A stretch of 63,999 nucleotides of DNA, counting the filler, from Octopus bimaculoides (taxonomy: Eukaryota), in NCBI RefSeq assembly GCF_001194135.2. It is 5 parts of 5 records of this genome, joined end to end, with 100 filler letters (N's around TTAATTAATTAA, not from the genome) between each part and the next. Parts side by side here need not be neighbours in the genome. Positions count along the whole stretch, not along the records: positions 40,168 to 59,031 come from NC_068995.1; 4 more parts are not named here. The stretch is one strand, 5' to 3'. Within the stretch, counting starts at the first letter, position 1; each line of letters starts with the position of its first letter. The notes below the pieces were generated by a model. That model ran no database searches, was not told the DNA's origin, and saw only the letters and a program-made list of their open reading frames with translations. A program made the translations under genes and the position numbers. Positions 1-63,999 of this stretch are shown here, one piece after another.

Positions 1-807
1 ATATATACATATGTTTATATTTATTTTTTTTTACTTACTAATTATCATTTTTTATGTACATTGGCATAATGCCACAATTTAGTAGGAGATAGACTGATAT
101 AGCTAATTGAATTAAACCTTACAGAAGACTGGCTCTTATTGTATAGATTCCAGACTGATAAGCTGAAAGCCTGATTGAAACAAATTTTGCCCCTAGATTT
201 CATTGAAACTTAACTTATTATTGATCTGCTCAACAATGCTACAATCCACTGTCAAAACCCTGAATGGAGGAATAGGTATCTCTACAAGTAAGAGGTCCCT
301 TGAAAACTTGATTTTGGAAAGAAATGTTTCGTGGGTTGTAATCTTAATTAGTGACCCAACTTAAAATCACCACCTGACTCTTGGGTGCCTTTAGCTGAGT
401 TCACTTTGTTGCAAGTATTCAGATCTTCCACCAGAGGAAATCTTCCTTCCCACTTGTCTCCTTCTCACATCATTGTTTTATTTAACCCTTTAACATTTTA
501 AACCACCCCTATCTGGCCAAAATATTCTATTTGTTTTATGTTCAAATTGACCAGATCTGATCTGATCTCTCACACCTACCCTACAATATCATTCTAAATT
601 AAATAATTTTATCATTGAAAACGCAAGGCTACATGAGAGAGCAGGATTAATTCAAAATTATGTGAATAAATAAGTATTACATTTGACAAAGTAATCTAAA
701 TGCTGAAGTGTTCAACCCCACACAACCATTAACCTCTAAACTCATTCTTTCCTGCACAGAACATTTGTACTCCGAAACTTTCTCTCCTTTTATGTCTTTC
801 CTCACAG

Positions 808-913
808 GTGTTGACTTGCAAAACATTAAACTAAACATTAACAGCATCAGTCTCACTTGTCTCAAAGAGCCTGCAAAGGCTAAGAGAAACGGCCCTTTCT
901 TCAGACCCAGCAG
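808..913 (+). CDS. Candidate internal coding exon of an unidentified host gene (106 nt; VDLQNIKLNINSISLTCLKEPAKAKRNGPFFRPS)
   Basis: Acceptor tatgtctttcctcacag (AG at 806-807) and donor CAG|gtgag (GT at 914-915), with an open frame in non-repetitive sequence. Protein not recognised. Confidence 0.35.
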
Positions 914-1892
914 GTGAGAAAAAAAACAACAAAAAGTACCGAACAAACAACAGAAAACAACTTCCTTTCATAATGAAAATTTAATTACCTTTACACTGAA
1001 CATTACATTATTTTTAAACTGTAGATGTAATGATAGAGCTTACATTTATGTCTCTCAAGTATTGACTTATACTTGCTATGAATTTTTAGCTGTCTAGCTT
1101 GATTGATGTATACAAAGAGTAAACCAAATACATTTTCTTCTGTGACTTCTACTCATTTGTGTTGAAAGACAATTATATATGACACAGTTCACTTACATAT
1201 ATTGTTATGTGACACATTAAATTCTAATTTACTGATTCTCAATAAAATCTAATCTACTGATTTGTCATTAAATTTGAATCTACTGATTCTCATTAAATTC
1301 AAATTTACTGAATCTCATTCAATTTTAATTTACTGAGTCATTAACTTTAAAGCAACTGAGCCACACTCAGTGCTTATCTACCGTGTTACATTAAATTTGA
1401 ATAAATTACATCTCATCTTCATCAACATCATTATCATCATCATCGTAATCAACACCACCAATTCCACCATTTTAACGTCTATTTTTCCATACTTGGATGG
1501 GTCAGATGAGAGCTATGCTGGAACAGTATTCCCAAAAATAGGATGCCTTTTCTGTTGCCAACCCACCACTCATTTCCAAGTGAGGTCTTAACATTGTAAT
1601 CAATCAAGCAACAGATAGCCAAGACATGTTTTAAATGGAAAACTGACAAATTTGAAACTGTATGAATGAATCTCTTGTTTACAAAAGTCGTAAGACAGAC
1701 AAGGGAAATACAAATTCACTAACACATAGAAACACAGATACTCATAAATATATATTTTGTTATTATTTTTGTGTACTTTTAAAATATGTTACATACAAAC
1801 TTCAGCAGAATTTAAAATCAGAACATAATGACAAAATACTGCTAAGCGTTTTGTCTGGCATGGTAATGATTCTGCCATCATTGTGTTATTAA

Positions 1893-2105
1893 TCCTTTCT
1901 ACTGTAGGCACGAGGCCTGAAATTTGGGATGAGAGGGCCAGTCAATTAGATCGCCCCCAGTACACAACTGGTTCTTAATTTATTGACCCCAAAAGGATAA
2001 AAGGCAAAGTTGACCTCAGCAGAATTTGAACTCAGAATGCAAAGAGAGATGAAATACCACAAAGCATTTCGCCCGGCGTGCTAACATTTCTGCCAGCTCA
2101 CTGCT
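1893..2105 (-). mobile_element. tRNA-derived SINE, family A (Meta-like core), CpG-decayed copy
   Basis: Reverse complement has A-box-like TGGCAGAA, B-box GAGTTCAAATT and a core of the form GCCTTT(T/C)ATCCTTT..GGGGTC.ATAAATTAAG. The same family recurs more than 15 times in the window. Confidence 0.85.
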
Positions 2106-2274
2106 TTCGTCACTATTTTATTAATGATAAAGATTGTTTTTACTTTAGTCACAAGGGTACCAGTTTTGAGAAGTGAAAATTAGTTAGTCACACTGAGCCA
2201 AGTATTTAACTGGTATATGTGTTTGCTATTTAGAGGGTAATGAAAACCAATATTTATCATTATTATCATCATCT

Positions 2275-2460
2275 AATACCCGTTTTCCATGCTGGCATGG
2301 GTTGGATGGTTTGACTGAAAAACTGGTTCCAATCTGATTTGGCATGGTTTCTACAGCTGGATACCGTTCCTAATGCCAACAACTCCAAGAGTATAGTGGG
2401 TGCTTTTTATGTGCCAGTTATGTAACACTGGCATTGGCCATGGCTACAATCTCACTTAGC
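2275..2460 (-). mobile_element. SINE family B 3' part (GTTAGGAAGGGCATCCAGCC body, GGAAAACGG...(GAT)n tail)
   Basis: Homologous to the copies at 11960, 13440, 15720, 21660 and 27330. Confidence 0.75.
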
Positions 2461-2768
2461 TTCATAGGTCATAGAATCTAAAGAGATGGAAGAAGTGCTA
2501 CAAATTGCCACCCCACCAACCAATGCTCCAATGTTTCAGTTAAACAGCTATCTTATAATAATTTTGTTATGATATAGACATGAGGCTTACATGAAATTTT
2601 GATGGAGAGAAGGTAATTAGTCAATTGAATCAACTTCTGTACTTGGTTAGTATTTTCTTTTCTCAGCCCCAAGAAGAAGAATGACAGGCAAATTCAACCT
2701 CAGCAAAAATTGAATTCAAGACTTCAAGGTCCAAAACAAATGCTGAATGCCATGAACAAAAATAAAAT

Positions 2769-2800
<32 letters not shown>

Positions 2801-3126
2801 TGTCATCATCATCATTGTCATCATCTTCATCATCATCCCTACTATCGTAATAGCATTAAATGTGTAACGAAATGTAAGCACAAACCACAACCACAACAAC
2901 AGTCTCATAACAAGAATAATGACAATAACATCGTTATCATGAGAAGCAACAATGCCAACAAAATTTACTTTCCAGAATTCTTAACGATTAATCTAATTTT
3001 TTTTTAGTTTTCCTTCTTTCCTTCTTCCATTGAGAAAAATTCTCTCCTCAAAAGACCGATCAGAAATATGTCAGAATAACACAAAAAAGAAAGATATAAA
3101 ACAGTATAAAATAAAATTATTGAAAT

Positions 3127-3192
3127 GAAGAAGAAGAAGAAGAAGAAGAAGAAGAAGAAGAAGAAGAAGAAGAAGAAGAAGAAGAAGAAGAA
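3127..3192. repeat. (GAA)n microsatellite
   Basis: Perfect trinucleotide run. Confidence 0.95.
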
Positions 3193-3726
3193 AGAGTTAC
3201 TGCTTTCAAGAAAATTAAATTAGATACAAAATTTAAGAGCTGCTGTTTAAGATGATGGTGAAAAATTAACTTTTGATTAAAGACTGTAAGTGACAGTTAT
3301 AAAGGAATATTTTCAGTTAAGTGAGACAATTGAGCAGAATATGGATAAATTGCATAAAATATGATGAAAGTTTTAAATATAAAAAGAAACGAAAATTGAA
3401 AAAGAAGAGAAAAAGAAAAGAGGAATGATGAAGATGAGGAAAGATTAAGAAAACAAAGCAAAACAAAAAAATATACAAAAGAAAAACTAAAACAAAACAG
3501 AACAAAACTGTTTTTCTTTGAGGAAGGAATACTAGAAATATTTTACTGGAGTAAAAAGATAGCAGAGCATGTGATAAAACATATTGACTAGAAAAAGCAT
3601 TTGACTCAGATAAATCAGCTGAGAAATTGAAATGAAGATTATGTTAAACAGCATATCAATGAAGAGAGCAGAGGATGTTAACATTTGGCAACTCTGTTAA
3701 TACATATGCATATTTGTGCATGTTTG

Positions 3727-3760
<34 letters not shown>

Positions 3761-3788
3761 TATTAATAATAATAACAGCACTAGTGGA

Positions 3789-4180
3789 GGCGCAGTGGCC
3801 CAATGGTTAAGGCAGCGGACTCACAGTCATAGGATCGTGGTTTCGATTCCCAGACCGGGCATTGTGAGTGTTTGTTTATTGGGCGAAAACACCTAAAGCT
3901 CCACCAGGCTCCGGCAGGGGATGGTGGCGAACCCTGCTGTACTCTTCCACCACAACTTTCTCTCACTCTTACTTCCTGTTTCTGTTGTGCCTGTAATTCA
4001 AAGGGTCAGCCTTGTCACACTGTGTCAAGCTGAATATCTCCAAGAACTACATTAAGGGTACACGTGTCTGCAGAGTGCTCAGCCACTTGCACGTTAATTT
4101 CACGAGCAGGCTGTTCCGTTGATCGGATCAACTGGAACCCTCGACGTCGTAAGCGATGGAGTGCCAACAGCAACAACAAC
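3789..4180 (+). mobile_element. Long tRNA-derived SINE (family C) with (CAA)n tail
   Basis: A box GGCGCAGTGGCCCAATGGTTAAG, B box GGTTTCGATTCCC (3839-3851), about 300 nt of body and a CAA-repeat tail. Confidence 0.8.
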
Positions 4181-4205
4181 AGCACTAATAACAACAATAA
4201 TAATG

Positions 4206-4950
4206 ATTTCATTTATTTGCCACAGGGTGAAGGATGAGGGGGACAATACAAAGACAGACATAAAGTGTTGGGGTTTACATATGATGAAATGATAAAAAGA
4301 AAAACGATAAGAAAAAAGAAAGTAAGTATACTCAATATACACTGAAAAAGAAGAGATGTATGCATAGCATACAAAGATTAAAAGAACAAAAACAAAAAGT
4401 GGTGGAGAGGATGATAGAGATGTGGCCCACCTGATACAGGAAGGCCTCTAGGAATAATCAAGGAACCCGGCTGTGCGAGATTTCCCTGAAACACCAAGAG
4501 CAAGTGCCCTCTCCAATTCCTTCTCTCCGGCTCACAGGTCAACACTTAAGAGAGGTACCATCCACTTTTGCCATTTTTGCAATTTACCCCCACCTTTTAA
4601 TAAGCTCACCCAAGGACAGCACTTCCCTCTCCACTCTCAATTTTCTTATCAAGTGAAACATGAAGTCAATAAGAGCTCTATCAAAGAGGAATGCTTTTCA
4701 GCCTTGTTCACCAAGCAACCTCTTTCACCACAGCCACCAGGCAAAGGAAAACTTCCTTGCCTGCCCAATTGAAAGGAGGGTGGTGGTGCAGTCATCACAA
4801 GAGACTCGGCCAACAGATGGATCCATCCCACATGTGACTGCAGCTGTTCAACATAACTCCACAAGTCAGCAATGCCTGGACACTGAACAAGGGTGTGTAG
4901 AATGGTTTCATCACTCTGCATGCACCTCAGACAAGCTTATCTGACAATAC
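4206..4950 (-). mobile_element. 5'-truncated Tx1/L1-clade LINE: ORF2 C-terminal CCHC region plus 3' UTR
   Basis: Minus ORF QSDETILHTLVQCPGIADLWSYVEQL matches QSDETVLHALVQCPTISDMWAYAERL of the LINE at about 32830. The 3' UTR ends in CCCTGTGGCAAATAAA followed by an (ATT)n tail. Confidence 0.85.
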
Positions 4951-4977
4951 ATCCATGTCTGTAATAATAATAATAAT

Positions 4978-5031
<54 letters not shown>

Positions 5032-5245
5032 CCTTTCTACTATAGGTACAAGGACTGAAATTTGGAAGAGGGGGGTAATCAGTTACATCAACCCTCGTGT
5101 TTCATTGGTACTTAATTTATCGGCCCCAAAAAGATGTTGGGGGAAATTTAACCTTGGTGGAATTTGAATTCAGAATGTAGTGGTAGATGAAATACCACTA
5201 AGCATTTCACCCAGCATTCTAACAACTCTGCCAGCTCACCGCCTT
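5032..5245 (-). mobile_element. SINE family A, CpG-decayed, with (ATT)n tail at 4962-5031
   Basis: Homology to the family A consensus seen elsewhere in the window. Confidence 0.8.
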
Positions 5246-6196
5246 AATAATAATAATGATAATGATGATGATGATTTCTTTATCCAATGATTTCTTTAAT
5301 GTTTTCTATAATTGGAACAAGCCTGAAATTTGTGGGGAGAGAGCCATTCTAAAACAGATATTAGAGCTTGGTGCAGTCCTCTGGTTCACCAGTACCTATT
5401 GAACAACCCAACCAATGCCAGCATGCAAAAATGGATGTCAAAAAATAATGATGATGATACACATATATATGTACAAGATCTCTTGTTTTCCAGTGTTTAT
5501 ACTAAATCTTAAATCATAAATTATAAGTTTATGCAAAGACCTTTTTGCCTGGTTATAATCCAAGCACCAGTCACTGGTTTAATAACAAAAAATGCTATTT
5601 TTTTAACACGTGCCAAATTCGTGATTATTTTCAAAATTAACTGCGGTATATAAACAAAACATTTAATTAAAAATGAAGTTAAAATGGATTAAATATTTTT
5701 TTTAATAAAATTTCAGAATATGTTATCAGGGGAAATATTTTGGGAAATAAATAACAGATGACAATTCAATATAGATCGCACTCTCATAATAATAATAATT
5801 GCTCTAAAGAACATCTAAAATGAATTTAGAACTTGAAATCCAAGGAATGGAATACTGCTAAACCCAATGCTTTAAATTATACCCACCACAAAACTAGAAG
5901 TTCCAGAAGAGTACATATAAAAGTAAATAAGGAAAAAACAAACAAACCAAGACAATTGATCATATAAATCACAATGTAGTGTAAGCAAAAAAAACAAAAA
6001 ATACAATAATGATGTTAGTCATATATTTTATAGATAGCTGCTTGTTTCAGAGAGGACATACATTACTACTGACAAATATTTAGCATACATATATATACAT
6101 ATGCACATATATACATGCATGCATACGTATATGCCTATGTATTATATATATATATATGAATGTATGTAATTATATGTTCACACACATATACATAAG

Positions 6197-6241
<45 letters not shown>

Positions 6242-6769
6242 ATACATTTTATAGATAGCTATATATCTCTTTCTCTCTCCTTCTTTCTCTCACTTTCTCT
6301 TTACACACACACATGTAGATAGAAAGATAGATGGACAATAGATAAATAGATAGATAGATGCATACATACATACACACATACATACAGACAGACAGACAGA
6401 TAGACAGACAGACATAGAGAAATGCAAATATAAGTATATTTATATGTGTATTTGTGCATGTCTGTGCTATTTCACATATCACATAAAATGCAAGAGAGCT
6501 TGTCAGGCTTCACTTCAATGAAAATGTGTCAAACAATATTAGGCAGAACCTACACTGGACTACAACATCACATTATTGTGTATCACATGATGAAAACCAA
6601 TCAAAATTCTTCAGCAGGAAAATTTTGTTTAGCATTGAAGGCCAAGGATACTCCATCATAATATCTAAGAGTACATAAAGTAATTTTTTCCTATTATTAT
6701 TTTTTGGAAACAGGCATGATTGTACAATTAAAAAAATTCATTTTGCATGGTTGTGCTACAAATTTCTAG

Positions 6770-7085
6770 GTACAACCTCGACTAAAAGGCAGTGCTCCAG
6801 CATGGCTGCAGTCAAATGACTGAAACAAATAAAAGAGTAAAAGAGTAAAAGAGAGTATATACACACATATTTACATACAACAGAAGTTGCATGTGTGTTT
6901 GTGTGTGTGTGTGTGTCCCCTTTGTATCTGTATTTGCATCCCTGAAACCTAGCAGTTCAGCAAAAGAAACTGATAGAATAAATACCAGGCTTTAAAAAAT
7001 AAGCACTGAGGTCAATTCATTTGACTAAGATTTTTCAAGGCAGTGCCCCAGCATGGCCACAGTCTAAAGACTGAAACAAGTAAAA
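6770..7085 (+). mobile_element. Two SINE family D 3' fragments (tail ...CCAGCATGGC..CAGTC.AA.GACTGAAACAA)
   Basis: The same tail occurs at 45865 and, on the minus strand, at 41300 and 47660-47820. Confidence 0.7.
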
Positions 7086-7230
7086 TATCTTATAAATGTG
7101 TGTGCGTATATGTGTAAGGAGAGAAAAAGAGAGAGATAAATAGTTGGATAGATATGTATATATCTATGTGTGTGTATGTATATACATATATATATGTATG
7201 TATATTTATGTATACATGTGTGTGTGTATT

Positions 7231-7261
<31 letters not shown>

Positions 7262-8394
7262 GTAAAGTAAATATATATATATATATACATATATGCACAT
7301 GTATCTATATATGTATGTGCACACATACATACATACATGCATACATATATAAAATTGAACTATACACAAATTCTCTGAAACGAACTTAGGAAATGGACCT
7401 AATGAAATATACAGTCTTCACCGGATTCCTTTGATAACGAAAGGAACTCCTAAGAAATAAATAAACAAGTTTAATAAATAGAATTTCCAAAACTATCTTT
7501 TAATGTTGTCTGGCTGTTATGTATTGGCTTTTAGAGAAATATAAAGACATAAAAAAGGGGCTGTTCTTCTTCTTCTTCTTGTTTAGCCCTAGGTCAGCTT
7601 CAATGAACAAAACTATGATCAAAAGATTCTAGCTATGACCATCCCATCTTTTTAAAGCTATTGCGTATTACCCTGAATAATATATACATCCAATGAGTAC
7701 ATTTTTAAGGCACATGGTGTGATCTGAGGGAGATTTGGTTGTTATTTTTTGTGAGTCATACGACCATCCTTTCTTTATTTTATTTTATTTTTTTTTCAGT
7801 TATTGCTCTGCAGCCAATCTAGGATATCATCTTGAAAAATTTTAGTTGAAAAGATGGCCTATAGTACTTGTTTATTTTAGGTCTGGTACATACTGCATTG
7901 GTCTGTTTTGCTAAACCATTAAGCTATGGAGACATAAACAAACCAACACTAGTTGTCAAGTTGTGGTGGGATACCAATACAAACACAAAGAAACACATAG
8001 CACACATATACACACATATACACACATATGTATTATACATATACGCCCCCCCCCCACACTCATAGGCATATATATATATATAAGAAAAGTAGCTAGTTCT
8101 AAAATCACTGTAAGAGATGCAAGCAGTATCTCAGGTTGTGTTGTTACCCATCTGGAGGAGGTGTTCTCCTGGGGTTAAAAAAAAGTAATAACATTGTTCC
8201 GTATGGAACAGCCATGCTGAAGTGGCAACAAACATTACTTTTTATATACATACATACGCACACATACATACATACATACATACATACATACATACATACA
8301 CACATACATACAGATATATATATATGTGTGTGCTTCTGTGTGTGTGAGAGAGAGAGAGTGGTTGTGTGTGTGTGTGCATGTCCAAAATGCTCCC

Positions 8395-8530
8395 AAACAG
8401 TTTCATTCTACCAAATTCATTCACAAGGCACTGGTTGGTCCTGAGCTTATAATAGAAGACAAGGTGCTATGCAGTGGAACTGAACCCAAAGCCACATGGT
8501 TGTAAAGCAAGCTTTTTTTTACCACCACCC
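8395..8530 (-). mobile_element. tRNA-derived SINE family E
   Basis: Reverse complement of the ...AAGCTTGCTTTACAACCATGTGGCTTTGGGTTCAGTTCCACTGC... head. Homologous to 12955, 22912, 27046 and 59150. Confidence 0.7.
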
Positions 8531-10421
8531 ATGCCTAAAAAGAAAACACACACACACACACACACATACAAAATAATATAGATGCGATGGCCATGGCTGA
8601 CACACTTTTGATCATAGACCTGTTCAATCATAGCTGACCTGGGGCTAAACCATAAGATAAAAAAAACCCACAACAACTACAAGCAAATATATTTGAAGTG
8701 ATGCAGAAATGGTTTTCCTTTGGTCCTACCCACATTCTCTTGTCATGGCTTGCCAAATTCAGAATGACAACAGCTTGTAAAACTACACTAACTTAGTTAT
8801 TGATACAGTTTTTACAATCTTTGTTTATGGCTTGTATCTGCTGTCAGACACCTAATAAGTTTGAAGCGTACCTTGTCTCTTCACAATAGAATTGATAAAA
8901 CACAACAAAAACCCACTCTTCCAATGAATGCTGATGCAAAATATTATCTCTCCATCTGTCCACATTGCTGTCTGTCTGTCTGTCTCTTTCCCAATCCCTT
9001 TATTACTCTCATTCTCTCTCTCTCTCTCTCACACATATATATACATACATACATTCATATATATATATATATATACATGTGTATATATATATATATATAN
9101 NNNNNNNNNNNNNNNNNNNNNNNNNNNNNNNNNNNNNNNNNNNNNNNNNNNNNNNNNNNNNNNNNNNNNNNNNNNNNNNNNNNNNNNNNNNNNNNNNNNN
9201 NNNNNNNNNNNNNNNNNNNNNNNNNNNNNNNNNNNNNNNNNNNNNNNNNNNNNNNNNNNNNNNNNNNNNNNNNNNNNNNNNNNNNNNNNNNNNNNNNNNN
9301 NNNNNNNNNNNNNNNNNNNNNNNNNNNNNNNNNNNNNNNNNNNNNNNNNNNNNNNNNNNNNNNNNNNNNNNNNNNNNNNNNNNNNNNNNNNNNNNNNNNN
9401 NNNNNNNNNNNNNNNNNNNNNNNNNNNNNNNNNNNNNNNNNNNNNNNNNNNNNNNNNNNNNNNNNNNNNNNNNNNNNNNNNNNNNNNNNNNNNNNNNNNN
9501 NNNNNNNNNNNNNNNNNNNNNNNNNNNNNNNNNNNNNNNNNNNNNNNNNNNNNNNNNNNNNNNNNNNNNNNNNNNNNNNNNNNNNNNNNNNNNNNNNNNN
9601 NNNNNNNNNNNNNNNNNNNNNNNNNNNNNNNNNNNNNNNNNNNNNNNNNNNNNNNNNNNNNNNNNNNNNNNNNNNNNNNNNNNNNNNNNNNNNNNNNNNN
9701 NNNNNNNNNNNNNNNNNNNNNNNNNNNNNNNNNNNNNNNNNNNNNNNNNNNNNNNNNNNNNNNNNNNNNNNNNNNNNNNNNNNNNNNNNNNNNNNNNNNN
9801 NNNNNNNNNNNNNNNNNNNNTGTCCACATTGCTGTCTGTCTGTCTGTCTCTTTCCCAATCCCTTTATTACTCTCATTCTCTCTCTCTCTCTCTCACACAT
9901 ATATATACATACATACATATATTCATACATATATGTTCGCATGCATGTGTGTGGAGGCTTGTGGCTTCGTGGTTAGGGTCTTGGATTCATGATCATAATA
10001 TTGTAGTTTCAATTACCAGAATAGGCAGCACATCGAGTTCTTGTGCAAAACATTTCATTTCATGTTGCTGAGTAATCTTATGACAGACATTCTTCCCATT
10101 CAGTGGTGAATATACACACCATAGAAGCTAGAAAACTGGTCCTATGAACCTATATGACTTTCAAAACGATCTTCATCCTTCTTTACTACACACACATACA
10201 CACACACACATACACACACACACACACACATGCACACATATACATATATATACATATATACATATAAATACATACATACCTATACATACATATAATGTAC
10301 TCTATGTGGCTTGTGTGTTTTCTTTGTTTTGTTTGCAATGTCTTGTACACAGATATGCACCTATACATACAAGTGGATGTCGGTATGCACATACCTGTAC
10401 GTATATATGCATATACTCATT

Positions 10422-10464
<43 letters not shown>

Positions 10465-10545
10465 AACACATGTGTGTGTGTGCTTGTATCTGTGTGTCAA
10501 GCAAACACAATTGGTGTCTAAAATTTATGACAGCTGTTTCAGTAG

Positions 10546-10603
10546 AATTTTATTAATAAATTCATAGAAGATTACATCATAACATACAATCCACCATCAC
10601 CAG
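10546..10603 (+). CDS. Weak candidate exon (NFINKFIEDYIITYNPPSP-G)
   Basis: Tandem acceptor ttcagtag, donor CAG|gtaaaa and an open, protein-like frame. Weak polypyrimidine tract; protein not recognised. Confidence 0.2.
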
Positions 10604-11421
10604 GTAAAATTTACTGATGATAGTGGGTTATATGTTATGACATAATCTTCAATGAATGCATTAATAAAATTCTACCAAAACAGCAATCATAAATTTAAGC
10701 GCTACGTGTGTTTACTTTTTATACCTGTGCCACAACAAGGACTAACTTGGGAGTTTGATCTACAGTTTGGTGATGGTGATTGGATAGTGAAATGTGTATT
10801 TTTTTAATTGAAGTTAGTTTTTTATATCACCTCACCTAACACATGTGCATAAGTGCAATTCTGTGAAATATTCACGCTTATTTATATGTCAGATACATGC
10901 ATTTTAACTAAAGGTTGTATCATATGTATAGATATTTTTTGTCTGGTTATGGAAAAAGAGGAAAAATAAGAGTGAATATTTATTTTATGAGTGATGTGTA
11001 TTAAGTTTATAAAATTGTACATAAGATATATAAAGTGTATATATAAAGTGCATTAAGTAATCATCGTATTCCAATTTCTTTTACTTTTCAATGAGTAGCA
11101 GATGAGTGACTATCTTTCCATACTGACACAACACAGGCTACACTTTCAGGTTTTTTGGATAAACTTTCCAGAAATAACCCAATACATTTACCATTAATTC
11201 CATGAAATATTCACGGGTCCCGGTAGTCTACATTATCCTACCAATATTTGATTCTGTCAATGTTGTTTACATTACTTTCTCCTCTTTGTTATCATACCTA
11301 ACCATTCCTAGCATTATAAGGAATCCTTATAACTAAATTATATGCTTAAGGACTGGTATCCAGCCATAGAAAATCTTCCACAGTAACTTCTTGTCCAATC
11401 CTTAATTATGATGATGATGCT

Positions 11422-11481
<60 letters not shown>

Positions 11482-11661
11482 ATTCTCTCTCTCTCTCTCT
11501 NNNNNNNNNNNNNNNNNNNNNNNNNNNNNNNNNNNNNNNNNNNNNNNNNNNNNNNNNNNNNNNNNNNNNNNNNNNNNNNNNNNNNNNNNNNNNNNNNNNN
11601 NNNNNNNNNNNNNNNNNNNNNNNNNNNNNNNNNNNNNNNNNNNNNNNNNNNNNNNNNNNNN

Positions 11662-11776
<115 letters not shown>

Positions 11777-11959
11777 TTCACTGTGTAACTATGTACCTCC
11801 TCTATTGTAAGACACCTATTTTTGCCTCTATTTCTCTGTTACACTCTAACCTTTCATCATTTGATACAGAGACACCTGCTTCTGTCTCTCTGTCTCTTTG
11901 TCACACTCTAACCTTTCATCCTCTGACACAAGCTCCCCTTCTCAAATGTCCTGCCCCTC

Positions 11960-12260
11960 TCATAATTCCTTGTGAGTTACTTGGTTACCCTGCCAGTGCC
12001 GATGTCATATGAAAAGCATTCAGTCCTCACTGTAACATGGTTGGCATTTGAAAGAGCACCCAGTCGTAAAATTCATGCCAAAATTAATTTCACTTGTGCT
12101 AATGCCTCGTAAAAAGCACTGAGTCCACTCTGTGGAGTGGTTGGTGTTAGGGAGGGCATCCAGCCATAAAATCCCTGCCAAAGCAGACAGTAACCTAGGG
12201 TAGTTTTTCGACCTAACCATGAATGCATGGAAGATTGATGTTAAACAATGATGATGATGA
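11960..12260 (+). mobile_element. SINE family B with (GAT)n tail
   Basis: GGAGTGGTTGGTGTTAGGGAGGGCATCCAGCC motif and GATGTTAAACAATGATGATG tail. Confidence 0.8.
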
Positions 12261-12331
12261 TATATATTTGTAAGACTGAACAAATTACTGGAAATAGTAA
12301 TTAAACTTTCCTCATCTTGAACTTGTACATA

Positions 12332-12553
12332 CAGTAATCCCTCACCACATTGCAGTTCACCTATCATGGTTTATTATTTAAGCTTACACCGATTCTTCCA
12401 TGGTGTTGTTTTGCATTTATAATAAAAGAAATATATACAAAGTATAAAAATTATAAAGAAAGATTATGCAGTACAGTACTGTTTCTACTTCTCAGATTTT
12501 CACCTATCATGGGGGTTTGGAATGTAACACCTGCAATAGTCAAGGGATTACTG
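12332..12553. mobile_element. Tigger/pogo-like MITE (222 bp), CpG-decayed
   Basis: TIRs CAGTAATCCCT / AGGGATTACTG with TA on both sides. Inverted-orientation homologue of 62638-62866. Confidence 0.9.
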
Positions 12554-12817
12554 TATATCAAAAACTAAATTCATATAAAAATAATTGTCATAAACCAGTT
12601 TTTGGATCAATCCATTAAAGGATGTTTTTGTGTCTACTTTCAGTCTGGATAAAATACTCCCTGTTATCATTGCTTCTATAGCAACTGTAGTCAATCTTTA
12701 TGCTCTGTTGGTTTGGTGGGCCTCTTGTTTTTCTCTATTAAATACATACTGCTTGGATAAGTTACACAAATCCATAGACCAGATCAAAGCAGATATGGAG
12801 AAGTAACTCTTATACGT

Positions 12818-12879
<62 letters not shown>

Positions 12880-12954
12880 ATGTGTGCATAAGCAATTATG
12901 CATGCACACACACACACACACACATATACATATATACATACAGAGAGAAGAGAG

Positions 12955-13100
12955 TTATGGTGTGGCTGTGTGGAAAGAAACTTGCTTTGCAAAGACATGG
13001 TTCTGGGTTCGGTTCTTCTGTAGTTCAGTGTCTCCTACTATAGCTTCAGGCTGACCAAAGCCTTGTTGGTAGATTTAGGAGACAGAAACTGAAAGCAGCT
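12955..13100 (+). mobile_element. tRNA-derived SINE family E
   Basis: GGCTGTGTGGAAAGAAACTTGC...GGGTTCGGTT head and CCAAAGCCTTG...GACAGAAACTGAAAG body. Confidence 0.75.
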
Positions 13101-13439
13101 TGTCATACATGCACACACATGCGCACACGCACGCACACGCACACACACACACACCTGTATATAAAATAGCACTGACTTGCATGAGAGAGCCTCTGTATGG
13201 CCACAGAGCATGTTAGTAAAAGCAGTCTTCTCTCAAGACCCCTTTGGCATCTTAAAATAAAGGTAAGGATGAACTTTAATATATGTATATTTCTTTTCCA
13301 TAGAATGATGTCAATATGGAAAGGAAGTGTATTTGTGTGATCACTAAAGCTATAAGAAATAGCAATCAAAATTTCCCTCAAGTTACACTCCACTATCTTA
13401 AAGAAATATGACACAGGATAATGTTGTCTTATAGACATT

Positions 13440-13720
13440 GTTTAACGTCTGCCTTCCATGCTGGCATGGGCTGGATGGTTAGACAGGAGTTGACCAAGCA
13501 GAAGCCTGTACCATACTTCTGTGTCCGTTTTGGTATGTTTTTTACAGCTGGATGCCCTTCCTAACACCGACCACCCCACTGCGTGTGCTGAGTGCTTTTT
13601 ACGTGCCACCAGCACAGGCGAGGTTAAGTTTGGCATGGTTTATACTGCTGGATGCCCTTTAAAATTCCAACCACTTTACAGTGTGGACTGGATGCTTTTC
13701 AAGTGGCACCTGCACTGGGA
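13440..13720 (-). mobile_element. SINE family B with an internally duplicated GGCTGGATGCCCTT segment
   Basis: TTTAACGTC..TTCCATGCTGGCATGGG end and CTGGATGCCCTTCCTAAC motif. Confidence 0.75.
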
Positions 13721-14471
13721 GGGTCACCAATATACTCCACCTGAAAAAAATGGCAGATGGCTAAAATTTATTTGATCAGAGGTCTACTCAATGAAGGCTG
13801 ACTAGGGATAAACTGCAGCTTAAAGCAACAACAACAAAATCAACAACAAAATCAACAACAACAGAAGTAGCAGCAACAACAGCAACTGGCAAAAATCGAC
13901 TGAGCATTGAATAAACTATTTTTGCTTGCATTTAGTCTGAGTTCTTTACTTTATAAGTACATATTCTGAGTGTTGATACAGTATTATAAGTGATTTTTGT
14001 ATTATCATTATTATCAATGCCAGAGAAAATGCTTAGAGGTATTTCCTCAGCCTGAGTTAAAATTTTGCCTTTCATTCTTATGATGCTGATAAAATAAGTA
14101 CCAGTTGAGTAGAGGGTTTCATGTAATCAACTAGCCCCCTTATTCAAATTTCAGGCCTTATGATAGTAGTAGTAAAAATCATTAGTACCATCATTGGATT
14201 GTGTGTATGTGTGTGTATGTGTGCATGTGTGTGTATGTGTGCATGTGTGTGCACACGCACATGTGTGTATATGTATGTGTATGTGAGTGTATGTGAGTGT
14301 ATGTGAGTGTATGTGTGTATGTATATATATACATATATTATTCACACACGTGTGCATACATATATGCACAAGCATTCATATACATATATAATATGAAATA
14401 ATATGCATACATCCTATATGATATAAATATATATACATATATATATATATATACATATATANNNNNNNNNN

Positions 14472-14514
<43 letters not shown>

Positions 14515-14699
14515 AGAGAGAGAGAGAGAGAGAGAGACACACACACACACACAAATATATATGTATTTAAACATATATACAAATATAAGTACACATACAT
14601 ATATACACACACTCACATACACATATATATATATATCATTTTATATATCAAAAATGTTATTTTTCCTCAACTACCATTAGAATTAGAATTATTGTCTTA

Positions 14700-14920
14700 A
14701 AATACTTTATTGAACGAAGTGATCTCAGAGAAGCAACTGGAAAAGCTTTCATACAAATCTGATAATCTAATTAAAAGAATATGACAAAAATTCCTCATGT
14801 AAGAATATATAGCAAGCACAACAATGAACAGCAGCGTACACAAAATTTGAGAAAGTCAAAGAGGAATATAATGTGAATTGAAATTCAGAATTGGACATCA
14901 AGTGAAAATTCAGAACATAT
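14700..14920 (+). pseudogene. Degenerate hAT transposase fragment (same family as 20930-21135, opposite strand)
   Basis: Roughly 70% by-eye identity to the reverse complement of 20930-21135. Translates YFIERSDLREATGKAFI, resembling the F-x-E-D-x-T-G region of Tip100/Zaphod-like hAT transposases. Confidence 0.45.
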
Positions 14921-15719
14921 AACAAAATAACATAGTAATAAAATAAAGAACAGAGCTAAGCTGTTCTTAACATCAAGAGAATTATTAAAATTGAACCAGC
15001 TAATACAGCATGAGTAATAATCCTATATGAAATTGAGAAACAATAAAATCTAAGGATATTATTGTACATTTTAGAAAATATTAAATAAATAAGCAATTCA
15101 AGGAAATACTCCATATAATTCTTCCTCGTCGTCGTCTCAAAATTATGTTTGCAGTAAAAAAAACAATAATAATAAAATACTACAAACAACAAAAAGAACA
15201 CATTTTTAGTAAGATATATTTGAAAACTTTCACACTGCCTACTGTGCTGACAAGGAATTTATATTTAAAACATGTGGTTATAAATATACTGAAGTTACCG
15301 TTTTAGTTTTATACACAGAAAATATGAGTTAAATGCTACATTTTGTTAAATAATCCTTTTTATGTTAGCTATTTTCAGTTTTATTGATTGAATTAGTCGC
15401 TGAAAGAAATGTTAAGTGCTAACTTCAAGTACCTCAAGTTGGTTGTGTCAACTAAAACTGTTTACCAAAAATCATTCAATTATAATTATTTTAAATAACT
15501 AACAAGTTGCAGGTTTGGCGTCATGCTTACTATTTTTGCTTCCTCACCATGTGATTGTGGTTTCAATTCCACTGCACAGTACTTTGTTCAATTGTCCTCT
15601 GCTTTAGCATCAGGCTGACCAATTTGTCCAAAGAGGAATATATATATATGTATACAAAACAGTTTCATGCACTGGTTTCATTTATATATAGATATATACA
15701 CATATATATCATCATCGTC

Positions 15720-15960
15720 ATTTAACATCCGTTTTCCATGGTGTGATGGTTTCGATGGTTTGACAGGACCAGGCCAGCTGAGGAGCTGTCCAGACTCCAA
15801 TTGTCTGTTGTGGCAATTGTCCAATTGTCAGCTGGATGCCCTTCATAAAAGCAAGCACTTTACAGAATGTGCTAGGTGCCTTTTACATGACGCTGGTAAG
15901 GGTGCACTTATGCAGCACCAGTATGAATGCCTTTTATGTGGCACCTGCACCTGTAATGGA
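15720..15960 (-). mobile_element. SINE family B, degenerate
   Basis: TTTAACATCCGTTTTCCATG end and GCTGGATGCCCTTC motif. Confidence 0.7.
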
Positions 15961-15982
15961 CACGCCTGAATGTATGGATGTG

Positions 15983-16025
<43 letters not shown>

Positions 16026-16595
16026 TTGAGTGTGTGTGCTGTGTTTGTATAACAAGGGGAAATTTAAGGCAAAGTACAGTTGAAAACTAACCACAGTTCT
16101 GAAAACTGACTGATAATGATAATCTACAATAGTAGTAACTCATACGGTAGTCATACATCTAACCCTACATACAAGATATATCTATCAGTCTATCTGTTTT
16201 TCAGTCTGTCTATGTATATATGTATGTATGTATGTATGTATCTATCTAGCTTGCTAGCTAGCTTAACTACCTATCTATATATCTATCTGTCTGTCTGTCT
16301 GCCTGTATGTTTGTCTGCCTGTCTGTCAGTCTATCTACCTGTCTACCTAGCTGCTTACCTACTTATCTACCTATCTACCTGCCTGCCTGCTTGTTTTTCT
16401 GTCTGTCTGTGTCCCTGTCTGTCAGTCTATCTATCTATCTATATATACCTACCTACATACCTACCTACCCACATACCCACCTACCCACATACCCACCCAC
16501 CTACCTACCTACCTACCTACCTGCCTACATACCTACCTACCTACCTAGCTATCTATCTACCTACCTACTTATCTATTTATCTATCAATCTATCTA

Positions 16596-16732
16596 CCCCA
16601 GTATAATTGCAGCAGTCCAAGTACCCCAGTATAATTGAAGCAATCCAAGTACCCCAGTATAATTGCAGCAGTCCAAGTACTCCAGTATAATTGCAGCAAT
16701 CCAAGTACCACAGTATAATTGCAGCAGTCCAA
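16596..16732. repeat. 28-bp minisatellite, about 4.9 units (CCCCAGTATAATTGCAGCAGTCCAAGTA), following a compound (CTAT/CTAC/CTGT)n tract
   Basis: Units start at 16596, 16624, 16652, 16680 and 16708. Confidence 0.95.
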
Positions 16733-17009
16733 TGAGTCAAGACAGTAAAAGAATAAAAATTAATGTTAATGGAATGTGTGATCAAATGTTTCATGATATT
16801 TACTCAGCATTCAACAGAGGTAATTCACAGATCTCTGTCAAAAGGTTAAGAGACTGATCAATGAACTCTGGAATTTTTATGGAAATCACAGAATTCATTA
16901 TTTCTAATCTGTTGTAACATTAAGTAACAATTTATTTTTCCTATTCTTTCACTAAATTCTATATAGTGCTAAAAAAAAAATTATACAAAATGTTACTGAT
17001 AATAATAAT

Positions 17010-17260
17010 AATAATCCTGAATTTTGGAGAAGTGGAAAAGTCGATTACATTGACTCCAGTACTCAACTGGTACTTAATTTATCAACCCCAAAAGAATGAA
17101 AGGCAAAACTGACCTCGGCAGAATTTGAACTCAGAACATAGTGGCAGACAAAATACCACCAAGCATTTCACCTGGCATGCTAACGATTCTTCCAGCTCAT
17201 TGCCTTAATATTGATAATAATAATAATAATAATAGTAATAATAATAATAATAACAATAAC

Positions 17261-17325
<65 letters not shown>

Positions 17326-17560
17326 CAACAGCAATAGTCCTTTCTACTGGAGGCACAAGGCCTAAAATTTGTTGGGAGGGAGTTAGTTGATTACATCGAA
17401 CCCCAGTGCTCAACTGGTACTTAATTTATCGACCCCCCCCCCCCAAGGATGAAAGGGCAAGGTGGACCTCACTAGAACTTGAACTCAGAATGTGAAGACG
17501 GATGAAATGCTGCTAAGCATTTTGCCCAGCATGCTAACAATTCTGCCAGCTCACCACCGT
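17010..17560 (-). mobile_element. Two tandem SINE family A copies separated by an (AAT)n tract (17215-17325)
   Basis: Both carry GGATGAAAG(G)GC-type and GAACTCAGAA motifs; both are CpG-decayed. Confidence 0.85.
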
Positions 17561-18189
17561 AAAAATAATAAATAAATGAATAAATAAATAAACAAACAAA
17601 TAAATAAATAAGTGAATAAATAAATAAGCAAGTAAATGAAAAATATAGCTAGTCGATATGAAAATTTGAGATGTCTGTTGTTAGCAGTGGGTTAAGTAAA
17701 TGTGATAACATATACAAAGGAAATTCTGTATAGTACTAACTGGCTAGCTACCAAATGTGAAATATAAGTTTCTATTGAATTTCAGATACAAATCAAATAC
17801 TGTTTTCCAAATCGATCTAGGTGTTCACTTCTTTGTTTTGACTTCCATTCAGGCAAAGAGTTAAATATGATGTCTAATGGGATACAAGATAAAAACCAAT
17901 TGAACTTTCAACACAACTACCTTTTTATTTACTATTTTGTATATTGATATATGTGTATGTACATATATATATATATANNNNNNNNNNNNNNNNNNNNNNN
18001 NNNNNNNNNNNNNNNNNNNNTATGTATGTATATATATATTATTTATTTATTTTATTTATTTATTGTGGTGTCCACTATATTTTTCAAGATTTCTGAGACT
18101 GCAAAGTATAAAGCAGAAAGCGCAAAAGCCTACTTAAAAGCTTGAAATAAAAGAGATTTCTTTAACAGGAATCTCTTTTCAAAAATACA

Positions 18190-19035
18190 TAGTCTAGTGG
18201 TTAGGATGCTACACTCATGGTTACAAATTGTGGTTTCAATTCCTGGACTGGAAGGTGCACTTTACTCTTGAGCAAAATACTTTCTTTTCTTGTTGCTTCA
18301 CTCCACTCAACTGAAAATGAGTAACTCTGCAAATATTGTGATCTCAGCCACTTAAAATGTAAAGACGCCCTTTGGTCATGAATGACCATGGGATTGCCCC
18401 TAGAAAGTTTCCCGCTGAGGCACAAGTTCAGGCAAGGTTGTTTATGGAAGACCAGTAGTTGCTCATTCACATCCTCTCCACACCACCAATGTTACCTAAG
18501 GGAAAGGAAAAGGGTGATGCAGCCTGGCACCAGTAACATTACAACTCATTTCTACATCTGAGTGAACTGGCACAATGTGAAATAAAGTGTCTTGCTTAGT
18601 AACACAACACTCACAACCTGGTCCGGGAATTGAACTCACTACCTCATAATTGTGAGCCTGATTCTCTAACCACTAAGCCATGTGCCTCTCAATCACTTAT
18701 ATGCTATCAAAACCAGGCAACTAGCCTTAGGACTCAAGACAGTGATGTCCAGGGTTTCATCATGACGATGAATCTTTGGTTAGATGGTGGTACGTGGAGG
18801 CACAAGGCTTAGTGGTTAGGGTGCTGTACTCATGATCGTAAGATTGTAGTTTCGATTTCTGGACCAGGCTGTATGTTGTGTTCTTGAGCAAAGCACTTCA
18901 TTTCACATTGCTCCAGCCCACTCAGCTGGCAAAAATAAGTAGCCATGCAAAGGACCAGGATCCTGTCCAGGTGGGGAATTTTTACAACATGGAAACCAGA
19001 AAACCAGCTCTTATGAGTTGTCATAACTCAAGAAA
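18190..19035. mobile_element. Cluster of three tRNA-derived SINE family F copies (+ 18190-18360, - 18370-18690, + 18795-19035)
   Basis: TAGTGGTTAGG...GTTTC(A/G)ATT(C/T)C head and TTCTTGAGCAAAGCACTTCATTTCAC.TTGCTCCAG core. The middle copy is homologous to 40925-41260. Confidence 0.75.
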
Positions 19036-19690
19036 GTAAATTAACATAGATGGTAGTGTACAATATTAAACTGAATGGTTCATTAAGAGACCCCTAAATG
19101 CTTGCAACAGAGATAACTCTGTGAAAGACCTTCAAAAGCCAGTTAGGGCTACTAACTGCATGAAAGCTCTAATTAGAGTTTTTACCCAGTTGCTGTTTAC
19201 CAAATTTCTCTTACATGTCTGTGGTTGACTTGGGCTATAGTAGAAGATACTTGTCCACCAAAGTACCATGTAACAGAATTGAACCTGGAATCATGTAGTT
19301 TCAAAGCAAATACGTTAACATACATTGTGATGTCTGAGGCTGTGCAGAAATAAAATAAACAAGACCTAAAGGCTGACATTTTACTTCGAGAGAAATTTTT
19401 GCAATTTGACCAAGTTGTATATTATATAACAATATATTGTGTAATATATAATATATATATATATCATATAATTACATGTAATATATATGATATATAATAT
19501 AATATAATGTAATATATTTTATGCTCCTAAAGGGACCCAGGAATCAAGTGTACTCAAGGGACACAAGAACCAAGAACCAACTTGGTTATGGATTAAGTCT
19601 ATCACACAAATTAGTTCTGCTCTTTTAAATGTTTGGTCATATGAGAAAAGAAGAGGAAAAAACAATGTAGAAGCTGTATGTATGTATGTT

Positions 19691-19723
<33 letters not shown>

Positions 19724-20399
19724 TTATCTATCTATCTGTCTCTCTATACATACATGCACACATACCCACAAACATGCATATAGGTTGGGATTATTGTGAC
19801 TTGATTCAAGGAACTACCTGATAAGAATATGAAGGTATACCCCCTGTATGAAGGGGAAGAATATAAATCATAAGAACTACAGTGATTGATGTTGTTGTTA
19901 TTGTTGTTCTTTGTAAGTGTATTTTGGTAAATCTGCTAAATATATGATATATGGGGCAGAGGCAAATGATTGAACAAACTATCCAATCAGCATTTCAAGA
20001 CACGGTCATCCCAAGTTTATTGTTGGGATATATTGTTGTATGATTAAAGCACAAACACCGTGTGGTACAAAGTCTAAAGACGTTAAGGAGTTTGTTGGCA
20101 GGAAATTAGTTGCTACATTGAACAGATCACGCAAAATTGATTCTGTTAAATAATTCCTTTAGATGATTTTGTAATTCTTTGAAAAGCTTTTAGACTTAAG
20201 TTGATGTTTGTGAATGTTGAAAAAAAGAATAATTTAAGCGTTCTTCAATTTTTCTATTTCATTTTTATTTATTTATTTTTTGTCTGGATTTTTAGAAAGA
20301 AAACAATTTTAAATACACATAAAGATGCAAAGGATAAAATACATAAAAATATTAGCTTGATCAAATCTATGTTTAAACCAGTGAACACACTTGCATATT

Positions 20400-22900
20400 A
20401 ATTCATAAATTAGCAACAACTGCACACACAACTTTTTCTTAATTTGGATATGAAAATATCGCCTAATTATATCTCAATTGGGTTCATCTGAAGAATTTCT
20501 TGTTCAAATTATCAGTTTATCTTTAGAGAATCTCTCTTTTTCTGTCTTTTTGTCTATGATGTAAACAAAGTTTGAAATGTGCTTTGACTACACAACTGAT
20601 GTAACTGTCTTCCTAAATGAATGGATTTTTTTCTGAATTTTAAAACATTTAACACATTGGATGACAAATATCCTCTTAGTAAGAGACTATGCCTACCTAT
20701 AGTTCTTTCAGAAACGTTCAAAGTTGTCTCTTCTATTTGCTCAACCGAAGGATAATGTTAGTTAACCCTTAATAAGCTTTCTATCTTTAACTGCTGCATT
20801 TAACACTACTGTTCAATCATTCATGATGTTGACAGCATTGGATACAACAAAACCCACTCATTTAAGACTACCATAGAAATATTATTAGAGTAAATCCTTT
20901 GCTTGTGTAAAATGAGACAGCACAAATGAATTGCCCTTTATGTACAATTTTGAATTTCAATCCACATTTCATAGCTCATTAACATGATAAACTCTTGTAT
21001 GCTGCTGTTCATAACTGATTGATATAGTCTTACATTGATAATTTTTCTCATTTTCTTTTAATTAGAATATTAAATTGATATAAAAGCTTTTTCCAGTCAC
21101 TTTTGTAAGATCACTTTGTTCAATAAAGTAGTATCAGGGGATAATTTCTAATGTTGGTGGTGTAAAAACTATGAAGATATCCAATTCACAGCTGAAGATG
21201 GGCGTTCTCTTTTTTTATGTAATGTGCTTTCATTCTTTCCTTGTTGACTCTGCTTGCTGTCACCACACCCAAAATAATTCTCAATCCTGAAAGTTCCTAA
21301 ACCACTGTATGAAAGTATATTTATAGTTGGTACTAAAAAGGTTATGAATAAACAGATAACAATCTTAATTAACAATATATTAAATGTTGTTTCAATGGAT
21401 TTTGTAAGGTATTACAATGTAAAATATAAAAAGTTCTGGTGTAAATATGTTGTGAAGTAAAAAGTTTGATGTTGACTCCTCTGTATAAGCTTAATAATAA
21501 CATAAGGGAAATTAAAACATGCATAATATTTATGCATACTTTCTGGCTAATTTTTATCTTGTACTGGTTCATTGTTTTGTCCTTGAGTGGTTTCAGTATC
21601 ATCAGCTTTTCTGTAAGTTGCCACATATAAAAGATCCATGCTACTGCCATATATAAAGCACTCAAGCTGGTGCTGTGTGAAATGCATTCAGTACACCATG
21701 CAAAGTAGTTGGCATTAGGAAGGGCCTCTAACCATAGAAACCATTCCAAAACAGATAATTGAAGTCTGGGCAGTTCTTTGGCTGGCTAGTTCCCATCAAA
21801 CCGTCCAACCCATAACAGTATGGAAAATGGATGTCAAATTATGATGGCGATGATGATGATAAGGATGAAGTAGTTGCTAGCCCCTTTCTCAGCCCGTCTT
21901 TATGTCTAGAAAGTGGGATGCTCTGAGTAGTCCTTCTCTGATACTCAACATAATGTAATGTGCTTGTAAAAGTGTAAGATGAATCAACCCTAGTACATAA
22001 CTACATAACTAGCATTTTATTTATTGAATTTGTAAGACGAACATTTACCTCTGAAGAATTTGAAATTTATGCACAGAGAGCCATAATACGTTATGCAGGG
22101 AATTATTCTGACTATCTATTATTGCCTCTAACTATTGGCTACTTATTATTTAGACAAAATTTATTTTATTAATAATTATAAGGATTTCATTTTTTGCTGC
22201 AATGCTCTATTTTATAGTGCAAAATGATTTGACCCTAAATATATTAGAGTCAGTGACATAGCAGAACATATATACAACAGAATATATAACTGTAGATCAA
22301 TGCTGGGAAACATTTTTAGCTTGAGGGACAAATTATATGTGCATAAGAACCCATGGGAGTGCATTGTTGAAAAAAAATGATGAATCTTTAATTTTACAAA
22401 TTCAAAAGTATGCAACTCATATTGAATTACTATTTTGGTATTAAAGCTTAAACCAGTTTTATTTTCATTTATTTATTTATCTATTTAATTCATCTGATTG
22501 ATTTTTCAAAACTTCGTAGCAGACTGTTTCATATTTGAATATGGGTGAAATTGGATCTATGGGCAAGTGGTTTCTCCAGAAATTTTCTAGATAAATGAGA
22601 TGGTAATCCACCTTATTCACTTGGCTACTTTGTCTCTAAATAAAAGAATAGCTTAAAAGAACCAGTCATCAAAATACTTCCATCAGAATCTTGCATATTC
22701 TTATATCCCTTGAGCAAGTTATTAATTCAATGAAACAGTTGTTAAGAGAGTTATATGACATTTTAACTGACAATTCTCTGATGGTTGAGAAATATTCTCA
22801 TGTTAAATTCTCATGTTCCAAACACATTTCAGGTTTGCTTCTAAGAGAAAAAGAAAAAGAAAAAAAAAACAAATTTATATTATTTTATACAATATTCTGT
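20400..22900 (-). pseudogene. Heavily decayed hAT (Tip100/Zaphod/ZMYM1-like) transposase fossil, interrupted by a SINE at 21660-21860
   Basis: Minus-strand remnants occur in the expected order: LLFRD (about 22640), NFLEK-LA..DPI (about 22580), QNEIL (about 22190), YFIEQSDLTKVTGKSF (about 21100), AIHLCC (about 20920). Many stops and frameshifts; assigned from remembered motif patterns. Confidence 0.45.
21660..21860 (+). mobile_element. SINE family B
   Basis: GTTGGCATTAGGAAGGGC...CCGTCCAACCCAT...GGAAAATGGATGTCAAA(TGA)n. Confidence 0.8.
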
Positions 22901-22911
22901 CTTTAGTTATT

Positions 22912-23650
22912 GGCATGGCTCTGTGGCTAAGAAGCTCACTTTGTAACCACATAGTTTCAGGTTCAATCCCACTGTGTGGCACCTTGAACAAGTGTTTTCT
23001 ACAATAGCTCCTGGCTAACTAATGTATTGTAAGTGAATTTGGTAGATGGAATTTTGGCACTATGTCAGCAAGTTATGGGGAGGGTGCTATTTGATTACAT
23101 TGACCCCAGCATTCAACGGGTACTTATTTTATCGAGCCCAAAAGGATGAAAGGCAAAGTTGATCCCGGTGGAATTTGAACTCAGAACGTGAGGACAGACG
23201 AAATGCCACAAAGCATTTTGCCTGGCATGCAAATGATTCTGCCAGTTCACCACCTTACAAATTGAAAAATATTAAAATTCGTTTTTTTTTTTTTTACAGC
23301 AGAAATCTTTTTGCTTTTATATGAATTGTCTGCAGTATATTATTTTGTATTATTTTAGCAAACTCTTACACGACTGAATGTGTGTTACCAAGTAGTTACA
23401 GTGTTGAACTCATGATCACAAGATTGTGGTTTCAATTACCAGACCAGGCCGGGCATTGTATTTTTGAGCAAAGTAGTTCATATCATATGGCTCTAGTTCA
23501 CTCAGCTGTAAATGAGTTTCTGCAATAACTATGAAGTTAACCCTGTGATGGACTGGCATCCCATTTGTGGAAAGCATTTGTAATCTCATTCTTTTATACA
23601 TAATGAAAACTGGGTTAAGCTCCAAGCTTATAAGTTCTAGGGATCATGAT
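22912..23650. mobile_element. SINE cluster: family E (+ 22912-23050), family A (- 23065-23255), family F (+ 23400-23650)
   Basis: Diagnostic family motifs as described for the other copies. Confidence 0.7.
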
Positions 23651-24934
23651 AGACCTATGTTTAAGTCTAGGGGTAATTAAATGAGACTAAATACTGTAGG
23701 TGATTCATTACTATTTTTTTACCAACTAACTACGTAAAACATCTTCTCCCCAATAATAAATTCCATTCTTCATGTTCAGAATGCTTCTTAAAGATATCAA
23801 ATCAACTTCAGTAATTTTATTGGTACTTTATTTTATCAACCCTGGAATTAAGAAAACCAAAGTTAATACCAGTCTAAGTCCTCTTTTTTTTTATTTTCTA
23901 TTCTTATCTAGGATGCTTTACAATATTAAATTAGCAGCAATATTTGATTGGTGTTTTATTTCATTGACTACAGAAGAAAGAAAGGCAAAATTGACCTCAG
24001 TAAGATTCAAACCCAGAAACATAAATTGTTCCATTGCCTATTGATATTCAAATTTCATTCATCATGGCTAAGATGAGCATTTTTTGTTTGCTTCTTTTCC
24101 CACTTCCTTTCCAATCTCAGCAACTTGACTGAATCCAAAGCATTAGTCACTGAATGCTATGGTTGCACACATTTGCTCAAGGTTCCATGCAGCTAAATTG
24201 AACACAGAACCATGCACTTATGATGCAAATTTCTTAGCCATACAAGCCACACTAGCCATGTGGGTGTCCATTTGTGGTATATCTTGAAATCTGCCCTTGA
24301 TGTTTATCAATATATTCTACTTTATTTACTGTGCATCATTAGATACAATTTTATTATTCTGAAGAAGTTCAGATTTTGCACTTGCATAAAGTTCGCTATT
24401 TGCTATTTGGTTCTTCAAGAGAAAGTTTATATTCTCTTTCTGTACGTTTATCAAATTAGCTAGCCATAGAAAGAGAATTTACAGAGTTAAGATCATCAAG
24501 CAATTACAGCCTGACATGGGCAGTACATGGTTCTTGTTGTGTTAGCCTACGTCACATTCTAATTGGTTGCTTTGAAACAAGCTCCTGTTTAGCGATGTTA
24601 TCGTGTATTCTGATTGAGTCATTAGTTCTGTATGACAACTGAACTGGAATGGTAAATAGGGACAGTCTCAAGAACTGGAAGGTAGTGACAATCTGCATCA
24701 GCATGGTCTCGTTAGGAAGTATAAGTAAACAAGAAGTATGCTGATGTTCTTTAAAAAAGAAGTAGAGAAAGAGACTAATGTTTCTTCTCTGACATAGAGG
24801 AGAGTCTGAGATGTTAGCCCCTACTTCTCAACATAAACAAACTTAACCCTCTTATATATATACATATATCATCATCATCATCATCATCATCGTTTAACGT
24901 ATATATATATACATACATATACACACACACACAT

Positions 24935-24967
<33 letters not shown>

Positions 24968-25279
24968 NNNNNNNNNNNNNNNNNNNNNNNNNNNNNNNNN
25001 NNNNNNNNNNNNNNNNNNNNNNNNNNNNNNNNNNNNNNNNNNNNNNNNNNNNNNNNNNNNNNNNNNNNNNNNNNNNNNNNNNNNNNNNNNNNNNNNNNNN
25101 NNNNNNNNNNNNNNNNNNNNNNNNNNNNNNNNNNNNNNNNNNNNNNNNNNNNNNNNNNNNNNNNNNNNNNNNNNNNNNNNNNNNNNNNNNNNNNNNNNNN
25201 NNNNNNNNNNNNNNNNNNNNNNNNNNNNNNNNNNNNNNNNNNNNNNNNACACACACACATATATATATATATGTATATA

Positions 25280-26530
25280 TATTTGGTCATCCCATAAATA
25301 ATGCGTTTTTTTCAGCTGCATGAACTAAAAGTTGGAAGGGGATGGGATAAACTACCTGCATTAATTTGTTATAAAAGTAATCCTTGAGCTTATTCTTAGT
25401 GCAGGATTTGAAGAGTGCAGTTCATTTTAACGGTTATTTTCCAAAGCTATAATGGAAGTGACAAAGGAGCATATTCAGCATATTTTGCTTTATGAGTTCA
25501 ATAAAGGTAACAATGCAATGGTAAATGTGAGGAATATTAATGCAGTATATGGAGATTGGACAATAAGCATAAGCCAGTGTCAACAGGGATTCCAGAAATT
25601 CCAAACCAGAAACTACAGCCTAGAAGATGAGCCTCATCCTGGAAGATCTGTAAACCCTGTTCTGCAAAACCTAGTAGAACAAAATCCAGTCATAACTATT
25701 GAAGAACTAGCAGAAAAGCTTGGATTTTGTCATTCAACCATTCATTGACACCTGCATGCCATCAGAAAAGTCAGTAAATTGGGGCAATGGGTTCCTCACA
25801 AACTTTCCGACTCTAATTGTGCACAGAGAGTGAATCTGAGCTCTTCTTTGCTGTCATGTCTCACAAATGAACTTTTTGGGGGAGTGAATAGAGACTGGTG
25901 AAGAGAAATGAGTTCGCTATAAAAATGTCAAGTGCTGAAGACAGTAGGCAGGGAAAAGAGAAACACCAGCACCCCAGGCTAAAGAAGGTCTTTACCCATG
26001 TAAGGTGTTGTTGTCTGTTTGGTGTGATGTGAAAGATTTAGTCGACTTTGAACTTTAAACCCAAACCAAACGATAACAAAGGAGATCTTTTGCAAGCAGC
26101 TTGAATGGTTTAAGTCAGCACGAGAAGAAAACTACCGTCTTTGGTTTCAAGCTGAAAGGTGTTCTTCCATCATGCTCGGCCACACATAGCATGGATAACA
26201 TTCAAAAAGCTGGAGCAGCTTGAATGAGAGATGATGCCCCCACCTACCTATCATATTTACCCCATCTCATTATCATTCTGCAGTCTTCAAAATTGTTTGG
26301 ATGGAAAAAATATGAATTCTGTAGATGAGGTCAGTACGGTACTGGAGAATCATTTCTCATCATGGACAAGTGAGTTTTGAAAGAGGGGCTTTGCAAATTT
26401 ACCAGACGGATGAAAGAGCATTGTAGAAAATGAAGGAGAGTATATTTTAGATTAAAAAAGAAACTTTGTATATCTTAATTTTGAAAAATAAAAGAAGTAT
26501 AAAAAACTGTATTATTTATGGGTTGACCCA

Positions 26531-26533
<3 letters not shown>
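25280..26533 (+). mobile_element. Full-length but inactivated mariner transposon (about 1.25 kb, DD34D/SETMAR-like)
   Basis: Imperfect TIRs TATTTGGTCATCCCATAAATAATGCG / (reverse complement) TATTGGGTCAACCCATAAATAATACAG in TA context. Transposase from 25452 has the HTH region, WVPHKL (25788), TGEEK and HARPH, with stops and frameshifts. Confidence 0.93.
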
Positions 26534-26580
<47 letters not shown>

Positions 26581-27045
26581 GCATACATGCACACACACAC
26601 ACACACACACATATACATATAAACTTAAATTGTTGTCAGAGAAGTAGTTATGGAAATCTAAAGAAAATTTAAACACCAGAGAGAAGTTATGTTTCTATTT
26701 GTTTCTGTGGTCTAGCAGAACATTACTACTTTACAGTTCTATATTTAGGAGATGAGGAATTATGTACATTATTTACATTTAACAGTTATTTGTCCTCGTC
26801 TTGTTTGTTGTTGTTCACAAACAAGATGAGGACAAATATCCATCGAATGTTAATAATGTAAATTATGAAAATAATTACTACTTTACTTTAGTTTTAAAAA
26901 AATAAAGATTTGTTGTTCAATTAACAGTGAAATGTGATGAGTACATTGAAAAATAAGACACATGATGGTGCTCAGAGATCAAACTAATTAAAACATTGTG
27001 TAGATGTATATGTTTTGAAAAAAAAAAAACATTTTTCTAAACGCA

Positions 27046-27583
27046 CAGGTGTAACTTTGTGGTAAAAAGCTTGCTTTCCAACCGCATGGTTCTAGGTTCA
27101 GTCTCACTGTGTGGTACCTTGGGCAAATGCCTTCTGCTATAACCTCAGGTAAACTAAAAGCTTTGTAAGTGGATTTGGTAGACAGAAACTGAAAGAAGGC
27201 CATGGGCCTCATGGAGGCAAAGTGGTTGAATTCCTTTCGAGGGTTCAGTCTCATGGAGGTGAGTTCCTTTCAGGCATTGGGCCTCATGGTGGCAATGACT
27301 GAGACCTTTTGCATTGTTATGCTTGCAAAGACCCATCAAGCCAGGCAAAATCACAGTCATGGCAGATACTAGTGTCACAAAAATGGCACCCATGCCAGTG
27401 GTATGTAAAAGCACCCATTACACTCTTGGAGTGGTTGGCATTAGGAAGGGCATCTAGCCATAGAAACCTTACCATATCAGACTGGAGTCTGGTGTAGCTT
27501 TCCAGCTTACCCACTGTGGTCAAACCGCCCAACCCATGCCAACATGGACAATGGATGTTAAGTGATGATGATGAGGATAATGA

Positions 27584-27590
<7 letters not shown>
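27046..27590 (+). mobile_element. SINE family E (27046-27200) followed by SINE family B (27330-27590), CpG-decayed
   Basis: Family motifs present; nearly all CpGs read as TpG/CpA. Confidence 0.75.
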
Positions 27591-27618
<28 letters not shown>

Positions 27619-27718
27619 NNNNNNNNNNNNNNNNNNNNNNNNNNNNNNNNNNNNNNNNNNNNTTAATTAATTAANNNNNNNNNNNNNNNNNNNNNNNNNN
27701 NNNNNNNNNNNNNNNNNN
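27619..27718. other. Artificial 100-nt scaffolding spacer N44-TTAATTAATTAA-N44 (the 12-mer also occurs at 40112, 59076 and 62918)
   Basis: The identical 12-mer is embedded in N runs four times and puts stop codons in all six frames. Confidence 0.95.
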
Positions 27719-27840
27719 TTTTCTTCCCGCGATCCCTTTTGATCGAAATTATCCCCCCCCCCACCAAGAAAAGCTCTACTTTGTAATTTGTCCATTTTCT
27801 GTATTTAGCCCTGTGTGGCTATAATAAAAAGATATCTATC
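27719..27840 (+). mobile_element. 3' end of an upstream Tx1-like LINE (AATAAA plus (TATC)n tail); the rest is hidden in the gap
   Basis: TTGTAATTTGTCC...CCCTGTGTGGCTATAATAAAA resembles the 3' end of the Tx1 fragment at 4206-4262 (TTGTATTGTCC...CCCTGTGGCAAATAAA). Confidence 0.65.
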
Positions 27841-28048
27841 TATCTATATGTCTGTCTGCTAGTCTGTCGATCCGATTGGCTGTCGTTCGTGTCGTCTCGC
27901 GTAAGTTCATATATTTTGTCGTGTATATATTTTTGTCAGAAAGTTTCCTAATAACATCGCGTTCGAAAATTTTCCCTCTAAGGGCGAATTTTCTTATTGC
28001 AAAAATTTTATCTCATAAATACTTTCATTTGTCTGAACAACAACAGAC

Positions 28049-28149
28049 ATGGACAGTTTAGCTGACAGTGTCAGCATCCAATCGCTACAGTTACAGATGA
28101 ACGTCCCGCCATTACCTACGTCGAACAAAAAATTAAACATTGATGTACT

Positions 28150-28198
<49 letters not shown>

Positions 28199-29900
28199 TT
28201 GAACAACAATACGCACACTGACGCAAGCGTTCCCTCTGAACAAGTGGGAAGGTAAAGCAGAAACAATGTAAACACTAATAAAATAGTGAGCAGTGCAACC
28301 ACGACCTTCACTTCTCCTGTCACCACCACCATCACTTCTGCCACGAAAACTGCTACAACAACCAACAACGTCACAGGCAAACTAGATAATTTTGCCTCTG
28401 TTTTAAAGCAAAAGAAATATTTTATTTCCGTTTCAAAGGAGGAACTTCAAGATTGTAAACAATTATTATACAAAGAAAACAGAACTATTAAACTGAACAC
28501 CACCCCAGAAAGCATTTGGCAAGACATCCGCCCCCCCCCCACAAAAAAACGATCAGTTACAAAACCTTGAACACAAAAAATAAAAGATTAGAACAGGCCA
28601 CTCAAGAAACAGTTGAGAAATGTCTACAGCCCATATGGGCTTTTAAAACTTATATTGCAAGAGGCAAAATATTTGCCACGATAGATGTAAGGTTTGATAC
28701 GGAAGAACGCGCAAAGGAACACTAAAAAAAAGAAAAGCCTGGAATGTGGGGAATTTATAATGATTCACACTTACCTCGGTCGTCGGGTGACAAAGGTAAA
28801 AAGTAAAGACGTGCTCCCTGAAAGAGAAATTAGATGGCTGGTGTCAGCCATCTGTTATGATTTTGTGGATGAAATCAACATCCTAGAAATTGCCGTACTG
28901 GGACAGCAAAAGTGGATTGGACAAGAGTTGGATCTATTGATTCAAGGATATCTGGAAACAACAGAAAATCTCCCCGATTTGATCCAACTCCCAGATGGAA
29001 CTACCCTTCATGTGGCCGTTGAAGGCAGAAAGCCACGTCGCTACCTTTGTGGTAGCAGACACCATCTAAAAAAAGAATGCCATCTAGCAAAACAACAACG
29101 ACAAAACCAAAAACCGAACGGTAAACTAGCACTGGTACCCACACCGTCAGCAGCACAAGTGATAAAGCAAATGGAAGAGCTCGACCAACCAAAAACCCAG
29201 CCCAACCAGCGCCACCAACTACATCACCACCAACAACAATCATTACCACCAACAACAATAATCACCACCAACAACAATACAAGCATCCAACCTACAAGGA
29301 AAAAAGGAAAGCACTAACTCCCCCATCCCTATCAACCCATACACCACATCTCAACAACTACCAATCAGCAGCATCAACAACAACACACTCACAAATTGAT
29401 CCTAATACTTTCTGATTCCTCCGACATGTCGTCGAACGAAGGCGATACAGAAGAATGGCAATGGCCACAGGTGGGGGGGGGGGAGAAAAAGAGGAAAGAA
29501 AAGAAAAGACACGCAATCAAACCAGAGAGAGTAAATACTCAAAAAAACACAACTTCCGCGCAAAACACATATTATCACCAACATTACAAACACACGAATA
29601 CTAAATTACCCCAGAACGTTGACAGCAATAAACACAAACAATTCAGACCTAATGCAATACATTAGGTCAAAGACCAACATAACAAAGGACGATGTCAAAA
29701 CAAACAATCACCCACGAACAATACCACCACAACACCTAAAAATCATACATGCGACCTAAAACACGCACAACACACTGAAATTTCTCTATCCGGATGCAGT
29801 AGGGAGATTTCGAAAGTACTTAACAAAAAAAATCATACCAAAACCTTCTGAAAGAAGATTGTGATGTGAAGAACAACCAACGATCGAACAGTCATTGACT
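28049..29900 (+). pseudogene. Tx1 LINE ORF1 (frameshifted; RRM-like region and degenerate CCHC knuckle)
   Basis: VEGRKPR-RYLCGSRHHLKKEC is a CX2CX4HX4C knuckle with the first Cys mutated (CGC). The frame is split at poly-C and poly-A runs. Confidence 0.85.
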
Positions 29901-29958
29901 CTCTCTCTCATTCTTTTCCTTTTCCTTTCGTGTCTAAAGCACAACTTTCGATAGGAGC

Positions 29959-32900
29959 ATGCTTAGAATTGGTTGTATAAATGTGCGTGGCTTGGAGTCG
30001 CCTTGGAAACAAGGCTACCAGTACATGTTCGGCGGGCAATTTGACATTTATTCTTCTCCGTGTCTGCCGAGAATGGGCGGAGCTGGTACCGCGGTGCTTT
30101 TCCGGAAGAGTTTGGGCCTTAAAGTAAGAGCAATATTCCTAGACCCAGAGGGTGGGCTGGTCGTCTTGGATGTCGATAACAGTAATGGGTGCACTTTTCG
30201 ACCGATAACAGTTTATGCACCGTCCTTAACAGGTCGGCCGGATTTCTTTCGACGTCTAGAGGTTTTCCTGGGAACGTCCCAACCTTTACTTTTAGTGGGG
30301 TATTTGGAACGCTACCTTGGACACGCATCTATACTACATGGGTAGAGATAGGAACAGGAGGGGATGTAAACGCGTCAAAAATCTGCTCAGACGTTTCTAA
30401 CTGTCTGACAGGTACAGACTGAACCACTTGAATGTGCCAATGTGGACATAGAGCAACTGCATCGGGTCGTCCAGATCGTATTTAGATAGAGTATTCTGTA
30501 GGACAGTGGATAGGGATAGTGTAGGTTGTCGACAAATTCATATACACAGATCGCAAATTTGTGACTTGTACGCTTGACTTAGATGAGAATCATAGGCAGG
30601 GTCCCGGCTACTGGAAACTGAACGCGTCGTTCACAATGCGCCAGGCTTACACAGACCGGATTAGCACATTAGTTAAGAGGGCATTGACGGGCGCCATCGT
30701 CAATAATAGATGGTGGTATGCCCTAAAGAAAGCAATTAAAGCAGAATCGTTTAGGTATAGTAAGGCTCTAACGATAGATCGAAATAGAATAGAGGGAAAC
30801 CGAGTTAAGAAATTACAAGAGACACATAGAAGTGGCATCGCGTCCAATGTGCTGGTAGCGAGGTTGGCCCTCGACCAATACTTCAACGCCAACCACGAAG
30901 GATGCGTTGTCAGAGCTAGGATGCGTGCTCTGAGAAACGAAGGAATTGGAGCCGCCCGAGATGCCCGAGTGGCGGAGGCGCAACGAGGCAACAAATTCAC
31001 CATTAGGTCTCTGACAGATGAACAGGGGCGCGAATTACTCGAGCCCGAAAGGATGTGTGAGGCCTTTCAACAGCACTTTGCCCGACTGTTGGGTCAGAAC
31101 GCAGGGAGGACTTTAGTGCCTACCAGCATGGCCTGCCATGGCTCTAGGCAAGAGAGGCGGAGTGTTGTGAAAGACCCATCACAACCACAGACGTACGGGA
31201 TACGATGGCAGGCTGCGTGGCAGACAAGTCGCCAGGCTTGGATGGTCTGCCCTACGAGCTCTATTGTCATATTCCAGACTTGTTTAGAGGTGTCTTGGCA
31301 GTCCGGTTCTGCAAGTGGCAGCAAAACGGGAGTATCCCCGTTTCTGTGAAGCGAGGAGCGGTGGCACTGTTAAAGAAAGATTCAAACAAGGGAAACGTCA
31401 TAGATAACTTCAGGCCCATCACTCTGCTCAACGCAGATTTAAAGATTTTGGCCAAGGTGCTAGCCGAGAGGTTGACGCTTGTCATCGAGAAAATGGTCGA
31501 CAAGGCGCAAACGTGCGCCGTGCCGGGCAGGAGTATCCAAGACAACTTCCATCTGATGCACTACATCATTGACAGGGTAGTTAAAGAACTTGGTATAGAT
31601 GGGGCGCTGATAAATTTGGATCGATCGAAAGCTTTAGCAGCTGATTACGCCCCCGTCTTCCGCGGTTGGATTGCTACCTCATACAGCGACATCCACTCGG
31701 TCGTTCGCGTAAATGGTCATCTATCCAGACCATTTAACATCCCGCGTTCGGTCCGTCAAGGATGCTCCCTCACGTCGCTTCTGTACGTATTGACTCTAGA
31801 GTCACTACTGCGGAAGCTGGCGACGCTAGAACTGGGATGCAGGAGAGGCGTGTCTGTATACGCGGACAACGTCACCGTCATAGTGTCGAACCACAGGAAC
31901 ATCGACCTGGTCGGTGAGACACTAAAAGAGTACGAAGCGGTATCGGGAGCAAAAATTAACTCGGAAAAGTCAGTGGGCTTGTGGCTCGGCACCTGGAGAG
32001 GCAAGCCCATGCCATCTAATAGCGTCTCCATCGTGGGACATTGGACCGACGGACTGGTTAAATTGCATGGGGTCTGGTTCGGTCTGAACCTCCAAATGGA
32101 GTAGAATTGGGACGAGATAATGAGTAAGGTGGCCACTCTCACCCAGCAATGGGCCGAGAGAAAGCTATCCCTAAATGGTCGGGTGGAGGTGGTGAACACC
32201 TACATCGCATCCGTCANNNNNNNNNNNNNNNNNNNNNNNNNNNNNNNNNNNNNNNNNNNNNNNNNNNNNNNNNNNNNNNNNNNNNNNNNNNNNNNNNNNN
32301 NNNNNNNNNNNNNNNNNNNNNNNNNNNNNNNNNNNNNNNNNNNNNNNNNNNNNNNNNNNNNNNNNNNNNNNNNNNNNNNNNNNNNNNNNNNNNNNNNNNN
32401 NNNNNNNNNNNNNNNNNNNNNNNNNNNNNNNNNNNNNNNNNNNNNNNNNNNNNNNNNNNNNNNNNNNNNNNNNNNNNNNNNNNNNNNNNNNNNNNNNNNN
32501 NNNNNNNNNNNNNNGGATCAAACAGAGACGAATGGTACCGCGAGTGCCGCCTTGCTCTCAAGCGACTCTGCCGTCCGGGATCAAACTTGTGCGATTTCAC
32601 TACCACGAAGGTGTTCTATAGAGGATTAGTGGAGAGAAGGTGCGACGACCTTCTTGGGGAGAATCTGGGCGTCGACGGGGAACACTTGACCCGCCTCTTC
32701 AGGACAACTTTCGGGCCGGGACATATGGGCAATCACCAGAGATTTTTGTCCTGGCAGTGCTCTTCGTTCGGGATAAGTTCTACAGGCACGGTTCGAGGTA
32801 CACCGGACCGACTTGCCCGAGATACGGTCAGAGCGACGAAACCGTTCTGCATGCACTTGTGCAGTGTCCAACCATTTCAGACATGTGGGCTTATGCCGAA

Positions 32901-33217
32901 CGGCTACTGTCAAGTGTGGGACGAATTCGTTTATTGGCCACCTCCCTTTAACCGAGAAGGCAAGGTGGTTTTCATTGTACTGGTGGCTATGGTGAAAGAA
33001 CGTATGTGGTTAGCTCGTGCGAAAGCTTTAGAGACAAACACTTTCATCTCTGGCAAATCGCTCACCAACTTTTTCAAGTACAACTTGAAAAAGGAATGTG
33101 AGAATAGAGAAAGTTTCGTCTCATAAAAGTTTCAATAAAAGGTGGGTGAATGTAGCAAAGATGGTACGCGTAAATGACAAAACCACTTTAAGCATGATCC
33201 TGGCAATCGAAAAGTGA
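29959..33217 (+). pseudogene. Tx1 LINE ORF2 (AP endonuclease, reverse transcriptase, C-terminal CCHC), disrupted
   Basis: INVRGL, VYAPS and GPGYWKLNAS (APE); KSPGLDGLPYE, FRPITLLNADLKILAKVLAERL, VRQGCSL and VYADNVT (RT); CPRYGQSDETVLHALVQC (CCHC). Confidence 0.95.
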
Positions 33218-33759
33218 GAGAGAGAGAGAGAGAGAGACAGAGAGAGAGAGAGCGCTTGGTTCTCATGTGTTACTTTCCCTACCTGAGGTTACCGTGGCCT
33301 TTTCTGTAGGTTTTTCGTTCAACGCCGCTCTTTTCTGCCGTTTACNNNNNNNNNNNNNNNNNNNNNNNNNNNNNNNNNNNNNNNNNNNNNNNNNNNNNNN
33401 NNNNNNNNNNNNNNNNNNNNNNNNNNNNNNNNNNNNNNNNNNNNNNNNNNNNNNNNNNNNNNNNNNNNNNNNNNNNNNNNNNNNNNNNNNNNNNNNNNNN
33501 NNNNNNNNNNNNNNNNNNNNNNNNNNNNNNNNNNNNNNNNNNNNNNNNNNNNNNNNNNNNNNNNNNNNNNNNNNNNNNNNNNNNNNNNNNNNNNNNNNNN
33601 NNNNNNNNNNNNNNNNNNNNNNNNNNNNNNNNNNNNNNNNNNNNNNNNNNNNNNNNNNNNNNNNNNNNNNNNNNNNNNNNNNNNNNNNNNNNNNNNNNNN
33701 NNNNNNNNNNNNNNNNNNNNNNNNNNNNNNTGGCAATTTAACATGGGTCGTGTATTAGC

Positions 33760-35684
33760 GTGTATATATATAAAAAGAATGAGATAAAGAGACCAATGGT
33801 ATAAATAAATTTATATTTTATGTAGAATGTCTTACAGCTGTTTCAGGGAAAATCCAATGTATCCCTTCATCGGAGACGGTAATAGTAGAAGTTAAGGATT
33901 ATTAAATCTGTATGAGTATATTTGCAGTAAGAAATGAGAGCGATGCGTAGAAGAAAAAAAAAACAAAGAAGAAAAAGTACTTGGAGTATAGTTCCATTCC
34001 AAAGATAAATATCCATGTATAGAATCCGTGTGGGTATTTTCCAGTGATAATTATAGTTATATTGGTAGATATATATCATTTCGTATCCAGTTTACTCTGT
34101 GCGTTGTTTACTTAAAAGACAGCCCGAAGTGAGTGGAAGATACGTGAGATCAAGCCATAAAACAGGAACAAAGGAGGGGGAAATTGTTAAGGGAGAAATG
34201 AAGGTAGTGGTGCAAGCAGTAGGCTATAAATAGATGTTTAGAGGAAGATGTGTAAGAGATTGTGAGATCAGATATACGGACAGGAGGGAAGGAAGAAAGA
34301 AAGAGAACGAAGAAAAGAAGATAGGGGTGGAAGTATAGGGTTGTAAAGAAATGGATAGGTGGAGAAAGGGAGTGTGAAGAAATAAAGTGAAGTAGGAAAG
34401 GGAGGCAGTTACAGTAGTGTTCAGCGTAAGGATAGAAAGGAACCGGTAGGGGGTGATGGTATTGGTGGGGTTCGAAAAATAGTAATAAAAAGAAAAAAGG
34501 TATAATAAGAAAGACAGGTAGTAGTGTTAATATTCTATAAATAGAGCTGAATTTATTTGAAGAATGGTAGTGGGGGAACATAAGAGCTAACTAATAAAGG
34601 AACATATATACTTATACATATAATTATAAGCATGAATCAAGTTGGTTGTGGGAGTACGTTGTGTGATCATTTATGCATTTGTGTTTGTGATAGAATTTGA
34701 ATGTATGGAAGAAGCGGTGATTGCAGGTGCTAAGTTCTTCGTTATACCTATTAAGTAGTGTAGGAGAATTGTATTATAAATATGGAACGCCTCCTTCAAG
34801 CAAAATTTGCAATTAGAGCGCTGGTCTTGGTATGGAATTCCTGAGTTCAAAATGGGCCATGTTAAAGTATACTAGGTATTTGCGTTTTTTAGGTGGTGAA
34901 TGTGGTTGGCTAGTGTTATAGATTTGATGTGCTTGTCATATCTAAAAGAGTGAAGGTGAGCTGCATAACGTTGCTTGAACTTTTTAGTTGAACCTATGTA
35001 TGTAGCTGTAGAGTTATGTAGCAGATTGACGACAATGCATTTGTATATTACGTTGTATCTTACGCAATGTGTTTGTTGCGGGCAGGTTGTCCCGGAGCGA
35101 CAGTTACAAGTAGATGAAGCTTGAGGGTTATGTTCTGTGGTGGATGAGGTGGTATTGTCGGAGGATAGGTTATATGAGGATGCAGAGGAATCTAAATTAA
35201 TGTAATCGTTACTGTTCTAGTTATTATTACCGCTATTGTTATTATTAGAAGATATAGTAGTATTATTTCCGGGTATATTAGTGGACTGGGATATGTTATG
35301 GTCGTATTCAAGTGTACGAGTATTCGTGCTAGATGTACGTGTGTGAATGTCTATGTTTGGTATATGTGTGCGTTGAGTGCTAGTATTACCATAGTTATAA
35401 TTGTGTGAGTTTTGATAATAGAGTGAGAGTTTATGCTTATTAGAAGTTGCTATAATAGATTCGAAGCTGGGCGTGGTTGAATGAGACAATTTCAAAGTGG
35501 ATCTGTTAAATATAGATTGGTATTTATGTTGTCGGGGGACAACCTTCACTCTTTTAGATATGACAAGCACAGCAAATCTATAACACTAGCCAACTACATT
35601 CACCACCTCAAAAACGCAAATACCCAGCATACTTTAACATGGTCCATTTTGAACTCGGGAATTCCATACCAAGGCCAGCGCTCT
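33760..35684 (-). mobile_element. 5'-truncated Penelope-like element: linker and GIY-YIG endonuclease, CT-rich 3' UTR, pLTR-like end, and a 5' inverted duplication
   Basis: Minus-strand translation of 35541-34720 gives IFNRSTLKLSHSTTPSFESII ... CNCRSGTTCPQQTHCVRYNVIYKC...TYIGSTKKFKQRYAAH...CKFCLKE, which is PLE-type GIY-YIG. Confidence 0.9.
33829..33877 (-). ncRNA. Type I minimal hammerhead ribozyme motif in the PLE 3' end
   Basis: GUCU-CCGAUGA-AGGGA(12-nt loop)UCCCU-GAAA-CAGCUG-UA-AGAC: stems I and II pair perfectly, stem III is palindromic, and the cleavage triplet is GUA. The core has a U4C variant. Confidence 0.75.
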
Positions 35685-36434
35685 CTTTCTTATTATACCT
35701 TTTTCCTTTTTATTACTATTTTTCGAATCCCACCAATACCAACACCCCCTACCGGTTCCTTTGTATCCTTACACTGAACACTACTGTAACTGCCTCCCTT
35801 TCCTGCTTCACTTTATCTCTTCACACTCCTTTTCTCCACATGTGGTTCTGGATTCAGTCCCACTGGGTAAGTGTCTTCTGTCTCGCTATCGGCTAAAAAA
35901 TACACAGGTTTTCCGATTTTTAAACCTCTAAGTTTTTCCTACAATTTGTTTCTCCACAACATCGTACCTTCATAGCAATGAGAATGGGAAACTACATTAT
36001 TATAGCCGATTTTCGGTTTTTTTACTTCCTTTTAAAAAATACAAATTTTTCGAATAAAAATAAACTAAATCCAAAAAACTTCCACCACTTGCAAGTTTCC
36101 AAATTACGGTACATGCCATTAAAAACAAAACAAAAGAAAACAAAAACTCTATACTATCAGGGTAACGTTTTTCTTACTAGCAATTCTATAAATGATCCTT
36201 TAAGTTGCTGACTGAGTATTCTCTTGAAATTAAGTTATAACCACAATAACCGTATATAATTCCGTGGAAAAGTAAACCACACACACACACACACACACTT
36301 CACATTTCTTGCTTTCGTATAACTTTCATTTCTTGAAGTCAGACAGCAAATTGACACCCAGTTTGAAACTACAAGTTACTATGAAGCATTGAAGCGCCCG
36401 ACACATACAATAGTTTGGTAGATAGATAGATAGG

Positions 36435-36465
<31 letters not shown>

Positions 36466-36932
36466 GTAAACGCATATATACATGCATAAATACGTACATA
36501 AATATATACATATATAAGCCAGTTGCGAGATACACGCAAACATCTTCCACCCACTCGAACACACACCAATACACAGAAATATATAGAGCGCTAAACAACC
36601 TTTGTTAGCATTCTAAATATATTCAATAAAATCTCGGTTAGTGCGCCAGATATATCTGAATGCAGCTGTCTGTTTGTTTATATATGCATGCCTATATACA
36701 TGCCTCTCTCACTCTCTCCCTTTCTCTCTCCATCTTCCTTGCTATCTCCCTACCTATCCTTCCATGTCCACGTATCTAATTGTTAATCAATGACCGAATG
36801 TTGTTTCATATTACTTTATATTTTCGCAATTCAAAATATGCTCTTTCAAAATTTAACAAGTTCACCAAAGAATTGTTTACATTCACTCATCTCGCTACTT
36901 CAGTAGTTGCATTAAATATCGATAGAACACTT

Positions 36933-36963
<31 letters not shown>

Positions 36964-37339
36964 NNNNNNNNNNNNNNNNNNNNNNNNNNNNNNNNNNNNN
37001 NNNNNNNNNNNNNNNNNNNNNNNNNNNNNNNNNNNNNNNNNNNNNNNNNNNNNNNNNNNNNNNNNNNNNNNNNNNNNNNNNNNNNNNNNNNNNNNNNNNN
37101 NNNNNNNNNNNNNNNNNNNNNNNNNNNNNNNNNNNNNNNNNNNNNNNNNNNNNNNNNNNNNNNNNNNNNNNNNNNNNNNNNNNNNNNNNNNNNNNNNNNN
37201 NNNNNNNNNNNNNNNNNNNNNNNNNNNNNNNNNNNNNNNNNNNNNNNNNTATATATATACATATATATATATATTTATATCGTCAGTAGTTCATATATCT
37301 GGAAAAGAAACACGCTCTAAATTATTAGAGCAGTAATAT

Positions 37340-38640
37340 ATATTTTCGGAAGTCAACATTTGACATATATATATTTTTAAACATGAAATTCATCACAATA
37401 TATTTCAACAACACAAAAATTTTATTCATCAAAAGTAAGTACCGTTGCAATGAACACGTTTTTTTCCAACGAGTTACAAGTTTGTTTAATGCGGTAACAT
37501 AAAAATCTCGAGTTCTGGAGCTGATGAACTCTTTGAGCGCACTTTCAGCATCAGTTTGAGTTTTGAACTCCTTGTCTCGCAGGAAATCATCAAGGTGCTT
37601 AAAAAAGTGGTAGTCGATAGGAGAAAGGTGTGGGGAATAAGCTGGGTGGGGAAGAACTTCGTAGCCAAGTTCCCCCAACTTCTGCAGCGTTATTAGTGAA
37701 ACGTGTGTTCGGACATTGTCATGAAGATTGATTGGCCCTCTTCTGTTGACCAGTCTGGGAGGAGGGAGTAGCAGTTTTTCGTTCGTTTTGGTAATTTCAT
37801 GGCGATATGTTTCTGTAGTAATGATTTTTCCGGATTTTAAGAAGTTATAGTGGATGAGTCCAGCAGTACACCACTAAACAGCCACCATAACCTTCTGTTT
37901 GAGGAGCTCGGATTCAGGGAAGGTTTTCGGTGCTTCAATTTGGTCCAACCACTGCGAAGAACGTTTTTTTATTATTGTACAGAATCCACTTTTCATTGCA
38001 AGTTACAATACGGTCGTGAAATAGATCGGTCTGGTTACGGAGAAGAAGCGACGAGCAAATTTCAGATCTGCCCATTTTCTGATTTGCATTCAAATCGTGC
38101 AGTACATACTTGTCAAGCTTTTTTGATCTGATTGGATAGAAATGGTTGCAGGCAGTTTTCTGGCTAACTTAAAGAAAGTTCTTTTGCCAGTTCTTGCGTG
38201 GTTTTACGTGGATCTTTCTCAATGACGGTCTTTAATTGACTGTCATCGATGAGAGATGGCCATCCACTACGCTCACGATCTTAGGGGCTCAGGTTTCCAC
38301 TGCGAAATCGTTTAAACTATTTTCGAGTTGACCACTCACTGGTCATTTCCTCACCAAATGTTTCATAGATAACGCGATCAGTTTCAGCAGCTTTACGTCC
38401 ATTTTTGAAGTTGAATAGCAAAACTACTCGAATATTGCACATTGACAGTCCCAGATGATTGTGAGAACGGTGAAAAATATCAATATTAATTTATTGAGGC
38501 ATTTGGGTAAGTCTATATCTGTATTATCAGACAATTGCATTAAAAAAATGCTTTAAAAAAACTCAAAACTCTGCCAAAATCCGGTACAGATTCTTCATGG
38601 TTGAAAACGTTTCTTAAGTTTTACTCAACCTGATATATAA
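37340..38640 (-). mobile_element. Inactivated mariner transposon
   Basis: Minus strand: MCNIRVVLLFNFKNGRKAAET...FKRFRSG (HTH), LHDNVRTH, and PHPAYSPHLSPIDYHFFKHL. One TIR-like end (reverse complement TATCAGGTTGAG) lies at about 38625-38636; the other TIR is not resolved. Confidence 0.92.
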
Positions 38641-38699
38641 GCATCAAACTAATACACTTGCTTATTGTTCCTACACCTGTCTTCGTCTTTGTTCAGACG

Positions 38700-39200
38700 G
38701 ATAGGATTCGAGTATACAGGGGTGATAGAAAGAAATTAGATAATATATGTAATGAAACCTGTGGTACCTGCCCTAGATATAGAAACAAAGATATAGGAAA
38801 GAAAGAACTTGTGACAAAGCAAACAGGGCGAACACGCGGTATAAAACCGACAAATATCAAGGAGTGATGTTTGTAGAAGCCACAGCCCATGGAGAACTAG
38901 CCTGTATTTTAGAAAAACTCCGAAGGAAACCAAACGCAACATTAAGATTGTTGAAAAGCCAGGGAACTCCGTCAGATCACAACTATATAGGACGTACCCC
39001 TTTAAGAATACCATATGCACCAATGATAACTGCATGGTATGTAGAATTAGCCCTGGCATTAACTGTAGAATTAGAAATGTAGTTTTCAGCATAAAATGTA
39101 TAGAAGGTACTTGTAAAGACATGAACATGACATACGTAGAGGAGACATCTAGGAGCATTGCAGAACGACTAAATGAACATTTGAGACAATATGACGAGAA
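38700..39200 (+). mobile_element. Penelope-like element fragment (RT thumb/linker and GIY-YIG)
   Basis: YQGVMFVEATAHGEL and NCRIRNVVFSIKCIEGTCKDMNMTYVEETSRSIAERLNEH. Confidence 0.85.
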
Positions 39201-39635
39201 TGGGGAAAGCAAGGGTGTGGTGTGGGTTAGGTTGAAGGTGGGGTAGAAATTGGGGTATAGGGGAGTGGGTGTAAGGGATAAGGTGGGGTGGGATGGGATG
39301 GACAGGGAAAGTGGGGTTGGATTGTGTAGCGGTGGGATGACAAGGGAGGGGTGACGATGAAGGGAGAGGGGGAAAGGGGAGGGGGAAGGGAGAGGGGGAA
39401 GGGAGAAGGGAGAAGGTTGGTAGGAGTGAAGAGAAGAGAGGAGGGTAGGAGTGAAGAGACGAAGTAAGAGTCGGAGCAATAGAGGAGAGGTGGATCGGAG
39501 GAAGTATGTGTGAGAGGATGAGAGGTGAGGGGAGGAGAATTGAGACCATATGGCGCAAAGGAGAGAAGACAGAAAATTAATCCCTGTTCACGGCGAAGAT
39601 GGGAATCCGGATGGCCCATGTGCAAGGACAATCCG

Positions 39636-39680
<45 letters not shown>

Positions 39681-39685
39681 TGTAA

Positions 39686-40054
39686 AATCTCAAGAGGTTA
39701 CCAGTAGTAACACGAAACAGCCACTTTGATGTGGCATCTGACTTTACTTTTATCACATCTTGTAATTTTAGAACGAGCTATTTTGCTTGTTGCAAATCAG
39801 TGACCGTTGGTCACTTTGTTTACAATATATTGTTAACGTTAGCAGGACTCTAGCATACATGTGCTAGTGACTGAGGACGAGAAAAATAGCTCGAAACTGA
39901 GGCTATCTTGTGATCCTGCTTCCTGCTAGAGGATGTTAGCTGTTATATTGTATATAAAAGGTGCAGAGCCAGACCTATAACCAGCTGGTGGAGAATCTCT
40001 CTGGGGTTAAACTAGTAGTAACACGAAAAAGCCACTTTGATGTGGCGACTGACT
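39686..40054 (+). repeat. About 311-bp unit with terminal direct repeats (pLTR/retrozyme-like) and a degenerate hammerhead core
   Basis: The 41-nt repeat AGTAGTAACACGAAA(C/A)AGCCACTTTGATGTGGC..CTGACT occurs at 39703-39743 and 40014-40054. CTGAGGA-C-GAG(8)CTC-GAAAC lies at 39871-39897. Confidence 0.5.
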
Positions 40055-40194
40055 ATATTTCATATATNNNNNNNNNNNNNNNNNNNNNNNNNNNNNNNNN
40101 NNNNNNNNNNNTTAATTAATTAANNNNNNNNNNNNNNNNNNNNNNNNNNNNNNNNNNNNNNNNNNNNTTTAATCTATATTAGAAACTATTATAA

Positions 40195-40340
40195 AAGGCT
40201 GTGAACTGGCAGAATCGCCAGCGCGTCGAACAAAATGCTCAGCGATATTTCTGCCACCTCTTTCTGTTCTGAGTGTAGAAGTCAACTTTACACCCTCCTA
40301 CCCCGGGGCATCGAAACGAATTACCAGTCAAGTACTGAGG

Positions 40341-40345
<5 letters not shown>
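40195..40345 (+). mobile_element. SINE family A, CpG-retaining
   Basis: GAACTGGCAGAATCG...GTTCTGAG...CATCGAAACGAATTACCAGTC. Confidence 0.7.
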
Positions 40346-40415
<70 letters not shown>

Positions 40416-40924
40416 GTACTTGCCCCTCCCCTCAAAATTGCTGGTCTTGTGTCAAAATTAGAAGATTACTTTTATTACTACACACTTATTTCCCAAGCGA
40501 TAGGCACACACGCAAAAACACTGGCTCGCATGTATAGATAACATTATTGCTATGCTATAACTATTGACTTAATTTCAAGTTAAATTATGCGTGAGTGTGT
40601 GTCGGATTGTAACCTGACTACAGTCACATATGTGTGTGTATGTGACATATTATACACGAAACTCTGGGATACAAAGAACCGGGATGCTTTCAAATTTTTA
40701 TATATACACATGCAAGCGTGTGTGTATATAGTGAGCGTGTATGCAATATGACTGACTTGATAGGATGGCACCAAAATCTACTACAGTGTGGCCATAAGAA
40801 CCTGGAGATTTCGTGATAGCATTGACCTTTCATCAGTCACGCTGAAGAATTGGAGGCAACTTCAACGATTTTGTTGCGATTCCCTGTCAACAGCTGATGA
40901 AAACACACACGTGTGTGCATAGGA

Positions 40925-41260
40925 GACCCCCTTCGGTCACGAATGACCATGGGATTGCACCTAGAAAGTTACCCTCCGAGGCACAGGTTCGGGCAAGGTT
41001 GTAAATGAAAGACCAGCAACTGTCCGTGCATACCAGCCTCCCCCTCTCCACTCCACCGATGTCGTCCAAGGAAAAGACAAAGGCCGATAGATACAGCTTG
41101 GCACCTTAGACGTCGCAATTCATTTATACAGCTGAGTAAACTGGAGCAACGTGAAATAAAGTGTCTTCCTCAAGAGCACAACACGCAGCCCAGTCCGGGA
41201 TTCGAACTCACAATCTCACGGGCGTAGGTTCGACGCTCTAACCACTGAGCCATGCACCTG
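40925..41260 (-). mobile_element. SINE family F, full-length
   Basis: Reverse complement has head GGCTCAGTGGTTAGAGCGTCGAAC...GAGTTCGAATCCCGG. Homologous to 18370-18690. Confidence 0.85.
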
Positions 41261-41372
41261 TATACATATACAGGTGATATATAACTCATTACTTCTACTG
41301 GTTTCAGTAGTCGATGTGGCCACGCTGGAGCACCACCTTTAGTATGATTGGTTTGTTGTACATATCAATATC

Positions 41373-41595
41373 TATTTCTTTACTGCCCACAAGGGGCTAC
41401 ACACAGAGGGGACAAACAAGGACAGACAAACGGATTAAGTCGATTATATCGACCCCAGTGCGTAACTGGTACTTAATTTATCGACCTGGAAAGGATGAAA
41501 GGCAAAGTCGACCTCGGCGGAATTTGAACTCAGAACGCAGTGGCAGACGAAATACCGCTAAGCATTTCGCCCGGTGTGCTAACATTTCTGCCATA
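41373..41595 (-). mobile_element. SINE family A variant (A-prime) with a Tx1-like 3' tail
   Basis: Family A head and core followed by TTTGTCTGTCCTTGTTTGTCCCCTCTGTGTGTAGCCCCTTGTGGGCAGTAAAGAAATA. Confidence 0.85.
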
Positions 41596-42017
41596 TCAAT
41601 ATCGACGTTTGTATTGTGTTTGAGGAACAAACTAATCTTATGAAGAATATACTATCTGATCGAGAAACCCCAGTATGTTACCGGTACTATATTTGCAGGT
41701 TTACTGCCCCTCATTCCTCCATTTCCTACACGATCACAATCACCGAGGTTGTATCCATCATTGAAGCTCTAAAATCTTGATCTATCACCGTCACTAACTA
41801 TTAAGACGTCTTTTACACTCATCATCATCAGTGACCCCCGTAACTAGCATCCTCACCGGTTCCAAAGCCTCCAACTTCGTTATTACCACCATCTCTAACA
41901 ATACAACAGCAACCACCAGCCAAAACAGACACCACATAAGTCGTATGATATACAAGAAAAGTACATATATTGAAAACACTCTTATGCACAATTTCCTTTT
42001 AATGAAATTGAAAGTTT

Positions 42018-42060
42018 CCCTGCGACTCGTGTTTCACGCCACTGCGATCTTCAGGCGAGA
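42018..42060 (-). ncRNA. Slightly degenerate type I hammerhead ribozyme motif
   Basis: UCUCGC-CUGAAGA-U-CGC(AGUG)GCG-U-GAAAC-ACGA-GUC-GCAGG: intact core and GUC triplet, a U-U mismatch at the base of stem II, and an imperfect stem I. Confidence 0.55.
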
Positions 42061-42689
42061 ACTCCAGTCACAAACTCAGTTTCATTATAAAAACAGAACC
42101 TTCTTACAACTTATATTGAGCACTCTTCTCGTCTGATATAAACCGAAGTACATGTATACACATGTCTATCAGCATTGTTTCCTGTCTCTGGATAGATTGT
42201 GTTTATGACATTCAATTGTACATTAAACTATATAATTATTCGAGGGGTTCATCAGCGAAAGAGCAAAGAGAACCATAAATCTGTGTTGTACATGGCAGTA
42301 AAGGATCTTGTGCGGAAACAGCAAAATCAAAAATGCAAATGCATTCCATTTTTTATGCAAAAATTCTTTAACTGTGATCCGAAGAATGAAATCAAAGTTA
42401 AAATTAACTTTCGGTAATGAGCTGTTAAACTACAGAACAGCGGTTAATAATATTGTTGTTATAACTATTTCTGTATTAGCTGTATTTATTTATCAACGTG
42501 TGCGTATGCATATATTTATGACTATAGCTAGCTACCTGCATACGTATGTATAACTACGTGCACAACTGTTTATAACAGGGTATATATTATATATATAAAT
42601 TATATATTGACGCGCGCGCACGTACACACACAGTTCTGCTACGATTCTTTTGGACTCAATAACATGACTTATTAAAGCAATACTTTTCG

Positions 42690-43090
42690 TTAGCGCGCCA
42701 AGCAAAAAGCTTAACGGTATTTCGTTTGTCTTGACGTTCCGAGTTCAAATTCCGCCGAGGTCGACTTTGCCTTTCATCCTTTCGGGGTCGATAAATTAAG
42801 TAGCAGTTGCGTATTGGAGTCGATCTAATCGAACTACTGCCACTCCCCAAAAATTTCGGGCCTTGTGCCTAGTGTAGAAAAGAAAAGATTTTTCGTTAGC
42901 ACGCCAGGCCAAAAGCTTAACGGTATTTCGTTCGTCTTTACGTTCTGAGTTCAAATTCCACCGAGGTCGACTTCACCTTTCATCCTTTCGGGGTCGATAA
43001 AATAAGTACCTCTAGAGCACTGGGGACGATGAAATCGTCTTATCTCCTCGCTTGAACTTGTTGGTAGTGAGCCAAAATTTGAAACCAATA
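42690..43090 (+). mobile_element. Two tandem SINE family A copies
   Basis: CGTTAGC(G/A)CGCCA...GAGTTCAAATTCC(G/A)CCGAGGTCGACTT..CCTTTCATCCTTTCGGGGTCGATAAA, present twice. Confidence 0.9.
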
Positions 43091-44921
43091 CTTCTCTTGT
43101 CAAATGAAATTATTATTATTCATAATCCGGGAAATACAAATTTAGCTTTCTGAAAAGAATTGGAAAGCTTGCATGACAGTTTTCAAATCCAACAAACGTG
43201 CCTTATAAGTTGGGTGAGGGCTTGGGCCCCTTGGTGTTCAAAGTGATCTAGGATCAGAGAGGTTCCTTGATTCACCCTAGCTGGAGATTTTCCTTTATCA
43301 GGAGGACTGCATCATACAGTTGTTCTGATATTTTCTTCCTACCATTCTTTTCGGCCCCACTCATTGTCCTTGAAATGTCCTCACCCCACTTCAGTGATGT
43401 CCGTGTGGTAAATAAAAGCATTATTATTATTATTATTATTATTAAGGCCGCGAACTGACAGAATCGTTTGCACGCCGGACAAAATGCTCAACAGCATTTC
43501 GTCCGCCTATGCATTTTGAATTCAAATTTCCGGAGGCCAAGTTCGATAAAATTTGAAATTATTTCTACTATCCTCGTTGTCATCATTTTGTAGAAACGAT
43601 TCATTTTTAGCCAAAAATCTTGACATAACTAAAGAGTTGTTCTTACACCTGATTTCATAAATTCCTAAAACTACAGAATCTTTACTGCAGAATGATTACA
43701 GAGTCAAAATTGTAGGGTACTTGATTGAACAATGAAGAATTTTAGCTATACGAGACAGTATCTCTGTGTTATGGGAGGAAATCCACTAAGGATGTACTAT
43801 CAAAATATCAAGTTGAAAATTCGATATAAATAATGTTGATATAATCAATACGATGATCAGAGAAGAAAAGATTGGCTAGACATAAGGGTTTTGTTTAACC
43901 AACCTTCCCATGTCATGTGGTACCCCTCAAAATAAATCCCACTCTCAGCTAAATGCATCAAGAAAATTGGGTCCTCGATTAATTCCCAGAAAAAAAAAAA
44001 AAAAAAGCTTCTGGTCGGATGTACCTTAATGAATACTTGGAGAAAATTGCTCTACATGCGTCTTCCGTAAACGTATGTGAATGATGCCAGTAGTAACAGA
44101 AATGGTAGCAACGCTTGGACCTGTGACCGTTACATCGTGTAAACTTTTAGATATGCTCTTGTCAGTATCGAATTAGGCGTACTCAAGTCCTATAATGTAA
44201 AAAGCTTAGCGGCACCCTCTTAAAAACATTGCACTAAAATGTAACAAAGAGGGAAAACGTTTGCCTTTTATCTGTTACGGGACTTGCATGGATAGCGTGG
44301 AACTAAGATATAGCTCGTTTTGATTATATCTAAATCTTGCGGTGTTTCTTGAATTCCATGAGCGGGAAACGGTGTTAGTTTCAAAACCGTTCGTTGAGAC
44401 AGAGATACAGAAATTCATGATTATGCATATATCCATAGAAGATCCTACACACTTAATCAGTAGCTTCCAGAACAATGTCACCAAGACACTATCATCCTAG
44501 ACAACATGACGCTGTGAAAATAATATACTATAGGAAGGGTTGACCTGGCATAAATATAGAACAATGATGACTGAGTACTTGTACAAACTCTAACCGAAGG
44601 AATTCTGGTGGAAATTTCCAATGGAAAACAACAGATACTAAACCAATAATATACGTGATAAAATAGCTTCGTGCGGATCAAAATTATAAATTTTAGAAGG
44701 CAACAACCCAACAGATATATCTAATTCTTACAATATCAGTGAGGAAAATAATTATAAAGATGGATAGCTGCACAGAAAGTAAGGGTGTCCCTTCTTAGAT
44801 CATGCAGTTTCGTTCGTTACCATCAATCTTCGGTATATGGAGGTTTCAGGACAATAAAACAGTCCTGCTAACATCTTTGCTTCAAAATCAGCCTAAGTGG
44901 AACAGTGAAGAAAGGAAAGAC

Positions 44922-45840
44922 GGAAGAGAAGAAAGAAGAGAGAAAAGAAAGAGAAGAGAGAAAAGAAAGAGAAGAGAGAAAAGAAAGAGAAGAGAGAAAA
45001 AGAAAGAGAAGAGAGAAAAAGAAAGAAAGAAAGAGAAAAAGAAAGAGAGAAAGAGAAAAAGAGAGAGAGAAAGAGAAAAAGAGAGAGAGAAAGAGAAAAA
45101 GAGAGAGAGAAAGAAAAAGAAAGAGAGAGAGAAAGAAAAAGAAAGAGAGAGAGAAAGAAAAAGAAAGAGAGAGAGAAAGAAAAAGAAAGAGAGAGAGAGA
45201 GAGAAAGAAAGAGAGAGAGAGAGAAAAAGAAAGAGAGAGAAAAAGAAAGAGAAAAAGGGAGAGAGAAAAAGGGAGAGAGAAAAAGGGAGAGAGAAAAAGG
45301 GAGAGAGAAAAAGGGAGAGAGAAAAAGGGAGAGAGAAAAGAAAGGGAGAGAGAAAAGAAAGGGAGAGAGAAAAGAAAGGGAGAGAGAAAAGAAAGGGAGA
45401 GAGAAAAGAAAGGGAGAGAGAAAAGAAAGGGAGAGAGAAAAGAAAGGGAGAGAGAAAAGAAAGGAAGAGAGAAAAGAAAGGAAGAAAGAAAGAGGAAGAA
45501 AGGAAGAAAGAAAGAGGAAGAAAGGAAGAAAGAAAGAGGAAGAAAGAGAGGAAGAAAGGAAGAAAGAAAGAGGAAGAAAGGAAGAAAGAAAGAGGAAGAA
45601 AGGAAGAGAGAAAAGAAAGGGAGAGAGAAAAGAAAGGGAGAAAGAAAGAGAAAGGAAGAAAGAGTAAGAAAGTAAGAAAGAAAGAGTAAGAGAGGAAGGA
45701 AGAAAGAGTAAGAGAGGAAGAAAGAAAGAGTAAGAGAGGAAGAAAGAAAGAGTAAGAGAGGAAGAAAGAAAGAGTAAGAGAGGAAGAAAGAAAGAGTAAG
45801 AGAGGAAGAAAGAAAAAAGAGAAAGGAAGGAAGAAAGAGA
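44922..45840. repeat. Polypurine (GA-rich) compound minisatellite
   Basis: No pyrimidine on the + strand from 44922 to 45664. The long K/R/E and F/L/S ORFs here are artefacts. Confidence 0.95.
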
Positions 45841-46499
45841 TTGTGAAAGTGTTTTTCGTCCAACTCGGTGCTCCAGCATGACTGCAGTACAATGACTGAC
45901 AGCAGTGAATGGGTTTTGGTTGGGATCGATCGCTGAAGACTTGAGTCTATTTAACCCGCTATAATCAAGGTTTGGTGATAATTGGTCATCATGGAATCTT
46001 CAGTTGAAATATAAAGCAATTCCTGTGTGTAATTATGAATAGATGTGCGTATGTGTTCGTTTCTTGGTGTCTGTGTACATGAATGAAACCGTGCACACAT
46101 GTGTGCGTGTATATACACGACTGTATGAGCTTGTCAGAGAGAAGAGAGAGAGAGAGAGGGAGAGGGAGAAAGAGAGAGCGAGATAGAGAGAGAGGGGGGA
46201 AGAGACAGTGTGTGTGTGTGTGTTCATCTGTATACGTAGTTCGAAGGCGCACAAACTTATATTTGACAAGATCTACTTGTAAACATTGAGACTCGACAAC
46301 TGTGTCTGTGTGTTCGTCCATCGGTTCTCACACACATCAGTAAGAATTGCACACACACGCAAAGTTTACGTACAACAGGTTCATATAAAGATATGCGGGT
46401 GTGCATTGTGTGTGTGCGCGTACGAATATATATATATATATATACTTTCCGCAACTGCCGTTCTTGTCTGTGTGTGCATCTGCTTTTAATTATATTATC

Positions 46500-47640
46500 T
46501 ATCGACCAATCAGTCTATCAAATTAGTCAGTCAGTCAGTATCAGTCTATCAATCAGTCAGTCAGTTTATCAACCAGTCTATCAATCAGTCAGTCAGTCTA
46601 TCAATTAATCAGTCAATCAACCAGTCAGCCAGTCTATCAATCAATCAGTCAGTCTATCTATCAATCAATCAATCAATCAGTCTATCAATCAGTCTATCAG
46701 TCTATCTATCAATCAATCAGTCTATCAATCAATCAGTCTATCAGTCTATCAATCAGTCTATCAGTCTATCAATCAGTCTATCAGTCTATCAATCAGTCTA
46801 TCAGTCTATCAATCAGTCTATCAGTCTATCAATCAGTCTATCAGTCTATCAATCAGTCTATCAGNNNNNNNNNNNNNNNNNNNNNNNNNNNNNNNNNNNN
46901 NNNNNNNNNNNNNNNNNNNNNNNNNNNNNNNNNNNNNNNNNNNNNNNNNNNNNNNNNNNNNNNNNNNNNNNNNNNNNNNNNNNNNNNNNNNNNNNNNNNN
47001 NNNNNNNNNNNNNNNNNNNNNNNNNNNNNNNNNNNNNNNNNNNNNNNNNNNNNNNNNNNNNNNNNNNNNNNNNNNNNNNNNNNNNNNNNNNNNNNCAGTC
47101 TATCAGTCTATCAATCAATCAGTCTATCAATCAATCAGTCTATCAGTCTATCAATCAATCAGTGTATCAATCAATCAGTCTATCAGTCTATCAATCAATC
47201 AGTCTATCAGTCTATCAATCAATCAGTCTATCAGTCTATCAATCAATCAGTCTATCAGTCTATCAATCAATCAGTCTATCAATCAATCAGTCTATCAGTC
47301 TATCAGTCTATCAGTCAATCAGTCTATCAGTCAATCAGTCTATCAGTCAATCAGTCTATCAGTCTATCAGTCAATCAGTCAATCAGTCTATCAGTCAATC
47401 AATCAATCAGTCTATCAGTCAATCAGTCTATCAGTCAATCAGTCTATCAGTCAATCAATCAATCAGTCTATCAGTCTATCAGTCTATCAGTCTATCAGTC
47501 TATCAATCAATCAGTCTATCAGTCTATCAGTCTATCAATCAATCAGTCTATCAGTCAATCAGTCTATCAATCAATCAGTCTATCAATCAATCAGTCTATC
47601 AGTCTATCAATCAATCAGTCTATCCATCAATCAACCAATC
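46500..47640. repeat. Compound (ATCA/GTCT/GTCA)n tetranucleotide array spanning an N gap
   Basis: Repeating TCAGTCTA / TCAATCAA units. Confidence 0.95.
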
Positions 47641-47659
47641 TACCTACCTACACATTCTT

Positions 47660-47820
47660 TTATTCTTACTTGTTTCAGTCATTTGACTGTGGCCATGCTG
47701 GAGCAACCACCTTTAGTCGAGCAAATCGACCCCAGGACTTATTCTTTGTAAGCCTAGTACTTATTCTATCGGTCTCTTTTACCGAACCGCTAAGTTACGG
47801 GGACGTAAACACACCAGCAT
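47660..47820 (-). mobile_element. SINE family D
   Basis: Reverse complement: ...CCGATAGAATAAGTACTAGGC...GGGGTCGATTTGCTCGACTAAAGG...CCAGCATGGCCACAGTCAAATGACTGAAAC. Confidence 0.75.
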
Positions 47821-48226
47821 ACAGAAAAAAAAATACAGGGACAACTGCGTTGTGGGCCATACAAAAAAAAAGCAATGCATTAAAGCCTTCGCAAGTCACA
47901 ACACAATTTAACACCGGGTCCCAAGACCCGTTCGTCCTCAGATGATCAGGTCTTAAGAGGGTCCTCTTTCTTGGCAAAGCGCGCGCACGAACACACAAGC
48001 GCGCGCGAATGCGTGAATATTACGTGCGCCCATGTTTTTTTTTAAGATTCAGATCAACCTATGATCAAAGACCTTCCATTCGTGACCTTCCCATATTTGT
48101 TTACTAATATTTTGCATCAAAGTTTATTATCTTATGTGTTGTTGTTTTGAAAAATAAGGTGTGATATCAGCGACATCTGAATGAGTGTTTCGTGCATGTA
48201 TGTTCGCGTGCGCGCTCGCGCGCGTG

Positions 48227-48262
<36 letters not shown>

Positions 48263-48974
48263 TGTTTAACCTCGTCGGAAGTCTACTTACAATAACCTCA
48301 CCCTACCAACTCTACATATTTACATACACACGTATTTATACATACACATATACAAGCACAGTATATGTACACACACACACACACACACGATACGTATACA
48401 TACATACATGCATGCATACATACACCCACTACACACACGAATTCTAAGAGGAAATAAGTGCAAACACTGCTCCTGAACTGAATGAACTTTTGCGCATCTC
48501 CCGCCAAATCCTGCAATGCTAGCCTTCTCAAACAAACTCCTGAAAATCCCTTAGCTGAGCTATTATGTTGAGGGGCGAACCTACGCTGCAGAAAATCAGG
48601 ATAGAAAGAAAACAAATAGCATCAATACCTAAAGATGGAAGTATTTGACAGACAGGTCGCTTGCGTAATTGAGATTGTAATGCTCTGCTCTATGGGCTCT
48701 GTCATAGAATTTTATGCTTTTCCTTATGGACGGAAGATCTCAAATGAAAGAACATTAACATTTGAACAAAATAAAGCGGTTATGTGATTGGGATTTGGCT
48801 GTTAATTGCAGATGCATCTTTCAACAAACTTGTCGACATGTAGTGGAAGATACTACCATGTGAAAATCGGTAGAAACCTCGACTTTCAGAGAATCACTTA
48901 AGAAGATTGAACACCTGCTCAATCTCCCGGTGTCAAAGATCAGTAGTCGCTTTCAAATGAATATATATATATAT

Positions 48975-49013
<39 letters not shown>

Positions 49014-49298
49014 TATTACTCCCCATCCTCAATACCTTGCTTTAAAAAATAACACCTCCGAAACAGATGTAAGCGAATGAAAAGTGATTACGTAACACCC
49101 GTTCGCTTGTCATTGGCGAACATTACGTTCTGAACTGATAATTTGATTTATGAGTTCGGAACTTAATATTAGGACTACTGAATTCTAACAACTGGTTATT
49201 GCTATAGCTAGGGTAAATCATTTTTTACTTCTACACAAGCCTTGTCTCTATGCCGTCTCATCGCCATAAGGTAGGTGTGTGTGCACACACACACTGCC

Positions 49299-49503
49299 TG
49301 TGTCATTTACGTTCGGTCGCCAATTGTCGACAGCTCTTCTGCTGTTGACACCATCAAATTGAAAAATCTTATATAGATAAAGACACGAAATAGTCACGAT
49401 TTTTGGACAGTAACTTATGTACGAGGGATATGTCCATGCCCGATCATTTGTCGTCTTTGGCGCAATCTCTCCCTCTCTCCCTCTCTCCCTCTCTCCCTCT
49501 CTC

Positions 49504-49541
<38 letters not shown>

Positions 49542-49681
49542 ATTTACGTTCGGTCGCTAATTGTCGGCAGCTCTTCTGCTGTTGACGCCATCAAATTGAA
49601 AAATCTTATATAGATAAAGACACGAAATAGTCACGATTTTTGGACAGTAGCTTATGTACGAGGGATATGTCCATGTCCGAT
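49299..49681. repeat. Direct duplication of about 145 bp of unique sequence (period 237)
   Basis: TGTCATTTACGTTCGGTCGC...GGGATATGTCCATG.CCGAT occurs at about 49301 and 49538 with few substitutions. Confidence 0.9.
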
Positions 49682-50494
49682 TTTTCTGCACGGTCATTTG
49701 TCGTCGCCCTTGGCAATTTCTAACTCACACACTCACACACGGTTTTTAACTTGGCAATGATTTTGAAGCTTCATTGCCTTCGAGTTGTCAAACCTATATA
49801 GAATTCTAGGGTTTATATTAGTTTAACTTGGATAAGAAACCTGTTTGGATGTATAAATCCATCAGGCGAGAGAAGTGTTTGAAAGTAATATATAAAGTGA
49901 GTATGATTCAGTAATGAAAGAATATGTTTGCAGTATTGGGCAAGATTTAAATTGAAAGAAAAAAAAAACCCCAAAAAGCAACGAACACCGCAGAAAGCGA
50001 GAATAGGTAAAAGCTTGAAGAAATTAGGGGGAAAGATATACAAGGAGCAGGGTAGACTGAAGGCAGCAGAAAATGGGGTGTCGCCCTAGGTCTTTGGTAC
50101 TTTAGGACCCCAGGTTACTTGTTCGGGATATTCCAATTATACAAATGGATAAAATGAAAATAAATATTTTATTACTACATTTAGTAAGTTGAAATATACG
50201 CCTCAACATTTGCAGTTTTTATGAGCCAAAGAAAAACATTTGCAACCAGATAGTTTGGGGTTTAGTTCTACTGCATGGTGTCTTGAGCAGATGTCTGGTA
50301 AGTGAATTTGATAGCACATCGAATATAGAAGGCGTGCTCGGGCGCACGTAATCTCACCACTTAACAGGTGCTGGTTTGTTTAAACCGTAGTCCGTAAGTC
50401 GGTGGTTCGGGAACTGAGAGCAGACTACAGAAAAAGTCAGTAAGGCGATGTTGCAGCATATGTGCAGACCAAGAATTGACACCATTAAAAGAAT

Positions 50495-50919
50495 CCCTTA
50501 GCGGTATTTAAACTCCGAACGTAAAGTGTCGAAAGAAAGGTCGCTAAGTATTTTGTCCGACACGCTAACTATTCTGCCAGTCCGCTAACTTAAAATATAT
50601 TTTCAAATTTTGGAACAAGGCCAGCAAGTTCAGGGGAGTTAGGCAAGTTTAGGAAGTGACTGTTAAATTTTTCCTTGTAAAAACGAAAATGTTAGTATTC
50701 TGAAAGGAATTAAGTGTCCTTTCAATTTTATGCCTTGCTTCTGTGTGAATACAAACACGCCCACAGACATTGTATATAAAAGAAAGAAGTTTGCAGCCAG
50801 AGTCGCCCTAACACACGAACACATTGGGAAGTTGTCTCAGGATCTGATGGATCTAGAGGCTCAATTCTGATCAATGTATGCTGTAGCTTGCTGTCAATAC
50901 TCTAGGGCCTTGTGCATTG

Positions 50920-50950
<31 letters not shown>

Positions 50951-53900
50951 TATGAGGTCTCCACGAGTCTAGGGGTCCAATTCTGACCTGCTTTTTGTCG
51001 TCAATAAATATATACATCAGTGCACTGATTTGTCCGTGGGCCCATAATGATGTTAGGACGGTCCTGATGGCAAGCATACGTAAGAGAGAGAAAATACCTC
51101 TAGAAATTAATGGATAGATAAACTATCAGAAGCAAAATAATAAACTACTGAAGGGAGAAAAATAGTTAGAATTTATCTTTCACTTGTTTCAGAACTTTTA
51201 CCGAACAGTTAAGTTGCGGGAACTTGAACAAACGTTTTTATTATCGGTCAGTAGTGATGCGATGAACATGAAAAAAAAAAAAAAAGAAAAAAAAACGCGA
51301 CCGAATTCCGTACAATTTCTGTCAGGCAAACTTATTTACAAGGTATCAGTCGACTAGAAGATATTGTAGAAGACATTTGCCTAAGGTGCCGGGCAGTGAC
51401 AATGGACCAACCCGAAACTGGCTGGGTGCAAACAAAGCTCCTTCACCACACACATATACCAGTGTTAGAGACCATACAGACAAAAAAAAGAAAAAAAAAA
51501 AGGCAAGACTAAAATCTGGCGGTAACTGTTTCCAATAGACTAAGAACNNNNNNNNNNNNNNNNNNNNNNNNNNNNNNNNNNNNNNNNNNNNNNNNNNNNN
51601 NNNNNNNNNNNNNNNNNNNNNNNNNNNNNNNNNNNNNNNNNNNNNNNNNNNNNNNNNNNNNNNNNNNNNNNNNNNNNNNNNNNNNNNNNNNNNNNNNNNN
51701 NNNNNNNNNNNNNNNNNNNNNNNNNNNNNNNNNNNGTACTACTAAAAAGCCTTTAATGAACGTTATTTTGCTCGTAAAATTAGGTATTTCGGAAGGTCCC
51801 GCAGGCTGCAGTTGGTCCCTAATTGCGATAGAGGGTTCAATTTTAAGTGTTGGAGAGGTGGGGAATAAAATTAAAGGGAGATAAACAAATGGTTTACGTA
51901 TTTACTTATCAAACTAGTAGCATCCAGATTAAAAAAAAAAAAACATACAGTATTTTTGGAACGAGAAAGTGTTTCGAGAAATGTGTGTGTGTGTGTGTGG
52001 GGGGGGGGTTGTTTTTCGGGGAAAACGAAGGAACATTTTGGGCGAGTTCTGCGAAATTGTATGAAAAGATTAGATATGTTTGTAAATAAATTATATAATA
52101 TAAATTGTTTGTTTGTAGATATATACGAAATATATGGCGTTGGTAAATGAATAAATAATATGGCGTTAATATATAATATCTTAAGTATATATGCGTGCAT
52201 AAAATGTAATATTTATGAGTGTTTGTAAACATATAAAAACTATAAACATGTATATAAATAAGAATAGCACTTAACGTATTTTTTAAAAGTTTAAATATTA
52301 GAGTGGGGTGAACGAAAGGCGTTTATGAAAGTTAAAGGTTTTGTGTTTCTTTTTTTACGCCAACAGAATGCTTCCTTCACGAGAAAAGAGTAAAATGTTT
52401 ATGTTCAAAATACATAGAACATAAAATATAAAGTAAATTGAAAAACCTATACAAAACGTATTAAACTTTTCACATACTATTAACCACAAGCATACAAAGG
52501 TACACCAAGCAACATGCATCCATGTGTTTCAATAAAATCCAAATCTACTGAACGAAAGGATTCACATCTGTTCAAATAAATAAAGTGGCCCCCACGTATT
52601 TGAACACGCAATCATCGGTGTATATAATATTTAAACACCCACGTTCAACTAAGATAAATTCGCTCACAAAGAAAGCTAGAAACGTATTCTCACGAGCAAA
52701 ACTAAAACCCACATGTGCTCACTTTCATTTGCCCACTTAATATATAAATATATAAGACGAATGAAAAAATATATATAATGTAAAAACGTACCCTCTTCGA
52801 TATGAGAATTCAAACATTTAAACATTAAAATATAATCACACACCTTATTGTATGCCTTCTAAGCTTCCAATTTCTTCAGGTTTTCTCTCCTTTCTGTAAT
52901 TGGTTTGCCTGGTTCCAATTCTGTTTTCCTTACCTTTTTTTTTTGTTTCTGCTTTTTTAAAGATACGATTTTTACGAACTCCCCCAGATCAGATCAGATA
53001 ATCCTCAATTTACCAATAATTACAACATAACTCTTCCTTTTATATATTCTCTTCCTTCAACCACTCCTCTCACCTCTCGCAATCAATTATCCAATCGCAA
53101 GCTTCTTCCTCTCTACCCAACAAATTAATTTTTCTAAACTTTAATACAGAACTATGTTCTACCGGAAGTGGTGAAACTTCGAAATCACTGCCAACTTTAA
53201 AAGTATAAATAAAAATATTTCGAGTCTACTTCTGTATTTAGTACTTTCTCAGTACACGTTTTGTATATATAGTGACAGACATATGAATAGATAGATAGAT
53301 ATATCATGCAAGCATGCATATGTAGCATGCGTTCATACATGCATGCACGAATCTTTCTCATTCACCTTGCTTTAAAATAATCATTAACGTTGCAGGCAGA
53401 AGCGAAATTGGTGGACCGATTAGTCGATTGAATCGAACGCAGTATTTGACTGGTACTTTATTTCATCGATCCCACAGCGATGGAAACCCTGACTAGATCT
53501 CGCTGCTATTTGAACTCGGAACTGAAAATGTCGGAAGAAATACTTCAAAACGTTTTGTACTCAAGTCCTCGTGAACTAAAGAAACCATAAAAGAAACGGA
53601 GATATACCCTGTAGCGGATGACCTTAAGAATGAAGATTCAGAGCAGAAAGTCTAAATTTTAGGCAGTAAAAGCCATTTAAGGGCTTTCTTCTCGGACAGT
53701 GTAAAAAGGAGAAAAAGCCAGCAATATGAAAGTGCAGGGGCTACAAGTCCTAAGACATGACGACGGCGTAAGGAAATAGTGGGTGCATGTATGGAATCAC
53801 CGTAAAAGACCATCTTGTCCTCATTTGCAAGAGCTAAGCAGGAGAGCCTTGAAGTACTTCACCGAGGAACAAACAAAGGCGGCAATAGAAAGATGGTGTG

Positions 53901-55180
53901 TCCTATAGCAAGGGCAGAAAGCGAAATATCAGAAAGCTTCACTTCATCATTTACAATAGCACCACCCCATCAGATAGCCTTGTGTGAAGTTTAACAATCG
54001 CTATTAATTGATGATTTGAAATAAAATTACTAGTAACAGAACAGAAATATATTTAAATATTACAAATTTCCCTGTGCGTTAAATATGAATGTAAACGCAC
54101 TCTTTCTATACTACTAATATTTGGAAAAAGAACAAGGGAATCTCTTGACGGATCACTTTACGGTTTGCTGACCGCTCCTCAGAGAAGACATACTCAGCTT
54201 TCCCAATCAAGAGAATAGGTTAGCCGCTATATAAAGTAGTCATAAATTATGCTAGCGCTGGTGAATAATCTAATTTATATTTTGAATTTTTGACAGCTCA
54301 TCATTGATTAGTTCTAGTTTTTATTCACGTTGTGTTGTGCACAAATAGATATAGTTTATTTAATGATAGCTGGCAGTCGTACACCTACTGCAAGCAGGCT
54401 GTCGACCATGGTGATAGCCTTAGTCAAGACTGCATTATATTGTAGCTGGGCCATGCTATTGAATGTGAGAGGAAGCCGTGTACTTTTAAGAGAATATGAT
54501 GAAGGATGAATTCTTGTAGAGTCGATAAAATAAAGAGCACTCAAATAATGTGATCAATTTGACCATCAACATCCAACCCGTATCAGATAATATGTGTGGT
54601 CTTGAACGAATACCTCAGAAATCATTATCAAATGATTAGACCTTTATTTCCTTCCTTTCGCAATGCTTGTAACCAACATATCTAGCCACAACACACCGCC
54701 TAATGCCAAAACCTCACTGATAAGCTCCGTTTATCTGTCAGTATAACCACTTTACAACTATGATACTTACCGTTCATGGTTCACATACAAGGTGAGCAAT
54801 CTCTGCAAAGTTTTTTCAGCTTCGTCTGCAAAATAGCTGTAATAGAGATAAACTGATACCAAGATAAATTAAAATACATTGACTATTCCATTAACTATCA
54901 AAGGATATATAGTTGTATAACCTTGTGTTATATTAGACTTCAAAACTATGACTTTGTGTTTATATTTGTTTTTCAAAAGTTTCTGATATAGGCACGAGGC
55001 GAATAATTTTGGGGTGAGCAGTAAGTCGAAAACATAGACCCCCAGTATATAATTTTATTGACCCGAAACGATGAAAGGCAAAGAAGACCTCGCGGAGATT
55101 TGAAATCAGGATGCAAATTAATGGAACAAATGCCAAAAAGGTATTCTATCCCAACGCTCTAACGATTCTGCCAGCTCTTT
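50495..55180 (-). mobile_element. Three dispersed, diverged SINE family A copies (50495-50640, 53395-53570, 54985-55180); the span is not one element
   Basis: Family A motifs. Diverged, but several CpGs are still retained. Confidence 0.65.
54771..54836 (-). CDS. Candidate internal coding exon of an unidentified host gene (66 nt, phase 2-2; YFADEAEKTLQRLLTLYVNHE)
   Basis: Acceptor tttatctctattacag, consensus donor CG|gtaagtat, length a multiple of 3, open and protein-like frame, unique sequence. Confidence 0.6.
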
Positions 55181-55396
55181 ATTCTAGAATAACTAATCAA
55201 TAAATAATAATTCTTTCTGATTTAGGGACACAACCAGCGATTTCCAGGGAAGAGGGTTAACCGATCACATCAATACAAATTAATTGACTGGTGCTTTATT
55301 TTATTAACACCTGTGGAATTTGAACCCAGAATCTACAGTTTCTGCCAATACACACCACCCTAATAATAATAATGATGATGATGATGATAATGATGA

Positions 55397-57460
55397 TCTT
55401 TTATATTAGTTACAGAAACTCGAAGAGATACAAGACACATTGAACAGGAACTTATAAAGACGAGCACAAAAAATCACGCGGAAATACATTACGAAATATG
55501 GCAAAAGCACACAATAATTAAAGGGAAATATTTATATATAGAAAAAGTGTAACCCTTCAGTTAAGTTGATTAGGGTGTTGCACGTTCATATAAGGATTTT
55601 ATCGTGCGACCACTCTATAGTGTTCGTGGTTGGAGATTTCGAACTCTTCAGCAAAGGAGTGCTTGTGTTCTGTTGGGCAAGTGAGGGTGCCACATGTTCC
55701 AGATCCTCAAGATATAATACTTCGTAAAGTCCATCTCAGATTTGAACCATTATTCTTTCGTTTTTAATTCTGTTTAGGATGTGATTCCGTTTTCCTTCTA
55801 GATCCGTATTTTGATTAGATCTTCACTGCTCTAGCGAATAGGTTGGAAATTCCATTTCGTCCCGAACAGATGGGGAGTGACTTGTTTCTCCTCACAGGAC
55901 ATTTGTTTCTCCTTCACAAGTTGAGTGTTTTTTTCTACGGAGGAAGAGTTTTCCTTGGAGATCTACACGGCCTCGCCTTATTAAAAAAGTTTTTTTTTTT
56001 TTTAGCTGGTTTTCATATTTTCCATTGATTCATTTTATTTAATTTTGAGGAAGTGTGCCTCTACTCCTCACCTCCGTCTGTTCCCCATCCTCTTAAGTAG
56101 ATAGGATGGTGTTACTTTGAGGGTGTACATCCTGGTCGTTCAGCGTTAGTTACTGTTGTTGTAAATGACTTTTCTTGTCTTTGGTGGTTGTAGTTGGGAA
56201 AAGTGGGTTTTGGGTTATTCGGGTCGTTCCTGGTTGGTTTGTTCACATTACTCCGTAAGGACCATATGGCCGTTTTCTCGGTTTCTCTGGCGTATATATT
56301 CCCCTCCCTGGACGAAACACCGGTCCATCACAAGATTACTCATTTTTACCAGCCAACTGGACTGGAGCAGCGTGAAATGAAGTGCTTTGCCCAAGAACAC
56401 AACACGTCGCTCTTTCCAGGAATCGAAACTACGACCTTACGATCATGAATTTAACACTCTAACCACTAAACCATGCACCTCCACCGGACGGGTAAATTTC
56501 ATTTATCGGCTGGTGTTATCCTCGGATTGAAAACATACCTGATTTGTTGCTGTTTTTGTTCTGTTGGACTTTCTATCCTAGAAACGTTCAGAGGGGATTT
56601 GCTGCACTTTTGTAAGAGAATGGTAGAATCGTTTACCCTGGATGTTGAGCTTTAAGACCTTCTTCTCGACACCTTCTACATGACACAGTTATGGTATCCT
56701 TTTGTGAACTCGCGGGATCTATGGATTCTTATATATCCATGGTGATCTCATTCAACCACATTTCACGAATGTTACATTTGCGATGACGACCGGCGTATGT
56801 TATACCACGAAGGAGAACAAAAGTCCAGAGCCGACTTTCTCATCGATATATCTGACGGCAACCCTTGTGTATATTCTTCTTAAATACTGTGGAGCATTCT
56901 GTTTTCTGTTTGTGAAAGGTATTATTTTGTACATTTTCAGTATTTCTTTCAGTCAGAGGCGTGGAGTGGGGAACATCTTCTTGGCCAATTTCTTAGGAAA
57001 TGTGAAAGACAAAAATTAAATTTTGTCCCAAAATGAAAAAAACCCCCAGCTGTTTCGTGGATCGGGTCAGTTGGAACTCACGTCCTCATAACCGACCAAG
57101 TGCCAATCTGTGTGTGTGTTTGTGTGAGAGAGTATTTGTTTGTGTGTGTGTGTGCGTACATGAGTTTGCGTGCGCGCGCGCGTGCTTGAATGTTTGTGTA
57201 TTTGTGTGTGTCTGTTTGTATGTGTGTGCATTTTTTTTTGTGTGTGTGTATTTGTGTGTGTGTCTGTGATGAAAAGTAACTGGTTTTGGGTAGATGAAAA
57301 TACAGGAGGATCAGTTAATTATGATTTTATTCAACATATGCTCCTCTCAGATCCACACACTTATTGCAGCGGTCCTCCAGTCTTTCTAAGCCCTGTAAAA
57401 GAACTCGGAAGGTCGGGTCTCCAACCAGGCCTTTCGCGGCGAGACCCTTAAAGACAAGAA
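55397..57460 (-). mobile_element. Degenerate Tx1-related element with ORF1 remnants and a tailed 3' end but no ORF2; SINE F inserted at 56250-56490
   Basis: Minus-strand remnants LAKKMFPT, PQYLRRIYTRVAVR and EDLIKIRI-KENGIT resemble IARGKIFAT, TYLGRRVTKVK and SDLMQYIRSKTNIT of the 28-30 kb ORF1. It ends AATATAAAAGA(TCA)n about 200 bp after the ORF1 remnants. Confidence 0.45.
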
Positions 57461-57489
57461 CTTTTCAGCAACCCCCCCCCCCGTACACA

Positions 57490-57532
<43 letters not shown>

Positions 57533-57609
57533 GCACACTCATACATACATAGATTCATACATATACACACACATTCATACACACATACATATTCAACGGG
57601 TTTGCATAC

Positions 57610-57860
57610 AGTTTCTTATTTCTTATTTCTTTACTGCCCCCAAGGGGCTACACACAGAGGGGACAAACAAGGACAGACAAACAGATTAAGTCGATCATAT
57701 CGACCCCAGTGCGTAACTGGTACTTATTTAATCGACTCCGAAAGGATGAAAGGCAAAGTCGACCTCGGCGGAATTTGAACTCAGAACGTAACGGCAGACG
57801 AAATACCGCTAAGCATTTCGCCCGGCGTGCTAACGATTCTACCAGCTCACCGCCTTGCAT
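57610..57860 (-). mobile_element. SINE A-prime (Tx1-like tail, (AAGAAAT)n end), near-consensus
   Basis: Nearly identical to 41373-41595, with full head GGCGGTGAGCTGGTAGAATCGTTAGCACGCCGGGCGAAATGC. Confidence 0.9.
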
Positions 57861-58129
57861 ACAGTTTCTATCTACCAAATCCACTCACAAGACTTTAAAT
57901 CGACTCGGGGTTATAATAGAAGACTCCTACTCAACGTACTGCGCAGAGAAATTGAACTCGAAGCCACTTCATTGCAAAGCAAGTTGCCTAACCACTCAGT
58001 CATGTATATAAATAAATCTAAATCTTCTCTAGCATTAGTTCATATGAAACGACTACAATACCTCGGTTTGAACCTGAGTCTCAATAGATTAAATGCCGGG
58101 ATATTATTCTTATTATTATTTACCTTTAG

Positions 58130-58500
58130 TGAAGGCGGTGATATGGCAGAATCGTTAGCACGCCGTTCTGAGTTCAAATTCCGCCGAGGTCGACTTTGCC
58201 TTTCATCCTTTCCGGGTCGATAAACTAAGTACCAGTTGCGTACTGGGGTCGATCCAATCGACTGGCCCCCTCCCTAAAAAATTCGGGCCTTGTGCCTGGA
58301 GTAGAAAAGATTCGTTAGCACGCCGGGTAAAAGGTTTAACAGCATTTTGACAGACTTCACGTTCTGAGTTCAAATACCGCGAAGGTCGACTTTGCCTTTC
58401 ATCTTTTCGAGGTTTCTAAAATTTGTACCAGCTGAGCACTTGGGTTCATGTAATCAGCTTTACCCCTTAGCCCGAACTTGCTGGCCTTGTGCCAAAATGG
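58130..58500 (+). mobile_element. Two tandem SINE family A copies
   Basis: GGCAGAATCGTTAGCACGCCG...GAGTTCAAAT(T/A)CCGC...GGTCGACTTTGCCTTTCATC, present twice. Confidence 0.9.
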
Positions 58501-58980
58501 GAAACAAATAATTACCGTTAGTCACACTAATCCGCTGTTTACTTCCTGATTAACACGAATTCAGTTTTAGTCATACCCCCGCTGGATTATATTTCGGAAG
58601 AACTCGCCTAAGTCACCCAAATCGAGAACACTGATACGTGTAGAATACGTAACTGGTAACTGGTTAGCTGATGTAATTAATAATATATCTACTGTTGGGA
58701 CTAGTCGAGGGGTAGCGGTGAGAGGAGACACTAGAGGAGATTAGGCTGTGTGTGGGATATTTCATGCGAACAGGCTAATAGACGAATGTTTGTGTGTAGA
58801 GAGAGAGGCAAATAGAAAGAAAGATATATAGATAGATTGACAAATATAGAGATAGAAAGATAGATAAATATATTATTGTTACATAGATTGATAGACAGAT
58901 AAATAGATAGATAGAAAGATATGATGACCAGGAATACACGCCTGCGCATATATATGCATATATACATAAATACATGCATT

Positions 58981-59031
<51 letters not shown>

Positions 59032-59149
59032 NNNNNNNNNNNNNNNNNNNNNNNNNNNNNNNNNNNNNNNNNNNNTTAATTAATTAANNNNNNNNNNNNN
59101 NNNNNNNNNNNNNNNNNNNNNNNNNNNNNNNATATATATATATATATAT

Positions 59150-59305
59150 ACGGCGGGCTTCTTTCAGTTTCCGTCTACCAAATCTACTCACAAGGCTTTG
59201 GTCGGCGCAAAGCTATAGTAGAAGACACTTGCCCAAAATGCTACGCAGCGGGAATGAACCCGGAACCATGTGGTTGGTAACCAAGCTACTTACAACACGG
59301 CTACA
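59150..59305 (-). mobile_element. SINE family E
   Basis: CGGCGGGCTTCTTTCAGTTTCCGTCTACCAAATC...CCCGGAACCATGTGG is the reverse complement of the family E body. Confidence 0.85.
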
Positions 59306-59512
59306 CATGTGTGTGTGCATGTGGGTGTGTGTGTGTGTGCGTATGTGCGTGCATGTGTGTGAGTGAACAAGCAAAAGAAAGGCACTCAACACATATATTG
59401 GGAATTACATGCATGGATCAAATCAGTTTGATCCGTGTATGTTTGTGTGTTTGCACGTGTGTGGTGTATGTGCATGTGTGCGTGTGAGCGTGCGTGTGTT
59501 AGGGATACAGAA

Positions 59513-59645
59513 AAGTTATGTCTATTTCATGTTTAGGAATGGATTGCCTATATTCAGTCCATTGCACGACAGAGGCTTCAGCATGTTCTCTCCGCCAACT
59601 ACGGTCTACTATTGTGGCCATAAAGTTGAGCTTGAGATCATGCTG
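59513..59645 (-). mobile_element. RTE-type 3' end fragment, inverted homologue of 61795-61930
   Basis: Reverse complement GGAGAGAACATGCTGAAGCCTCTGTCGTGCAATGGACT resembles the RTE C-terminal ...GCCT..GTCC.GCAGTGGAC signature. Confidence 0.55.
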
Positions 59646-61139
59646 GTTTCATGAGCCTACTCTGCCATACTGGCTCGACACGGCTTCGCGGGAGGGTGCA
59701 GTTTTTATGCATCCCTCTATAGAAAATATGTAGAGATAGCCTTAACAAGTGATGTAATCACACCGCTAACACAGTAGAGCACTGTATATTGACTTATAAA
59801 AACGTTTAACATTGTTGCATATTACGTTTGCGTAACGAAATATGGTGTCTCTGCAGGCCATTAAGGTGTAAGTATGGCTTGAGAGAGATGCAGCAGCTAC
59901 ATTTAGTGATGCAGGTGACCATTTAGCCGTTCCCATATTGGCTTGTCCCAATAGAGCTACATAATAGCTTTATCAGTCCTTCGTTAGCTCGATCGAATTA
60001 TATTATTAAAGGCATTCTGGTCGTGGCCATCCTATTTTTTTGTTCGGATTTTCTATGACTACTTTATTTCCCACGTCGTTTTTCGGTTTCTGACATCAAG
60101 TTATGTAATATGAGGAAGATTTGATTGTTATTTCTCGTAGGCCGAGTTACCCTCGAGGTTTCTTTAATCTAACCATTGATACATCAAAGAATTAGGTTGA
60201 TCTTTTATCGTTTAAGCCCACGGAGCTAACAATCATATAAAAACTTATCTCGACATGATGCTGTTGTGATTCCTAGCCCTGAATCATCCCTAATCTATCA
60301 AATCTTTACTCAAAAAGCATTGACCACTTTGTGTTTTTATATATTTAGGACAACATGTTCTATTGCGTCCTTTCTTGATTTAGATTTGAGAGCTATTCAG
60401 CTTCTGTTTCAAGCAAGTCATGCAATCACGCTGCTTCAGTTTTTAATAAGATTTTATTTATTTATAATTAGGAACATAATTCCAAGATTTAATAGTATTT
60501 AGAGTAATGGAATTCATTATATCTCGAGACAAGTACGTTGTAGAGAATATGGAGATGACGTAACATATTCAAATGCAACGTAATTGTTAGGTTCTCTCAT
60601 TAATTTAACATTACTAAGACAGAAATGTTTGCAAAGAACTTTAGAAAACCGAAACATGAGAATCTTTAGCAGGAATAAGATTTCTTATTCTTATTATCAC
60701 ACGTAGCCAAGAAATTTGCACACACACACAATAGTGCGAACACGCTATCTGAAGACAGCACTGACATTGCTTTTTTTACATGGTGACCTTCCATCTTTAA
60801 GACGGCAGAATGTGTATTGTGGAAAAAAAATTGGCTGTTATTTCTAGAAAAGGAAAGCATTCCTTCCGTATTTGGATATACCAGAGCCCACGTGCTCTAT
60901 TTTGAAAGCGGTAGGGTATGATTTGTGGGATATCTTGCTGTTATTTTTAACATATTAATCTACTTCATACAATACAATTAACATTTATGCTTTTCTACCT
61001 GTAGTGGTAGATAGAGAAGAAAAAGAGAGAGAGGGGAAGAGAGATAGAGATAGGGAAAAGAGAGATAGAAAAAGAGAGAGAGAAAGAGAAAGAAAGAGAG
61101 TTCAGTAACAACAAGTACCGGAAACTTATTCCGGGGGCT

Positions 61140-61500
61140 TGATCCACTGTGCAAGATCATCTCAAGGAGATTGAGAAAGTGTATAGAGAAGGAAAGTGTA
61201 TTCAACAGAAAGGGATTCATCGTGCAGCATGATAATGCAAGAGCATATTTAGCGAACATAACTCAAGAAGAGATAAATTCATTAGACATGGAAGCTCTAC
61301 TTCACTTTCCCTACTCACCAGACCTAGCACTATCATATTTTCTCTTATTCAGGTCACCTAAACTCTTTAACAATGAAAAAACATTCGGCGTCAAGACCAT
61401 GTCGAAACAACGCTCCAAGCAATTTTTTTTTCCTCTAGGAACCAGCAAACTGGTTTCTAAGGTTGGAAAATGTTATTGCTAATGATTATAGTTATTTTTT
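61140..61500 (+). mobile_element. Mariner transposase C-terminal fragment
   Basis: QHDNARAY and PYSPDLA motifs in ORF 61171-61482. Confidence 0.9.
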
Positions 61501-61549
61501 TAGTGAATAAATATATATATCCTATACAAATTTGAACTTATAACATGAA

Positions 61550-61735
61550 ATACAGGCGACGAGCTGGCAGAATCTTTAGCACGCCGGGCAAAATGCTTAA
61601 CGGTATTTCGTCTGTCCTTATGGTCCGAGTTCAAATTGAGCCGAAGCCAACTTTGCATTTCATCCTTTAGGGGTTGATAAAATAAGTACCAGTAGGACAC
61701 TGGAATCGATGTAATCGACTTAACTACTCCTAGGT
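61550..61735 (+). mobile_element. SINE family A
   Basis: GGCGACGAGCTGGCAGAATC...GAGTTCAAATT...CATCCTTTAGGGGTTGATAAAATAAGTACCAG. Confidence 0.85.
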
Positions 61736-61794
61736 ATAAGTATAAAAAAACTGCATCCCTTTGCCAAGCCATGTAGAGCTAGTGTGAAAAAGTA

Positions 61795-61930
61795 AGCTTG
61801 ATCACAAGCTCAAATTCATGGCTTCCATTACACACCGTGGTTGGTGGAGAGAACATGCTGAGGTCTTCGTCCTGCAGTGGACTAAACATAGGTGATCCGT
61901 TCCTAAACATGAGATACGACATAACTTTTC
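61795..61930 (+). mobile_element. RTE-type 3' end fragment with (ACAT)n tail
   Basis: GAGGTCTTCGTCCTGCAGTGGACTAA (EVFVLQWT). Confidence 0.6.
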
Positions 61931-62316
61931 AGATGCCCTAACATACATACATACATACATACACACACACACATTCATACACACATACATACATACAAAC
62001 ATACATGCATACATACATACATACATAGCGGCACCACAAGGTCTAATCCTTGTTGCCGTTTTGTGGTTGTGTACTTCAATGACCCAGAGATCTATGACAG
62101 CGGAACACAACCTCCAGGTAATGCCTTCCATGCTGGACAGGTCAAAGGATAGAACCCAGGCTAATAGTGACTGCCTCTGTTCAAAGGAAAACTGGGTTTG
62201 TATAGGGCCGACATCCCTACCTAGAAAGCAGGAAAGTTAGAGAAGCATCAACGATAATTCATAATCAAAAATACCCAGAAGAAGACTTTCCTTTAGGAAA
62301 AACTTATGACATGTCA

Positions 62317-62470
62317 ACGTTAGGCCCTAACCTAGAACCACAAAGGAGGTGGAAGATAAGGCGCCCTAAAAACAGTTGGAGGCAAGATATTGAAGTAGAG
62401 CTGAAACAACAGGGATCCAACAGAAAAGAAGCAAGAAAAGACAGTCCTGAGTGGAGAAGAGTAGACAACA
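62317..62470 (+). mobile_element. RTE-clade LINE ORF C-terminal remnant
   Basis: EPQRRWKIRRPKNSWRQDIEVELKQQG...DSPEWRRV resembles the RTE P-G-R-RGRP-TW...DR-W pattern. Confidence 0.65.
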
Positions 62471-62637
62471 CAGAAGAGTAGACAACAGTGGAGAAGAGTG
62501 GACAACAGTGGAGAAAAGTCATCGACGGTCTACGTTCCAAAGGGAGCAGAGGACTTAAGTAAGAAGCATATAGGACATGTGACTATTTTCATACGCATTG
62601 TTGTCTTGCAAGTGTCCAAGAATTGCATATGTACATA

Positions 62638-62866
62638 CAGCAATCCCTCGATTATCGCGGGTGTTTCATTCCAAAACATCCCGCGATAGGTGAAAATCCG
62701 CGAAGTAGAAACTATTATACTGTATATTTTCTTATTATTATTTTTATAATTCGTATATATTAATTTTGTTATAGATATGCAAAACACCAAGGAAGAATCG
62801 ACGCAAGCTTAAATAATAAACTAATAAACCGCGATAGGTGAACCGCGATATGGCGAGGGATTACTG
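62638..62866. mobile_element. Tigger/pogo-like MITE (229 bp), CpG-intact
   Basis: TIRs CAGCAATCCCTCG / CGAGGGATTACTG, with TA on the left. Same family as 12332-12553. Confidence 0.9.
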
Positions 62867-62973
62867 ATATATANNNNNNNNNNNNNNNNNNNNNNNNNNN
62901 NNNNNNNNNNNNNNNNNTTAATTAATTAANNNNNNNNNNNNNNNNNNNNNNNNNNNNNNNNNNNNNNNNNNNN

Positions 62974-63009
<36 letters not shown>

Positions 63010-63019
63010 CATCATTATC

Positions 63020-63381
63020 ATTCAGTAGTATTATTTTTGTAGCGTGCTTTCACTTCACTACCGAGCGCAGCTCTGTGTGCCTTGGGCATATGCTGTGGTT
63101 TGTTATGATGCTCTTATGGTTAGTGAATTGAAAGTGTTTTACGTAGGATGTGTGCAGTGACAAGTAGTGCAATTTTCTGTATGTTATATATACTTGTAAG
63201 TCCTGGTGTTTTTGTTATGTATTTGTCTGAATATTTTTTATTTATCATACCTAATGCGCCTACTATGATAGGAAATGTTTCTGTTTTTAGATTCTACATT
63301 CGAGTTACCTTTATTTTCAGGTCTTTGTATTTTGAAAGTTTCTCCATTTCTTTCAGAGAAATGTTGAAACGTTGTCGTATG

Positions 63382-63385
<4 letters not shown>
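63020..63385 (-). mobile_element. 5'-truncated R4/Dong-clade LINE (C-terminal restriction-like endonuclease region plus 3' UTR)
   Basis: Minus strand EMEKLSKYKDLKIKVTRM*NLKTETFPIIVGALGMI...IQKIALLVTAHILRKTL, with the terminal stop at 63120-63122. Flanked by (TAA)n on both sides. Confidence 0.85.
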
Positions 63386-63471
<86 letters not shown>

Positions 63472-63794
63472 TGTAGTACTATCAGTATTATTATTATTAA
63501 TATTGTTATTATTATTTTCGCTATCGTTGATGCTAAGATAAATATATTTTGGTTTTAAAATAAAACAAGTTATTTGTCTCTAAACTTGATTGTGGCGTTA
63601 TTTAATCTTCTATAAGGCTGCTACAAATTTTGATATAACCTTTTTTGTACTAGATCAAATCTCAAATTGCTAAATATGTAATTAGTGACCAGCCCACTTC
63701 AAAAATGTTAACAGTTTTGAATTTGGTTAAGAATTGCATTCAGGACAAACTGTGAAAGATGCTGTGTGTGAGTAAATTGCGGCCTTAAGAATAT

Positions 63795-63999
63795 TCTTTT
63801 CTACTCTAGTCACAAGGCCGTAAATTTTGGAGAAGAGGGCCAGTCGATTACATTGACCGCAGTTCGCAACTGTTACTTAATTTATTGACCCCGAAAGGAT
63901 GAAAGGCAAAGTCGATCGCGGCGCAATGTGAACTCCGAAGATAAAGACAAACGAAATACCGCTAAGCATTTCGCCCGGCGTGCTAACGTTTGTGCCAGC
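63795..63999 (-). mobile_element. SINE family A, CpG-retaining, truncated by the window edge
   Basis: CCCGAAAGGATGAAAGGCAAAGTCG...ACGAAATACCGCTAAGCATTTCGCCCGGCGTGCTAACG. Confidence 0.9.

What the first reader, a model, noticed from the sequence alone, without database searches (positions are those of the whole stretch)
41373..41431. SINE subfamily whose 3' tail matches the 3' end of a Tx1-clade LINE: candidate Tx1-dependent SINE
Seen: two SINE copies (41373-41595 and 57610-57860) end in TGTCTGTCCTTGT-TTGTCCCCTCTGTGTGTAGCCCCTTGTGG.GCAGTAAAG. The Tx1 fragment at 4206-4262 ends TGTCTGTCTTTGTATTGTCCCC...CCCTGTGGCAAATAAA (20 of 22 columns identical in the first block). The LINE end at 27779-27834 has TCTGTATTTAGCCCTGTGTGG (17 of 21 identical to the SINE). 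Other family A copies in the window have different tails (CCTTGTGCCTA.AGTAGAAAG or GCCAAAATTTGAAAC). Established: many SINEs borrow the 3' end of a partner LINE, mostly from the CR1, L2 or RTE clades, while mammalian L1 recognises only poly(A). Inference: this subfamily swapped tails and is mobilised by a Tx1 element that recognises its own 3' end, which is an uncommon pairing.
Basis: partly seen in the sequence, partly recalled or inferred. Interest (0 to 1): 0.75.

Follow-up and report, generated by a model that had tools for sequence, protein, structure and literature searches.

The report
Octopus SINE subfamily with swapped tail
Two copies of a common octopus short mobile element carry a different 3' end from their relatives, which is a real and ordinary case of module swapping; which larger element (Tx1 or another) copies them could not be tested here.

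Summary
The piece is octopus DNA. The two elements are real retrotransposed copies of one SINE subfamily, here called A'. They lie on the minus strand at 41372-41592 and 57617-57854, with target-site duplications of 10 and 15 bp.

They share the head and core of the other family-A copies. After ...ATCGACTTAAT they switch to a 62-68 nt tail that ends ...GGGCAGTAAAGAAATA(AG), with 1-3 AAGAAAT units and no poly(A). Seven more A' copies were found in 80 kb of Octopus vulgaris and O. bimaculoides DNA. The last ~42 nt of the tail also sit on a different SINE head, so the tail is an exchangeable module.

The Tx1 part could not be tested. Four LINE 3' ends of three kinds in that sample (one RT+PHD type, two CR1-like copies, one Dong/R4-like) do not match. 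The tail has no significant predicted stem-loop, and the insertions show no shared target site.

A Tx1-dependent SINE is already known in crocodilians (SINEU). Verdict: an ordinary mosaic SINE subfamily whose partner LINE is unresolved. I put Tx1 at about 20%.

The parts
41372..41592 (-). A' SINE copy 1, 221 nt, 5'-truncated by about 12 nt, 95.5% identical to the 9-copy consensus
41372..41433 (-). Subfamily-specific tail of copy 1 (sense: CCGTTTGTCTGTCCTTGTTTGTCCCCTCTGTGTGTAGCCCCTTGTGGGCAGTAAAGAAATAG). This is the region the finding points to.
41362..41371 (.). Target-site duplication ATATCAATAT at the 3' side of copy 1
41593..41602 (.). Target-site duplication ATATCAATAT at the 5' side of copy 1
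57617..57854 (-). A' SINE copy 2, full length (238 nt), 96.1% identical to the consensus, inserted inside a copy of another SINE family (C)
57617..57684 (-). Subfamily-specific tail of copy 2, ending GGGCAGTAAAGAAATAAGAAATA. A third AAGAAA(C) unit overlaps the TSD.
57602..57616 (.). Target-site duplication TTGCATACAGTTTCT at the 3' side of copy 2
57855..57869 (.). Target-site duplication TTGCATACAGTTTCT at the 5' side of copy 2
42681..43095 (+). Dimeric family-A SINE used for comparison: left monomer ending ...GGGCCTTGTGCCTAGTGTAGAAAAG, joined to a right monomer ending ...GCCAAAATTTGAAAC
58127..58500 (+). Second copy of the same dimeric family-A SINE, with the same junction; the left monomer has an internal deletion

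Best explanation
The finding is the 3' module of a subfamily (A') of the very abundant octopus tRNA-derived SINE that repeat annotators class as tRNA-Deu.

An A' element is about 235 nt long. It has a pol III-type head with a B-box-like GAGTTCAAATTCC, the conserved core ...GTCGACTTTGCCTTTCATCCTTTCGGGGTCGATAAATTAAGTACCAG..., and then a 62-68 nt tail in place of the tail carried by the other family-A elements.

The copies are ordinary products of target-primed reverse transcription. They are flanked by 10-19 bp target-site duplications. Some are 5'-truncated. Some form head-to-tail pairs, one of which is enclosed by a single duplication.

Every copy ends at the same defined sequence, ...GGGCAGTAAAGAAATA(AG), with one to three AAGAAAT units and never a poly(A). 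I therefore infer that the enzyme copying them starts at a specific 3' sequence supplied by the tail (a 'stringent' LINE partner), not at a poly(A) run. The module was gained or exchanged by recombination or template switching between repeats; which form is ancestral is not shown.

Shown: the subfamily, its boundaries, the duplications, the defined 3' end, and reuse of the last ~42 nt on another SINE head.

Inferred: dependence on a LINE and recognition of the tail. The identity of that LINE is unresolved.
For: - The tail is present only in the two copies within the piece, against 0 expected by chance.
- The family-A body is shared, and the divergence point is sharp.
- Nine copies occur in the piece, in O. 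vulgaris L001/L002 and in O. bimaculoides L003, 88.6-96.2% identical to their consensus.
- A degenerate copy also occurs in a Logan read assembly (L004).
- TSDs are 10, 15, 18 and 19 bp, and one 18-bp duplication encloses a tandem pair of a full and a truncated copy.
- The 3' terminus is uniform and has no poly(A).
- The same last ~42 nt follow a different SINE head at L002 2271-2440.
- Literature: octopus SINEs are dominated by tRNA-Deu and tRNA-Core families (PMC8967140). Mollusc SINEs exchange LINE-derived tails in a mosaic fashion (PMC11481361).
Against: - No autonomous element carrying this tail was found, so a LINE origin of the tail is an inference.
- The tail has no predicted structure beyond shuffled controls (z = -0.15). 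The best-studied stringent tails have a stem-loop.
- ARAGORN and Rfam find no tRNA in the head, so the tRNA origin rests on the literature and on reading the B-box.
- The second head carrying the tail is a single example.
- Only four insertions have unambiguous duplications.
Confidence: 0.8

Rival explanations
1. The tail was taken from the 3' end of an L1-Tx1 clade LINE, and that Tx1 element recognises the sequence and mobilises A'.
For: - L1-Tx1 is abundant and recently active in O. vulgaris: 56 Mb, 80 families, 421 recent insertions (PMC13282606).
- Long duplications of 10-19 bp fit an AP-type endonuclease such as that of L1/Tx1. This rests on my own knowledge.
- The A-rich end contains AGTAAA and AATAAG, which resemble polyadenylation signals.
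- The sampled RT+PHD, CR1-like and Dong/R4-like LINE 3' ends do not match the tail.
Against: - No Tx1 sequence could be compared, and no tail-bearing LINE end lies in 99 kb.
- There is no shared insertion target among seven events. Most characterised Tx1 elements, including the SINEU partner, are target-specific (PMC4494074).
- There is no poly(A) and no stem-loop.
- O. vulgaris has hundreds of LINE families in RTE, CR1 and Dong-R4 alone, so excluding one family of each says little.
Confidence: 0.2
2. The partner is a LINE of another clade present in octopus (RTE, CR1, L1 proper, Proto2, I or similar) that ends in the same sequence and AAGAAAT repeats.
For: - Short tandem repeats at a defined 3' end are typical of RTE and CR1/L2-type partners. 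This rests on my own knowledge and on PMC6007223.
- RTE, Dong-R4 and CR1 are each more abundant than L1-Tx1 in O. vulgaris.
- The partners known for mollusc SINEs are CR1, CR1-Zenon, L2 and Nimb (PMC11481361).
Against: - The one RT+PHD, two CR1-like and one Dong/R4-like 3' ends seen in the sample end in (TGA)n, (ATT)n and (TAA)n and share nothing with the tail.
- The four clear duplications do not show the RTE signature of a T start about 10 nt after a T run, though n = 4.
- CR1-type insertions usually make short duplications or none (my own knowledge).
Confidence: 0.5
3. The tail was not taken directly from a LINE. It was assembled from pieces of other octopus SINEs, and only the short A-rich terminal repeat matters for priming.
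For: - The segment GTCTGTCCTTGTTTGTCCCCTC resembles the TG-rich segment that follows the microsatellite in family-C SINEs.
- The family-C terminus AAGTAAAAGAATAAAAGA resembles the A' terminus AGTAAAGAAATAAGAAAT.
- The motif CCTTGTG recurs in several SINE tails: 8 matches in the piece against 1.7 expected.
- The tail shows no structure.
Against: - The similarities are short, low in complexity and individually weak (best nhmmer E = 0.23).
- The 42-nt terminal block is conserved as a unit on two different heads, which suggests selection on more than the last few bases.
Confidence: 0.2

Closest known systems
Mosaic SINEs of molluscs with conserved central domains and exchangeable LINE-derived tails (Matetovici 2016, PMC4758252; Martelossi 2024, PMC11481361)
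   Same: A tRNA-type head, a conserved central domain and a tail that differs between subfamilies. The same tail also appears on SINEs with different bodies.
   Different: Those studies cover gastropods and bivalves, and the partners they found are CR1, CR1-Zenon, L2 and Nimb. For this octopus tail no partner has been identified, here or in the papers I could read.
UnaSINE1 / UnaL2 of the eel, the model of 'stringent' 3'-end recognition (Kajikawa and Okada 2002, cited in PMC4494074)
   Same: A defined non-poly(A) 3' end with a few short tandem repeats. The inference is that the enzyme recognises the tail.
   Different: UnaL2 recognition needs a conserved stem-loop (my own knowledge). This tail folds no better than shuffled sequence. 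No shared LINE tail was shown here.
SINEU families of crocodilians mobilised by Tx1-Mar LINEs (Kojima 2015, PMC4494074)
   Different: The SINEU case rests on a shared insertion target (a Mariner transposon) and on shared snRNA-derived 5' ends, not on a shared 3' tail. SINEU has an snRNA head. A' has a tRNA-type head and no common target among seven events.
Octopus SINEs OK, OR1 and OR2 (Ohshima and Okada 1994, cited in PMC4824008 and PMC4758252) and the 'tRNA-Deu' SINEs of octopus repeat annotations (PMC8967140, PMC13282606)
   Same: Same animals and the same kind of element. Family A is very probably one of the annotated tRNA-Deu families.
   Different: I had no reference sequence for any of these, so identity with a named family was not tested.

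Membership tests
SINE (non-autonomous, LINE-dependent retroposon) | Short, non-coding, many dispersed copies | tested here: met
   About 235 nt. Nine copies in 99 kb from two octopus species, plus one in a read assembly. Every sense frame stops inside the tail.
SINE (non-autonomous, LINE-dependent retroposon) | Target-site duplications, 5' truncation | tested here: met
   Duplications of 10, 15, 18 and 19 bp. Four of nine copies are 5'-truncated.
tRNA-derived SINE (SINE2) | Head recognisable as a tRNA with A and B boxes | tested here: inconclusive
   ARAGORN finds no tRNA and Rfam finds no tRNA match. A B-box-like GAGTTCAAATTCC is visible by eye. Published annotations call octopus SINEs tRNA-Deu or tRNA-Core.
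Deu / Nin-DC SINE superfamily | Central domain homologous to the Deu/Nin-DC consensus | not testable with these tools
   No reference consensus was available. The resemblance of ...TTTCATCCTTTCGGGGTCGATAAATTAAGTACCAG to Nin-DC is from memory only.
SINE with a LINE-derived tail (stringent type) | Defined 3' end without poly(A), with short terminal repeats | tested here: met
   All nine copies end ...AGTAAAGAAATA(AG), with 1-3 AAGAAAT units.
SINE with a LINE-derived tail (stringent type) | A LINE in the same genome with the same 3' end | tested here: inconclusive
   None in 99 kb (nhmmer). Four LINE 3' ends in the sample do not match. The sample is far too small to exclude a partner.
SINE with a LINE-derived tail (stringent type) | Conserved 3' stem-loop | tested here: not met
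   Minimum free energy -8.8 kcal/mol against -8.4 +/- 2.4 for shuffles, z = -0.15.
Tx1-dependent SINE | Tail homologous to the 3' end of a Tx1-clade LINE | not testable with these tools
No octopus Tx1 sequence could be fetched. The public DNA collections on hand hold no octopus DNA.
Tx1-dependent SINE | Insertion-target preference shared with the Tx1 partner | tested here: inconclusive
   The seven insertion events have unrelated flanks. Three lie in or next to family-C SINE copies, but at different positions and orientations. Not all Tx1 elements are target-specific.
Tx1-dependent SINE | Activity at the same time as the partner | not tested
   Needs genome-wide age profiles.

The most novel reading that the evidence does not exclude
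A' and the second SINE head that carries the same last 42 nt are mobilised by a non-target-specific L1-Tx1 family of octopus that recognises a specific 3' sequence rather than poly(A). That would be the first tRNA-type SINE shown to borrow a Tx1 tail, and the first SINE-LINE partnership assigned in a cephalopod, where SINEs make up about 12% of the genome.
Probability: 0.2. Interest if true: 0.55.

Novelty: new member of a known kind. Interest (0 to 1): 0.3.

Why it matters
SINEs are about 12% of octopus genomes, and their expansion is specific to octopuses. Yet none of the papers I could read names the LINEs that drive them.

A tail shared by two SINE heads is a direct handle for finding that driver. 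If the driver is Tx1, it would add a rare example of sequence-specific 3' recognition in the L1/Tx1 group of animals. If it is RTE or CR1, the case is routine.

As it stands, this is a clean but ordinary example of module exchange between SINEs.

Tried and rejected
1. Looked for a LINE ORF in the piece. There is none; only SINEs, microsatellites and a mariner-like remnant.

2. Scanned JGI metagenome contigs, GTDB genome contigs and IMG/VR contigs for the tail and for the SINE core. All six scans gave 0 hits, so these collections hold no octopus DNA.

3. Searched the supplementary transcriptome of PMC9115989 for tail and core strings. There were 0 hits even for the very abundant core, so that text search probably does not work on sequence lines.

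4. Protein route to octopus DNA.
- A SINE-derived ORF gave only three annotated octopus proteins.
- An octopus RT+PHD LINE ORF returned only non-octopus relatives among the 120 rows shown. In hindsight the query was too long: short octopus fragments rank below long foreign hits.
- A chimeric query of SINE-derived peptides gave one usable octopus protein.
- Two UniProt-only proteins were not on record.

5. Asked whether a LINE ORF ends inside the tail. The frame-1 tail peptide, searched against 1.84 billion representative proteins, hit only one SINE-derived ORF (P0128).

6. Pfam and PDB searches to name the sampled LINE fragments. Only RVT_1 and a sub-threshold PHD-finger match (21.1 bits against a cut-off of 24) were found for one of them. 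The labels 'CR1-like' and 'Dong/R4-like' are my reading of motifs and of the terminal repeats.

7. Checked the RTE insertion signature of PMC6007223. It is not seen, but n = 4.

8. Rejected the idea that the small hairpin GCCC-CTTGT-GGGC is a recognition structure. It is not in the minimum-energy fold, and the fold is no better than shuffles.

Full report
WHAT THE PIECE IS

Places 40168-59031 are AT-rich animal DNA full of microsatellites and short repeats. A SINE-derived reading frame from the piece finds only octopus proteins: two 'hypothetical predicted proteins' of Octopus vulgaris and one of O. bimaculoides. The loci fetched through such proteins, L001 and L002 from O. vulgaris GCA_951406725.2 and L003 from O. 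bimaculoides GCA_001194135.2, carry the same repeats. The piece is therefore octopus genome. It holds no LINE reading frame.

THE OBSERVATION

The 25-mer TGTCCCCTCTGTGTGTAGCCCCTTG occurs exactly twice, at 41390-41414 and 57641-57665 on the minus strand, against 0 expected. The 21-mer TGTCTGTCCTTGTTTGTCCCC finds only these two places even with three mismatches allowed.

Aligned with six other copies of the family in the piece, the two elements share the head and the core GAGTTCAAATTCCGCCGAGGTCGACTTTGCCTTTCATCCTTTCGGGGTCGATAAATTAAGTACCAG.... They part from the rest sharply after ...ATCGACTTAAT.

- Copy 1 is 41372-41592. It lacks about 12 nt at its 5' end and is flanked by ATATCAATAT on both sides.
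- Copy 2 is 57617-57854. It is full length and is flanked by TTGCATACAGTTTCT on both sides.

They are the internal linker (...GGGCCTTGTGCCTAGTGTAGAAAAG) and the true end (...GCCAAAATTTGAAAC) of one dimeric element. That element is present twice with the same monomer junction, at 42681-43095 and 58127-58500.

A REAL SUBFAMILY

Seven further copies with the same tail lie in the 80 kb of O. vulgaris and O. bimaculoides DNA I could fetch. A degenerate one lies in a read assembly (L004). The nine copies are 88.6-96.2% identical to their consensus of about 235 nt. The two window copies are 95.5% and 96.1% identical to it.

Clear target-site duplications measure 10, 15, 18 and 19 bp. The 18-bp one encloses a head-to-tail pair made of a full copy and a 5'-truncated copy, which points to template switching during a single insertion.

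Every copy ends ...GGGCAGTAAAGAAATA(AG), with one to three AAGAAAT units and never a poly(A).

At L002 2271-2440 the last ~42 nt of the tail (CCTCTGTGTCTAGCCCCTTGTGGACAGTAAAGAAATAAGAA) follow the head of a different SINE family. The terminal block therefore behaves as an exchangeable module. This fits the mosaic evolution described for mollusc SINEs (PMC11481361; PMC4758252).

THE TX1 CLAIM

I could not obtain any octopus Tx1 sequence.
- The DNA collections on hand contain no octopus DNA: six scans with the tail and with the SINE core returned nothing.
- The three protein searches gave only four octopus loci.

A profile of the tail, run with nhmmer over all 99 kb, finds the nine A' copies and the second-head element, and nothing else above noise.

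The LINE 3' ends that do occur in the sample do not match the tail:
- A LINE with RVT_1 and a weak PHD-finger match (21.1 bits, below Pfam's cut-off of 24) whose long repeat-rich 3' region appears, from other copies, to end in (TGA)n.
- Two CR1-like copies ending in (ATT)n.
- A Dong/R4-like element ending in (TAA)n.

These clade labels are my reading of motifs and are not confirmed by a database. O. vulgaris has 176 RTE, 169 CR1, 80 L1-Tx1 and 51 Dong-R4 families (PMC13282606 supplement). Excluding one family of each clade therefore says little.

Tests that could be run from the SINE side are neutral or mildly negative:
- The tail has no predicted structure beyond shuffled controls (z = -0.15).
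- The seven insertion events share no target. Three lie in or next to copies of the other abundant SINE, but at different positions.
- The frame-1 peptide of the tail finds no LINE protein among 1.84 billion representatives.

The long duplications and the A-rich end fit an L1/Tx1-type enzyme, but they fit others as well. I put the Tx1 reading at about 0.2.

HOW IT MOST LIKELY WORKS

A pol III transcript of the element is copied into nicked DNA by the reverse transcriptase of a LINE. That enzyme starts at the defined end ...GUAAAGAAAUA(AG). The start of each duplication shows some microhomology to the repeat; for example, AGAAAC follows AGAAAT in copy 2.

The insertions and their defined end are shown. 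Dependence on a LINE and recognition of the tail are inferred from what is known of such SINEs. The partner is unknown. Which of the family-A tails is ancestral is also not shown.

COMPARISON AND NOVELTY

Tail exchange between SINE subfamilies is well known. A Tx1-dependent SINE is also known: SINEU in crocodilians, argued from a shared insertion target and shared 5' ends (PMC4494074). In bivalves the known partners are CR1, CR1-Zenon, L2 and Nimb.

No paper I could read assigns partners to octopus SINEs. The subfamily is therefore a new member of a known kind, with a modest open question attached. The decisive step is a genome-wide search for tail hits that are not on a SINE body, followed by classification of the upstream reading frame.

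Noticed in passing
window 42681-43095 and 58127-58500: Family-A SINEs occur here as a fixed dimer. A left monomer ends ...GTAGAAAAG(A) and is joined at the same point (TTCGTTAGCACGCC) to a 5'-shortened right monomer with a different tail. The same junction is present in both copies, so this is a dimeric family, not two chance neighbours.
   Followed up: partly
L002 10226-10647 (O. vulgaris): A full A' copy is followed directly by a 5'-truncated A' copy, and the pair is enclosed by one 18-bp duplication (GATAATGACAGTAATCAA, 1 mismatch). This looks like template switching from one SINE RNA to another within a single insertion. A similar pair lies at L002 5668-6123.
   Followed up: partly
L002 2271-2440 (minus strand): The head of another SINE family (C) is joined to the last 42 nt of the A' tail. 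It is a single example, and no clear duplication was seen.
   Followed up: partly
window 47667-47820 (minus); L001 5771-5954; L002 8738-9071; L003 26678-27052: The long family-C SINE ends ...ACTGAAACAAGTAAAAGAATAAAAGA. This A/G-rich repeat end resembles the A' end AGTAAAGAAATAAGAAAT. The two families might use related partners.
   Followed up: partly
window 41388, 42861, 50908, 53978, 54921, 56863, 58288, 58485: The heptamer CCTTGTG occurs 8 times against 1.7 expected. At least four of the eight lie about 15-25 nt from the 3' end of SINE monomers that have different tails.
   Followed up: partly
window 40930-41260 and 56260-56490 (minus strand): Two copies of a second SINE family whose middle resembles the CORE domain (...GTGCTCTTGAGGAAGACACTTTATTTCACGTTGCTCCAGTTTACTCAGCTGTATAAATGA). 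This is probably the OR-type CORE-SINE reported for octopus. I recognised it from memory and did not test it.
   Followed up: no
L002 17273-18751; also L002 3565-4182 and L003 from about 35364: A LINE with a reverse transcriptase followed by a weak PHD-finger match, and a 3' region built of about 170-bp tandem repeats. Its closest listed protein relatives (50-60% identity) come from a hydroid, lancelets, a clam and many marine metagenome contigs, which suggests a very widely spread lineage.
   Followed up: partly
window 44900-45840; 46500-47640: A purine-only compound microsatellite of about 0.9 kb, and an array of more than 1 kb built of CAGTCTAT/CAAT units that is interrupted by an assembly gap.
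   Followed up: no
window 49297-49440 and 49541-49690: A stretch of about 150 bp (...tcatttacgttcggtcgccaattgtcgacagctcttctgctgttgac...) is present twice about 245 bp apart, separated by (CT)n and (TG)n runs. This is a local tandem duplication.
   Followed up: no
window 57330-57464 (minus strand): An open frame ending ...LERLEDRCNKCVDLRGAYVE looks like the C-terminus of a mariner-type transposase. I recognised it from memory and did not test it.
   Followed up: no
L004 (Logan SRR11869391 contig, 1130 bp): The read-assembly part of the protein collection does contain octopus-like contigs with called ORFs. A short octopus query should therefore reach octopus LINE fragments, which my long query missed.
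   Followed up: no
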